Shown: one piece after another, positions 1 through 64,000 of the stretch
Position numbering within the stretch: position 1 is the first letter of the stretch
How the letters are laid out: the number at the start of each line of letters is the position of its first letter
From: Lepidodermella squamata
Taxonomy: Eukaryota > Animalia > Gastrotricha
Direction of reading: 5' to 3'
Length of the DNA: 64,000 nucleotides
NCBI GenBank assembly: GCA_047495785.1
Contig: JBLDXI010000038.1
Location: 844,882-908,881, forward strand
Translations under genes and position numbers: made by a program
The notes under the pieces: model-generated
Told to the model about the DNA's origin: nothing
Database searches by the model: none
The model's input: only the letters and a program-made list of their open reading frames with translations

Positions 1-1281
1 TACATTTTCGTATTGTCCTGTGCGTAAGACTCAGCCAGATACCTACAAATTTCACCTTAAATTGAATCTCTTATATCTTCCTTCGATTTTTTTACTTGAA
101 AGTATCATCATCAGGCGACTTCGAATAGCTACCCTGTGTTCTGCCGTCTTTGCTTTGATCGTACGGGTAATTTGCGACCAAATCGCCGTTGTGCATGTTT
201 GCAGACAGGACGAACGGGTGGTGTAAAAGCCATCCGATAACAGCTCGAGTTTCGGGTTGGAGCTAAAAAACACAACAAAAATACACGCGTCATTACAAAT
301 TGCTATTGGCATATTTTCAAGTCTTTAATCCCTCCGCGTCACACTTCCGCCTAGCGCAGCGTGAATCATTTTTCACGCAATCGATTTTTTTTTAAATGCA
401 AGTGGCGCAGCCCACGCACGGTCTCATAATTTTACACAGAAAGCATATGCGCGTATACGCTCATATCTAGTATCATCTGCCGCATAAAAAATCACGTCAC
501 CAAGCACACTATGCATGACATTATAAACAAACTAAGCAAATATAATTTGCCCTACACCAGATGGCCCTATACAAATATAACAAAAAGTAACAAAACGCAC
601 CGTGCTATTGTTGATCATCCTAGACTGGAACAGGTGATGATTTGGAGATCCGGCAATTCGCTCGTTCTTGAACATGATAGCATCGAGGTTAGGAAAATCG
701 CGATTAAGATCCACTTCGTTAGCGTTCGAACGACCAACTAAATAATCCGCGCGGCCTGTCTTCTGCAGGTTATCGGTGGCAATTTCCCATCCATCAGGGT
801 TCATCGACGGCATCAAATGAATGCGAGTGCTCGTAATGAGCTTGATGACATCAGGGTTTCCACCTCGATATTGGCAACATAACCAATGAGCGAGATACAA
901 CAAAAGTTCTCGCCCAGCCACTTCATTGCCGTGCATGTTACCAACGTATTTAAACTCGGGTTCGCCTGAGAACAAAAATTATGCCTTATAATTTGAAGGT
1001 TTAATTAGGTTGAAGGTGGACATACCAGTTTCATGAACTCCCGGTCGATCGGTAAATTCAATAACAAGAAGCTGACGCCCGCGAACAGTTTTTATGTTCA
1101 GCGCATATAACCTCGTGATATCAGGGCACATATTGCGGATAGCGATCAGGTACCCCTTCAACGAGTCGTAATCATGATGTCTGATGTCCAACTGCGAATC
1201 GCATTCATCAATCAACCTCCGTACCGGAACAGCGACACATGATGAAATAAATAGAAGGCAGCTCAGTAATAACAAATTCAT
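1..1281 (-). CDS. CPE: Carboxypeptidase E-like M14B metallocarboxypeptidase, 3' part outside window
   Basis: Signal peptide [17 protein letters not shown]; [22 protein letters not shown] zinc-binding motif; [13 protein letters not shown]; [15 protein letters not shown]; a later exon (~263-98) reads [39 protein letters not shown] introns. Exact paralogue (CPE vs CPN/CPD) inferred. Confidence 0.88.
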
Positions 1282-1665
1282 GGCCCTATCAACAATCAAT
1301 AGATGAAAATGAAAATACCGAAATTAAGTATACGAAAACTAAAACATTTCAACATTCCCATTAGGCAGCCAATCATTATAATTATTAAAGGATAGATGGG
1401 TTAATATGGGGAAATTGCTTCCCACCAAATAATATTTCCTAGTAATTTCTCGCAACGAGCAGCACGTGGTTAATGGAGTTAATCTTTCAAAATCTCCATG
1501 GCTTGAACCCTGTAATGACGCGTAGCAGTTCTGAACAGCAACCAGCAACATTTTTGTAACTAGCAGATATAAATAGCAAGAATAAGCTATTTGAGAAAAT
1601 CGGTACCTTTTCATCTTGAAAAAATTCTTATTCTTGCTACAAGTCATAGGAGCCGTTTCCAAATT

Positions 1666-1859
1666 CGTTGGTAGAAGTGCGCTCTCAGAGGGTTCCCTCT
1701 CAGATGGCAGATGGCTCAGAGGGCACCCCACCCCCAACCCTAACCATAACCCCTAACCCTAAAACTAACCCTAAAACTAACCATAACCCTAACCTTAACC
1801 TTTATCTTGACCGTCTGAGAGCTGAGAGCGGTCCCTCTGAGAGCGCACTTCTACCGACG
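1666..1859. mobile_element. MITE with internal degenerate (CCCTAA)n
   Basis: ~35-bp terminal inverted repeats (CGTYGGTAGAAGTGCGCTCTCAGAGGG...), AAATT flanking both ends (1661-1665, 1860-1864), telomere-like core at ~1736-1800. Confidence 0.85.
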
Positions 1860-1972
1860 AAATTGGCTCATAAGAAGCCATATATCACGATCAAGATCAA
1901 AAATACTCAGCTAGGGGGTACTTTTAAGAACCTAAATCAGCCGCTACATTGTGTATGGGTTAAGCGTAATGT

Positions 1973-2630
1973 GAAATAAGTAAGCCGATTTTCAGAAAAA
2001 TACATTGAAACATGGCGCATCTCATTCTTTTCTGCTTGGAAGCTACTCAAATATGAGTATCTGAAAATTCTAGAATACTCGCATATCACCTATGCCTGTT
2101 AAAGGTTCAAACAATACAAGACATAAGAACGAAAGAACAGGTGATCCGAAATCCGGCTCCAATCTACGGATTGTACAGAGGGGTGGCCAAACGCTGAGCC
2201 AAGGGAATAGGTATTACTGGCACTGGTAATTATGGGGAATTTTGCTTATATGGGCAATCAGTATCAATAAAAATTATATTTTATTGTAAATAATAAATAA
2301 TTATTTTATTGACCTTGACATATTGATCTACTTGGCGGGGGCGGTGAGAAATTTTAGAGGGGTCGACGTTTGCATGAATTTTTGTCCTTTCTTGCACCTG
2401 TTAGTTCCTTGTACCAAAAACAGCGAATCGCTATCGCAAACTTCATCCCAAGCTCTCTGCTAGCTGTCTTTCGTTCTTATGTCTTGTATTGTTTGAACCT
2501 TTAACAGGCATAGGTGATATGCGAGTATTCTAGAATTTTCAGATACTCATATTTGAGTAGCTTCCAAGCAGAAAAGAATGAGATGCGCCATGTTTCAATG
2601 TATTTTTCTGAAAATCGGCTTACTTATTTC
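1973..2630. repeat. 164-bp inverted duplication (1973-2136 / 2467-2630)
   Basis: Arms read as exact reverse complements; 330-bp spacer. Confidence 0.92.
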
Positions 2631-3089
2631 TAGAGAAAACACTTACAAAGAGAAAATATCCATGAAGTATGAAGTCCCGGGTAGTGTCTCCTTAACAACA
2701 AAACCTTATAATCTATAATCCCATGATTGCTGGACTACTTGGTTGTAAAATGAATGATGTTTGACTAATTTCCAAGCTAGCCTGGCAGATTCTGCACTGC
2801 TCTATTCATCGCTGATTTCATGAATCGCAAGGTTTATCTTACTTCCCTTTGGAGAGTTTCCCCCGAAATTGTTGCCATTATGGGCGGTAATAACTATTTA
2901 ATTAAGTATTGGATCTTATTTATTTATTTAAAAGCTATTAACCCCAAGAGAGGGAAGCTTGACAAAGTATAAGGAAAACAACATATAATTGCAGGACAGG
3001 ATCACATTTAGGGCAGGAAAAGTGTTGTAGAAGAAGCTCAACAAACAGCGAAAATACAAAATATTATTTTTAACTATGCTTTTACGACA

Positions 3090-3446
3090 TTACTGATGTT
3101 GAAATGTGCGACACGCCTTTGCAGCTTCGCGACACGCCTTTGCAGACTGCGCGTCGTGAACGATCGAAGGCATTTCATTCCATAGATGCGGGCCCCTGTA
3201 CGACAGGCTCAGCTGGCCGCGCTCGGTCGTGAGGGTCGGCTTGAACATCGGCTCGAAATTGCGACAGTTATAGCCGTGGCTGCGGTTGTTCAGCTTGAAC
3301 ATCGACTTGAAGTCGTCCGGCGCCATCTCGTGCAGGCTTTTCCAGATGAATGTGCATAGGTGTACTGCATGTTTCTGGTTGACAGTAAGCCATCCAAGTC
3401 GATGCCGAAGCGGGTTGGGATCTTGTAACTTGTTGGCTTCAATCAA
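3090..3446 (-). mobile_element. 3' fragment of a CR1/L2-group LINE ORF2
   Basis: LRHRLGWLTV...IWKSLHEMAP...SLSYRGPHLWNEMP is the typical C-terminal region of CR1/L2/Crack ORF2. Confidence 0.8.
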
Positions 3447-3898
3447 AGTTCACGTTTCTTTTTGAGACCGTCCGCAAGAAAGGGGAAGAAAATGTTTTAT
3501 GGTTTGTCCCGCAATGCCTTTCCGATTTTGACTGATCTCACCAAAATATTCCAAAGAGTCCGCTAAGAGTGTGACCCAGGTAAACCCGCCAATTGCTATT
3601 ATATACCTAACGAAATGAAGAGTCGGCTCCGCGGTCTTCCGACGCAAGGCAAAATCACTGGCATTTTGGTAGAACAAACTAATTAGTTCAACGATTTTGA
3701 TAATAATTTAAAGCATTGACAGTCATCGTCTGACCGATTAGATATGAAATGCCTGAATTTTACTCCTGTCTCCCGTCTTGGTGCGAAGACAGCTTTCTCG
3801 AAGCTAGTTAGTAACTTCTTTGAAGTACTTAGCTTCAGTACGGAATTTACGGAAAAATTGCTAAGTAAAATTACTATTTTGTTTAGAATTTCATTATC

Positions 3899-5771
3899 AT
3901 GAATCACGTTGGACTCGGCAGCAGTGGCGCTCTGGATTTGATCGAAGATGAAGATAGCATGGTTGCTGAGCAATCCTTACCATCCTTAATAAACAGCGGC
4001 CTCGTCAGCGCAGCTATTGATGGAATGAGCACAGGATCGCCAGATGAAGCTATGGCGTATGCAAGCAGCGCTGGTGACATGATCTTAGGTGCCGATCGTG
4101 GAATCCGTGAAAGCAGCTTTGCTGGGACCAATCTCGTTTCAAACGATTTTAGCATCGACCGACCCGTTTTAGATATAGAAGCTTACGCCTCCCAGTTCGA
4201 AGGAGTTGCCCGACTTCAGCGCTTGCTATTCATAGCTGACCATTGTCCTCCTCTTCGGAAAGACGCGTTGAGCATGGCTCTTAGTTATCTGCGAACCTCT
4301 AATTCCAAAAATACGAGGGCGTATGAAAACATTTCCGAACAGTTATTGCGCTGCGTAACTGCGCAGGCAGAGGGCAGCGGTGCTGTTGGTAAAGCCGCCG
4401 ATAGTTTGCCAGCATCTCTTGGACCCGTGCCAGATAAGACGTGGCTTGACGCTACTAAGCGGCAAGTTGAAACAACGCAGGCTCATTTAGAGGCGGATTT
4501 GAAGTCTTATCGAACCTCGTCTATTAAAGAAAGTATCCGTCGAACTTACGAAGAGCTTGGAACTTTTTTCGTGGAATGTGGTGACTACGACGCGGCTTTG
4601 CGAAACTATTCTCGTGCCCGTGAGAATGTGACCACTCCTCGTAGTTTGCTGTCAACCACCCTATCCGTAACTTGAACCCCGTTGCTTTTTGTGCTCAGTT
4701 GTTGAATTTTTATGCTCTAGGTTATCCGAGTAGCTGTTTATAAACAAGCTTGGGCTGTGGTTTCAAGCTTTTTAAGCAAATCAGAACTACACAGACGGCC
4801 AGATGAACCTTTAGGCTCGGCCAAAGATGAGGCTTGGTGGGCTCAAACTCGATGCCAGCTTGTTTGCTTAGCTGTAAACCTTCTAATCAAAGAAAACATG
4901 CCAATGTATTAACAACATTTATTTTAGGGACTGGCTGATCTTGTGCATGGTCGTTACAAGCAAGCAGCCAGAAATTTCACTTCGGCACCGGGGCAACAAG
5001 TTGCTGTTCACTCGACCGGTCACAACGACGCTCTGTCGAATGCAGCCGCAGTGGCTGCTGCTGCTGTAGACCCATGCTCAGGCTTTGCCGACCTCTTGTC
5101 GCCGAACTGCGTCGCAATTTACGGCGCAGTCTGTGCTTTGGCGAGCATGGACCGCTCAGAGCTCCATCGGATGGTGCTCGGAAATGCTCACTTTCGTTCA
5201 TTGCTTGAGTTGGAACCGGACTTCCGCGAAATGCTACGCAGCTTCTACGATACAAAGTACAGTACCTGCATTCAAGCAATGGACCGCGTTCGCGATATTT
5301 TGCGCCTGGACATATACCTCTCGCCCCATGTGAACCATTTGTACAATGAAATGCGCCGCAGGGTGCTTGTTCAGTATTTCAGTCCGTATTCATCAGTTGA
5401 TTTGAACCGAATGGCTGCTGTAGTTAGCTCTCCAGCAAGCGTGAATCAGTCAGCTGACGGCGGCGTGTTGGCTCTGGAGGCAGAACTTGCTCAGCTCGTT
5501 GTCGAAGGTCAGCTTTCAGCTCGCGTTGATACGAAGGCCAAGGTCTTGAAGGCGCGTGATACTGATCACAGAGCTCAAACCTTCACCCGGGTGATGCAAT
5601 TGGGTCACGAATATGCTCTTGCTGCCAGGGCTTTGCTTCTTCGTCACGCGGTAAGTACGGGAAAACTATTTCAAAACGCGAGTTGATAGCTGATGTTTCG
5701 CTGCTTGCCTTTTAGTGGCATGTAATCCTCTTATTCAGTATCTGACAACTAGGAAAAGTAGACATGGTTAA
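3899..5771 (+). CDS. GPS1: COP9 signalosome subunit 1 (CSN1)
   Basis: LDIEAYASQFEGVARLQRLLFIADHCP; LEADLKSYRTSSIKESIRR; YGAVCALASMDRSEL; LLELEP; PCI domain LVQYFSPYSSVDLNRMA. Introns ~4667-4720, ~4874-4927; last exon uncertain. Confidence 0.95.
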
Positions 5772-7162
5772 GGGCCGCGTGCAGTCTAGACTTCGTGTGG
5801 TTGTCACTCATTGATGAATTTCGACCATAAGTTAATTTTGTTCAATATTTTGTCAATTGGCCTCAAATTCACAACATTTATAATGGCTTCGATTACTGCT
5901 CTGTGGGGTAAACACCAGGATGATGATACCGAACACAGCACAGAAGATAACCTATCTTAGGAACCTTTGAATAAGTCTTATTAAGCATTCAGAACAACTT
6001 TATACCTAATTATTTGTTTTATTTCAAAACATTTTATTTCAACATTGGCTTGATTTAGTAGGCAAAGTAAATATTTGTGACAATTATTTGTAAAGAGCGG
6101 TAAAGAGGGTTCATCTAAAGTTTATGCTGCCTTTTAAACCAGGCAAATCCTATAGTTATATGAAATTCTTGCATTCTTCCTGCAACCTACGAGCGTTTCT
6201 TGTAAAATTAACCTGCCCCGGCTAAACAAAGGTATTTGCCGGAGTAAATTTACACAATTTGTCGTTAACAATAAGTACACTTGTGCATTGGTAATACGTG
6301 TCGTGCAGGGGGTTGATTTCCTACGTTTTTTTCTTTTGAGCGACGGCTTGTGGGAAGGGGTTGCCATTTTTAGTTTTAAAAGCGGCATTGTAAAAAGGCT
6401 ATGCTTGAAACCACTGAAGACTTTTGTATAACTCCGAAAGCGTGTTTAATTTGCACAGGCATTTAGAGAGGTATGGTAATGATTGATGATAATATGGCTC
6501 GACCACGGCTAAACTGGATATTAATGCGCGTAACTAGACAATATGGTCACATGATGATACTGCGCCAATAACTGATCTTTTACACATTGCTGTTGAGTGA
6601 CAATACCCATGTTCATAATATCAATTTTATCCTCTTATCTCAATCAAATTTTAATGGTTCTTTCAATTTTAAATGACAGCTATTACGCGCCAACGTATCC
6701 GTTCGAGTCAATTCGCCTGGGTCAGGTTCGTCACAGATGATTGTCGACCACCAGCAACTGACATCTCATTCTGTCGAAGCTGCTGTTGCCGCGGGTATGG
6801 GTGGTGGCGCATCTTCATCTCAGCGACACTACAGGCCATAACAGCGGATCCACCGTTGCACCTTGGAATAAATACCTGTACTATTCTTGAAAGTTGTGAT
6901 GCCAGATTATATGATAACAATGCTTCAAAATGCGGTGAAATTTTCCATATTAAATACTTGTCTGAGCCACGTTAAAAAACGCGCGCTTTTTCATTTTCAT
7001 TTGACGAAGGATCTTGAAGTCAGTAAAACATAGGTTGCTTATTTTTAACGTGTTTCTCTAATCTTGGCAATATTTCGTGCATAGAATCTCATTATTTTAT
7101 ACGACGAAGCACGAGACCTCCGGTTTGTTCCGCCATTCTGCCCTGAATCTCAACAGTATTCT

Positions 7163-10045
7163 ATGGACAACGCGAATAACCGATCATCGCCTCCTGGCTC
7201 TAGCAACGGCAAGCGCATCGTGCCTGATCTCATGGCAGGCACACCGACTGTACGTCCCATTAACATATTCTATGATATTACACTATCTCTGCAATGATAA
7301 GCGCGTTATAAGCCTGCACATGCGTTCAAGCGATTAGGTAATTTCAAACTTGCCAACATTGACAATTTGACCTAGATATGTATGGGGGACGTTGTCAGTA
7401 ATTGACGATGTACTTGGGAGAGACTCTGGTTTTCTTAATCGGAATCGCACCGCGCTCCGTGCTTCCGAAGGCGTGCACATCATTTTGCGTGTAGTGATAA
7501 CTCTTATCTGCGGAACAGCTTACTTGCATTATGTATATCGTTATCGTAGTTCGTGGGTGCCAGGCGCGTTAACAGCTGGCAACCGCCGGCACCTGATACT
7601 GTTTCTCCCGGGGTTTAAATGCCTACTCGAAAACACGCCACTTCAGTAGCCCTATTTTGCTTGTGAAGTTTGCATCCGCCATTCATTGAAAACCTTTCGT
7701 ATCTCTCCTCATTTATTGCTTTCATTTCCAGATGGGTCCAGTGTTTCGGACATCGCACAAGGTGACTATGATTAAGCCTAGTTGCGAAGTTTCTTAATTT
7801 CTTGCGGCAGGTAACTCGCGCCAATCGGGCGAAAGCCCTGGCTGCATGGCACGGACGCAATGATGTACCTTTTCGCGGTTGCACTATTTGGCTAACTGGT
7901 CTCTCCGGAGCTGGAAAAACCACGCTTTCTATGGTAATAACTATTCAATCTCGTGTAATGATGAAATTTCACGGAGACTGGTGTTTTCTTCTCATCTAGG
8001 CGCTTGAAGATTTTTTGGTATCGCGAGGAGTAGCTAGTTACAGCCTTGACGGTGATAACGTTAGAACTGGCCTGAATAAAAACCTTGGATTCACTGCTGC
8101 CGACCGTGAAGAAAACATTCGACGCGCTGCTCAAGTGTCCAAGCTGTTCGCTGACGCCGGCCTTGTATGCATTACTTCGTTCATTTCACCGTACGCCAAA
8201 GACCGCCAACTGGCCCGAGAAACGCATGCTGAAAATAATGCCAAATTTTTCGAAGTCTATGTGAGCACACCCCTTGAAGGTAATCCGCTTTCAACCTCCC
8301 ACTCTTGCCGCTTTACTTATGTTTCCGTTCAGTTTGCGAGAAGCGTGATCCGAAGGGGTTGTATGTTCGGGCCCGCGCTGGTTTGTGGTTTTCGCTTTCT
8401 GCTGTTGTTGTATCTTCTACCTACATTTTCAGGCGAGTTGAGGGGTTTCACGGGCATCGACGCTGCCTATGAGCCACCTGCGAATCCTGGTGGGTAGATT
8501 CATCCAATTTGTTGTCCGTTAACATGAAATTACTTCCATCACAGATATAACCCTGCCCACGCAGGAGATGAGCGTGTATGACTGTGTTCACGAAGTCGTG
8601 AAAATGCTTGTCAAGCAGCACGTGTTGCCACCAACATTATTGAACGTTGTTGACGAACTTTTTGTGCCCGAAGACGCTCTACCTAGCGCAATTGAAGAAG
8701 CCAAGAAGCTGCCGGCTCTTGCTATTAGCGAAGTTGACGTCCAATGGATTCAGGTTATTGCCGAGGGGTGGGCGTCGCCACTCAAGGGTTTCATGACCGA
8801 ACGCCAGTATTTACAATGCCTTCACTTCGGAGCGCTGCTCGATGACGAGTGGGGAGGTTTTTCGAGTCTCACCGTTCCTATCACGTTAGTAATTGAACAG
8901 ACTGAAATTTTGAAACGACTAAAGCTCAGACATTTTCAGGCTTGCCGTCTCCACTGAGGATAAGGTTCGCCTAGCTGATGCGGAGGCTATTGCCCTCACG
9001 TACAAATTCCCAGGCACTGACGAGAGTCGCATTGTTGCTGTGCTTCGCAAACCCGAATTTTACGAACATCGCAAGGAAGAGCGATGCTGTCGCGTTTTTG
9101 GCATCAATCACCCGGGCCACCCTGGCGTCAAGTTGGTGCTGGACTCCGGCGATTGGCTGATTGGCGGCACCATTGAAGCTCTGGGCCGTATTACGTGGAA
9201 CGACGGTCTCGACAAGTTCCGTTTGACTCCGAACGAACTGCAAGCGAAATTCCGCCACATGGACGCTGATGCCGTTTTTGCATTCCAACTGCGCAACCCT
9301 GTCCACAACGGGCACGCACTGCTGATGGCAGAGACACATAAGCAATTGTTGGCTGACAAAAGAGCGTTCAAAAAGCCAGTGCTTCTGCTACATCCTCTCG
9401 GTGGCTGGACCAAGGACGACGACGTGCCCCTGGACGTGAGAATGCGTCAACATGAAGCGGTGCTCGATGCCGATATGGATGGGCTGCGTCGCGACCAGAC
9501 TGTTCTCGCCATCTTCCCATCTCCAATGCTTTATGCTGGCCCGCGCGAGGTACAGTGGCACTGCCGTACTCGAATGATTGCCGGCGCGTCTTTCTATATT
9601 GTTGGACGAGATCCTGCGGGTGTGCCTCATCCGGTATGTCGCATCAGTGTTACGACTGGGTAATTTATTCACCTACATTTTCTTGTTTCACCAGGCTGAC
9701 AAAAGCCGGGATCTTTACGAACCGACTCACGGTGCTAAGGTTTTGTCTATGGTAACTTTGATAGTCCTTCAATTTTGAAGCAGTCTGAATTGAAATGTCA
9801 AATATATTTAGGCCCCTGGACTAGATTCGTTGGAAATTGTTCCATTCCGCGTTGCTGCTTACGATCGGACGACGCAGCAAATGGCGTTATTCGACCCCAA
9901 ACGCCCGGGCGACTTTGATTTCATCAGTGGTACTAAGATGCGCGCTCTTGCTCGCGGTGGCATCGATCCTCCAAATGGCTTTATGGTTCCTGCAGCTTGG
10001 AAAGTTCTGGCTGAGTATTACAAATCATTGGCATCCCAAGCGTGA
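7163..10045 (+). CDS. PAPSS: Bifunctional PAPS synthase (APS kinase + ATP sulfurylase)
   Basis: [19 protein letters not shown]-loop; [16 protein letters not shown]; [15 protein letters not shown]; [17 protein letters not shown]; FISGTKMR. Start codon and first two exons inferred from splice signals. Confidence 0.96.
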
Positions 10046-10558
10046 AGATCTTTATTTCGATGCCGGTTGTGACTGAAGCATTCCAACAGCTGCGTGATAG
10101 ACACTTCGATCCGTTTTGACTTTTGACTGACATGTAGCCAAGTGCACAAGAATTACGCTATACGCTATTTATTGTGGTATTTATAACCCACGACTCTTTT
10201 TGAGACAGTTCTTATTGCTATCTCTGCACGTAACATTGTTTATGATTTCAGCAAATTATTTGGAACGAAAAAGGCTCGTGCTTTAATATGCACTGAGTCA
10301 TTTGAAACGATTTATCTCTTATTTATGCAATAATTCAAGTGATCGATACATCGAATGGAATAAATAATAATTTTAAAAATGCTATGATATTTTACTCCCA
10401 CCTCTTGCTGATTGAAAAGAAAAGTCGCTTTATCCATTGCATGATTAATTTTTCGGTATGCACTAACGTCTAATCCTTTCAGCACAGTGAAAACCCAACA
10501 TTTCGGCCGAAGCCGATCAATCAGTGCTTAAATTCTAATGATGAACCCGTTCCTCGTG

Positions 10559-10709
10559 TCTCTCTTCCTCTTCCCTCTCTGTTCTTCCTTCTCTATCTCC
10601 CATCTTCCGTCTACTCTTCCATATCTTCCAAAAGGAAGAAGATGAAGAAGGAAAAAGGGAAGAGAAGACGGGAGAATAGGAAGAATAAGAGAGGGAAGAG
10701 GAAGAGAGA
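10559..10709. repeat. Polypyrimidine/polypurine imperfect palindrome
   Basis: TCTCTCTTCCTCTTCCCTCTCT (10559-10580) is the exact reverse complement of 10688-10709; left half C/T, right half G/A. Confidence 0.8.
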
Positions 10710-10770
10710 TCTTATTTCTATGTAAACGCTAGAATTTTTAATCTTTAATTATCGAGTCAAGTCCTCGCCA

Positions 10771-13167
10771 ATGTATTCAGTGAAACCAGTAGTAGTGCCG
10801 TTCGAGAAACTCGAAAATCCTCCGAATATATATCACATGCGAAGCTATCATGACAATGCAACTTCCCGTGCGAAAGGCGTTGATACTCAGGATATCGTTG
10901 TTAGACAGAGTGCTGTTATCGAACGACTGGAAAACTTGACCGATCGCATCAAGAAAGCCTGTCAAGCCAAAGGGTATGCTTACGAGCATGCGAAGTCGAA
11001 TTTAGCACTAATTGTGACCATTTTAAGGATTCCCGATGAGCTTCTAGCTTTGCTTGGCCAACCAACATGCTCGAGCGAATCAGCAAATCATAACGAGATC
11101 AAATTAATTTCTAAGAAGTCGAAGCCGTCGCTAGCAACCAGGTAACCGTTTAACTGTTAAAGTTGAACGCTGGTAATCAATATTTTGATTTCAGTCCGCA
11201 TCAGTTTGACGGATACATTGAAATAGTTTGCCACGCTGTAAACATGCCGTTTTCGATTCTAGGTGAGTTTCAGTATTCAATGAATATTTAGCTATTGAGT
11301 GAAGTCAGTGAGTGTTAAGCTACATAGCGTAGAATGGGGTGACTGGGCCTATCAAAAATCGAATATGGCAAAACGAAGACCACAAGAGTAGGTACCGTTG
11401 CCAGGTGATCATTCGTTTCAGTTTTTATTGTTGCAATCTAAGCTACGTTCTTCCGAAGTGGGTTTATTAAGGCTTCGAGATCGGCTCATATATCGCCCTT
11501 AGCTGGCTCACGGTCATTCCACATCCATATGCCATATCCATTTGTGAATAGGGAGTGGTACTTCTTGCCACCAGATTTGGGTTTTCTGCCATGGGATTAG
11601 GGTTTTCCGGCACCAAATATGAAAATCCAAAAATTGCCACTAAATTGAGGTTTCTTGCCACCAAATTGGTCTTTATACCACTGAAACGAGGCTTGCCACC
11701 AATTTAGGGTTTCTTGCCACCAATTTAGTTTTCTTCCCAAAATCAAGAACTGAAGCAACTTTAACAAGATCACGGATTAAAATTTCGGTGCCGAAGTAGC
11801 GTTAGCCACTCGACCACGAATGGCCAGGCCATCCAGAACAACGGATCAGTACTTCTTATCAATCGGCTTGGAACCATGCTTGTGCCCCATCATGAGAACA
11901 TGCTTACAAACCTACAAAAATTACAGATAGTTAACAGATAGACTTCGCCCACTTTGCAGCCTCTTTTAAGCTGGCAAAACGCGTATCGAACGTTTGATAA
12001 TTTTTTAGGCTGCCCCTTTTCCGGCGCGTTTAACGGGCTTAGGTGTAACTTCTGACTCTTGAGATTCCTCTGATGTAGCTGGCTGAATGTTGTCTGATAA
12101 GAGGCGGAGAAGAGACTAAAGCAGGCGACGCCGGAGAAATGGACGGCGAGGCTTTTAATTGTAATCGCTTTCTCCCCATCAAGTAACATGTTGATTCGAA
12201 AGTAAGTTAGGTATTTGTGTTAAAATTCGAATCGTGTAGCAATTTGTGTTGAGGAATTTTCATTGAACTAAAGATTCTTCTAGACGCGTCTTACAATCGC
12301 CGGAAAAGGACGCCAAACGATCGCGCGTATTGTTACGTTCAAGTCTTACCACGCGCCGCTTCTCTAAACGAGCAAAATACTCAGTTTCAGCATTTTTAGT
12401 GGCAAGAAACCCCAAATTGGTGGCAAGAAACCCTAAATTGGTGGCAAGCCTTGTTTCAGTGGTACAAATACCAATTTGGTGGCAAAAAACCTCAATTTAG
12501 TGGCAATTTTTGGATTTTCATATTTGGTGGCAGAAAACCCAAATTTAGTGGCAGAAAGTCCAAAATTAGTGGCAGAAAGCATTTCTCCCATATTTAAGTG
12601 ATTTTTCGCCACAGCATTATCTGATTGGATTGCAATCAATGCCAACCTGGAAATTTTACTGTACGCCCATTCGTCACTGCTTAATGCTGGCACGGCTGAT
12701 TCCCGCAAAATGGAATTAGCTCTGAAAAAGCTTGGCAACAGAGTTGCTTTTACAAATGAATCATCTAAACTTCGGCTGACGGTTCGCATAATTCTTCATG
12801 ATATCAATTCGAACGGTATAGTTTCTTTATTCGAATACGTCATGAAACAATTCATTATGTAATTGAAGCAGAATCTCGCAAACGATTCGAAATTTCGCCT
12901 GTGTTATTTTCTGTCACCGATTATTCGCGGAATCAAACGTCCAGCGAATTGGCCGGTGAAACTATATTATATAGATCCATGTTGCGTTTGTGTGGATACC
13001 TACCGGACGATGCCTTGGTCTCAGAGATGACTGAATTTTCGAAAGCTGCTGGCGACTTGCTGTTCGCCTCTTCTAAAACAATCAAATCATTTAAACCGTT
13101 GAATCAGCCTGAATCTCATACGTCATGTGCGACTTCACTTTTAAAGTCCTTGCAAGCTGCTGTTTGA
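10771..13167 (+). CDS. AIMP2: Aminoacyl-tRNA synthetase complex scaffold AIMP2/p38/JTV-1
   Basis: N-terminus MYSVKP...IYHM; leucine-zipper-like RQSAVIERLENL; YAHSS and GETILYR motifs. Exons 10771-10973, 11028-11141, 11195-11262, 12615-12815, 12872-13167 splice in frame (293 aa). Confidence 0.75.
11551..12589. mobile_element. Foldback-type non-autonomous DNA transposon in AIMP2 intron 3 (PIF/Harbinger-like ends)
   Basis: ~180-bp TIRs built of ~20-bp TTGCCACCAAATT subrepeats; GGGAG...CTCCC termini; ATA on both flanks. Confidence 0.8.
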
Positions 13168-13930
13168 GTCGACTAGTCTTGTAAAATCGACGTTTTGACA
13201 TTTATAAACATTTTAACCGCCTCACCTTCGATGAATATGATTTTCACCTTGTTTACATGATTTCATTTTTCTTTTGTGACCACATGGATAACCCAGTATT
13301 TTTTAAGTTAATAAAATGCGTGTTGCTTCACAACTGATGTTTTTGGCTGGATGAAAATGGCCTTGAAATATGGAATACGATATTTAGGTAACTAGTTTCG
13401 TCAGCCCATCTCACTTATATATCAAGGGCGAAAAATTATGAAAATATAGATCATTCGCAACTAACGGTACCTATACCAATCAGTAACTCAGGCTCAGGCG
13501 ACAACGTTGCTGCACAAAGAGTTGAGAATGCTGAGGTGAAGCTTTGAACAACCAGCAATGATACTGATGGACCTTCACACCTATATGACAACAACGCTTA
13601 AGGAGGTCAAGAAAATAAGTTTTATTATTATCGATTTTGACTCATTATTGTTGTACATGATTTCGATCTCCAGGAAATAACTTTTCCAGCCTACTTATCA
13701 CAGAATATCTTTTGATTTTTAGTTTAAAGTTGAGTCTGTATGAGATTCCTTACTATTGAGTGAAAATTCTATTCCGGCCGACATGTGCTAATAGGAAACA
13801 GGAAAGGAGGGAACATCAAGCGAAACAGCCAAATGAAATAATTATTAAGAGCTAATCATTGTCATGAATACACGCGACTTCCTATCCAGTCGATTGTTTC
13901 TCTCAGCGATGGCCGCCATCGCTCACAGCT

Positions 13931-16900
13931 TTAATAACAAACAACACGTGGAGCCTGTGGGAATAGGAGTTAAAGTCATGCTTGAACACAAATTCCATTA
14001 CTCACCAATGGGAAAGCTCGTCGCATTCCTTGTTGAAGGTAAAAATGGAACAGTCGTAAATATATTCAAATTGAGCTAAAAAAATCAAGTCACTTACCTA
14101 GGCATTTCTCCCTAAAAAATAAACCAGGAATTACTATTGTTACTGCTGATATATTAACTTGGTAAGTTTACCTGTCCAGAAAGATCGAATTGTTTTTCAC
14201 AGCAAGATCATGTTCAAGGGTGGATTTTGTCATGAGAAGTTGCTGTAATGTGGCTTCTGCATAACGGTGTTAATTATTGTCGTAAGTTGGCGTGCTTAAC
14301 GTTTACAAAAACTTGAACATACCCGATGCTCTTAAACGGGCATTTAAGGCGTCTACACTCTCGTAGATTTGATGTACTTCCTCAACAAGGCGATGCTAAA
14401 AATTAAAGGCGATATGAGCGGAATATCGTCGTTAACAACTAATACATACTTGTGCCGGATCTCGTGTGGCCTCGGCGTTCGGGCGGTGCGTGCGTACTTC
14501 CAACCGCGTCTGGGCGACTTTCAAGGGGTTCTCTTGCTCTTGAATAGAGCGTCGCAGAAATTCGACGTTTTGCTCCATATCGAAGATTTCTTGGCAAACG
14601 CGGCTCAGGTGCGCTTGCGTTCTGTTGCGAGCTATAAATTCAAATCAAATGTTGTCAGTGTCTCGAGTTATCTACCGTAATCTTCACATTTTGAAATGTG
14701 ATAGAACCGGAGATAGTTTGCGAAGAATACTTATATTTCGCTTGGATTTGGAACCTGGGCCAAGCTACCATTCAAATCATCCCGTTGATAAATGAACCAG
14801 GGACCAAGGATTCAATTAACAGGGACCATGGACAAAGAGGAATCTTTCAGGTTTGAACACATGAAATGCTGGGAATCTATCTTTTTGGTCCATTTAAATG
14901 GGTGAAACTAATTCCTGAGAGGGCGATACATGACGCATGCTGTAATGGACTATCTCTTTCCCCATAAAAATGCATTTTACGCTAAGGAATGAAGATGACC
15001 CATAATATATTCGTTGAATCTTCAAACCTTCAGTTGTTTCTTGCACTCGGCGAGACAGCTCTGCATTCACCGAGTTCCAAGCTTGCCACATGTCATTAGC
15101 ACATTCGTCCAAGGCCTATAAACCACATTTTCATTAAAATGAAGTTGACGATAGCAGCCGACTGAATACATACCTTAGCTATGTCTGCGCGAAGTTCTTG
15201 TGATCTTGCGCGCTCACCTAGGATACACAATTAATTAGACAGGTGATCGTGGAAGTTTCGCAGCTATAATAACATACTTTGAGACCGAAGGATGTGTGAC
15301 TCGGTCAATCTAGCCCAAGTTTCCGGCACAGTTGTAGTGTTATCCACTCGCTCTATTCCTAATGGTATTATAATCATATCAACAATGAAAAAGTTGATTA
15401 TTATTTTTAGATTACTTACCGTTAACCAAAGCTACCCCGCGGCTGGAGTTTCGAAGGGCAGCTGCGCTTTGATCTGCCATTAGAGCAACAAATTTATCGC
15501 GGCTGTCGTTTTCCAACTCATGTAGAGTAGCGCGGTCAACCGCCATTTGGCCATTGGTTCTGCAATAATTCATATTTCACCCCTGTTTCTTTGCAATAAA
15601 AGAAAAAATACCGCTCCAGCAAACTGCGCATTCGCTCTTGACAACGTCTCACCACATCCACCTCTATTAACATGAGTAAATTATCTCATCATCGAAACCG
15701 TTTCTTGTTTAGGGATATATAACTCACCACTGAGTAGAGACCGTTCCACATTGTCATGAACTAGAAAAATGAGTATATTTTCGTTGTTATATCAAAAGAG
15801 CATCGTAAAAACAAACCTAGTTCAATGCCCTGCCGTTTTTCCCGCTCATACAAACATTCTTGGGCGATTTGCAACGGTACTGCAGCTTCAGCAAGCGATT
15901 TTTCTAGGCATCGTTTAGATTCCGCCAAGTTTGCCATCTCTCGGTTAAGAGCATCGGTCTCATTAGATAGCTCGCTGCGCCAGAATTCGATGTCGGAGAT
16001 TCTTTCGCCGAGACGTTTTCCAGATTCATCCTATTATTTGATTGATTGATTTCATTGGCTTTCTGAGTTTATTCGCGTTTCATCTAAATTTTTACCTGAG
16101 CTCTACGTGTGCGTTCTTCAACTTCTCTTGCCATGCGAGAAGCTTCCATTCTTAAACGTTCGCCTGCTGATTTGAGTTTGTCAGCCGCCAGCCAGTTGAA
16201 GGAATTTACTCGCTGCCATTCGTTGGGCGAGTAACGCGTGTAAAGAGCAGCGCGAGTGGCGGCCAAGACATTGGGCGTTCTCAGGGGATCCACCGTATCT
16301 AAATGAAGCTGCGCACTGATTGGAGCAGGAGCACTACGGCTAATGCTTCCGGCAGCTCGGAGCCGGGGCGCGGAAACCGATTGAGACATGAAAGGCGACA
16401 AGCTTTATACGAATAATGCAACGGTATTATTTTTTGTCGACATCACAATAAGAGAATAGGGGAAATATGGGCACAGTTTCGATTATTTAATTGTTAGCCC
16501 AAGACTAGCCTAGATCTTTCACAAAATTTACCTGCTGCTCGATAAGCCTGGAGGAGGACTTGACGCAGGTGCACAAAGAGCGCCTAATACGAAAATGATA
16601 AAAGTGGTAAGAATATAATTGGCACAATATTAGAACATCTTCATACCGGCAGAAGCACCTGGTCTAAAATCCAGCGTAGTGTAAGCCCTGCGCATAGGCG
16701 TAGGATTAGGATGAGTATCGGTCGTGCTATCAAAATAGAAAATTATTTCCGTGAGATGAACATTTTGATCGACTATTTTGGTATTACTTGAAATATCTTG
16801 GATTAGGATCTGATGTTTGATTCAGGATACTCGGCAATCCTCCAGAATCTACTCCATTTCGAGCGAACATATCTGTCCGACCCGTAGGTGTTGTTAGATA

Positions 16901-16975
16901 CGCAGCAGTAGCCGTCGAACCCATGTAATGTGCGGCATTGACACCGTTCATTGGGTTCATAGTTGCGGTCGCCAT
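13931..16975 (-). CDS. TEKT3: Tektin (tektin-3/5 group)
   Basis: [10 protein letters not shown]; [15 protein letters not shown]; [25 protein letters not shown]; TVPETW; [27 protein letters not shown]. About 17 coding exons reconstructed by eye. Confidence 0.9.
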
Positions 16976-17829
16976 ATATACAGCTATATACCAACCTCAA
17001 TTTAAATATTCTATATTATGGGAATGATTTTTCAACTTCGCTTGCCGAAGAATGTTCATGCAACAACTGATGCATTTTTATGAGTAATAATCAAAATTGT
17101 ATTGGTCATAAGAACGTATTAACTTGAAGTCACAGTCGAAAATTTAACGAAACGTTTTAAAAGAGAAGCTCCTTATACGACCCTAACAAGCTCTCAGTGC
17201 CCTTAAGCAATGAGGCGAAGTCCTGTAGCTATTGATAAAATTTTCCTCAAAAAGTATTTACGGCGTCATTCATCACGACTGACCTGCCGTTGGATACAAT
17301 CTCAAGGAGCCTCACTTTTTGCCCTATATAGAATGGTTTACACAGTTATATTATTATCTATATAATTCAAAAAATGTAGGCGGATTAATTGGCTTCCTTT
17401 CGAGATAAACATATTGTACAGCAGTGCATTCTTACCTGTATTTTGAGCATCAGAGATCAGAGATATCGATATAAAACTCAAATGTTACCGTTCAAAATGT
17501 TGAACAAAGTATCAATAATATCACTTATCAGCGGTCAAATATAATAACATATTATCATCTGAAAGCAATATGTGTTTACTTTCGTAGTCACTATTATAAT
17601 GTACGAGAGAAAACCGATTATAATTCATCTTTGATTCAACAGATAAGTGCGCTCATTTTTATTCCGAAAAACGGATGAAAATGAAGAACTGCGCCTTGGT
17701 CTTTTTTCAAAATGAAATTTTTCGAAAGCTGATTGGCTCGCGTCATTGTCTCAAAACATCAGAAATTTCCTACAACAGGGAAGAAAGTAAGAGCGCAGAG
17801 GCCAGCGCAGGGGCCAGCGCGGAAGCTAT

Positions 17830-17915
17830 GGAAGAAGAAGAAGAAGAAGAAGGAAGAGAGATAAGAAGAAGAGTGGAAGAATGAGAGAGGGAAGAAGGGA
17901 AGATAGAAAAGGAAG
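17830..17915. repeat. (GAA)n / purine-rich low-complexity tract
   Basis: Direct inspection. Confidence 0.7.
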
Positions 17916-19528
17916 ACTTTCCATGCACTCAAGTCAGATAGAGCAAATCATTTTTTAAAAGACGCGTCTGTGAAAAATAGCGCATGGAAAGAAATCATGC
18001 CGTACGTATGTGAGTTTTTGTGTATGTATGTGTCATGTTATATTGCTGGATGAGAGAAAGAATCAAGAATAGCCAGTGTGTCACCAGGTAACCGTCACCC
18101 AGGGTTTCTATTGAACGTGCGCACTATATCGATCCGCACCCTCATTTCAAGCAGCAGCAGCGGCGGCAGCGACGGCAGCGCAGAAAAAAACAACGCCATT
18201 CTACTTGTATATTCCAGCACCTCGAGCTGCCTGCGCTAACCAGTGGTATCGATAGGTATACATCGTCTCGCAAATAGCAGCAATCATTGCTTGCCACACG
18301 TTTAGTAGAAACCCGCCATAATACAGGCATAATCGATCAGTATAATTTACTATAGCAATTTGGATTGCTAAGTTGAATTTATAATAATATTGTAAGGAAG
18401 TGATTTCTTTTGAAAAATTACAAGCGAGGCAATGCTAATAATATGCGATCGATATATTCGTGACAGCCATATACAGCCATATACACATGTGGTTGTAATA
18501 TCTACGAAGACCGCAGTTATTTATGTTTATCATCTGGTTTCAGGCGGGGCAATCGATGTAGACGTGGAGTGTTCCACTTGCCATTTCTGTTATATTATTC
18601 CGGTTTTTGTTCGTTGAATTTCATCCAATTCATTGGAACATGAGATTTTTTTGTACAGCTAAGGAATGCGGGAATCGGCTTCGTTCTTAGTCGAAGGAGA
18701 TAAACGCCGAACTACATCGTTGTCAAACTGACGTTGCTGTGGAGCAGTCATGAGTTAAAATTGGACTTGAAAAGCTAAAAAGAACCTCTCATTGTTTGTT
18801 AGGTATTTGCAAGTTGAAATAGATTCCAATTCAGATGTTTCAAAATAGAAGTCGGTGTTACTGTTAATGTTACGCTTGATGGGACTAATCCAACGACATC
18901 AGCATTCGGAGCTTGAAAAATAATACATTTCAGGGTAATAACGAAGATAATTTCGAATCCTCTTTATTCGATTTAGGTATCAAATCATCAAAAACATTAT
19001 AGGAAAGTTTGACATCAGAGATCAACACAGAATATTCATGAGTAAAAAACATTTGAACGCGCGTACCACAAATAATCGTCTACAGACTGAGATCACTTCA
19101 GCAACAACAATTTAATTAGAGACAGAATCTACCCTTCGACGACAGACACCTTTCAAAAGTGCTTCGAAAACCTACGATGGCCGACATCATTTTCATTCAG
19201 ATTGAATTCAAGAATCATTCACGGCGTTAGCGAGAAAAATTATTCTACAACGTTTCCAACTTCAAGGGTACTATTTGAAATTATTTAAGATGAACTGACT
19301 GTAAAATTTAACTTGTGCAATAAGTGTACTTCGCCTATTACAATTAAATGCTGAAAATCATGGTGTTAATTAGTGTTTCCTCGCACGATAATTAAACAAA
19401 ACGCAATTATGTAGCCAATCAGATAGGCATATTTTCTTGTAGCTCAATCGGAGCTATATAGTACACTGTGAAATAAACGCAAGTAACAAGAGCATAATTC
19501 TTGACAATCAAATATGCATCCTTCGGTT

Positions 19529-21760
19529 TCATCCGTGTTGCTCTGAGTAAGCTCTATCGACGCCTGCACCTACATCAAATATCTTCAAATCTTGAACATT
19601 CGAACGTGTTGACTCTTTAGTAGAGGCCATTTTAATCGGAGCAGTTGCCGGCAGCGCCCATTTTACATCAACAGCTTCCAGATCAGTCCCGATACCTAGA
19701 CAAACAAAAAATATTATCAGGACGCCTGGGGACTAGCAGCGTTCGATCACATAACGAAGCCTACACCGCATCGCCATGCGTGCAAGGAGCTTTTCAAACC
19801 ATTAGTAACATGAGAAAGTCCTTTACGTTAATAATAACTACCTCTACCTAATTGTTATGCCGGTTGAGAAAGTTCAAGCCAGCGAAGCTCATTTCACCTC
19901 GGCAGAAATCGAATGAAAATGAAAGTGTTTGAAAGCTCATGAGCAAATGTTTGACGTCCTATCGAAAGGATGATTTAGGAATGAGGGAAGGCCTATTCAG
20001 TTAAAAAGTCTTAGTTAAAGATAAAGCTACTTTTTGAAAGTTCAAGCTTATCCGCTACATTCAAAAGATTTCGCTAAGACAAAGCGGCAAAAAATGAAGA
20101 TTTATTATAGTTGTTTATTCCTTAATGTTAAACTAAGACCTTTTCTGACCTAAGGGGAATTTTCATGAACCTTATTTCAATTTAAATAGAACGATTAATT
20201 CTATTATCATAGGCTTAAGCGAGTAGTGAGGTTTATACTCTACGCTGTAGCTAAGTTGGCTATCCACAGCATGAATTTCAACAGTTAATGACACTCACCT
20301 TCTTCGACATGACGGTGACGGCGCTGCTCTGTTGAGTGACGATTTTGCGAACGGCCAAGACCACCGGAAGTAAGCCGTTTTAACTCACGGTACTTTTCGT
20401 AAAGAGGACGAACTATTTGTCGTTCCACTTTATCGATTGGTCTCCCGTAGCTGGATTCTAGCTGTAACAATGCACGCTGCAGAGCTGTAACATATAACAG
20501 CATAGCAACATAGAGCATAAACTCGATATAAATATTTTCCACCCACCTATTTTCTCTTCAATAGATGAAATGGAAGATTTCCTCGCCAGCAATCCGCTGT
20601 TTGTATGACTAACAATGCCAAAGCGATCGCACAATATTTGAACAATCCTACTGAGGTGAGCTATTCGACTGTTATGATGATCACTGATATGACAGCAAAG
20701 CAAAGAAATAATAAAAGTTATTCTCAGCACTATTCACTCACCTTGTTCCAAGATGCAAATGCGTTCCTGGTCGACCGTTATGAAAACTCAGCGAATTTGT
20801 ATTATTATGGGCTTGTAATATTGCTGATTTCGTATTTGTCAATTCATCTTTATCATCGGCATCTTCGGTTTTGTGGCCGTCATCATCATCGCCATCATCA
20901 TCCTCAGGGCACGCGGAAGAAAAATCACATTTGCTGACACTCAGTTGATTGCTTGATTTACTACAATTGAGAGTTATTTCACGAGACTTGGAGGGTACGG
21001 ATTCGACTCGGCTTTGTTGCTGTGGTAATTGAAGTTGTGAAGTAGACATAACAGATTGTATCGCATTTGCATCGATTGGCAAACGATGGAATAGCCTTTC
21101 CCTGATAACTGATCGAATTACTGCGAGCCATAAGTTTTGAAAATCTGCATTGACCTGTCGATCACAGTCATAAACTTCGGCCGCAGAACAGCTACTGGGC
21201 TTCAGTATCAATCTCTCCGTAAGCTTTGTCAGCTTAGACAGCCTTGCAAGACCTGTTAGAGACTCTGGACAACCGAACAAGCCTGGGGCAAATACGACAG
21301 CTAATTGAGCAGCGCCCATTCGGGTTACATCCGAGGACTCGATTAATTTGTTTAACATTCGTAAAATAGCCAAGGCTGACCTTCGGCTGTCAGCACTGAT
21401 CGTAGAAAAGCTCCTGCTTATTTGATTGTCAAGGACGGTATCCTGGACATCGGCGTAATCAAGTGTACCATCGTCCTTATCGACGATGGAGCCAACTGCC
21501 AATAATAGTGGTTCTGGAAGCTCAGCCAGTAAAAGCTTGAGAAGGCTAGCCACAGAGTAAGGGTCCGCGAATTTTACACCGCTGGTAAGATCTCGATAGA
21601 ACGCGATCCCCTCATCTTCATTAAGACGGTTTCGTAAAGCCTTGACAGACGTTTGATTAGGACAAACCCGGAATATACCTTCTTGGTCATGTCCGAAAGT
21701 CAGCAGATAATCACAAATTTTTTCTATAATTCTTCCAATTCCTTCGCTTTGAGAAGACAT
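19529..21760 (-). CDS. FAM13: FAM13-like RhoGAP-domain protein
   Basis: RhoGAP motifs QEGIFRV (Arg finger), DPYSVASLLKLLLAELPEPLL, TRMGAAQLAVVFAP; spliced C-terminal FAM13 signature EEKIALQRALLQLESSYGRP..VERQIVRPLYEKYRELK. Last exon (~19695-19529) tentative. Confidence 0.82.
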
Positions 21761-22458
21761 CGCAGATGGAGATTGGGCACGATAAATATTATGCTCCAGT
21801 CATACTATCGGCTATCGGCTATTCATCATCGGCAGAGATTCAAGCCGCAATCGAATGGATCATTTGAGCCAGCATGAACCATTTCACAGCTCCTCCTAAT
21901 TTAGGACAGGATTCGCGCCAAGGTGATAAATCTCATTCTCATCAAGGGAAGGATCGATTTTAGAGTTGACCAATCTTGCAAGAATAAGTCTTAGAAGAGG
22001 AATTCCCCTCGATAAATTTTTTTTATTAATGATGATCAATAATCAATAAGTATTGACGTAGATAGTTAAATAAAATATGTAAATCTATGTTTAAATACTT
22101 ACATATTCAAAAATGATCAGTGTTTATAAAAATTAGAAAAATAATTCATTAATGAATCAGGGGTAGTCTGTTTGAGGGTTGTTTTAAATAAATAAGAATA
22201 TGTATGAAAGGTGGTGCAAAGAAAGTTGTTGGGTGGAGGGTGGAGGTGGTGAGTCATCATTGAACATATTATCTACTGGGTCTTCCATAACATTTTGCTT
22301 ACAGCTGCTCAGGACTCTAGAATCTCATATCGAAGCAACTAAATGGATAAAATTGGTTGGCCTATGTTTTTTAAAACGGTTATACCAGCAAGTTACTTCC
22401 GCTATTCTGATGATGTTGATATGCAGTCTCAAACTCACCCTCCTCGCCTGATGAGGCA

Positions 22459-22824
22459 ATCTGTTAATTGAAGGAGTCACTCCCTTCTCATGCTCGTGTT
22501 GACGTCAAGCGAAGTGTGTTGGAGAGGCGATGATCGAGAGCTATGAGCTATGGACACGGGTCTACGCGTGGCTGGCATTAAAGGGTAATGGGTGAAGGGT
22601 GATAATGTTAAATGTTACCCGTTACTCGCCGCATCCTTAATGGTCAGTAGCTAGTAGCTCGGGCGACCATCTAAGATCATCCTCCTTTGCACACGGCTCA
22701 CGCTGAGGAAGTGCGGCTGTTAAACTCTTTGGAGCTTAGGTTGATCACGTCAGCTTACAACGGCCGGAGTGTCGTCTTGGCTCTTGACAAAACTCTTGAT
22801 CTGTTCAGATGGAATTGTGTTTTT
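22459..22824 (+). ncRNA. Candidate structured RNA, family unknown
   Basis: Nested series of complementary helices with many G-U pairs on the + strand (see findings); no family motif recognised. Confidence 0.4.
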
Positions 22825-22860
22825 ACATTTTAGATTTTACCCACCGTAGTGTAGATTGAG

Positions 22861-24720
<1,860 letters not shown>

Positions 24721-26203
24721 GAACAGAAGCCTGTATTAACGTGGTAAATGTGTGTGTGGCGATTTTGGCTTCGCCGGCCAGTGCTTGCATCGCTTTCGAA
24801 TTTGCACTCGCTTCGTCCACTCGAATGAATGATCTGTATGTCTCAAGGTGATTGACATTTATTTATTATCACGGATGCGCCTAACTCGATGAACTCTATT
24901 TCTAATACTACTTATACTTTACTGTTCGTTATATGCGTGTAATATTGTTCGCATTAAATGTTGAATTTTAGTTCAAATTTGAGGTATTTATTTACAGTTA
25001 ACAGTTTTGCATTTACTGCTTCCTTGTGGGCGTTTTTGTGGCGGCTCTTTTATGAATGAGAATGCAGACGCCCTCACACACGATGAAAATTCCAATCCTG
25101 TTTAACTCAATTGTTTCTTATCTACCAAATTTAGAATATTGTGAAAGCGCCAAGGTCTATATAACTCTTTTTTGTGCATCGTCAGTTTTGATGGATACCG
25201 TCAAGCTCACAGTTTATTTGCGATTATCGCCAGCTTCATGTCAGCTCCCTTTTGATTCATATTTTTTCTATTTCTATGACATGCAGCGTAGAAAAAGTTT
25301 GATTGATTGTAACGAAGTGATGTTGTGATGTGCCACCAACTTCACAGTACGCAAACGGATTATTTATCAAGTTTGTTATCCCAGATGATTATAATTCAGA
25401 TGATGATCCACACTGTCAAGCGGTGCGTTTTGCCCTCTGCTTGCTTATCGACATTGAAAGATTTGAAGCATCGAACATCAGTCAATTCAACAGTTATCTT
25501 GCGATTTGTGGTTCGTCGCTTGCGATTTGATCGTTCCGAACTTTCGTGTATATATCTTAGAGGATTCGTTCTACGGCAACAGTATTGTGGCAATCTTTAC
25601 AAGAAGCTAAGTAGAGTTTTGTTCAAAATAAAAATCGGGCATAAATGTTTCCTTATTATTTAAACAAGGCTCATGTCGAGCCGCCGTGAGATGGAAGAAA
25701 GTGAAAGAAGAAAGAAAGCTGAATGCTTTGGACCAGTCATTGGGTACAAATTTGATTTGAGGAACTGAATGAAACTGAATACCTGAGGTTTTGCGTACGA
25801 GAATCACTCATTATTTTCAACTACAGTGAAAGCTGTCTAAACCGGACTCGGGTCGCGCCAGGCAAAATGGGCCGGTTTAGACGAAGTCCGGACGAAAGGA
25901 ACTATAGCTTCAGGATTTTTCACATTTTACGAACTTCGAAGTCATTGAAGTCCTACCTATTCCTATAAATAATTGAAATACAGAGACCTAAGTTCTCTAT
26001 GATTGGTGATAATTACAATAGAAACATTGTCGAAGGTTATTCCCAGTTCATTTTGTATTATTGTTTCACAATGGATAATGCTTGAACGAGGAAAAATGGC
26101 GAAAATACATAAATTGGCAGTAGTTGGCAGGAATTATTTAACATCAGGCAAGCTTCGCGGTTATATATTTAATACTGCATATTACTAGGGCTAGCACTCG
26201 TCA

Positions 26204-28107
26204 TTATATGCGGTTATCCGCCACCTCTTCCTTTTTGCGAAGCCAGATATCGCCTGTTAAAATCTAAAAAGAGGTTATTTCATTTCAATTAAATACAGCC
26301 AAGTGTTCGCAATGCGCTTACCGCAGCTGGACATGCACTCGCTAGCAGTTGCGAAGTTGTTTCGCTTGTTGTTAGCTCCTGGATCACAACCCTCAAAAGC
26401 AACACAGAACCGTAGAAAATAGTTGAAAGTGTAACGCCTCTGCTTCGGTGGAGCACAGGCGGACCAGTCGCTTGATCGGAGCGTTTCATTGCATCCTAGT
26501 CGGGTGAAAACACGAATGTTGGCAAAGCATAATGAAATAAAAACAAAGCTCCACTTTGATTCCAATTGGTAGGCAGGATGACTACGCTCGTCGTGTTTGA
26601 ATCCTGTTGGGTAACGTTTGTGGACGCCTGCTGACCACTTGTTGCGTCCTCGACATTTCTCACATTCGCGTTGGTTATCAATGCTGCAACGCAATAATTA
26701 TATTATCGCAATTAAAAATCACATTTTATGTTGTATCGCTAATAATCGCTAAAATAGTACCTTTCGGGCTCTCGGGAAGCAGTCTGTTGCAGTTGCGCAT
26801 GCACTCAGCGGCAGTCGCAAAATTGTTAGCGTAGTTTTTAGTAGCCTGAGATCGAGGGCAACCGTGGAAAACTCTGCAGGTGTTGTTCTAAAGTTTTGTT
26901 TATAAATCAGCAATAAGTCGTACAGCGAAATTTCTCATTTACCAGGAAAGTATAACGGTTCTTCAGGGGCGTGCAAGAAACATCCGGAACACTTAGAGGT
27001 ATCATACATCTTGTTGAATTGGTTCCATCTATTGCAAGAATTAACTAAGTATATCCATGGCGAAGCAGGAAAGACGAACCTGGATGGAACACTGCTGCGA
27101 GACCTCCTAATCGGGCGACCACGGCCGCTGACGACGCATCAACATAAGAGCCTGATGATGATAAGAATGTGTTATAGGTATAAAATAAATAATTCTTAAA
27201 ACTGTTTCAAGTACCTGTTTTTATTTTTGATGCGTCCGATATCAAAACGAGAGTACTAGCCGGGCCATAGCCTGTAACCGCATTTTGAGCATCGGGCGCA
27301 TCGTTCATTGTTGCAACACCGACGCCAATTTGATCTGTTTCCGTTCGATAGTCGTCGTAGAAAATTCCGAGAGAATCACCCTCTTGAACAGGAATGGAGT
27401 CGGGCAGGCGCACTGTCTAAATTTCATGGTGAATTTTGCTTGCTATTTTCATCCTTGAGTGATATATTACCGTCCACTGAAACTTGTTGGTAATTGCAAG
27501 ACCATCGACGCGGGTATCGCCAACAACAGTGAATCCTCTTGCAATGCCATTTACGTAAGTATTGGCATCAGGTCTGAAAACCGCTAAATGAAGACCGTTC
27601 ACCTGAATCAACAGAATAATTTGTTGGTAAAATGCAACATGACTTGAATTTTGACCTATACTTGAGAATTTGGTGGAATAAATTTCCATGCCACTAAATG
27701 TCCATCACATGGGACCTGAAGTGAGTTTGTAAAAATTTGCAGTCTGAAAAATTAATTTATTAAATCAATAAGAAAGACACGGGGATAGTTCCTACCCAGC
27801 TTCTCGTGTAATTGTGAAGTATTTGGGGGCGGGTAACAATGGTGGCACAGTCTGGTCCTCGGAGCAAACATCGCCTAGAATTAATAGATTTTTCGCCCGC
27901 ACCGCATTTTGATAGTAAAACATACTCGTAACTTTTTCGGCGGCGGCTAGAATAATGGTCAAGGCATGCAATAACCTGTTGCAAATGATTATTGAACGGA
28001 AAAATTTCACCATAATGGTTTGCTTAATCTGAAGGTGAAACGAACCGCATAGCCGTCGTTGAAGAAACTAGTTTCGCCAGTTCGCAACTTCTCGATAAAT
28101 TCAAGTC
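26204..28107 (-). CDS. Probable extracellular protein: beta-rich N-terminal domain plus two atypical Kunitz/BPTI domains; 5' end unresolved
   Basis: Spliced six-Cys units CMIPLSVPDVSCTPLKNRYTFLNNTCRVFHGC...NNFATAAECMRNC and CNETL...CAPPKQRRYTFNYFLRFCVAFEGC...NNFATASECMSSC; hydrophobic WLLHALTIILAAA near the 5' end. Confidence 0.75.
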
Positions 28108-29867
28108 TATATTATTGTATTGAAAAATAATGTCAAAAAGGATTTTTCGCGCATTTGCAAAGCTAGTATAATAAAGGCACCGATTTAACTCAAAGATGAG
28201 TCAACTGCGACATCATGGCAACAAACAAGCTGCAATGAGAAAGTGAAACTCTCAGCGCAGCTGGACATCATAAAACATTCCTTGAAAAGCACGTGCATAT
28301 ACGTCAGGCATGCACGAGCGCTCAAGTTCGATTTTTATGACATGAAATTCTTAAAGGGAATGGAAGTACTTGGTCCACTGATCCGGCAGTCGTAGAAGGC
28401 GGAAATTTTTAGGTATTAACGTCAAAGAACAAGATTGAATGATCAACAGCTTTGTATAAGCGGTCGGAATCGATGATGAGGGAGCAGTTCAAGCATCACG
28501 CACTATCACGTAAGGGCCGAGAAAGCCATTGAGCTGACATGCTCGTTTTGTATTTGTATAGAGACCGCAAAGCACTCAGTGACTGTGAGCATTTGAAGAT
28601 GCGTTCATCATAGCTTACCACAATAAACACTGCGTGGACGCAGTGAACAAAAGATTTCAATGACATTTTTGTCATCGCGGTAGCCGTCGCTTCAATACTT
28701 CTGAGAAACTTGACGCACACGTTTGCTACGTCGTTCCACGTTCTATCGGAGAGCGCCGGCAAAAAGCAAACCATAGCTAGAGTTAAAATAATTCAACGTT
28801 GCTTTACCTACCGGCATAGCAGCATCGCTGCATCACAGGCATTATATATATGCTCATTATTGTAACATAATAATGAGAAACTTCTCTGAATGTAATAGAA
28901 TGCTAAATATTGTCAATAAAATGAGAAGAGCGCACGAGGTGGGCAAGAAGGTGGGGTATTTTTCTTTCTCTTTCATTCTTCCCTTTCGTTCACTCTTTAT
29001 CTCCGATCATCCAAATGGTATCATATTTTCAGTTCGTTTTTGCCCTTTTTATTTGGGTGCTCGTACTTATCTATATTAATCAAGACGAGAGCATCTTTTA
29101 TCCTATCCATATGTCGTTTCCTGATATTCCCCTGGAGTTTCAGGAAGCTCAGGATTAGGCTACTGATGAAAGTTATTGATATGATGTAAAAACCAGCGAC
29201 CCGCATATTCGTGGGGAATAAAGTAAACCACCCTGTAAAATAAACAAAATTTTATTGCTGTTGCTCCTGAAACACAAAACAGTGGTTTTCACGAATACCA
29301 CAAACCGCGACTCTCACCGCACGTTTTAGAATACTTGGACGGTCTCATTGCGGGTCACACGGCTGAAGTATGCTTTTCTGGTCTGAGATGTATGAAACGT
29401 ATAGGCTGGAAAATTTAGTGGGAACTTGTGAGGCACTTCATGCATTATTCCTATTTTCAATCACTAGTCAACCAAAACAACTAAGAAACGAATTTGTGAT
29501 TTGCAAATGATGCAAATAATGCAAATAATGATAACAAACCAATCTAGTAAGTAATAGCAATGCAGTGAAACACAGCAAGTAATAAAAAGTGGAGTTTGCC
29601 AAACCAGGCTCGTCAGCCAACACCTGAGGAATCAGACACATTTACCTGGCCGCTGGGGTGGTTGTCCCGATGCGGTGGTTGAGCTTATAGTACCGGATTG
29701 TAGTTTGAAATTGCAATTTGAAATTTGGGCGGCTTGAATAGGCGCAAAAGCGGGGCGGGGCGTACCGGTCCTTCAACACGCCCGACCGATCTACACCGAA
29801 GAGAGAGCACGGCTTCGATGCCAACTTCTGGATATTTGCGACCTTAAGCGAGAAACTGCCGTGCTAT

Positions 29868-30152
29868 AAGGTGTTGGCCCGAGCGCGGCGGAGGACAATG
29901 AACAATGGGAACCAGTGCTTTGTCAGCGCTCGCGCGAGCCGCACTCGGGCCTCTGGAATCGGGCAACCGGATTTGGGTCGCCGGGCTTAGCTCATCCTGC
30001 AGCCAACGCCCAGCCCGCACCGTATTAGTCTCAAGGATAACTGTATCAAGACCCGCCCAAACCCGGCGGCCCAATTCCAGAGGCCCCAGTGCGGCTCGCG
30101 CGAGCGCGGAACAATAGCCACGGTTCCAATTGTTCTCCGCCGCCAACACCTT
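29868..30152. repeat. GC-rich imperfect palindrome
   Basis: Arms 29926-29977 / 30056-30107 closely complementary, extending outward to AAGGTGTTGGC / GCCAACACCTT. Confidence 0.85.
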
Positions 30153-30996
30153 GGCCGGCCCGTATGCGGTGAAGAGTTATTCTTTCGAATTAGTTAAATT
30201 TTTAGAAAACGTCGCATACGGGCATGTTTTAAAGCGACCCGAGCGCGGAATCGATGCTACCCGTCTGCGTGTGGGCCGGCCGGAGCACGCCCGGGCAGAA
30301 ATCAAGCAGAAATCAGGCAAAACCTTTTTTACCGCAGCTAAACAAACAACAACAACGAATTGTATTTAGACTCGAATAAATTAAAATTATGTGATGTTAT
30401 TCTTTTTGTGTTATATTTAGGTTCTTATAACCAACCCTGACAAGGGAAAAGCCGCTAAATGCTTTTTGTATCAGCCTAAACTGCAATTTTTTATTAAAGA
30501 AATCTCTCCGTATCTGGCTCGGATTCTTTGATTTCATCCCTGCGGTTTGCGGTCTCAGTTTTCCGGTGATGAGGATCTATCTAAGCGATTTTGAAGAGGA
30601 TTTGAGACCATCTTTAGGGGGCCAGATATCCTTATTTTCATCTCCACTGAGAAAAAGTTGGATCTGCAATACGAACGGAGTGGAACACCATGGCAAGATG
30701 GATTTTGAGTTTCTCGAAAGAGTTGAGAACTTTTGTTTGCGATCACGAGTCGTTTTATTGGGTTGTTATTTAGTGACGCGACGTTTCGGGGGTACATCGT
30801 CCCCGTTATTAAACTTCTCCGAATTGGAAAATCGATACGCATATCAGATCAGATAGTGTCGGTCGGAATTAAATAGCAACCGAATAATATTACTCTGGGT
30901 CACAAACCTGGCTTGTTAATTGTGTTTGGTTCCGAATCTACATGAAAAACCTACGATATACCCTCAGTAGTTTTATTTTTCGAATAAATCAGTTTG

Positions 30997-31530
30997 AATT
31001 TGATCTTACGCCCTCCGCCTAGCTGGCCAGAACGGTATCCCGTTAAAAGGTCGCAAAGCTATCTACAACAGCCTGGTGAACTTGCGACTCAGCTACTGCG
31101 ACGTAATACTCAGTGCTGGTTCCGCTGCTGCCAGGAAGACTCTTGTCAGAGCACAAGACAATGCCATCCGAGCGCTAATGATGAAGGACTATTCCAGTCG
31201 ACGATCTGCGCCGCCACCTGAAATGGCTCACTCTCACTGGAAGAAGGCACGTACACGAAACCAAGTTGGTACTCCAGTGCCTCCGTGACGAAGCGCCCGT
31301 CGAGCTAATCTAGCTATTCAAGCCAAAAAGGTCAACCCCGGACTCCGCAGTGCCGATAACGGTAGCCTCAAGGCCACGCAGTCCGACAGTGTCACCCAAG
31401 ATCTAACATTCTCCATTCGTGGCTCGAAGGCCTGGAGTCAGACCGGCCCCTTCATTCGTAAGCTCACTAGCTCGAAAGCCTGTCGCAAAGCCGCCTACCT
31501 ACAGCAATTCTTCATCGAGCAGGTATCTGA
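30997..31530 (+). mobile_element. Degenerate 3' fragment of a CR1/L2-group LINE
   Basis: Across frameshifts: KAIYNSLVNLRLSYCDVIL, RAQDNAIRAL, LRRHLKWLTL, QCLRDEAP, FSIRGSKAWS, SKACRKAA; similar ending to the 3090-3446 copy. Confidence 0.8.
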
Positions 31531-31851
31531 ATGGACCAAATAGATCATAGCTCTATTTTTATAATTTTTTTTGTATCCTATTGTGCCACTCTGCGCCTAA
31601 CACCGAATTATCGGCGACAGGTTTCTAACTCTTCAAACCGAAGCCCTGTTAAATCACCAGAATTGGTGTCAGGGTCTAACATCCATCCATCCATGATCTG
31701 TATCTCATTGAATTCGAAGCCACCCCAGAGAGGTAAGCTGGGGCTAAAACCAATACTTATAACTATAAATTTGAATAAATTGAAAGTTTACGCATGAAAT
31801 AGATGATTCGACGGTGATTTAAATGAAATGATTTTGTAATCTGCTGTTATT

Positions 31852-33857
31852 ATGATCACTGCAAATTCTAACGGAATCAATGGAAGCATAACATCTGTAG
31901 TTAACGGAAAAGGGAAAGATAAGAACTCTGAAAATGCCACCAAAAGGAACAAGATCCTTCGTGGTAACGGTGACAATTCCCAATGCCCCTTGCTGGACAG
32001 CAGCGGATCCCTTACTGGTGATGATGCTTTAATCAATCACCTGTTGCCCCCAGAGTTGTAAGTTATAAGTAATAATTTATTATTTCTGCAAATTATTGAC
32101 TTATCGCAGGATCCTTCGCATCTTCACGTATCTCGATGTCGTTTCGCTTTGTCGTTGCGCTCAAGTTTCTCGATTTTGGAACAGCTTAGCCACTGGTAAC
32201 ATTCGACTATAATTCGACTAAATGACCGCTGATTATACTTTTTAGATGGCGCTGTTTGGCAAAATGTCAATTTTTTTACATACCAGCGCGATGTCTCTCA
32301 AGAACTAGTGCAAAACATAGCCAACAGAAGCCGTGGCTTCCTTCGAATATTGTCTTTGGAAGGATGTAAACAGGTCTGTCTTGTCGCATGCGTTGTATCG
32401 CTTTTTACGCTGAAACCGATTGATATAGTGCACAGATAGCGCCATATTCGCTATAGCTCAACATTGCCGTCAATTGGTGGAATTGCGGTTGGATGAATGT
32501 TCCGGTATTACAGATGCAGCAATAAGTTATTACAAGTTATCGGTTTATTTCGCTGTTACTAAATTTTATTTTGAACAGGCGCCGTTGCTAGTAGCTGTTG
32601 TAATTTGATCGGCCTAAGCCTTGGATCATGTTCATCTCTTTCTGACTCTACCTTGGAAGCCCTCGCATCGTGCCAACAATTGAAGTTTTTAAACATCAGC
32701 TGGTGCAGCTTAATAACTGACGCCGGGTATAAATCGTTTACATGCACCACCCGATGAACTCAGTATTCATGATTTTTTTTTATATAGTTTGACATCTCTA
32801 GTTCGAGGATGTACATCGCTTCGCGTTTTGCGCTGTTGCGGGCTGAGCAGCATAACAAACGCTGCTGTCAAGGAGCTAGCAATTAATTGCCGTCAAATAA
32901 CCACGTTAAATCTCCAACTTTGCTCACAGATAACTGACGAAGCTGTCGTGGCTTTGGCAACATATTCTACTGAATTGGCTTGCTTGAATTTGATTGACTG
33001 CACAGCGATAACGGACACTGGTTTGATGCTGCCTTTAATATCGTGTCTTGAATTGAACTTTTTCTCAATTGAAAGCTCTGATTGCGCTTGGTGGTGGCGC
33101 TCCAACGGGAGGTGGCTGCCCGCAGTTGCGAATTCTTGAATTGGCCAAGTGTTCCCAAATATCAGGTAGGCTATTGATTTATATTTAGTTTTAAATTGTT
33201 TACATCTCTCATCTGATAACCCTGATATAGATAATGGAATAGCCAGTTTAGCTCGAGGGTGCCATTTGCTTGAGCGCCTTGATTTGGTAAATATATACTT
33301 TTTTGCGACAAGTACGATTATTGACATAAATGCCCATAATAGGAGGATTGCTCTCTATTGACCGACGCAGCTCTTTCAGTTCTAGCGGCTAATTGTCCGC
33401 GGCTCACCGCCCTGCTTTTGGGTCACTGCGAGCTAATAACTGATGATGGCCTAAGACAGCTCCTGTTCGCCCAGTTGGAACAATTGCAGGATTTAGGTTG
33501 TTGTTATTTTTCCTGTTCAGAGTGGCTTCGTGTTACTACGAAATTTTTACAGCCGTTGACAACTGTCCTCTTGTAACCGACGCTTCTTTGGGTAAACCCT
33601 GGTCATTGCCGTCATTGACGATATTTTTACTTTATATTTGTTCCTCAGCACAATTGGAATCATCGACTGCTTTCCCGGCCCTGCGCAAACTCGATTTGTA
33701 CGACTGTCAGCACGTTACGCGGGCTGGCATCAAAAAGCTGAAACAGCGCCGCTCGACGCTGATAGTTCAAGCTTATTTCGCACCCCCAACTCCGGATCAT
33801 CAAAATCACCCTCGCCCCACGCCGCGTCGCCGCTGCCGATGTTGCACTATCGCTTAA
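31852..33857 (+). CDS. FBXL20: F-box/LRR protein, FBXL2/FBXL20 family
   Basis: F-box LLPPELILRIFTYLDVVSLCRCAQVSRFWN; Cys-containing LRRs; VDNCPLVTD; LDLYDCQHVTRAGIKKL; VQAYFAP; C-terminal CAAX-like CTIA. Confidence 0.93.
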
Positions 33858-35480
33858 TTGTTGTTGCATGCTTTCAAGTCACAATTAGGCTACGGTGTAA
33901 CTTCACCTCGTTAACCAATCAACTATAATTTGCAATTTTCGTGTTTTGTGCGGACATTCCGCTCTTACTCAGCCAGGGCTCTTACTGAGGGCGGTAGGAT
34001 CAACCAAGTTGGCTCCAATTGTATGTACCATAATCTACCATCTTGTTCTAGTCTTGATTTGCAAGGTGGTTGTTAATAACCTATTTCATACGAGAAGTAA
34101 TTTACAGGTTACAACGCTTCAGTGTCGAACACATTTGCTTTGTTGCCTAAACTTGTTATACGCTTATGCATGATTTAACTCCACTGAATTTCTTTCCGCT
34201 ACTCTGGTTGAAACCAGATGAAAAATTCGCGATTTAATCATGTCTTCACAATATATAGCGCCGTATCAACTCCGAGATTCATCATTTAGCTCACGATGGC
34301 TGGCAGTAATAATAGCGCAAAGTTTACGCAATGCGTGTTGATTTAGGCGCGTTTTATAATTAACAGCTAACAGCTACTAATTGACAGCGGATGGCAATTT
34401 TCAGCACAGCTTTTTTGATCGTTCTTATATTTTTATTGTTCACGTAATGATGGAGCGATTTGTTGCTGTAAACTTGTTTGATAGATTTTAATTAATCTCA
34501 AAAATAATGAACCATCTGTGTTGTTTTCATCTAAACAGGAAACTCAGCTAATAAAATATATCATTTTGTTAAAGCCATGCGTTGTTTTCATTCAAGAGTT
34601 CAAGATCAAGATCCTCTATATACATATCTTTAATTCTTTACTTTTTTACTTCATTATAAAAGCATTGCTATGCGTGATTATCAAAGGCCGGAACAGTTAA
34701 TGTTTAATTTTAAAGGTGTTTTTTAACTTTCGTGTACTTTTTTGAAGTGGAAAATTGACTTGATCGTAATAAACTCGGCTGGTCGCGTAAAAAAACCACG
34801 GGTCGCGTCTAATTACAACCGCATTTTTATTAAATCAACCGTGAGGGTTGGGAACCATCCCACCATTTTATTTATTTATTTATGAGCATTAATATTCAAG
34901 GGGTGTAGGACATTGATAACTTGGAAACTGACATAACTCGTCGAGATCATGTCCCAGAAAAATCAGTAAGTTCGCAACAACCCTCGCAGTTCATGAGTTG
35001 CACAGGGTTTTCAAAGTAGCGTTAAAATTGAAAAAGTGCGGTAAAAATTCGAAAAACTAATCGAAAACAATTTCACCGTTTCTACAGCTACATTCGAATG
35101 TTTATACAGGGAAATTAATTTTCGGATATCCGCAAAATATTGGTACCACCTTGTAGAGCATGAAATTCTGAGTAAAACGAGGTTAGACACTTGGGGTCTC
35201 AAACCTAACGGGTCGGCTGGGGATGGGCTCAAATAGAAAAAATGCCTCGGGACCACCGAAGTTGCGCAATTTTGGGCAATTTCGGGGGTCTTGGTCCGCG
35301 GCAAATCACTATTTCCTTTTCAAAAAATTTACATTAAAATTTTTTTTCCTCAGATAATGAAAACAAAATAATAAATAAAAATTCAAAGGGCGATTTTGGT
35401 GACCTGCGAATATCCGAATAGCACCGCCAACTTTTTAGTGCAACTCACCCATTGACAGAAATAAACGTTCGAAAAAATCA

Positions 35481-36045
35481 CCGTCAAACGGGGCGACTTT
35501 CGCATCTCAGAGGTATCAGGATAAAGACCCCTTGAGTGGGATACCGTTGGAAAGCCCAAGGAAAGACCAACTGGAATGACTGGAATACCTTGAACATACC
35601 TTAGCCCTTCACAATACCTGGTGATTATAAACACTGGAAAAGTTGAGAAAAAAATACAATTTTCGGCAGAATTTAGATGACTCCAAAGTCGACCAGGTGT
35701 GATCAAAATGAAAAAACCTTGTCCTTTTCAAGCAGCCCCCGGCACAAGCTATCCAGCGGTAGCCGCCTTTCCACCTGCGGTTTGAGTTGGGGCAAAGTCA
35801 CCTCATCTGCATTTAAACCATACTCAGGGTCACTTTGCCACCCTTCCACGTCATTTATTAAGTTAAATACGGCTGAAACGGTTCCACAGCGTATATAATT
35901 TAAGGCGCCATCATTAGGGCTTTCCAATTGACATCCTACTTGACATGTATCATGCCTGAGAAAATGACATCGTGTGTGATCTATACTCGATCGAAAAAAC
36001 CTATGGCAATGTCACCCCATTGGCTAAAGTCACCCCGTTTGACGG
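35481..36045. mobile_element. pogo/Tc1-mariner-like MITE
   Basis: TIRs CCGTCAAACGGGGYGACTTT(C/A)GC at 35481-35503 and 36023-36045; TA on right flank, CA on left; internal copies of the AAAGTCACC motif. Confidence 0.7.
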
Positions 36046-36717
36046 TATTGTTCTATTGATAGCTTCTTGTCTAAAACCAGATCAAGGAGCGTAGTGGAAG
36101 TTTTTTCTTCTTCGTCGCGATCTGTTGCCCTCACGTCTTCGTCGTTTCCATTGTCTTTTCTTCGACGGCAACGAAAGCGAGCGTAGGTGAAGGTGGTGTC
36201 GACTCTCATCTTCGGGTCCATCGACACCCGATAAGCTAGAGCCTCGCGTTATTCTCGCCAGCGTCATTGTTGAAGTGCTGCCGATAATTGGCATACACTG
36301 GCATACCGAAGTTATGTGCTCTTCAACAACCTATTCTTTATATCTTTATTTCTTTACTTCTTTATTCTCTTTACGTCTTTATCTCTTTACGTCTTTATAA
36401 GAGCGTCGCAGCTCGGCCCGCTCGAATTTCGCGCTGCGCGCGCGCGTTACCCGCGATTTTCGGCGGGGTGAGAAAATTCCAATTTGTTTTATTAATGGAA
36501 AATATTTTGCGATACGCAGAATGCGAAAACGGCAAACAGCTGCCGACAACTATCATATAACCAACTTTTGAACGCGCCTATGCGCTTTTCAAACAAAGTG
36601 TAACCTCCGACTTCTGAAACGGCTACGAATATCTATGGTACTCTGCACGGAAACTAGCGGCTGCACTTTTTCTTTTTTTCTTTTGTGTAAAGCTTCCAAC
36701 CTGGATGTCATGCTCTT

Positions 36718-37000
36718 TAAATAAATAAATAAATAAATAAATAATCGTCAGCAAATGTGTAGGTTTCTGGAGGTGCTATGCCTCTCAGTCGTTCGATGTT
36801 TGATAACCGATCTGCTAATATCGGCGTAGAAAACTAGCCAGAGAGGGGGTCCCAGGAGACTACCCTGGCAGATTCCGGCTTCCTCGGGCCGAATGCTAGA
36901 TCCAGCCCCTGATACCAGAACTCTAAAGAAGCGATTTGAAAGAAATGAGCGTATCAATTCGCGAACTCGCCCCTGTATTCCCGCTTTCCAGAGAATATCC
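36718..37000 (-). mobile_element. Non-LTR retrotransposon reverse transcriptase fragment ending in (ATTT)n
   Basis: GIQGRVRELIRSFLSNRFFRV; GICQGSLLGPPLWLVFYAD; frameshifted YTFADD catalytic motif immediately before the microsatellite. Confidence 0.88.
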
Positions 37001-38164
37001 GGTAGCCGGTAGTAGCCTTCGGTCGACCCTGCCGAACGTCCCGCTGACGTCCGTTTGTCGCAGAGTAAATTCCTTTCTGCTGTAGTTTGCTGAAATCGCA
37101 TCGATGACGACGGAAAGTTGAATGTCGGAACAAGGGTCATGGCCTACATTTTCCCGTCAAGAGTTCAGCGCTACGTCGCGTCTATGACGTTTAATTAATG
37201 AACTTTGGGAGCTTCAAGAATTGGATCCAAATATCGTATCTCACAGTATATTTTTGGCAGTTAACGTGTTTACCACACAAACACACAGAAACCGCATCGA
37301 TGGTTCGCAACTTGCTTAAATAGCTTGCTAAATTGTAAAGCTTGCCTTCTTTCTGAATTTTAACAATTTCTTACTTGCTTTTTTGTAAAGCTTGCCTATT
37401 AGAGACACCTAAGGATTTACGATTGTTTGAGCGATACGACATTCTTCAGCGGCCGCTTGCTCTCTGTCGGTTGTCATCGAAGCTTTGAAGATTCAAAAAA
37501 TTGTTGCCATTGATAATCAAGTTTTATTATATTTTGTTTTAATATTTACTAGGTATTACATTTAATGAGAGCCTAGAAAGTGGGGTGGCTTGCTTATTAA
37601 TTGCCAGTCTTGCTCAGAGAGTGCACATTTGCCTGCATATGTATCTTGTATCTTTTATCTAGATCAAATGCTGGCTGCACTGCCACTGATATTTTAAATT
37701 GTAAAATATTTCCACTTTTGATGGGTGCAGATTTCCGTTCCGTTGAAGAATAATCGTCATTTATGAGAAATTAAACAATTTTGCATGCACCATGCATGCC
37801 TCGTAACCGTTTTTTATAAGTAATGAATGTCAGTGCATGAGGTTATACGTAACGCCTTCCTAGCAATTTTAATCAGCGGGCAGATTTTTCGTCAAGCCGG
37901 TCTCATGATTGAACTACCTGTCAAATTCAGTAAGATCAACACATTATTTCCGGCGATATCCAGTCTACATTCGGCGCGGCACACTGAATCCAAATGAAAG
38001 AATTTCAAAAATATTGTTGAGGTTTTCAAACCGGTAAATTGATAGGAAGTACAAACTCGAGAAAATAAAACTGCTGTAATTTATCACGTATCTTTATTTT
38101 ATCTTCAGCCATAAACTTTTTTCCGCTGCACTATTAAATTCGCGATCTCTCTTTCGGCAGTTTT

Positions 38165-39166
38165 CTACCACTCAGGATTGCCACCAGCCGCCCACTCCGT
38201 GCTGGTCGATGCACCCCATTCAGCTCCAGTGTCTTCTTTGGTCGCTGGAACCGCTCCAGTCCATTGCAACGAACCTCCGGCTTCAACAGCACGGCCGGCA
38301 GCTCCACCAATCGCACCTCCCCAGTCGGCGGCGCCCATGTCAGCGGCACCGGCGGTCTTGGCAGCAGCAGCATCAGCCGCAGCATCTCCAAGAGCGCGCG
38401 CCTGCGCCTGAGCCTGAGCTGCTTGCGCCTGATCTTCAGTTTCGCGGCAGAAGAACAAGTCGGGCATGACGTCCCAAGGGGTATCACGGCGGATGGTACC
38501 GCGAATCCGCTGGACCTCACGAGCCAACATCCACCACATTAAACCGACGGCATGGGGCGAGTTTGTGTTGCAAGGAATAGCAATGTCAATGAAGTTGACC
38601 TTGCAGTCGGTGTTCACGAACGCGATAACGGGAATGTTGGCGTAAGCAGCCTCGTTAATGGGCTGGTGGTCGGTACGCGGATCATTGATAATGAGAAGAC
38701 CGGGTTCCTTGAACACAGCTTGGATCTGATTGGTGAATGTTCCCGGGGTGAAGCGGCCAGCGAAAGTGGTAGCACCAGTGTAGCGAGCAAACTTCAGGAC
38801 AGCGCGCTTTACGAACGGAAATAAAATAGCTACTTAAATACACGAAAATTAACAGCAAACAAACCTGTCCGTATTTGTGGGTGGAGACAGCACACACATC
38901 GGCGGCATTCTTGACGGCGGCGATGGCACGAGCGGCCAAGAGCAGCTTCTCCCAAGTCTTGCGAAGATTGATGATGTGGAAGCCTGTGAATATCTCTTAG
39001 AATGAACAAATTTTTTCAAGTTAAAGGTATAACCAGCGCTATTCCGCTTATAAACGTATTGTTCCATATGGAAGTCGAGGTTGCGAGTGCCGAGATGCGC
39101 GCTGGCGGCCAGCATGCTGACGGCATCTTGCTTGGTCAGTTGCAAAACATCGTAACTGCCAGACAT
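38165..39166 (-). CDS. RPSA: 40S ribosomal protein SA (uS2)
   Basis: MEQYVYKR; [17 protein letters not shown]; [14 protein letters not shown]; DPRTDHQP; IDIAIPCN; [12 protein letters not shown]; two short introns. Confidence 0.98.
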
Positions 39167-40068
39167 CTTAACAAGTTGCGACTAAAAAAAGAAGATATTG
39201 CTTTAGTAATGATCATTTTCAGCCATTAAAAGCCATAGTTTTCTTTATTTGATCGACGAAAACTACTAGTGTTGTCGATAGACTGCACCGTATCATTCGA
39301 CAGGGGTCAAGATTGATTGTATGTAGCGAAGAACGCGGGGCAACGCAGAGTAATTACTTACCAACCAGGCATTATTTACGGGAATTTCGAGCGTTCTTTA
39401 CAATATTTAACCTCACAGGCCAATTTTATGACAAGCGCGATGGAGAGACGGGCACTTTTGGCTGCCTTAGGCTGGGGTGTATATTTCTAGTTCGCACAGG
39501 CGTTCGATACAAGCATGATTCACAGTGATATGGCCGTAACAATATACCAGGTTGAACACCGTTATCAGTTATTGCATTAATTGTTATTTATAAGTAGAGA
39601 CGAAAAACATGCGATTGCTCAATTGAAATTTATATCAGCAGTAAGTAAATATGGTATATAACAAATATCATAGGAATAAGAGCAGCAGTAATTATGAATA
39701 TTTCAATCACCTTTAATTCATTTCATATCATGACTTGCCGCCAAAAAGAGGACTTTTAAGCAAAGTGTGATTACATCCACGAGACCAGCCATTGGAATGA
39801 GAGGATAACAACGCCGTAAGAGATAAATAACAGATGAATATAATAAATACGCAGTGGGGAACATTTTCCCATTCATCACATTAAAGCTATACCAGTCACA
39901 ACAATCCATATCCTTTAGTCTTACATGAAATAATTTACCAAGCTTGCAGCTTGAAATTACGGCATTCCACGGGTCAATATAAACATGCAACCACAATATA
40001 ATAAGATGTTCGAGTATAGTTTATTCGGTAATATTGATAATATGCATCAGTTTCACATAAATCGATAA

Positions 40069-40814
40069 TTACGCAGGAAGGACCAACTTCTTACGGTCGT
40101 AAATTACTATAAAAAAAAATCAAATTCTATACATGTTATCTAATGACATTAACGTTACCTTTCTTGATGTAAAGATAGAAGAAGTCGCAGTATAGAATTG
40201 TCTGCACAACGCCAGCAATCACTGCAATCAGATCGATATGGTCTTCTACAGCATAGCGGTAAGCCCAATTAAAGATGTATAGCGCACGGTACAACCCGAG
40301 AAAAAATAAGTAATGAGTCGTGATCGTCTCAGCTTCCCCGGTTTTTGAAAGCATGAACAGCTGAGGCATGATGGCGACAGCTTCCAGGTAAATTGAAAAA
40401 GTCCAGAAAACCTGACATCATCAGTCAAAAATGAGAGAGTTGCAGGTCAAAAAGGTCACTTACTTCAACGACTGCGAACTGGTGATTAATCAGCAAGGCC
40501 AGAGCGACAGCAGGAAGCAGCAAAAATTCGATTCTAAATGTGTCCTGGCTGCGCTGATAGGTGGAACGGAATTTGAAATACAAGAGGTACAAGGTAGCGA
40601 ACGTTGCTGCCAGGTACAACATCTTCATCACGGAATTGTAAAGCGAAATGAAAACCAGGAACAGATCCAAATATCGGGTAGAGAATACGAGAGCGAACAT
40701 GATTTGGCTCTTTCCAGAAAGTCCAGCCACTGAGCGTGAACGCCAAATTTTCCAAAGCAAGAGGAGGATTGCCACCAAATGCGACATATCCCCAGCAAGT
40801 CGGAAGATATTCAT
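40069..40814 (-). CDS. KDELR: ER lumen protein-retaining (KDEL) receptor
   Basis: [13 protein letters not shown]; SGKSQ; TRYLDLF; DTFRIEFL; [30 protein letters not shown]; [12 protein letters not shown]; 3 exons ending KKLVLPA. Confidence 0.98.
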
Positions 40815-41887
40815 TTTAAGGTCGCAATATTCCCTATACCTTATGATAAATAAATAATAAATATACGCATTTCAGCGCATAGATTGAAACAGGCACTGAA
40901 ATAATAGATTGGATCCATAACAACTAGACGAAAGAAGGACACAACGCGCTAAGTTTCACCATGATCCATGATCGCGATGGGAGCCGGAGGAAACCAAGTC
41001 AGCTAAAGCAGGACCCAGGCCACATGACTGCCGGCTGACAGACGTTCGACTGACTGATAAAAAATGGAGGCAAGATACAGGCCGAAGAATTATACAATAA
41101 AAAATTTTAATAATAAAAATATTGTCATATATTTTTATATATGTCAAAGTTATCAAAGAGAATGAACGCACGCGACCTTGGAGCAGCTTTTTTGCGCTTG
41201 CTCTCAACGGAAGAAAGCAAAAACACGTAACACCCTTGTAAATATGGCGGGAGAGAGGGCGGGAGAGATTCAGCCAGTGCTTTTGAATACTTGATGTGAA
41301 TTATTTCTTTCTGAAAAATTCGGAAGTTTTTAAATTCTAGCAATATTGTGTTTCCCCAATTTGATAAAGTCATGATTCACCTTTCACCTCCTGATCTTCT
41401 TCAATATCTATCCTTCATGAACATTGGAAATTCGTAAATTGTTTATATCCATTCTTTATCCTATGTCGTCAGGCTTTATGCTGCAGGTTTTTCATGCGAA
41501 GCTCGTAAACTGTTGTAATATCGAAAATAGATTGCGTTCTGTCTTCTGCCGTGTTCTACTTCGCTTTCTGCCCTGCTTCTTCAGTTACCAATCGCCAATC
41601 ATCGTCTGCTATTAATGTATAAAAAATTATCATATGTCATGATTCATGATAAGCTTATTCTTTATTTGATCAGCATTTATCTAATTTAGCATTTAGCCAA
41701 TTTCGCCACGTAATCACCTGCAATTTCTCAGTTAATCCTTATGACTTGAGGCTTGAGTATCTGCAGCGGAACGGGGAACGGTGTTCAATTATTGGTAATT
41801 GATTGGATGTGTGAATGATTTTGAAAATAATTGAAGAATGAAATTACAATTTAGCCCATTTTTAAGGCTAATCGTTTTAAGAAATAG

Positions 41888-42554
<667 letters not shown>

Positions 42555-44558
42555 GCTGGTTCGTCCTGGCTGCTCCCTGTATTGGTCTCGAACAAGTGCC
42601 GGTCAGACTCGTACGGAGTAATAACACTCGTTTATTATGACGCTGGTGATATAATGCACACGCGCACACATCGTTCGTGTATTGTCTCGTTTAGTAATTT
42701 ACACTTAGTTGAACAATGCTTAAGGAATAAACGAAATGAGTTTCCATCACGGCAACGGCTAATCAATCAGTAAAATCTTTCTATTTCAAATCCATGGATC
42801 GTTTGCACGCGCTTTTCCTACCAAACTCGCCATATATCATGGAGCCAAATTGGTTTCCGTTATTTTAACCTAGACACATCTAACATGATTGAAAAAGCCG
42901 TATCCTAATCAATAAGAATCAGCGCATGTTGCAGTAAGTGCTAATGGAATAAGATTTGAGAAGGTTGATAAAAATGCTGCTCTTATTCCTGTTGAAACTG
43001 CTTTCTCCGATTTTTTAACGTTAGGCAACTGTATTAACCCGAGAACACTCGTGATTATGATCTCTGGTCTTGCGAGTTTTAGTCCATAGATGAGTGCTAA
43101 GTTCTGCCGTGTGTACGTCTTGAATATTAGCAAATGCACAGACTTGTTCTAGATGCCCGTGATTTCTGTTATAAAACCAGCCGATTTGCATCGGACTCGA
43201 AATGATGATTTCGCATGTCAGCTCTTTAGTGGTGAGAATTTAACCTTATTATTGGCATACCTATTTCTCGTGTCATCTAATACCTGGCCGAGACCACCGG
43301 TATCGACTGTCATCCATGTGCTATGGCTTGCAATTTGAAGATGAATAAAGTGTTGAAAACCTCTTTGTTATTGCTAATTCAGTCATCAGTTATCTAAAAC
43401 ATCACTTGCTGCGTAGCTGTTTCTATCTTTTCTTCGGCTACGGTCTCACTGGCTCATTTTTTGTTGTCTCCCTTTTCCGGTCTTGTGCTTGCTTGAACTC
43501 AACGCCATCTAAGATTTGATTCGATTTTACTTCTAAACAGCTTCACTTTAGAGTCCTTATGAATGATCAACAATCTCAATATACGTTATATACGTGATTA
43601 GCAGCCAACGATAATAGGAACTGTTCATCTGATCCATTATAAAATGTTAATTCAACTTCGATTCCTATTACGCAGAATGTGCGCGCGTGTGCTTGTGTTT
43701 CAATCTTCAATTATATCTATATCTGTATTAAATAGTAAGTGGTCCTGATAAAATTGATGGCGATGCTGAACAACATACACGGCCTTTTTTGTGTTAATTA
43801 TGGGACAAAGAGATTGTGGTTTCATTCTCGTTTGCAAGGCAGCAGCCGTTAACCAGAGAATTCGCTTCAACACGGGTTTCGTAATATCTGACATGACGGT
43901 ATTTCAGGTTCTCTGGTGTAACAGAGAATGACTGTCCGGAAAGTGTACAGTGGAAGATGAAGAAATGAAGAAGAGAGAGGCACAGCACTTGAAGCAAAGA
44001 ATTAAATTAAAGTATGTACGGATGATAATTTTTTTGCCTCGCATTTTTTTAATAACTCCGTAACCATAAGGAATTTTTTGGAGCGGGTTTCACCAGTACT
44101 TAATATTGTAAACTTTCGGAGAACGTTGAACCACATTTGATATTATAGCAAGTGACTTAAATTGACACAGCTTCGCTTCTTGCCAAGACAGGTAGGTTAT
44201 GAAGCGCTGGATAGTCTAGGTATGAACTGAGACTGTTAAATGCGGTGTCAAAATCAAGCAACCACTGTCGGTATCGAATTTATTAATGCTATTTAATGCT
44301 ATCGAAAAGCACTGGGAATGGAACTCAGAATGGCATATATTTGAACGCCATTGGAAGTTTTCAAAAATATTATAACGTTGCTGGGATATCGTGTAAACAT
44401 CAAGAATAGAGTTATCAATAGGTAGCTCCATTCTTTATGCGCGTAAGCAATAATAAATAATATCAAACGGGTCCAACGACCAACAGACCCGGAATGTTCC
44501 GTTTGTGCAACCTTTACCTATTGTTCCGACAAGGGTCGGTGGGGAGTTTTCTTTTAGG

Positions 44559-45142
44559 TAGAGCATTGCGCCCGAAATTCGGCCACTTATTGGGTTTTTT
44601 CCTACTTTGCCACCCAGGTGAATTTGTAGAAAATATTCGGCAAATACAGAATTATGGTGGAGTTCTTGGGACTATCGAATGACGGTTTCCGCAAGTCCGG
44701 ACGATTTTGCCTTGAATTATGGCTAATTTTCTAGACACTTAAGACTCCTGGAATTAGGGAACCGGATGACCTAATTTCGGCCACCTCATCCAGTTACACT
44801 ATTACCTTGAGTTTGATACTCGCCTCGGCAAGTTTAGTGTGGAAATCGCCTTTGTTGCTTTACCTGTGACCTGCCTATTCCTTGACGAAGTGATGCCTGA
44901 AACTCTGGCGTTTATGGTAACAAAGCACTCGAGAAGCGACATGAGACATCTTGCCCGCGTTTATAATTGTGTTGCGATCACGTGCTTGAAAAATCATGAA
45001 ACAGATTGGCTTGACAATGCAAAATTCTCGGGTTGTGTGCAATAAAAAACCATTAAAAACTGCTGCACAGCACTTAAGAGTCCGAATTTCAGCCGGTGGC
45101 CGAAGTTAGGTCGCAGCGACCGAAATTAGGGATTTCTGCTCT
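44559..45142. mobile_element. Degenerate MITE-like remnant
   Basis: Weak inverted ends YAGAGCA...CCC.AA.TTCGG and several TTCGGCCAC / GTGGCCGAA subrepeats. Confidence 0.4.
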
Positions 45143-46372
45143 GCTTGATCATCAATAAATTATGTTTTCTGTTTTCTGTTATTGAATAGAATCGCGGGCT
45201 AGCGCTAGCTCGCGCGGATCAGAAACCTGCTCTACTCAAACCACCAGAGAAAGAAAGGCAAAGCAAGGAAAGATAAAAGATTTTGCGGACGATTCAGCAT
45301 ATGCAGAGTTCGTTATAAACGAAGTTGGCAGCATGTTGAAGTTTGGCTCATCCCACTCAATTTTGTTCGTTATATTTAAGGTGCAGATAATTATCTTAAT
45401 TTTTAGAATAGACATGGGGAAACGGTTGAGTGGTAGTTATGAAATTGATGTCTTATTTCGTAAAGCAGCGTCTCTTGAATTCAAGAAGTCACTCGATTTA
45501 CCAATTGTGTGCTTTATTCGAATACATAATTAATGTTTTTATAACATGCATCACAACTATACGCTTCTATACGCAACATATTACTACTGTTTAATTAATA
45601 ATAATGCAATAATTCTACGAATTCGATTAATTAATAATATACGACTTTGAAGTTTTCTCGATTGCAAGCAGGCGTAGACAGACACATCAAAGCGAAACGT
45701 GGACAATGCAACTCGCAAAGGATCAGAGGACAGTAACGAACTTGAAAATGAAAATATATCATAGACCATCACAATGACTGTTAAGATGATGAAGCCATTC
45801 AACATACATTGCGGAAGGCAATGCAGGGAGACAGCGCGTCGGCTTACTGGACATTTGCCAGCATTATTGGCACCATTCAATTTATTCAGATATGAAGCGA
45901 AGTATGGATACGCAAAGTATGCTTTCCTTAGCAACCGGTAAATTCAGCAAAATTGGGTATCAAGTGGTATAAAAGAAGTAAAAAATCGCCGAATGTCTCA
46001 CGTTGTCCGGTGGCCGACAAAATGTCTAGGCATCGTAAGTTACTTAAAGTGGTCGATTCATAAGGCTTGCAGCGTGTGTAAGAATCAGAATGAGAGTAAC
46101 AAGTTATAATTTCTTTCATTGTAAGCTTGCGTAAAAAAGATAGTTATCACTTTGGGATGCTCAGCAATAAATCAAAACTAGCACTTCATATTGGAGAATA
46201 AGTACACAGCACACAGTTCAATGCATATTATGTCAGCAAAGGTTTTCAGCGTGTACAAAATTCTTTTGTAAATCTAATAGAAATCACCGTATTTGACATT
46301 AACAAATTTAAATATATATATATATAATATAATATGACTTCTGACTTACAGCATAAGATTTCATTAAAAATC

Positions 46373-46944
46373 ATAATTCGGATAATGATCATCACCTCAC
46401 GCAACTCATCGACTTCCGTTGCGGGTTGAAAAGAACGCAGCCGTAAAAGCCCGCGTTAACATTCATGAGCTCACAAGAGCCAATAAAGATTCATTGACAG
46501 TTAAACTACGGTTGCTAGCCAAAACAACCGATCCATCAAGCTCAAATTTCAGCATACCCACGCGCAACACATCTCGTGAGAGTTATGACGAATGAAGTGC
46601 ATAGTTTGATCAATTACAAAATTTACTGCTGAACTTTTTCTCTATATTATCATTGCTATAAGAAGAGTTTCAACTGCTTTCTTTTCGACTTATATATATG
46701 CTTATGCCTGTTTATTAGTGTTCGAAATATATCAACTTTGAAAGGTTGTGTGCGCGTGGGTATGCTGAAATTTGAGCTTGATGGATCGGTTGTTTTGGCT
46801 AGCAACCGTAGTTTAACTGTCAATGAATCTTTATTGGCTCTTGTGAGCTCATGAATGTTAACGCGGGCTTTTACGGCTGCGTTCTTTTCAACCCGCAACG
46901 GAAGTCGATGAGTTGCGTGAGGTGATGATCATTATCCGAATTAT
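46373..46944. repeat. 194-bp inverted duplication (46373-46566 / 46751-46944) downstream of the myosin stop
   Basis: Arms read as exact reverse complements; 184-bp spacer. Confidence 0.92.
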
Positions 46945-47105
46945 CCTTTGAACAAGACCAAAAGAAACAAAGATATATGGCAGCAGCGGCGAATAATTCA
47001 TAAAAGCATCTAGGAGAAGAAGCGCCCAAAATGAAAGCGAGCAATAAACAATGGCAATTTTTGTATGGAGTGAAGAACAGCCGTTTTAGACGCCAACGCA
47101 CTGCA

Positions 47106-50100
47106 TTATTTTCCGTTGTTACCATCATTCAATGAATGAGCACTGCCGTCCTCGGAACTTGAGTCGTTGCCACCGGCCGGCGCAGAAGCACCTACTGAGC
47201 TGGAACTGTTCAACGAGGGAGTCACCATTGACGGCCGCATTGAAGCTGAAGAAGGTGCGATCGACCGCCCGCCAATCAAAGTGCTGCCAACTCTGAGTTA
47301 AAGTAAAAAAGCAACATCATCCAACTTGACCATCATTAAAGAAATCAGCAAAACTGAGCGTTAGCCAATTAAGCCTTTATTGTCGGTCAGCTATGAAGAC
47401 CGAATAATCACCTCGAAAGCATTAAAGGGGTCTAGTCAATATCGACGTGGGAAAGCTATCGCAGTTTCAAACACGCTCATTCAACTAAATTGCGATAACG
47501 CGCTTTCCAAATAGTAATTATTTAGGTATTATCTTGTTGAAACGCAAAAAACCGAGATGAGCAACTCATAGGCTGAAAAGATGCAGGATAAGTCTTAGTG
47601 TTTTAAAGGCAATGTCTGGGTAAGAATAAAACATTTTCCGACGAAAAACATTGAAAAAACGAAAACTCGGCGGGGAAGCGATGACGACCGCTACGCCATT
47701 AACTAGGGGCGTGTCGATCACGATCGCGCGGCAGCACAAGAAGATTGGTTAGTAGAGCCATGTAAAAAGCGATCTAGTCATTCACGCATCTAGGTCATAA
47801 CAGTCAATTTGAAAGGGCCAGGAAACATACGCGGAGGACGACGAGGAAGCTGGTGGAGGCGACGCGCTTCCGCCCCCGCCACCCAATTCGGTGAGCAACT
47901 CAACGTGCCTATGCGCAAATATGCCGATAAGATTATATCAGTTGATATTATTGTTCATCCTAACAAAGCGTTAGGAAATTTGTCACAGAGAATCGCGGCA
48001 ACGGCATATTACGAATCGCATTTAGGTATCTCACGGGGCTGCTGGTTTTCGATATTCTCTAAATAAAACAATTCACAGAGGTCAACTCACTTTTTTCGAA
48101 GAGTCTGGAGTTCGCGTTCAAGCGCTTCTTTCTGCTCCTGAGCTTCCTCGGCATCACGCTGTGCCTTGCGTTTTTGCTGTTGCAACTTCTCGAGCTTTTC
48201 TTCCGACTCTTCGGCCTCTTTCTTCATTTGGCGAATCCGCTGTTGAGCCTTCTCGGCGGCATCTCGATATTGCTCGGCACCACGGCGTTCCTCTTCTACG
48301 GAGGCTTGCAACTCACGCATACGCCTATCAGCCTTACGCAAGCTCTTTGTCGCCACTTGCCGTTCACGCTGCTCTTTACCGAGTTGCTCCTCTAACGAGG
48401 CAATCTTGGCCTCCAATGCAGCGATGCCACTCTTGTTGCGATTCGGCGATCGAAGCTGCTCTTCTGCTTCGGCAAGTTTGTTGCGAAGCTCGCGAGATTG
48501 ACGCTCGGCACTGTGAAGCACCGCCTCCAATCGTTGGGTGTTCGAACGCTCGGTGGACAAATCAGCCTGGAGTAGGTCAGCAGAAGCCTGAGCTTTCTTC
48601 GCCCGCTCGTTTGCCGACTCTGTGTTGGCCCGTTCTTCTTCAAGTTCGTCCTCGAGTTCGTGCAGACGGGCATCAATTCGCCGTTTATCTTCCAACAAAG
48701 CAGCTTTAGCAGCGCTTGCAGCCGTAAGTTCGTCGCTCAATTCCCGAGCTTCTTTTTCAGCCTGACGCCGAGCACGCTCAGAGGCAGCCAATTCTTCACC
48801 AAGACGAGTCGCAGCTGCTTCAGCGCCTCGCAAACGTTCTTGAACGTCACGAGCAGCCTGACCACCAGATTCCTTCAAAGCACGCAGCTCCGCGAGCTCG
48901 CGCTCTTGCTCCTTCATCGACTGCTGGATCTTGCGCAATTGCTTGCCCAACTCTTCTTTGGCACGTGATGCTGATTCCAGAGCAACCTCGGCGTCCTTGA
49001 GGTCTGACTCGGCTTTTTTCTTGGCAGCGACTGCAAGGCCACGCTGTTTACGCTCCTCCTCCAGCTCGGTCTCCATCTGTTGAATTTGGCGCATGAGCGC
49101 ACGGCGTCGCTCTTCGGCCTCTTCGTCCTTTGCCGACAATTCTCTCTCGTATTTATCCTTCAGCGCCTGCATGTTGACTTCTAAGCGCAGCCTCTCATCC
49201 TCAGCAACTTGTAACTCATCTTCGAGCTCGATTACTTTCTGCTTTTCCTCTTCAAGCTCAGCAACCATAGCCCGTCGAGCCGTCTCAAGCTCAGCTGCTG
49301 AGCGACCGGCGTCGTCTTTTGCTGACATTACAGCATCAAACTCTTTTTGAAGCAAATTAAGCGCACGCTCACGCTCCTCGCCGTTCGCTCGCAATTCATC
49401 GAGCTCTCTTTGCAAGGATAAAATTCGCGATTCACGTTCCCGACATTCTCTTTCGGCGTTGTCACGTTCGGCCGTCAAACGCTCCGCAATGACTCGCTTT
49501 TCTTCAAGCAATTGATCGAACTTCTTCTGCTTCTTATCGAGCTGCGATGTAGCGTTGCGTTGGTTCTCCAATGCGACAGTAGCATCTTCGAGTTCCGAAG
49601 CCAGCTGGCGCCGAGCACGCTCGAGTTTTTCATTAGCCGACGCCAGCTGATCGACACGAACCTGCAGAGTTTCGCATTCTTTTGCAGTGCGACGACGGTC
49701 TTCAGCAGCCTGCTCAGCAGCAGCATGTCTCTCATCGGCACGGCGCTTAGCTTCGGCCAACTGCAAGTTCAAATTAGCCAGTTGCTTTTGCAGAGATTCG
49801 ATTTCAGCCTCAAGTTCATCAACACGCTCTTTCTGGTCATCGCGCTCCTGTTCGATAGCGCGTAACGAGGCAACCAGTTGCTGCCGACCGCGAGCCTCCT
49901 CCTGAGCAGCCGCCAATTGGGTTTCTAGCGATGAGGCTTTGCCTGCCGATTGGGTGGCTCGACGCTCCGTTTCTTCCAGCAGGCGTTGCAAACGCTCGAG
50001 TTCAGTATTGGTGCGTTGTTTTTGCTCGACAGCGTCCTTTAATGTGCGTTCCGCTTCTGAGAGGCGATGACTCAGCTCCGCAACGCTGGTTTCAGCCGTC

Positions 50101-53100
50101 TTACGGCGCTTTTCAGCTTCTTGGCGACTCGTCGTAAGTTGCTTCAATTCAGCAGCCATGTCAGCAGCTTCGGCTTCCAGAGTGGTTTTTGCCTTGTTAG
50201 CGGCAGCGAGCATGCGACGAGCGTTCTCGAGTTCCGCCGACAAATGTTCGGCCGCTTGCGAGTGTTTCGCACGCAGATCTTGCACCTGCTGCTCAGCACG
50301 GCGCGTTGCTGCCTCAAGTTCATTGCGCAGTTGCTGCAATTCACTCTCCCGTTTCTGCAACATTTCCTGGCCCATGGCACGGTTGTCGGTCGTTTCGATA
50401 ATCTCGAGCCGCAGAGCTTCCAACTCTTCGTTAAGATCACGCCGCTGTTTCTCGGCTTTATCGCGAGCCTCCCGTTCAACATCCAGATCTTCCTGTGCCT
50501 CCTGGAGCTGAAGCTCTAAATCACGCAGGCGTTTGGCAAGCGCCGCTTTCTCGCTGAGCTCGTCTTCGATGCGCTGCTGAGCGTTGCGTAATTCCGTCTC
50601 TCGAGACTGCAACAGATTATGTGATTCATCGGCAGCCGATTTGCGATCTGCAAGCTGATCTCGAAGGTCAGCCAGTTCGCCTTCGAGACGGCGGCGAGCC
50701 TTCTCGGTTTCACCGCGAGCCTGCTGCTCTTGAGCAATGCGAGCCTCCAGTTCACGAATTGTCTGTTCATATTTCGTTTTCAACTTGTTGAGCGACTTGC
50801 CTCGGTCCTCTTCTTCAGTGAGCTGCGTGGCTAGCTCTGAGAGCCGGTCTTCGAGGGCCTTTCGCTCGCGAGTGACACGACCAGCAGTATCTTGGGATGC
50901 TGCTAGGTCTTGCTCAAGTTGTCGGCATCTCTGTTCGGCGGCAGCTTTTTCAAGCTCGGTCTTCTGACGAGCTCGTTCCTGTTCTTCAAGCTCTGCTTCA
51001 AGGTCTTGGATATTCTGTTGCAGACGCTTGCGATCAGCAGCCATTTGTTGACTAGCAGCCTCTTCATCGGCAGCACGAGTTTCAGCTTCGTGCAGAAGTT
51101 CTTCCAGTTCCTGCTTTCGAGCAGTTAAACGAGCGCGCGCCTCTTCAGCTTCGGCACACAACTCCTGCTCAGCGTGAAGCTGATCGCTCAGCTGTTGTCG
51201 CTCCTCACACGTGCTAAGGAAGCGTCGTTGGACCTCTTCAGCTTCAACGCGGAGCCGCTCGAGTTCGGCTTTGACGCGCTTGAGCTCTTCCTCCTTAACA
51301 GCCAGCTTTTCTTCTTGATTAGCAACCGGTAGGAGAGGCTTAACTTTCGTAAACAAGCGCCACCAGGTCCAATTGCGAAGCTTCAAGTAAGCAGCGCCGT
51401 TGCGTTGAATGATGCGAACAGCATTGAGTTGTTGTAAACGCCTTTGGTGCTGCCGACGAGCCAGGCTGGCACGTGAAAGGGCTTGAAAGCGTACCATCAA
51501 AGTCGTCAGTTTTGTGTCACGCTCAGCTTCCAGGGATGCCAAGACACCAGCGCGCAGGAAAATTTTAGACTGGCCGATGCGATATAACTGCTCGCTCAAG
51601 TCGAGCGCCTCCATCATCTTCTCGCACGCCTTTTTCGAGTCCATGAAACCCTTCGGAATCGCATCGGGTGTAAGAATTTCGTATCGCTGTTTGAACTCCT
51701 GGAATAGGATGCGGTTAGGAAAGCCTTGGCGACAGATGCGGATGCCCTCGAGAACTCCGTTACACCGCAGCTGATCAAGCACCAGGTGAGCGTCTATGCG
51801 CCGGGGTTTTTTCTCCCGATTTGGTACGATACAGCGGACGAAGTGGGGGCTTGTATGGCCGAGGGTATCCATGAGCTTTTGCAACTGTTCTTTGTAAGTT
51901 TGCCCGACGGTACGAAACATGCCTTTGCGAACACGACCAGCGCTAACATCGGGGACCGCAGAGCCAGGTCCTGCAGCGGCCTGCATTGTACCAAGGCCAA
52001 CTATTTCAGCGTCTTTCCAAAGTCCGGCAACAAGAGGATCGGTCGAGGCTTGCAAAAGCGATACAACGTTTTCGTTGAGCGGGTCCATGTTCTTAATAAG
52101 CCAGTCAGCGGCAGTGTACTCGACTTTGGCAGCATAATGCACGATTATGAAATCGGTGTTAGCGCGCATGTCGGGCTTGGAAAACTTCGGATGGCCGGTG
52201 TGAGTTGCAAATAGCTTTTCGACGAAAGTGCGATCAGTGGCCTTGGGGAAGAAACACTGATCGTCGAGAAGAGCCAACACACCCATAGGCTAAAGTCAAA
52301 AAATAATTGAATGGTGTCATCTGAATCACGTACAAATAAATTACCTTGTCAATAAGGTCGATAGTAGGCTGCAAATCCAGGCCGAAATCGATGAAATTCC
52401 ACTCAATGCCTTCCCGCTTGTATTCCTCCTGCTCTAGGATGAACATGGTGTGATTAAACAGCTGCTGCAGACGCTCATTTGTGTAATTGATGCACAATTG
52501 CTCGAATGAATTGGTTTCGAAAATTTCGAACCCAGCAATATCGAGAATTCCGATGAAGGCATGACCCGCACGCATTGTGGCGCGGTGCAATGATTTATTG
52601 ATGCGTTGCACAAGCCATCTAAATAGACGATCGTAGATCGCCTTTGAAATGGCTTCACACGTGAATTCCGCTTGTTCTTTGGTTTGTGATCGCGTCACTG
52701 TGTCACGGCCCACTTTGATACGCGGCTTCAAAAACGCCTGCGTTAACTGGGTGACCGGCATGCCCAACAAATGGCATGCTTTTTGAGCAGCGGTGTTATC
52801 TGGCAAAGTCGCTTGATCAGAATTTTTCTCTTGGTTGAATTTCATATTGCCGAGTTGTAGTACAGCTGAGACTACTTTCAGGATCGAAAGCTGCTCGTCG
52901 GTCGATATGCCCATAACGTCCATGGAAGCTAGTGTTTCCGACAAGGGTTGGGAATCGTCAATATCGGGTACCGAGACAAATCCATTCGTCAAAAAGCGGT
53001 ATTGGTCAGCAGACTCAAGCAACAAAGCGGAACGCTGCTCAGGTGAAGCGCCCGACATCAGCTGGTAGAAAATGTGGAAAGAGCGCTCTGACTGAGCTTG

Positions 53101-56100
53101 GCGAATGGCTCGGGACTTCTCCAGCAAGTATGTCTCAAGGTCAGCTCCGGAAATGAAGCCCGAATTGCTGTCGAACATGATGCGGATAAATTTGCCAAAT
53201 CTAGAGGAATTGTCGTTTTTAACGGTTTTAGCGTTTCCGAACGACTCGAGAATCGGATTGGCTTGAAGAAGTTGATGCTCCAATTCACCCTATAAAATTA
53301 ATGACAAACCTTTAATACTGAGAATTCTATCATGTATGAATCTTGCGAGCATCATATAATGTGCGAAAAAAGCAGAAATGATGGTTTGCTGTTGGAATTT
53401 ATCTTCCAAAGCAGCTGTTAAAGTGCACAGAAGCGTTCAAATACTACCGTGGTTAAAGAGTGATAGAATCTATTTGGCTTCGGTGAAGCAACTTACCACA
53501 TGATGACGCGAGAGGTGCTAAAAATCGAAGCCAATTAGTCAATTAAGCAAAGCTGAAAACATAATTTAATAGCCAAACATGCTTATAAACTCTTAGCAAT
53601 GAAAATTCTTCGCAGCTGCGAGAGACAATTATTTTTGTAATTGACTTTCACGAAATTAAAAATGACATTCTCTTTTGCAAATTGAATCCCATTGAGTTGA
53701 ACGTATACCGAATAGAAAGAGCTATCCTTTAGAGGGTATGCTTTCGGTCACATAATTTTTTATTTGATAATTTTGCACAATTTATGTTCACCTGAGGCTA
53801 ACTTATTGGTAGTAGGAAAACAGGGAGATTTCGCCAAATTTCCGAACCGAATTTTTTCCCTATATTCATCGCCATAGCAAAGTCTGAAACTGGCGTCAAT
53901 TCAATAAGTGTACCATTTTGTTCTCGCTGCTGAGACAATTTTGAATTCTAGTGAACCACTCAAAGCAACTCAGCTAACACTTGCTAAGAAAGCCACACTT
54001 TGATAAGCATTCTATGGAATACTGCTAATCCGAAACTAAAATCAGCAACAACGCCGCTGAAAATCTGTATCATGCCAACTTACAGCTGACAATGATGGTT
54101 GCGCCATACTCGATTTCCTTGGCTAAAATATTTGGCAATGCCCATTATTAGTTGTCTTATCATTTTCATTCTCTCATTTCTTCAGTTAGACACTTTTTCA
54201 AGCTGGCAGGTAGCAACTCCTGATAACTTACCACTAGCTGTTCCTTTGCAGCATTGGCAATACCGCCAGACTGTGCTCCTGAGGTGGCAGCGCTGGTCGG
54301 AGTGCCGGGTGCGGTGCCGCCGGCAGAAGATGGTCCTCGCGCTAGCGGTTGCTGACGATGAGAGGCGGCGACATGAGCCAGGTACTGTATGACTTTCTTC
54401 GTGTTTTCCGTTTTGCCAGCGCCAGACTCACCGGTGCAAAGAATCGACTGGTCTTCGCGGTTCTGAAGCATGGCTCGATAAGCGGAGTCAGCAACAGCAA
54501 AAATGTGGGGCGGAACTTCATGGCGTTTCTTGCCCTTGTATGACTCGACGATTTTGTCAGTGTAAATTGGCAGGCGAGCGTAAGGATTCACAACCGCGCA
54601 AAACAGTCCGGAATATGTCTGCGATTAGGTAAAAAGATGGACGCATTAATGTCAAGTTTTTCAATCATTTCTCTTTGTCAATTATTTCGCAGGCCGGCGT
54701 GCTTGAGAAGCGCACGTCTGCAAACACTTGTTGTGTCAACGACACACGTACGCGCAACTGTACATGACGCGCATACTCCACTTGACAGTATCAAGTTCAC
54801 ATTACATTATTCTTTACGGCAGCGACGGAAAATGCGAGAGCATCCGGTGCAGGGAGCAACGAGATTCATCTTGACCGCAGCAGTGCAAACAACTCTTTGC
54901 CTTTACTTCCGTGAACACGGTTCTAACAGCTCCTAAAAAGACATAATAGCGCTGCTCGAGCAAATACCCAAAGGGTGTAATTGAGCGCAAATAAACGCAG
55001 GAAACCAAGCAGCTAAATACAACTAGTATCTTATTGATAATATACATTGCGCTGGCATGAGAATGGAACTTTGAATAACGAACGCACACTCGTTGGTGCC
55101 AATCGCAAAAACAACACTAGGAAGCGCGAATAAATGCTGGCACAGTTATCCCGAGAAAACGAAGAATTTACTAGTAAGACCATGTTGGATAGCGCAGCAC
55201 GGCTAAACAATTATGCCCACAAGGATAACAATAGCAAAATAACGGCTCGAACATTGCGAATGCGATTAGTTCAACCGCAAAAATCCGATTATTAATATAC
55301 CCAAAGCGCCGACCTGTACTCAAAATGAGGCTACGCATCCACTCATTTTCGCTAATCATAACAAAGATAAACATTCAAAATAAGCACCAATGCAAAATTG
55401 TTTCTCAATTGTTTCGACTGTCTTTGCAAGGTATCGAGGCGGGGAACTAGCTTATTAATAACTCGCTTAGCGCTTTATTTCTTTATCATTTTATTCGTCA
55501 TTATCATCGCAAAGATCAACAACAGCATTAAGCATCTATTGTTCGCGGCAACTTTCGGGGAAACTACCGAACTAAACGTGGCGAATGGACAGAATAGCTT
55601 GGTCATTTTGCCTCGTAAATAGAACCACCGTCACAAAATAACGCACGGTGATGGCGAGTGCGCTAGCGTCTTGGCCGGCGGTGACAAATAGCCAGCCCGA
55701 CAGGCGAGCGAGTTACCGAGCCGTTAATGCTATTTAGGGCTACCGCATTCGGGCGGTTCTACCTATGCCGCAGCATCACGAGCGGCGCTTCAAGACACCC
55801 CGACAGACATTGCACGCATTGTTTTACTTGGTACTTGATGCCGGGGCGCAATGGCTCTTTAGTTAACGCAGGATAATAAATATAATGTGTGGTAGATAAG
55901 TTACGTGTCCCGGAATGATAAATAGTCATTGGTTGTTCGTGTATATTAGCATGCGAAAATACACATACAAGCTGTATGTATTACAACGTAGGATCGCAGC
56001 AGCAATATAACTATGCCAGTGCATTACGCAGGGCCGTGGCGGTATCACTACACAGAACTCAACACTGCCTTATCCATCTTAGCGCGTCTTTTTAATAGCG

Positions 56101-57044
56101 CTAAACTACAACAAACTCGCTCCAGCAAAACCAAGCTTGCTGCTTTTCACATAAATGATTGCCATTGCTAACACCCATTTTTATTTCGCCAAGACCGCGG
56201 CAGAAGCAGACATCTCGCTGTAATGATTGCAGCAAAGCGCGGTTTTTCCAGAGCACCTGATAATCAATACTCAATTGCATCGGGAGTGACTAGTCTTTTG
56301 CGATGAGACATTCAGCGGCGATGAGTAAGCCGTTAATACAAAAATAAACAACACGTCTGGCGAGAAAAACGCACGTGAAGCGTCACGTTCGCAAAACACA
56401 TTCACAATAAAAATATTTCATCTGCAAAAAATAACCAAGTTATGACCGAAAAATAAACGTACGTAGATCAAATCTGAGAAATAGCGATCCTTGATGTTGT
56501 GCAAGACGGATGCGTCATTGAGGCAGGTCAAGTCAGCCATGTCCTCAACTTTCGTAAATTTGGGTGGGTTCATTTTTTGCACCTCTGATTTCGCAACACG
56601 GTAGGATTTGCCAGTCTCGACGGATTCCACGACATATTCTTCGCCAACTAGATGAAAAATCAAGCTCCATTGTGAACCACAAGAAATAAACTTCTGAAAT
56701 GTATTACCATCTTCGCGAATACTCGCTGCGACGAATCCTTGTGAGTCATGAGGGACCCACACCAACTTTTTCGCGGTCCATGCAGCCTGAGCTGCCGGGT
56801 CATTTACCAAGCTGGTATGATTGTCGGCGCGCAGGCATCGCATGGAAGCAGCCAGATCATCATCGGCGGTATTAGCACTCGCGCTCACAGGCGTTTGTGG
56901 TGGAGGTGCTGCCACCGCTGTTGGCACCGGTGCTTTGGAAATAGCAGCATTCGGAGTTCCTCCAATGGGCTTGTTCAATGTTGAACTTGGGGGTTTCGGC
57001 ACGGCAGCCCCATTTTGTGTTTTGTTCACCAAGGATGGCCTCAT
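47106..57044 (-). CDS. MYH10: Non-muscle myosin II heavy chain (zipper/MYH9-10 class)
   Basis: LVWVP SH3-like region; [13 protein letters not shown]; [17 protein letters not shown]; [11 protein letters not shown]; DIAGFEIF; [22 protein letters not shown]; [12 protein letters not shown]; long heptad rod; Ser-rich tailpiece exon ending 47106. Confidence 0.97.
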
Positions 57045-60000
57045 TTAATAGAGCCTCTGGGGTAGTCGGCCGTTGGTTGGAGTTCAAATTTAAAAATAAA
57101 ACTAAACGAGCATCACAATAAAATAATAAAATCGTAAACAGTAAACAATTAAGAATTAAGCGCATTATGTAGGTAACGAATTTCGGAAGGTTCGCTGAAA
57201 AATTATTCACAAGGGCTACAAACTCTCTTCCATATGGTTGCACGGCAGTCAGGTCTGTAGTGTGAATAAAATCAAAATTCTTCATCAAGTGATACCACAA
57301 GCGCAGCCAACTGCTATTAAGCCAATTCAGCGCATGTGTGTGTCTGCGAATAGCATACCTGTACAAATTATGAGCTGCTATATATCCGTGACGCATGGTT
57401 GCATGCGAGTTTTAAACGAGCTAATGAAATGCACGACATTTGCATTTACACATTTACAGATTAACTTGCTTGTATGACGAGACTAGAACAATAATTGTGA
57501 TACTATAACACAAGTGCAAGTATCTCCCCTACATTTATAACAGGTGTTCATATATCTTTCTTCTTTCCCTTAATAACAGTGATCGACTCAGACGAACCAT
57601 AAACCGATTCAAGCAAGTTTTTAGTCACTGTCATCTATTTTCTTTTCCCCCCATTCTGTCTGTCTTTTTCAAGTCGTGATACAGGCCTGATCGTGCAATA
57701 TTGAAATGCTGTGGAAATGACGAGGACTAATTGTAACCACAAGAATAAACGCAATCGGAATAATTGAAAACCTCGACTTGGAGTTTCAAAAAAACCAGAA
57801 AGGCTGAGAGCAATTGTAAGGCAAGGATAGCCCCCTTCAGCGATTATCAACGCCCTTACTTTGCTATGTGCTGAAGCTTAAGCGAGTAGAATAAAATGTT
57901 CACGGGCCGTACGCTATCTCCTAGGTGCCTGCTGTTTCAAGGCGTGATGCCTCACTTGAAAGTGTAGGCCGACCTGACGGTAGCTCTTCTACGTGGCCGA
58001 CAAATACCGCAGCACGAGGGATGCATTTGTTCAGTAAATACCAGAGATTAAGTCGTTGGCAATAAAATAAGCTGTTTAAAAAGTTTTGGTTATTAACCGG
58101 GTATAGTGAAACGGATCGAACACCATATTTCGAGGAAGTCATCAATAACAATGCAATCAATGGTGAAATAGATAAGATTAGATTGTCGACTTGTCGACAC
58201 AGCTAAATGGATAGATCAAGAAATAGTGATCATTGACCATACTCTTTCTTCATTTCCATTTCCGGTTCTTTTTAACCGAGGCGATCATAGAATCTTCATC
58301 GCGCGGAAATAAATACCGATCATGTTTATAGCCTACAGATGCCTTAGATTAATTGTGTCGATAACCTAAAACAGAGAAAAGGGAAGGTCAATAGGAAGTG
58401 ACAAGACCAAGGGCTAAGGGACTTAGAGAGTAACTGCATCTGAGAGCAATTCCTCTAGAGTAAACACGGTTCATCTCCATCATCTACTAAAAGTTAAAGA
58501 CTCCAATTTACTCCTGGAATCTGCAATAGACTGGTGATTACTCTAAGAGCAACAATCATGAAGCGAAATAGGAATCGGCAACTGCAGTCACCTTATTCAC
58601 ACAACATATGAGCATACAATTGACATGAACAGATTAAAGAAAGCATATAGCATAAAGCATCCTAACTTCTGAATCTGCATTTTTACACCGATCACAAAAA
58701 CCCGGTAATATAGCAATTAAATGAAGAGACAAGATTCAAGGGTTCAGCTGACAGGATGATAAGAATTTACGAGTTTTCCTGCTATTTCCTACTTCCTACT
58801 TTGTCTTGCTAACCTCAGGTTTTTCGATTGCTATAGGTGCTAAGGCTATCTGGATTCTACTTTTTTGTTGGAAAACGCTATCTGCTCATTGAAAGTGCTA
58901 GCAACCTGCAACCTGCAATTAATTAAGGAGACACTTAGAAAGCTACGTCGTTTTTGTAATGGAAGACATGAGGCAGTTTTCGAATTCGTCTGACCGGTTA
59001 CGAGACAGAAAACCCACAGAGAGTATACCTATAATACTGCAGAATAAATTGGGATTATGCATTTGGTAAACTAGGCAACAGGGAACTTTGAAAACCATAA
59101 GGTTTTTTAGTAAAACAAAAATCTCACCAAGCTGCAGTAATCGCAGAACTTTAAATTCCAACAGCCTAACAGCTTCTACTGGGCGGACGTTAGTAATCTT
59201 TGAAAAAAGTCGCGGGTTTTCTGAACTAGTTATTTTAAATTCAAATTCAATAAAAAATCAAATAATAAATTCATTAACAAATTAAAATTACATTTTTTAC
59301 GAAAAGTATTTTAGGCAAAATCTTGAAGCTTTTAGCCGCAGTGAATGAATGGCCACAATTTTCTTCGATCGTGGCGCAGCATTTTCTTACGCCGCTGCGC
59401 TGCGCTTGCAGCGTGGCGTAATGGGCAGGTCCCATTGTCTTGCGTTGTCTTGCGGAAAAAAGGAGTTTCATGTTTTATATAGAAAAGGTCTAGTAAGAGC
59501 CAGCGGCTAGAAAAGCCAGCGGCCAGCTTGAAATATCAGATCTCCCATTTAAAAGAGTCAAGAGTTCGAGTAGAGCAGCGGTCAGATGTTCGTGGCATTG
59601 AGTAAGTCACCCAGCCCTAGCTAGACAATCAAAGCATGCAGTCAGCGTGACGATGCGTTTTCAATGTGCTCACTGCATGACACCAGCGAGTATCGGCGCG
59701 TTCGATCAGCTGTTCCCACAACTCAGTTTTACAAGCTCTCATCGGAATTCTTCATTCAGTTTTATTGTGCTCAGTTGCGTATGTCAATTAGTCTCTAGAG
59801 GTATGATTTATCTGCGCCGTCAAGCTAAAATATCTTAGTTTTAGTACAGACCACGTTGATGTCATGCTGAATTGAATTGATAACTTCGAACTCGCACGAG
59901 CGCTGACATTTACGTAACCGCAGTGGCCATCTGTAATAATCGAATCAAAACTTTAACTCTAACTGTGAGTTAGCGAGTGCATTTGTCCTTCGTTTTAAAG

Positions 60001-61951
60001 AAGTTATACCAGTGAGTCAAAGCCAACACTCATTTAGCAAACGAGCAACTTGAGAGCATAGAGAACAAAACTTATGTCTCTCTGTGCTTTTTATGGTGCC
60101 TTTCTGTGGTTGAGCTCAAATGCTCAGGTAAGGATCTTTCAACGCGGATAATGATGAATGATAAGCATCTACACTTCTGGGCTTATTGACGATTCTGAAC
60201 TCCGAATTTCTCTCGGTTCTATCACTCTTCTAACGAAAAATATGCAAACTCAAAATCCAAATTGGAAGCACAATTGCGCTCGATATATTAATCTCCAAGG
60301 AATTCAGCCGGTAAATTTCTGAGAAGATCTAGAAGTTCAAGATTATTCATGTGGAATAAAATTAACACAAACTAATTGGATTGTGGCTGATGGCTGATGT
60401 CAATATTATTCCATTTGCGAAGACCTCTCAGGGTAGCTTCATCTCTCAGCATTATGCTTCTGATCTCTCTAGATGCGTAAAGGTTAGATCTCGGAACGCG
60501 TACCCTTAGAGGAATTAGGTTTCTCATACAAAAGCGTTCTTCTGATAATAGTTTTTCGAATACAAAACTAAACTATTACTGATGATAAGGTATTGAATAG
60601 AGGTTAGCTATGTCGTAGAGAAGCTTTCTTCCGATATTACTTGCTCTTTATTAGATACGAAACTCACATGTCATTGATCACTGATCACTGATCAGTTATT
60701 AATTTTAACTCAAAGATAACACAGCGTGATTATCATTGAGAAAAGAGTAGGTACATAATTCTGTAAATAAGTCTAGAATGACTCCGGAGATTCCTCAAGG
60801 AGCAGCAATCTTTAGCTATCTATAAATCAGATGATTTGAAACCTATAATTCATGTGTTCGGAGTTCGGATGTTGAACAAAAATAAACAATGTAACCAATG
60901 TTGAACATTGTTCTCAACAACGGCAACCGTGCTTTTGACCTAGAAAAAATGTGGATGTTGAGAGTGTGTCATCTGCGAATCATACGCACAAGAGAAGCGG
61001 GAATTGTAGTCTGCAATCACATTTCAATGGCATTGCAGGCGTCGTGTGACAGCAGTATATTTACTCTCAGTTGACCGAATGAAACGATGATCAGTGAAAA
61101 TCAGAAGTCTTCGACACAGGACAATTGATCGACTACTATCGAACGGTGTGAATAAGTGTTACAGTGATAAAACACACATCAGTGACGCGGCGTTCTGCTC
61201 TGATCATCGTATGCTGGTGCCTACTAATGTTGAATTGAAGGCGAGTGGGGCATTGGAAAAGTATCGTATGTGAATCAGAAGCGCAATCAGAGTCAATTTA
61301 GCTATATGCAATCTCATTTGTTAACTGCAATGACGCAGGCTTCAGTGATTTTCAGTGAAATACTCAGCTGACTAAATCATTGAAAGACATCCCACAATGT
61401 CGCGGCTTCGTTCGTCTAGCTCATTTTGAAACGGAAATTGTCTCAATCGTTCTTTGCATATCAGTTGTCAGTGTGATTATGCACCGCTCACTGATACCGA
61501 TGGAGTGATGTTATGAGCCTACCGTCTCGCCAGTGGCGCAGTTAATACTCCGCTGCTTCTCTTCTCACATTGTAACTGCGAGACGGAGCGAGCAGGGCGA
61601 GCGGAGTGGGGTAGATCTCACGCGGCTTTGTTGTTCTACCTCCTTTTGAAACAGAACCCTCCCTCAATAAGTTATTCTCGTGTGGCGCAGTTAATACTCC
61701 ACTCCGCAAGGCTTCCTTAGTTTTCAAACAGGACTGCGCGACAACCGTGTAACAATATGCTGCTCTCGTCGAAGTTTTCGCCTCTCACTCTACACAAAAT
61801 CTGTCGATGAGGGTAAACCCAGCACGAGCAATAAGACGTCTGTCCTCTAAATTAGGCGAGACCTAATTTGCATAAATTTGAATATTCATAGAAATAAAAT
61901 TGATTAGAATAAGTATTCAAAAAAGTTAAAAAGATTTGCAAGAGATTAACA

Positions 61952-62057
61952 AGGGTTAGGGTTAGGGTTAGGGTTAGGGTTAGGGTTGGGGTTAGGGTTA
62001 GGGTTGGGTTAGGGTTAGGGTTAGGGTTAGGGTTAGGGTTAGGGTTGGGTTAGGTTA
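61952..62057 (+). repeat. (TTAGGG)n tract 1 with TTGGG/TTGGGG variants
   Basis: Direct inspection. Confidence 0.97.
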
Positions 62058-62115
62058 ATTACCAGACGGGAAGCCTAAGCAACCCCGGCATAGAAGCTCT
62101 AGCAATCCCTTTCAC

Positions 62116-62173
62116 GGGGTTAGGGTTAGGGTTAGGGTTAGGGTTAGGGTTAGGGTTAGGGTTTAGGGTTAGT
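62116..62173 (+). repeat. (TTAGGG)n tract 2
   Basis: Direct inspection. Confidence 0.97.
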
Positions 62174-62315
62174 TTCTAGTTGAGTACCAGACGGGTCAAT
62201 TTTGAAATGCCCCGGCAAAATTGGCCCTGGCCTCAAGAAATGAACTTCGCGGGTTCAAAACCTCTAAGGTTGGTTTGATCAGTAACACTGAACAAATTTC
62301 AAACCCATATTTGAT

Positions 62316-62491
62316 AATTACCCATAGCCAATAGACTTGTTCACCGAGCGAGCTCAGTTACCCACTGTCATTGGAGATGTTCATTATCAGGTGAAGAAAT
62401 TCCTCCACCAAATAGGGACAATTACCCACTATCCTTGACTTGTTCACTACCCGGAGGCAGTTACCCACTGTCTTGGATGTGTTCATTGTAC
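62316..62491. repeat. Imperfect 104-bp-period duplication with TTACCCA subrepeats
   Basis: AATTACCCA..GACTTGTTCAC..CAGTTACCCACTGTC..TGTTCATT starting at 62316 and 62420. Confidence 0.75.
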
Positions 62492-62785
62492 TTGGGATCA
62501 ATGCCCATTGTTGAAAAATATATAATTCTAAGTAAAGTGCTATAGAGGTTCGCCAATAATCAGACCGGTTTCGCTATTTGGCTAAGATAGCTCATCAGTG
62601 ATTTTTGAGCCTCTGTAGAAGAATGATTTTATTCTGCTAAATGGACCGTTTATATAGGCCGCTGGCCACGTTTTTCATCATGGCCGCGCTGCGCCGCATG
62701 GTTGATTCACGTGAATGTACGTCCACGTGAACGCATGATTGCGTGATGATTTGCGTGAAAAAAGTATTCAGCGGAAAAAATAAGA

Positions 62786-62870
62786 AAAATTCTTGCACGG
62801 TGGCTGGAGTTGAACCAGCGATCTTCCCAGAAGCGGGCCTGATCATCACCACTACGCTGTGGTGCCGTGC
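62786..62870 (-). ncRNA. tRNA-derived Pol III-type unit, copy 1
   Basis: Box A-like CAGCGTAGTGG, box B GGTTCAACTCC within a perfect T-arm, T5 run just downstream. Confidence 0.65.
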
Positions 62871-62926
62871 TTACAAACTCATACCCATAAAGCGACAAAA
62901 AATGATTTTGCGTATTTTTCTCTCCG

Positions 62927-63013
62927 AAAAAATCTTTGCACGGTGGCTGGAGTTGAACCAGCGATCTTCCCGGAAGCGGGCTTGATCATCACCACTACGC
63001 TGTGGTGCCGTGC
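62927..63013 (-). ncRNA. tRNA-derived Pol III-type unit, copy 2
   Basis: Same boxes, T6 run; 143-bp period. Confidence 0.65.
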
Positions 63014-63069
63014 TTACAAACTCATACCCATAAAGCGACAAAAAATGATTTTGCGTATTTTTCTCTCCG

Positions 63070-63145
63070 AAAAAATCTTTGCACGGTGGCTGGAGTTGAA
63101 CCAGCGATCTTCCCGGAAGCGGGCTTGATCATCACCACTACGCTG
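63070..63145 (-). ncRNA. tRNA-derived unit, copy 3, 5'-truncated by telomeric repeats
   Basis: Matches copy 2 up to 63145, then joins GGGGTTAGGG directly. Confidence 0.6.
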
Positions 63146-63206
63146 GGGGTTAGGGTTAGGGTTAGGGTTAGGGTTAGGGTTAGGGTTATTAGGGTTAGGT
63201 AAGGGT
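63146..63206 (+). repeat. (TTAGGG)n tract 3
   Basis: Direct inspection. Confidence 0.97.
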
Positions 63207-63285
63207 GAAACACGTCCCATCTCCGCTGATGTTGCCTTCTTGTTTGCTACGATCTGCTGAATGCCCCTCCAAATACTGTCGATGT

Positions 63286-63999
63286 TCAGGACAATGCTAC
63301 ACTCCTCGCTTGCTCCAGAATCTCCTCGATCTTGGTTTCAAGTTCCTGCGCTGTAACCTGCTCATCTCCCCATTTCCAGCCCGTTTTATCGATCGCTGTT
63401 CTCAGGTTGTTGTTTTCTGCTCTCGCTTTTTTTATCTCTGCCTTCTCACACTTTTCTGTTTGTTCCTTCGATAGTTCGCCTCGAATATCACTCAGATCCC
63501 CCAAAATTCTGGTGATTTTTTTGGCTGAAATTTTTCGATTTGTTTTTCGGGTTTCCTTGATGATTTTGTCGCTGTGTTCATCTACCACCCTCTTCATGCT
63601 CTGATCGCTGAATTTTGTTACACCGAAAATCTTTTCGAAGTTGTTCGCAATGTTCTGTTCTGTTGCTGTTCTCTTGTTGTTTTTCTCCGCCGCTGCTACT
63701 CTCGCGCTGGATTTGACTGTGGCTATAAACTCGCCAAACTTTTCGGCATAGACTTTTTCCCGAACGCTACCTCTGGCCTCGCTGTTCTCTCCATGCCTTA
63801 CCCCTTCTGCACTGCTGCTCGCACTGTTCGCTTCTCTGCACTGACCGGGTTGTGCCGGATGTTTCGGCCACATTTTTGGCCTGATTGCGTTAGGTGCGCT
63901 GCTATAACGGGCCTCGCTTTCAAGGTTGAAGTATCTACGCTCAGGCTCTGTCTCAAAACGGTTTGCTACCTTTTGGTGGTAATTTTGATGGAAAATTTG
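63286..63999 (-). CDS. Intronless K/E-rich, probably coiled-coil ORF, open to the window edge; possibly mobile-element encoded
   Basis: Frame stays open from 63999 to the stop at 63286 (at least 237 codons); no recognised domain. Confidence 0.5.
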   Translation of the reverse strand, partial: QIFHQNYHQKVANRFETEPERRYFNLESEARYSSAPNAIRPKMWPKHPAQPGQCREANSASSSAEGVRHGENSEARGSVREKVYAEKFGEFIATVKSSARVAAAEKNNKRTATEQNIANNFEKIFGVTKFSDQSMKRVVDEHSDKIIKETRKTNRKISAKKITRILGDLSDIRGELSKEQTEKCEKAEIKKARAENNNLRTAIDKTGWKWGDEQVTAQELETKIEEILEQARSVALS

Positions 64000-64000
64000 A

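Follow-up and report, generated by a model that had tools for sequence, protein, structure and literature searches.

The window analyzed here, a stretch of DNA of 64,000 nucleotides, terminates at position 64000 with the end of contig C38 (908,881 b). Within the terminal 2 kb of this contig there are three TTAGGG tracts on the plus strand, all co-oriented, with the G strand running 5' to 3' toward the contig end. The three rightward G-rich tracts described in the first-pass annotation of this DNA were thus found where it had placed them. Tract 1 (61952-62054) contains ~17 repeats, tract 2 (62116/7-62172) contains ~9 repeats, and tract 3 (63146/7-63199) begins with ~7 perfect repeats, after which a degenerate stretch continues to ~63205 and may belong to the module beyond it. 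Using the telomere 12-mer with at most 1 mismatch, 29 matches were found in the window versus 0.1 expected. The tracts separate three minus-strand modules, denoted here as A, B, and C.

The Broken Repeat and Module A

The last ordinary chromosomal sequence before tract 1 is a truncated copy of a dispersed repeat (59381-61954), of which ~2.6 kb is present. This repeat has 86 matches genome-wide, in both orientations and at internal sites as well, and the best of these (C38:174190-176756) is 99% identical. The depth of sequencing run X1 over the repeat was determined to be 300-2600, relative to 75 for the unique flank. The copy in the window is broken at ...ATTAACAAGG, which is the start point of tract 1. 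Seven other copies run on as AGG|AAATCGACGG..., whereas the window reads AGG|GTTAGGG, and the three nucleotides AGG are common to the broken repeat and the telomere repeat at the start of tract 1. Because tract 1 directly adjoins this broken copy, it is read, from the sequence comparison, as a de novo telomere addition, i.e., a healed break.

The end of tract 1 is a degenerate tail, GTTAGGGTTGGGTTAGG, at ~62038-62054, which is followed by TTAAT at 62055-62059. The same tail is identical in all copies of the element family F1, and it is also present in two internal tandem F1 copies with no telomere tract in front of them. Judged from these copies, the tail would belong to the F1 element of module A and not to the telomere tract. 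Its sense strand reads ATTAACCTAACCCAACCCTAAC, a short reverse-complement telomeric stretch that is encoded at the 3' end of the element. The 3' ends of family F4 and of module C also begin with degenerate repeats. Module A (62055-62115, minus strand) is a 3'-terminal stub of F1 with a length of 61 nt that is cut after ...CCCTTTCAC and then capped by tract 2. Longer F1 copies on contigs C20 and C21 match it with 97% identity at their 3' end and run past the cut. Two further copies at the left end of C13 (5.3 and 8.95 kb), with a variant of the F1 3' end, encode a reverse transcriptase (RT).

The first-pass annotation had reported a repeated motif, TACCAGACGGG...CCCCGGCA, following tracts 1 and 2. 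This motif is indeed present at 62060-62090 and 62185-62217, with 9 occurrences across the 121-Mb genome versus 0 for a reversed control. It constitutes a 3' stem-loop box that is found in module A and again in module B; the apical helix of the stem-loop differs between families yet stays paired. A hammerhead ribozyme inside this box was considered and rejected because the CUGANGA core is absent there. More than 120 matches to the box were obtained from metagenomes. These are judged to be chance bacterial matches because, among 80 of them, neither telomere repeats nor hammerheads were present and the GC content averaged 63%.

The Non-coding Module B and the ORF1 Fragment of Module C

The 3' domain of module B (62173-62542, minus strand) is that of a non-coding element of family F2 and contains the conserved stem-loop box. 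The segment from 62117 to 62605 is 81% identical to C54:4288699-4289128, a copy that lies 13 kb from the right end of C54 in the same orientation as module B and that is cut and capped 12 nt to the 5' side of its own hammerhead. No hammerhead had been seen in this region by the first-pass annotation, and in this respect it has to be revised. A type-I hammerhead motif is located on the minus strand at 62543-62620, approximately 390 nt from the 3' end of the element, with the core CUGAUGA...GAAAC-CGG-UC at 62563-62598. Cleavage is predicted between 62563 and 62562, and stem III is shrunk to a palindromic CCGG.

Only direct inspection of the sequence, together with pattern searches and tests of covariation, revealed the hammerheads. 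The pattern gave 34 matches in the genome and none in the control. Most of these (28) are near a contig end and point inward, 3 are in inverted blocks within ~1.6 kb of a contig tip, and the other 3 are either far from an end or on contigs outside the set whose lengths entered the count. The core does not vary among 11 distinct copies. Covariation is seen at 3 pairs of stem II, which is 100% paired, and at 2 pairs of stem I; overall, pairing holds in 96% of the alignment cells, compared with 19-47% when the partner is slid. At the Rfam gathering score nothing was obtained in the window or in 141 kb of the other ends. At a lax threshold the hammerhead is matched only by RAGATH-1-hammerhead (16.0 bits) and HH9 (12.4 bits), both below the gathering score, and the stem III hairpin is absent. 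At E ≤ 10, the region from 61500 to 64000 returned chance-level matches in addition to a weak antisense-tRNA-like match that is described below. With its core and helices I and II in place, the motif is assigned from its sequence as a type-I hammerhead with a minimal stem III in the style of Penelope-like elements (PLEs).

A linker (62621-62783, minus strand) connects the hammerhead to the 5' part of module B. The segment from 62559 to 62740 is 76-78% identical to hammerhead-bearing, non-coding modules of family F3 at the left end of C9 and the right end of C21. The 5' part itself (62784-63145, minus strand) is a tandem array of 2.5 units of 143 bp, and the copies are 98% alike. As had been proposed, the array is truncated exactly at tract 3: the last copy consists of 79 of the 143 nt and stops within the unit at 63145, directly adjoining GGGG-TTAGGG. 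Each unit contains a tRNA-like sequence of 76 nt that is followed by a run of T6, and an A-box-like string, CAGCGTAGTGG, and a B-box-like string, GGTTCAACTCC, can be read directly from the sequence. The minus strand of the unit folds into a three-arm, cloverleaf-like structure (-31.4 kcal/mol, z = -3.3) with acceptor-, D-, and T-like arms but with a 4-nt loop at the place of the anticodon loop. The plus strand of the array is the source of the weak match to an antisense-tRNA-like Rfam model.

The unit is nevertheless not recognized as a tRNA gene. ARAGORN found no tRNA in the window, the Rfam tRNA model did not match even at E ≤ 10, and the 7-nt anticodon loop is missing from the fold. The array is unique in the genome, and a scan of metagenomes with the tRNA-like unit gave 0 matches. 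It was suggested previously that the array represents a Pol III RNA cargo. Each of the 2.5 units has its own T6 run and spacer, and thus transcription by Pol III would already terminate within the first of them. In addition, the array takes the place where the sister elements carry an unrelated 178-bp satellite. Both observations speak against a Pol III cargo.

Module C (63200-64000, minus strand) is the 3' end of an ORF1-bearing element that runs to the contig end. It contains a 3' UTR (63200-63285), a stop codon (63286-63288) that is 86 nt from tract 3, and an open frame (63289-63999) of 237 codons, 195 of which are counted from the first ATG. The minus-strand ORF that had been noted ~80 bp from tract 3 is therefore present. 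Its description as coiled-coil-like is plausible but unproven; a single-sequence AlphaFold model is mostly helical, with one helix of 47 residues, at a low-confidence pLDDT of 53. A sequence search for relatives in the genome returned only the ORF itself, the Atlas gave no usable match, and no relatives were found among 5.8 billion proteins within a length window of 130-415 aa. Comparison of the ORF with the ORF1 family of the telomeric elements gave an E-value of 2.3e-5 with hhalign. With hmmsearch (E = 2.8e-8) it was the sole match from outside the family among 1139 ORFs. From these profile matches, the ORF of module C is assigned to this ORF1 family as a distant member. Its conserved core lies ~339 nt from the 3' end of the module, compared with ~336 nt in family F4. 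By analogy with families F4 and F5, an RT would be expected further upstream of the ORF1 part, past position 64000.

The depth of module C in the one informative public run (X1) was found to be 6.6, relative to 75 for the flank and 77 for module B, or approximately one eleventh of the single-copy depth. The Logan contig of module C continues for 680 nt beyond the window, and it passes into telomere repeats just where the assembly does, with the orientation unchanged. The low depth raises the question of an assembly artifact, above all where module C meets tract 3, in which a few reads from elsewhere (a different end, a different strain, or a contaminant) would have been linked via TTAGGG. Module C has no second copy in the assembly, it is interrupted by the contig end, and the Logan contigs fail to bridge the tracts, all of which would agree with such a join. 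We regard it as quite unlikely, given that tract 3 is only ~54 nt and is therefore easily spanned by single reads, that the independent Logan contig meets the telomere repeats in the same manner, and that the ORF falls in the ORF1 family of the telomeric elements. It follows from the latter two observations that, even if misplaced, module C would be a low-frequency copy of a telomere-attached element. Because none of the Logan contigs passes through a tract, support for the three junctions, and for the placement of module C at the C38 end, comes from the assembly.

Element Families and the Reverse Transcriptase at Other Contig Ends

Relatives of the modules were found only within ~35 kb of contig ends and in one polarity. 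At seven contig ends, 30 of the 31 tracts are co-oriented with the end, and all sense-strand features have the 3' end toward the centromere. Every closed module at these ends begins with one of five conserved 3' ends. The lengths of the modules range from 65 to 8950 nt in F1, from 382 to 14300 nt in F2, from 189 to 10003 nt in F3, and from 508 to 4690 nt in F4. Within each family the 3' ends are fixed, and the 5' ends are cut at different places and capped. On C41 there is a stub of ~20 nt with an exact element 3' end. Mapping of the module relatives has thus borne out the single polarity and the variable truncation anticipated for these elements, with fixed 3' ends in copies from 65 nt to 14.3 kb.

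The confinement to contig ends bears on whether the tracts could simply be internal, telomere-like sequence of a dispersed transposon such as a MITE or a Helitron, with a contig that merely stops in repeats. A dispersed repeat is indeed found directly to the left of tract 1. Short internal TTAGGG runs occur elsewhere in the genome, and a single TIR-flanked, degenerate, telomere-like tract is located at 1672-1855 of the window; both can be counted in favor of a transposon. However, TTAGGG is absent from the break point in the remaining copies of this repeat, the module families are restricted to contig ends in one polarity, and C13 and C41, which carry like chains, end in long terminal TTAGGG arrays. 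The transposon explanation is consequently given very little credence. Internal copies of a TTAGGG-containing MITE or Helitron with fixed ends and TIR/TSD were not found, and the dispersed repeat is simply broken at tract 1.

The window itself contains no RT, as the first-pass annotation had stated for this region, and the contig stops at 64000, short of the next 5-20 kb in which that annotation had proposed to look for one. RT ORFs are found, however, in copies of F1, F2, F4, and F5 at the other ends, where they point inward. Among these copies are those on C13, whose 3' end is a variant of the F1 end, and those on C9, in which the F2 box occurs in a variant form. The RT gives a weak match to RVT_1 of Pfam, and the DKG, PKxHK, RPIV, QxxGxxMGS, and YRDD motifs are invariant in 19 RT sequences. 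The nearest RT clusters are annotated as DUF8422/HTH_animal/RVT_1 and are commonest in Rotifera. The contigs of the nearest foreign RT relatives (P0001, P0009, and P0015) are short and contain no telomere repeats and no hammerheads. A profile search of the PDB gave generic RT and TERT matches with no clade placement, and a phmmer search of the PDB with one RT gave only noise. Pfam detected no GIY-YIG domain in any long ORF of the ends. A distant RT+GIY-YIG relative was detected; in tblastn searches against the seven ends, the best E-value for the GIY-YIG part of P0018 was 0.33 versus 1e-16 to 1e-23 for the RT part. On the basis of these sequence features, the RT of the sister copies is assigned to a Penelope-like type that is devoid of the endonuclease.

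It could also be asked whether DNA-level processes alone would suffice, namely, breakage and healing, end-joining capture, or recombination and break-induced replication that moves blocks of a tract and its module, with no new reverse transcription at the C38 end. In other animals, subtelomeric blocks are well known to be bordered by interstitial telomere tracts that are co-oriented, and tract 1 is itself a healed break. At the left end of C13 there are duplicated blocks that include the tracts and have identical junction pairs. Some chain segments are thus DNA-level duplicates, and therefore not every module is an independent retro-event. However, modules A and B have 5' junctions that occur on C38 alone, whereas their 3' junctions are typical of the families. 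An exact 3' end and the one orientation in 30 of 31 cases are not expected of random capture, and stubs of 61 nt and, on C41, ~20 nt with an exact 3' end fit better with an aborted synthesis of cDNA. We therefore consider it unlikely that DNA-level processes are a sufficient explanation for this end.

Proposed Origin of the End and Comparison with Known Systems

The most probable interpretation, in which we have good confidence, is that the tip of this chromosome arm was rebuilt by telomere-attached, endonuclease-free Penelope-like retroelements together with their non-coding passengers. RNA-templated extension of the end followed by telomerase capping is, from the sequence, well supported but not proven; that the overhang served as the primer, that the RT was supplied in trans, that telomerase did the capping, and that the events took place in the following order is what we infer from the arrangement. 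The arm would first have broken inside the dispersed repeat and been healed by telomerase, giving tract 1. The G-rich overhang would then have paired with the telomere-complementary tail of an F1 RNA, from which an element RT would have copied only 61 nt before stopping (module A), and telomerase would have re-capped the end (tract 2). A non-coding F2 RNA, sharing its 3' stem-loop box and hammerhead with the RT-encoding elements and carrying a satellite in its 5' part, would have been copied likewise, with a stop inside the tRNA-like satellite (module B) and renewed capping (tract 3). A third, ORF1-bearing element would finally have been added in a minority of the chromosome copies of the sample (module C). 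Repeated extension and capping of inward-pointing, 5'-truncated copies had already been proposed for this region. The confinement to ends, the polarity, the fixed 3' ends, and the endonuclease-free RT of the relatives all support that proposal, with the exception of its Pol III cargo.

A more speculative possibility, to which we assign a rather low probability, is that the system is active now and that the chromosome ends differ between the cells or individuals of the sample, with module C, a divergent ORF1 element, on approximately one eleventh of the copies of this end, and that the tRNA-like units are functional in the passenger of module B, for example as processing signals of the RNase P/Z type or as Pol III units. 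If true, a functional role of this kind for tRNA-like sequences in Penelope-like elements would be one that has not been described before.

The closest counterparts are the Athena elements and Terminons, which are endonuclease-deficient Penelope-like elements at the telomeres of bdelloid rotifers (Gladyshev & Arkhipova 2007, Arkhipova et al. 2017, summarized in PMC8557442 and PMC6431247). They attach to G-overhangs via reverse-complement telomeric repeats, are truncated at the 5' end by telomeric repeats, and form head-to-tail arrays (PMC8557442, PMC6431247). The elements described here resemble them in the PLE-type RT without GIY-YIG, found in sister copies; in the location at chromosome ends with the 3' ends toward the centromere; in 5' truncation, capping by short telomere tracts, and mixed head-to-tail arrays; in the reverse-complement telomeric stretch at the 3' end, the hammerhead motifs, and the helical proteins of the ORF1 type; and in the large size of one unit (14.3 kb, on C9). 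They differ in the telomere repeat, which is TTAGGG here and TGTGGG in bdelloids (PMC7943196). The hammerhead of Athena and the Terminons is a 3'-terminal fold directly upstream of the reverse-complement stretch (PMC6431247), whereas here it is 364-430 nt (F2/F3) or 894 nt (the F1 variant of C13) from the 3' end. Reading the last 120 nt of the elements revealed no CUGANGA core; a separate conserved stem-loop, UGCCGGGG...CCCGUCUGGUA, is located there, next to the tail. The window also differs in that it holds no RT and consists of a stub, a non-coding passenger, and a fragment of ORF1.

Coprina elements are endonuclease-deficient PLEs at the telomeres of fungi, protists, and plants that, in the reference phylogeny, group weakly with the animal Neptune elements (PMC8557442). 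Compared by description only, they are likewise endonuclease-free, telomere-attached, and capped by the repeat of the host, but they are not described from animals in the literature covered. Module B, in turn, is similar to the non-LTR retrozymes, the non-coding, hammerhead-bearing, non-autonomous derivatives of PLEs (bioRxiv 10.64898/2026.07.22.740005, PMC7761336), in that it is non-coding, contains a hammerhead of type I whose stem III is minimal, and shares terminal sequences with RT-encoding PLEs, as a passenger would. The retrozymes are composed of tandem hammerhead units, are dispersed or clustered, and are tied to endonuclease-bearing PLEs, whereas in module B there is a single hammerhead, the 3' end is fixed and attached to the telomere, and the satellite contains no ribozyme.

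The HeT-A, TART, and TAHRE elements of Drosophila are telomere-specific non-LTR retrotransposons (PMC5537684) that also build head-to-tail, 5'-truncated arrays at chromosome ends via end-primed reverse transcription. Unlike the elements of C38, they belong to another RT class, have no hammerheads, and replace telomerase instead of alternating with its repeats. Chromosome healing, finally, is matched by the start of tract 1 in a broken repeat copy, but healing alone leaves the element modules after tract 1 unexplained.

Telomere-attaching, endonuclease-free retroelements are the closest living relatives of telomerase. To our knowledge, such retroelements have been documented in animals almost only in bdelloid rotifers. 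The chain at the end of C38 and its relatives point to the same telomere-attached life style in an animal with canonical TTAGGG telomeres, whose genome holds several element families, non-coding passengers with hammerheads, and very short aborted copies. These families would therefore provide a second, independent setting for the question of how chromosome ends are located by an RT and how they are shared between the RT and telomerase. To this the C38 end itself adds a clean starting point in the form of a young repeat with a healed break, a passenger that carries a tRNA-like satellite, and a terminal module in a minority of the molecules that hints at ongoing activity.

The terminal TTAGGG tracts

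The window (positions 844882-908881 of contig JBLDXI010000038.1, in an assembly of 121 Mb and 151 contigs) extends to the end of its 908,881-b contig. Its position 64000 is thus the contig end, and the distance to it, which the first-pass annotation had wished to see determined, is zero. The three co-oriented TTAGGG tracts recognized in that annotation were found within the last 2 kb, all on the plus strand, at 61952-62054 (tract 1), 62116-62172 (tract 2), and 63146-63199 (tract 3). Their G strand runs 5' to 3' toward the contig end, as it would in a true telomere on the right-hand side. TTAGGG can be identified as the telomere repeat because long TTAGGG/CCCTAA arrays terminate contigs C13 and C41 of the same genome.

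To the left of tract 1, positions 59381-61954 hold one copy of a dispersed repeat. Its 86 genomic matches are found internally and in either orientation, and identity reaches 99% in the best of them. In seven other copies ATTAACAAGG is followed directly by AAATCGACGG, whereas in the window ATTAACAAGG is followed by GTTAGGG. A dispersed repeat that is broken exactly where tract 1 begins is a signature of chromosome healing, and judging from this junction tract 1 would represent healing at a break inside the repeat. The refuting case named in the first-pass annotation, a dispersed element that itself carries TTAGGG, was ruled out here, since the seven other copies continue without TTAGGG.

A degenerate CCCTAA-like tract (1732-1798), with a polarity opposite to that of the chromosome end, is located 62 kb inside the contig between perfect inverted repeats of ~23 nt (GGTAGAAGTGCGCTCTCAGAGGG and CCCTCTGAGAGCGCACTTCTACC). 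The whole feature (1672-1855) could be a hairpin or MITE-like element whose loop resembles telomere repeats. The minus strand carries a class II myosin heavy chain gene at 48087-57044, in which one exon of 1399 aa encodes the entire tail and a portion of the head; RhoGAP and CSN1/RPN7-like genes are found further inside, and this gene content is that of an animal.

Related elements at other contig ends

The left ends of contigs C9, C13, C20, and C41 and the right ends of C21 and C54 were compared over 30-40 kb each (10 kb for C41). With all ends turned telomere-right, 30 of the 31 tracts are co-oriented with the contig end, for which a p of ~3e-8 holds only if the tracts are independent, and some are duplicates. 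The sole reversed tract sits in an inverted terminal block of C21. At the right ends of C21 (L030/L031), C54 (L029), C32, and C46 and at the left end of C20 (L023), the outermost 1-9 kb is the terminal element repeated in inverted orientation. These inverted blocks account for the one reversed tract and for a few reversed hammerheads; the tips may be genuine palindromes or may result from fold-back errors in the assembly.

Immediately distal of each tract, the sequence belongs to one of five families (F1 to F5), each with a conserved 3' end. The 3' end is fixed within each family while the module lengths differ: 65, 3508, 5324, and 8950 nt for F1; 382, 440, 981, and 14300 nt for F2; 189 to 10003 nt for F3; and 508 to 4690 nt for F4. 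One F2 copy on C41 runs for only ~20 nt before the next cap. Polarity and truncation at the TTAGGG junctions, proposed earlier as a check, thus gave one orientation, fixed 3' ends, and variable capped 5' ends, which is what end-primed reverse transcription, often aborted, would predict. Three short F2/F3 modules (C20 left, 382 nt; C54 right, 440 nt; C41 left, 392 nt) end 12-27 nt beyond the hammerhead core on its 5' side, which suggests that a mini-element of ~380-440 nt has its natural 5' end here and was not truncated at random.

Modules A, B, and C

Module A (62055-62115, minus strand) is a 61-nt stub that shares 97% identity with the 3'-terminal 61 nt of longer F1 copies; these copies continue beyond the point where module A is cut and capped. 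The degenerate stretch GTTAGGGTTGGGTTAGGTTAAT precedes all F1 copies, including two internal tandem copies with no telomere tract in front. From its retention in these tract-less copies, the F1 RNA would end in about three imperfect telomere-complementary repeats; such a 3' end of the element RNA is a device of Athena and Coprina (PMC8557442).

Module B (62173-63145, minus strand) is F2-type and lacks any notable ORF. Over its 3' 430 nt it matches, at 81% identity, a copy in the same orientation located 13 kb from the right end of C54. The TACCAGACGGG...CCCCGGCA motif described earlier is present after tracts 1 and 2. A stem-loop box of ~35 nt (62185-62217, minus strand) adjoins the 3' end of the module and is common to module B, F1, and an RT-encoding 14.3-kb unit on C9, with changes that keep the apical helix paired. 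This shared box would be an obvious handle for mobilisation in trans.

The first-pass annotation saw no hammerhead in this region, but a type-I hammerhead motif was found at 62543-62620 (minus strand) from its core pattern and covariation. The core pattern has 34 matches in the genome, nearly all near contig ends and inward-pointing, versus 0 for the control. The catalytic core does not vary among 11 distinct copies. Stem II pairs in every copy, with covariation at three positions, and two positions covary in stem I; where most copies read GCUAC/GUAGC, that of the window reads GCUAU/AUAGC. Rfam returned sub-threshold hammerhead matches only, because stem III is reduced to palindromic CCGG. Such a reduction is a dimer-type design known from Penelope-like elements (PLEs). 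Near the right end of C32 (G000:C32:4488724-4499992), eight cores exactly 1605 bp apart form a tandem array of a hammerhead-bearing unit.

Going 5' in module B, the hammerhead is followed by a linker common to F3 modules and then by a tRNA-like array (62784-63145, minus strand), which consists of 2.5 units of 143 bp and, as reported earlier, is truncated at tract 3. The unit is unique in the genome. Its predicted fold has three arms, with a canonical T arm and, in place of the anticodon loop, a loop of only 4 nt. By direct reading it has A-box-like and B-box-like strings followed by T6, and it was not accepted by ARAGORN or the Rfam tRNA model. The array had been taken as a captured Pol III RNA. 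Its 2.5 units with their own spacers and T runs are not a copy of a single Pol III transcript, and sister F3 modules have, at the equivalent place, a satellite of 178 bp that is unrelated to it and is also cut off by the cap. The array is therefore read as the satellite-type 5' part of a non-coding passenger. In non-coding F3 modules (L028:6041-8250; several L021 arrays), the 5' part is a 178-179-bp satellite of up to 12.4 copies.

Module C (63200-64000, minus strand) is the 3' part of an element bearing ORF1, a frame for a probably helical protein. The ORF noticed earlier beside tract 3 has 237 codons, is open to the contig end, and stops 86 nt from the tract; no relatives were found in public protein data and no second copy in the genome. 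With an F4/F5 ORF1 profile it was the only non-family match among 1139 ORFs (E 2.8e-8), and hhalign against the ORF1 family gave an E of 2.3e-5. By our own arithmetic the conserved core lies ~339 nt from the element 3' end in module C and ~336 nt in F4, which puts the tract 3/module C junction at the 3' end typical of the family. The RT of F4 and F5 is upstream of ORF1, a position that in module C falls beyond the contig end. In four copies (L024:5925-6893, L028:208-1251, L028:8506-9720, and L027:6121-7245), ORF1 of F4/F5 lacks a stop codon upstream of the element 3' end, and the frame enters the CCCTAA tract as an (Asn-Pro)n tail.

The read evidence consists of Logan contigs of public runs, aligned over 5,000 nt; these contigs break inside the tracts, and the junctions thus rest on the assembly. 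The depths in run X1 were 75 for the unique flank, 77 for module B, and 6.6 for module C. The Logan contig of module C extends 39 nt into tract 3 and 680 nt past the window end; module C is thus real sequence that joins telomere repeats with the expected orientation, and its depth corresponds to roughly one in eleven genome copies. Such a low depth suggests either a recent addition at the sub-clonal level or a minor strain within the sample. Run X2, from another organism, contains parts of module B at ~95% identity.

Reverse transcriptases and known telomeric elements

ORFs with weak RVT_1 matches, all inward-pointing, were found in long copies of F1 (C13 variant), F2 (C9 variant), F4, and F5. 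One has 18 relatives in public data, with precomputed domains DUF8422, HTH_animal, and RVT_1; the most distant is an RT+GIY-YIG protein of a canonical PLE. Neighbours in the Atlas belong to these same families, which are most frequent in Rotifera. When 19 sequences were aligned, the motifs DKG, PKxHK, RPIV, QxxGxxMGS, and YRDD showed no variation. The RT part of the GIY-YIG-bearing relative matches every end (E 1e-16 to 1e-23), and its endonuclease part has no match at the same ends (best E 0.33). On these motifs, relatives, and matches, the enzymes are identified as Penelope-type RTs that lack an endonuclease. The C9 unit (G000:C9:17045-31344; L016-L018) lies between two co-oriented tracts. 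It encodes an RT ORF of 666 aa, after which come a frame of 530 aa and an open frame of 2712 aa with faint thioredoxin-like (UGGT-type) matches, and overall it looks like a giant element of the Terminon kind.

The observations of the first-pass annotation are confirmed and its central interpretation is supported: the window end is probably a telomere-primed retroelement chain, built by RNA-templated extension and telomerase capping. The Pol III cargo is unsupported. Among known systems, Athena/Terminon of bdelloid rotifers comes closest and Coprina second; both are endonuclease-free PLEs that become attached to G overhangs, occur in arrays, and are truncated at the 5' end by telomere repeats (PMC8557442, PMC6431247). 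The bdelloid repeat is TGTGGG (PMC7943196), whereas that of this animal is TTAGGG. As a non-coding passenger, module B is comparable to the non-LTR retrozymes, which a 2026 preprint links to endonuclease-bearing PLEs of vertebrates (bioRxiv 10.64898/2026.07.22.740005). A hammerhead directly at the tail, one published defining feature of the Athena type, was looked for and not found at these ends; here a separate stem-loop box adjoins the tail. Because of this arrangement, we file the system as a variant of the known telomere-attached, endonuclease-free PLE kind rather than as Athena proper.

Follow-up and report, generated by a model that had tools for sequence, protein, structure and literature searches.

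The locus raises the question of what a short tandem array with tRNA-like units, lying directly beside telomeric repeats, represents: whether its units are tRNA genes, the remains of one, genes for a structured small RNA, or part of a larger element. We address this for the window, that is, the whole 64,000-nt stretch of DNA that was analysed (64 kb); features are given on its minus strand unless stated otherwise. TRF places the array at 62784..63145 with a period of 143, 2.5 copies, 98% matches and zero indels. A second repeat search of the window recovers the same three copies, which confirms the 143-bp tandem array described in an earlier note on this DNA. Each unit consists of a 77-nt tRNA-like part that is followed by a 66-nt T-rich spacer. 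Copy 2 (62937..63013) is our reference copy for the fold, the pair probabilities and the comparison with the tRNA model. Copy 1 (62794..62870) is the final unit before the element body. Copy 3 (63080..63145) is 5'-truncated and fused to a telomeric tract; it begins at unit position 12 (63145), with A box, B box and terminator still there. The copy comparison at the locus covers 2.5 near-identical units. Between copies 2 and 3 there are no differences across 132 common nucleotides, and the tRNA-like part of copy 1 departs from the others only by A32G, located in an internal loop, and by C42U, which turns the G37-C42 pair into G-U at a site within a CpG. Both differences are transitions. Past unit position ~79, copy 1 leaves the spacer sequence, and this is the end of the array.

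The simplest expectation would be a tRNA gene. ARAGORN reports 0 tRNA genes in the whole 64-kb window, Rfam returns no family at gathering score for the whole window, and the tRNA model RF00005 is absent from a 2.5-kb search even at E<=10. On a 91-nt stretch this model scores 16.7 bits, where the threshold is 29. The alignment is of high confidence only for the T arm and the 3' acceptor strand, with non-standard pairs flagged in the acceptor, D and anticodon stems. The unit fails to provide the canonical 7-bp acceptor, the D stem and the 5-bp anticodon stem with its 7-nt loop, and a 7-nt loop with U33/R37 is impossible to draw, as the arm closes in a CUUC loop. ARAGORN, the Rfam alignment and manual stem checks rule out a canonical tRNA, a tRNA-Sec and an intron-containing tRNA. 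The tRNA-finder and Infernal-type checks proposed in the earlier note are thus in line with its claim that no canonical tRNA is present (0 calls, score below threshold). With canonical tRNA genes and the heads of tRNA-derived SINEs, the unit shares an A box, a B box, the 32-nt spacing between them, the T arm, a length of 76-77 nt and an oligo-T terminator. Canonical tRNA genes, in contrast, have paired acceptor, D and anticodon stems and a 7-nt anticodon loop with U33/R37, all of which are missing here. AGTGGTGA, the CTTCC motif and the 3' end of the unit show what we take to be a likeness to tRNA-Gly, a candidate ancestor of the unit. Taken as sequences, the array units are supported as tRNA-derived and non-decoding.

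What is kept in the units are the signals for Pol III. In copy 2, the A-box-like CAGCGTAGTGG (62992..63002) agrees with TRGCNNAGTGG at 10/11 positions and starts at unit position 12, the B box GGTTCAACTCC (62949..62959) is a perfect match inside the T arm that starts at unit position 55, and a T6 run (62927..62932; unit positions 82-87) is a putative Pol III terminator. The A box thus spans unit positions 12-22 and the B box 55-65, leaving a gap of 32 nt, so that the box spacing is that of a standard tRNA, as had been claimed before. The B-box pattern has three matches in 64 kb, all of them within the array, compared to 0.17 expected. The T6 run sets in 5 nt past the closing stem of the predicted fold, a second T6 follows in the spacer 24 nt further on, and copy 1 is followed by T5, T6 and T6 runs. 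By sequence, the array therefore agrees with the definition of a type-2 Pol III unit (both boxes, 30-60-nt spacing, downstream oligo-T). With T5-T6 directly after the units, within 5 nt of every one, there is no SINE body, which upholds the earlier reading on this point as well. A tRNA-derived SINE has a body and a tail, and the unit has neither. The array also lacks the dispersal and high copy number of SINEs with head, body and tail: sequencing depth suggests a low copy number, with the copies tied to one element body.

Copy 2 has a stable predicted fold. The minus strand reaches an MFE of -36.3 kcal/mol, which represents 84% of the ensemble (z -4.58; 0/200 shuffles as good). Its parts are a closing stem and a hairpin of 6 bp each, a bulged arm of 4+4 bp that ends in a CUUC loop, and a T arm in which 5 bp carry a loop of 7 nt. 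All 25 of its 25 pairs are Watson-Crick, each with a probability > 0.9, and the four-way fold is retained within the full 143-nt unit. The four-way fold without an anticodon loop that the earlier note had drawn is identical to this computed MFE structure. Copy 1 adopts the identical fold in the calculation at -34.9 kcal/mol (z -3.25), so that the claim that the copy-1 differences keep the fold is correct as such. As evidence for the fold it fails, since two random transitions would both be fold-compatible with a chance of 0.46. New stem changes are not visible in the array contigs of run X2, which comes from a differently labelled organism (organism B). We conclude from the modelling that the four-way fold is thermodynamically real and that the two copy-1 differences are without statistical weight for selection on it.

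The plus strand folds nearly equally well (-36.2 kcal/mol, z -3.67). What singles out the minus strand are, accordingly, Pol III signals and T runs, together with the surrounding features and a single G-U pair, as C42U yields G-U on the minus strand and an A-C mismatch on the plus strand. In the predicted fold, the 6-bp hairpin takes up the two G residues of the A box that form the elbow in tRNA, and between the closing stem and the T stem there is a bulge of 2 nt (CA). For both reasons a tRNA-like L-shape of the modelled unit is doubtful. Two other assignments were tried for GUGAUGA at unit positions 22-28. It resembles a hammerhead core, but no GAA follows past the arm and there is no Rfam match, so a variant hammerhead was rejected, and with it any other ribozyme of Rfam. 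It also resembles a C box, but a D box is missing and alignments to sR18/sR32 are only weak, and a C-box RNA was rejected as well.

The fold bears on the first option of the earlier note, a non-decoding Pol III RNA, taken here as a trans-acting, structured small RNA of ~80-85 nt with an oligo-U end that each unit would encode and that would serve, for example, in the element life cycle or in host regulation. A fold as well defined as this one would suit such an RNA (84% of the ensemble, z -4.58), as would Pol III start and stop signals that match the RNA ends, a sole stem change that is tolerated as G-U on the minus strand and is an A-C mismatch on the plus strand, and, in organism B, a tRNA-like part with seemingly better conservation than the spacer. 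Significant covariation is not found, however, with two transitions only and the chance of 0.46 given above; no Rfam family matches; the D-loop GG is buried in a stem, so that tRNA-binding factors may miss the RNA; and a family of trans-acting Pol III RNAs would be expected in more copies. We regard a trans-acting function as decidedly unlikely.

The context of the array is a chain of telomeric tracts and non-coding modules. On one side, the truncated copy 3 directly adjoins a (CCCTAA)~9 tract (63147..63199) that caps the array, so the telomeric repeats next to the array that had been noticed earlier are confirmed. Taken as a free-standing cluster beside telomeric repeats, the array was misjudged, since it forms the 5' repeat region of a multi-copy hammerhead module; the adjacency itself stands. 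This module, which we call module B (62173..63145), is non-coding and ~970 bp long. Past the array it contains a promoter-like region (62649..62729; putative in function) with CACGTG E-boxes at 62724-62729 and 62708-62713 and the TATA box TATATAAA at 62649-62656, all read from the sequence. There follow a candidate type-I hammerhead (62558..62625), a non-coding body of ~300 nt in which the repeat search finds a 36-nt motif three times (about 62557..62250), and a conserved 3' hairpin motif TGCCGGGG-N-CCCGTCTGGTA (about 62215..62185). A second (CCCTAA)~9 tract (62117..62172) lies at the 3' end of module B. It is followed by module C (62055..62116), a relative of 62 nt with extreme 5' truncation that has TGCCGGGG-N-CCCGTCTGGTA in common with module B, and by the innermost telomeric tract, (CCCTAA)~17 (61952..62054). 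The telomeric tracts were located by TRF. All elements of the chain are co-oriented on the minus strand in the order tract, array, E-box/TATA, hammerhead, hairpin, tract, module C, tract. The 5' end of module B is cut within a unit and its 3' hairpin adjoins (CCCTAA)n.

Modules in one orientation, each with reverse-complement telomeric repeats at its end and with its 5' side cut short by the tract that comes next, represent the layout of endonuclease-deficient Penelope-like elements (PMC6431247, PMC8557442). On the plus strand, a G run (GG, GGGG, GGG) stands immediately before TTAGGG at 3/3 junctions, as expected from telomerase extension of a 3' end. Module C is the sort of extreme 5' truncation expected of aborted reverse transcription. 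Against truncated reverse transcription, breakage inside the array followed by telomere healing could give the same junction. Within the part of the window that could be read, a reverse transcriptase is not found. On the telomere side of the array, an ORF of 195 aa (63873..63286) matches no Pfam family and yielded no relatives, and its region is single-copy by depth; the telomere-side sequence is therefore not evidently retroelement. A primer-binding-site-like complement of the unit 3' end, sought across the window, has its exact match only in the array itself.

The candidate hammerhead carries CUGAUGA, helix II as GCUAU/AUAGC, GAAA, C-CG-G, U, C and the predicted cleavage site. Helix II comprises 5 bp with G10.1-C11.1, a helix I of 5+4 bp can be formed between the flanking strands, and helix III is a palindromic ACCGGU mini helix. 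The candidate agrees with the definition of the type-I metazoan core (CUGANGA...GAAA...UH, helices I and II, a short palindromic helix III). The Rfam models HH9 and RAGATH-1 align every core nucleotide at 12-16 bits, below their thresholds of 52-56, because helix III is nearly absent. Metazoan type-I hammerheads are known to have a helix III of 1-2 bp with a small palindromic loop and to be active as dimers (PMC4209133). The calculated MFE structure of the monomer is not the hammerhead fold, which is as expected for this dimer-dependent type (PMC4209133). There is no second such core in the window. The segment 62543-62605, which lies across much of the ribozyme, is common to other contigs of both organisms at higher depth and with different flanks, from which it follows that several element families share the ribozyme as a module. 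It lies ~385 nt upstream of the telomeric tract that starts at 62172.

For an estimate of how often the array occurs together with the body, we used contigs of run X1, possibly the source sample, whose depth does not equal true copy number. A 677-nt contig of this run corresponds to 62177-62822 with 1 difference and extends, starting at the telomeric tract, across the body and into the first tRNA-like unit. It has a depth of 77, compared to 6.6 for the neighbouring unique contig (with the ORF, 63200-64000), and the array bins have depths of 68-154. This suggests ~12 near-identical bodies, all joined to a tRNA-like unit, with the reservation that contig depth is no copy number. In organism B, the array is present on contigs 159-173 nt long. 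The visible differences of the best of them are 3 in the spacer and the two copy-1 variants in the tRNA-like part. A further contig of organism B exits the array 3 nt upstream of the first base of a unit into unrelated non-telomeric sequence and therefore marks an upstream array boundary there. Searches for more array copies gave 0 and 11 matches in two metagenome scans, the 11 being chance 18-mer matches, and none in prokaryotic genome and viral collections. Exact look-ups of four ORFs over the array and its neighbours returned none, and neither did a word search at the protein level that used the array-spanning 89-aa ORF, which is spurious.

With these copies in hand, the most ordinary explanation can be weighed: a decaying tRNA pseudogene or captured SINE head that is functionless, had been taken up by the element or by the subtelomere, and was recently duplicated locally to 2.5 copies, its fold being a by-product of a GC-rich, palindrome-rich remnant. 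The 100% identity of copies 2 and 3 implies that the duplication is very recent. The only changes are two transitions, one of them at a CpG and both fold-compatible by chance in 46% of cases, the plus strand folds nearly equally, and likeness to tRNA is left only in the T arm and the 3' acceptor strand. All of this would be in keeping with decay. Against decay stand the promoter boxes, their spacing and the terminator, which are intact though the decoding parts are gone, and 25 Watson-Crick pairs with no mismatch at z -4.6, which are unusual for random decay. In addition, the array is tied to the body in apparently ~12 copies, as judged from contig depth, and is kept in organism B with its visible new differences in the spacer. 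We consider decay without function possible, though not probable; in this case the array would be an ordinary by-product.

Among known systems, the Athena and Terminon elements come closest to the layout of module B. They combine a hammerhead with reverse-complement telomeric repeats, and their copies are 5'-truncated by telomeric repeats (PMC6431247, PMC8557442). The module B chain shares with them the reverse-complement telomeric repeats at the 3' side, 5' truncation and capping, head-to-tail chains and the hammerhead motif. It differs in the telomeric repeat, which is ACACCC or TCACCC in Athena/Terminon and CCCTAA in module B, in the position of the hammerhead, which directly precedes the telomeric stretch in Athena and lies upstream by the ~385 nt given above in module B, and in being non-coding, unlike Athena/Terminon. 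Two of the three Athena-type layout features tested are found in module B; the third, a hammerhead adjoining the telomeric stretch, is not. Among the papers covered by our literature search, none describes an array of tRNA-like Pol III units for Penelope-like elements attached to telomeres.

tRNA-derived Pol III modules are known in other non-autonomous retroelements (PMC10886601, PMC2770079). In Schistosoma, Sm-alpha and Sj-alpha join a tRNA-Gln-derived SINE to a hammerhead (PMC2770079). Like module B, they unite a Pol III module of tRNA origin with a type-I hammerhead, and they are non-autonomous and prone to tandem arrangement. In Sm-alpha the tRNA-Gln-derived head and the hammerhead body form a single, dispersed SINE-like element, whereas in module B the units are closed by T5-T6, the hammerhead comes ~170 nt on behind the TATA/E-box region, and telomeric tracts are attached. 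The TRIMp3 elements Helenus, Cassandra and Ajax are non-autonomous and carry a Pol III promoter of small-RNA-gene origin in their terminal repeats (PMC10886601). They share with module B an embedded Pol III promoter sequence, tRNA-like in elements such as Helenus, that is unlikely to give a functional tRNA. TRIMp3 elements possess LTRs, a primer-binding site, a polypurine tract and target-site duplications; module B has no LTRs and is marked by telomeric attachment and tandem units.

The explanation that we favour, and regard as on balance probable, is that the array constitutes a Pol III/TFIIIC cassette of tRNA origin that forms part of a non-autonomous hammerhead retroelement, Athena-like and telomere-attached, with the units acting mainly at the DNA level. 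A copy of a tRNA gene would have been recruited into a non-autonomous, hammerhead-bearing, telomere-attaching element; it would have lost its decoding arms and kept the Pol III/TFIIIC boxes and terminators, and its units would then have been amplified in tandem at the 5' side of the element. The host system may be endonuclease-free, Penelope-like retroelements of the Athena/Terminon kind. The hairpin followed by (CCCTAA)n on the sense strand would fit priming of cDNA synthesis on the telomeric G-overhang. The present copy would have been added to a chromosome end, truncated within the third unit and re-capped with TTAGGG by telomerase.

On this explanation, the copied template would have extended across 2.5 units and their five T runs, and for this reason it was probably not a Pol III transcript. 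If so, the units would act as DNA sites. As sites that bind TFIIIC/Pol III, they may keep the telomere-facing 5' side of the element open or insulated, while emitting short (~85 nt) non-decoding by-product RNAs that could adopt the four-way fold. Tandem repetition would let this function outlast frequent 5' truncation. Background for such a function comes from two sides. In tDNA/TFIIIC chromatin barriers, arrays of B boxes lie between repressive repeats and a promoter, and in mouse L1 the tandem 5' monomers, which are Pol II promoters, retain function after 5' truncation. The likeness of both to the array is by analogy only, with a locus known here from its sequence, and it is from this analogy that we infer a DNA-level function of the units.

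A TFIIIC-binding barrier had already been offered in the earlier note as one function of the array. The geometry suits this idea better than the earlier note could tell, the array being situated between the telomere tract and the promoter-like region of the element, and we infer that a barrier is possible. In its full form it states that a portable tDNA-like TFIIIC/Pol III barrier shields the element promoter from the repeats laid down by telomerase, that the tandem form was selected as insertions are routinely 5'-truncated, and that the cloverleaf is a by-product RNA. This full form we consider unlikely.

The template argument also bears on processing. mascRNA is a tRNA-like cloverleaf that is cut from a Pol II transcript and has a regular acceptor/T minihelix. 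The unit shares with it a tRNA-like cloverleaf without a decoding anticodon loop and differs by its own Pol III signals and by a bulged junction. By comparison with MALAT1/mascRNA, the unit could be a processing signal for RNase P and/or RNase Z in a long Pol II transcript, which would trim read-through from the telomere side and set the ends of the element RNA, with tandem copies as redundancy after 5' truncation. A closing stem and an intact T arm are the minimal features for such enzymes, the array lies directly downstream of (CCCTAA)n on the sense strand, and a template that ran through T runs argues for a transcript other than one made by Pol III. But with a closing stem of 6 bp and the CA bulge there is no 12-bp acceptor/T minihelix, the unit beside the telomeric tract lacks the 5' strand, and cleavage would ruin a template that was evidently copied through 2.5 units. 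We judge a processing signal to be very improbable. A related proposal, in which the array is the 3' processing tail of the upstream sequence and RNase P exposes CCCUAA, was rejected as the principal explanation, as the copy at the junction has no 5' strand and anything located 3' of the priming site would be left uncopied.

Among retroelements, telomerase has its closest relatives in the telomere-attached Penelope-like elements. Their expression at chromosome ends and the build of their non-coding passengers are poorly known. Should the favoured explanation of a recruited Pol III/TFIIIC cassette be true, module B would be a third case, after SINEs and TRIMp3, of retroelements that recruit promoters of small-RNA genes; a barrier function, if true, would provide a directly testable mobile "tDNA barrier" at telomeres. 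Elsewhere in the window, the sequence contains an animal-type myosin II N-terminal exon (56418-57044).

Both occurrences of the motif TGCCGGGG-N(14-16)-CCCGTCTGGTA, at 62185-62215 and 62060-62090 on the minus strand, immediately precede separate (CCCTAA)n tracts. Comparison of the two sites shows that the stem is conserved while the loop differs. The motif is likely the 3' recognition hairpin of telomere-attaching elements. The 62-nt module at 62055-62116 (minus strand) stands alone, with a telomeric tract on either side, and looks like a relative of module B, the non-coding, telomere-attached element that bears a candidate hammerhead, inserted with extreme 5' truncation. At the three plus-strand junctions in 61952-63199, every telomeric tract is preceded by a G run that belongs to the preceding sequence. 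These runs (AAGGG, CACGGGG and GCTGG on the plus strand) are all in register with TTAGGG, as expected from the pattern that telomerase extension at microhomology would give.

The candidate hammerhead, of the metazoan type I, is located at 62558-62625 on the minus strand, and its mini helix III is the palindromic ACCGGU. It lies on the downstream side of the array of 143-bp tRNA-like units, at a distance of ~170 nt. The segment 62543-62605 is common to other contigs of two organisms, where it has different flanks. Within the element body, a 36-nt motif (GACAGTGGGTAACTG...GTGAACAAGTC, minus strand) is present three times in 62334-62472 with 61-78% identity. At 62660-62690 (minus strand), immediately 5' of the TATA box, is a GGCCAUGAUGAAAAACGUGGCC hairpin that contains a C-box-like UGAUGA; it aligns only weakly to snoR113 (15.7 bits).

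Beyond the tracts, a lysine/glutamate-rich 195-aa ORF (63286-63873, minus strand) directly adjoins telomeric sequence with its 3' side. By contig depth it is single-copy; it has no Pfam family, and a word-based search returned no relatives. The ORF may represent a gene, either captured or orphan, that lies between telomeric insertions. Internal to the innermost tract, 60001-61900 is a high-copy repeat with many variant contigs, whose summed contig depth, not a true copy number, reaches ~1500 versus 6.6 in unique sequence.

A degenerate CCCTAA-like tract also occurs at 1732-1800, flanked by the inverted repeat GGTAGAAGTGCGCTCTCAGAGGG ... CCCTCTGAGAGCGCACTTCTACC; the enclosing 1640-1860 (plus strand) is a different, telomere-mimicking element type.
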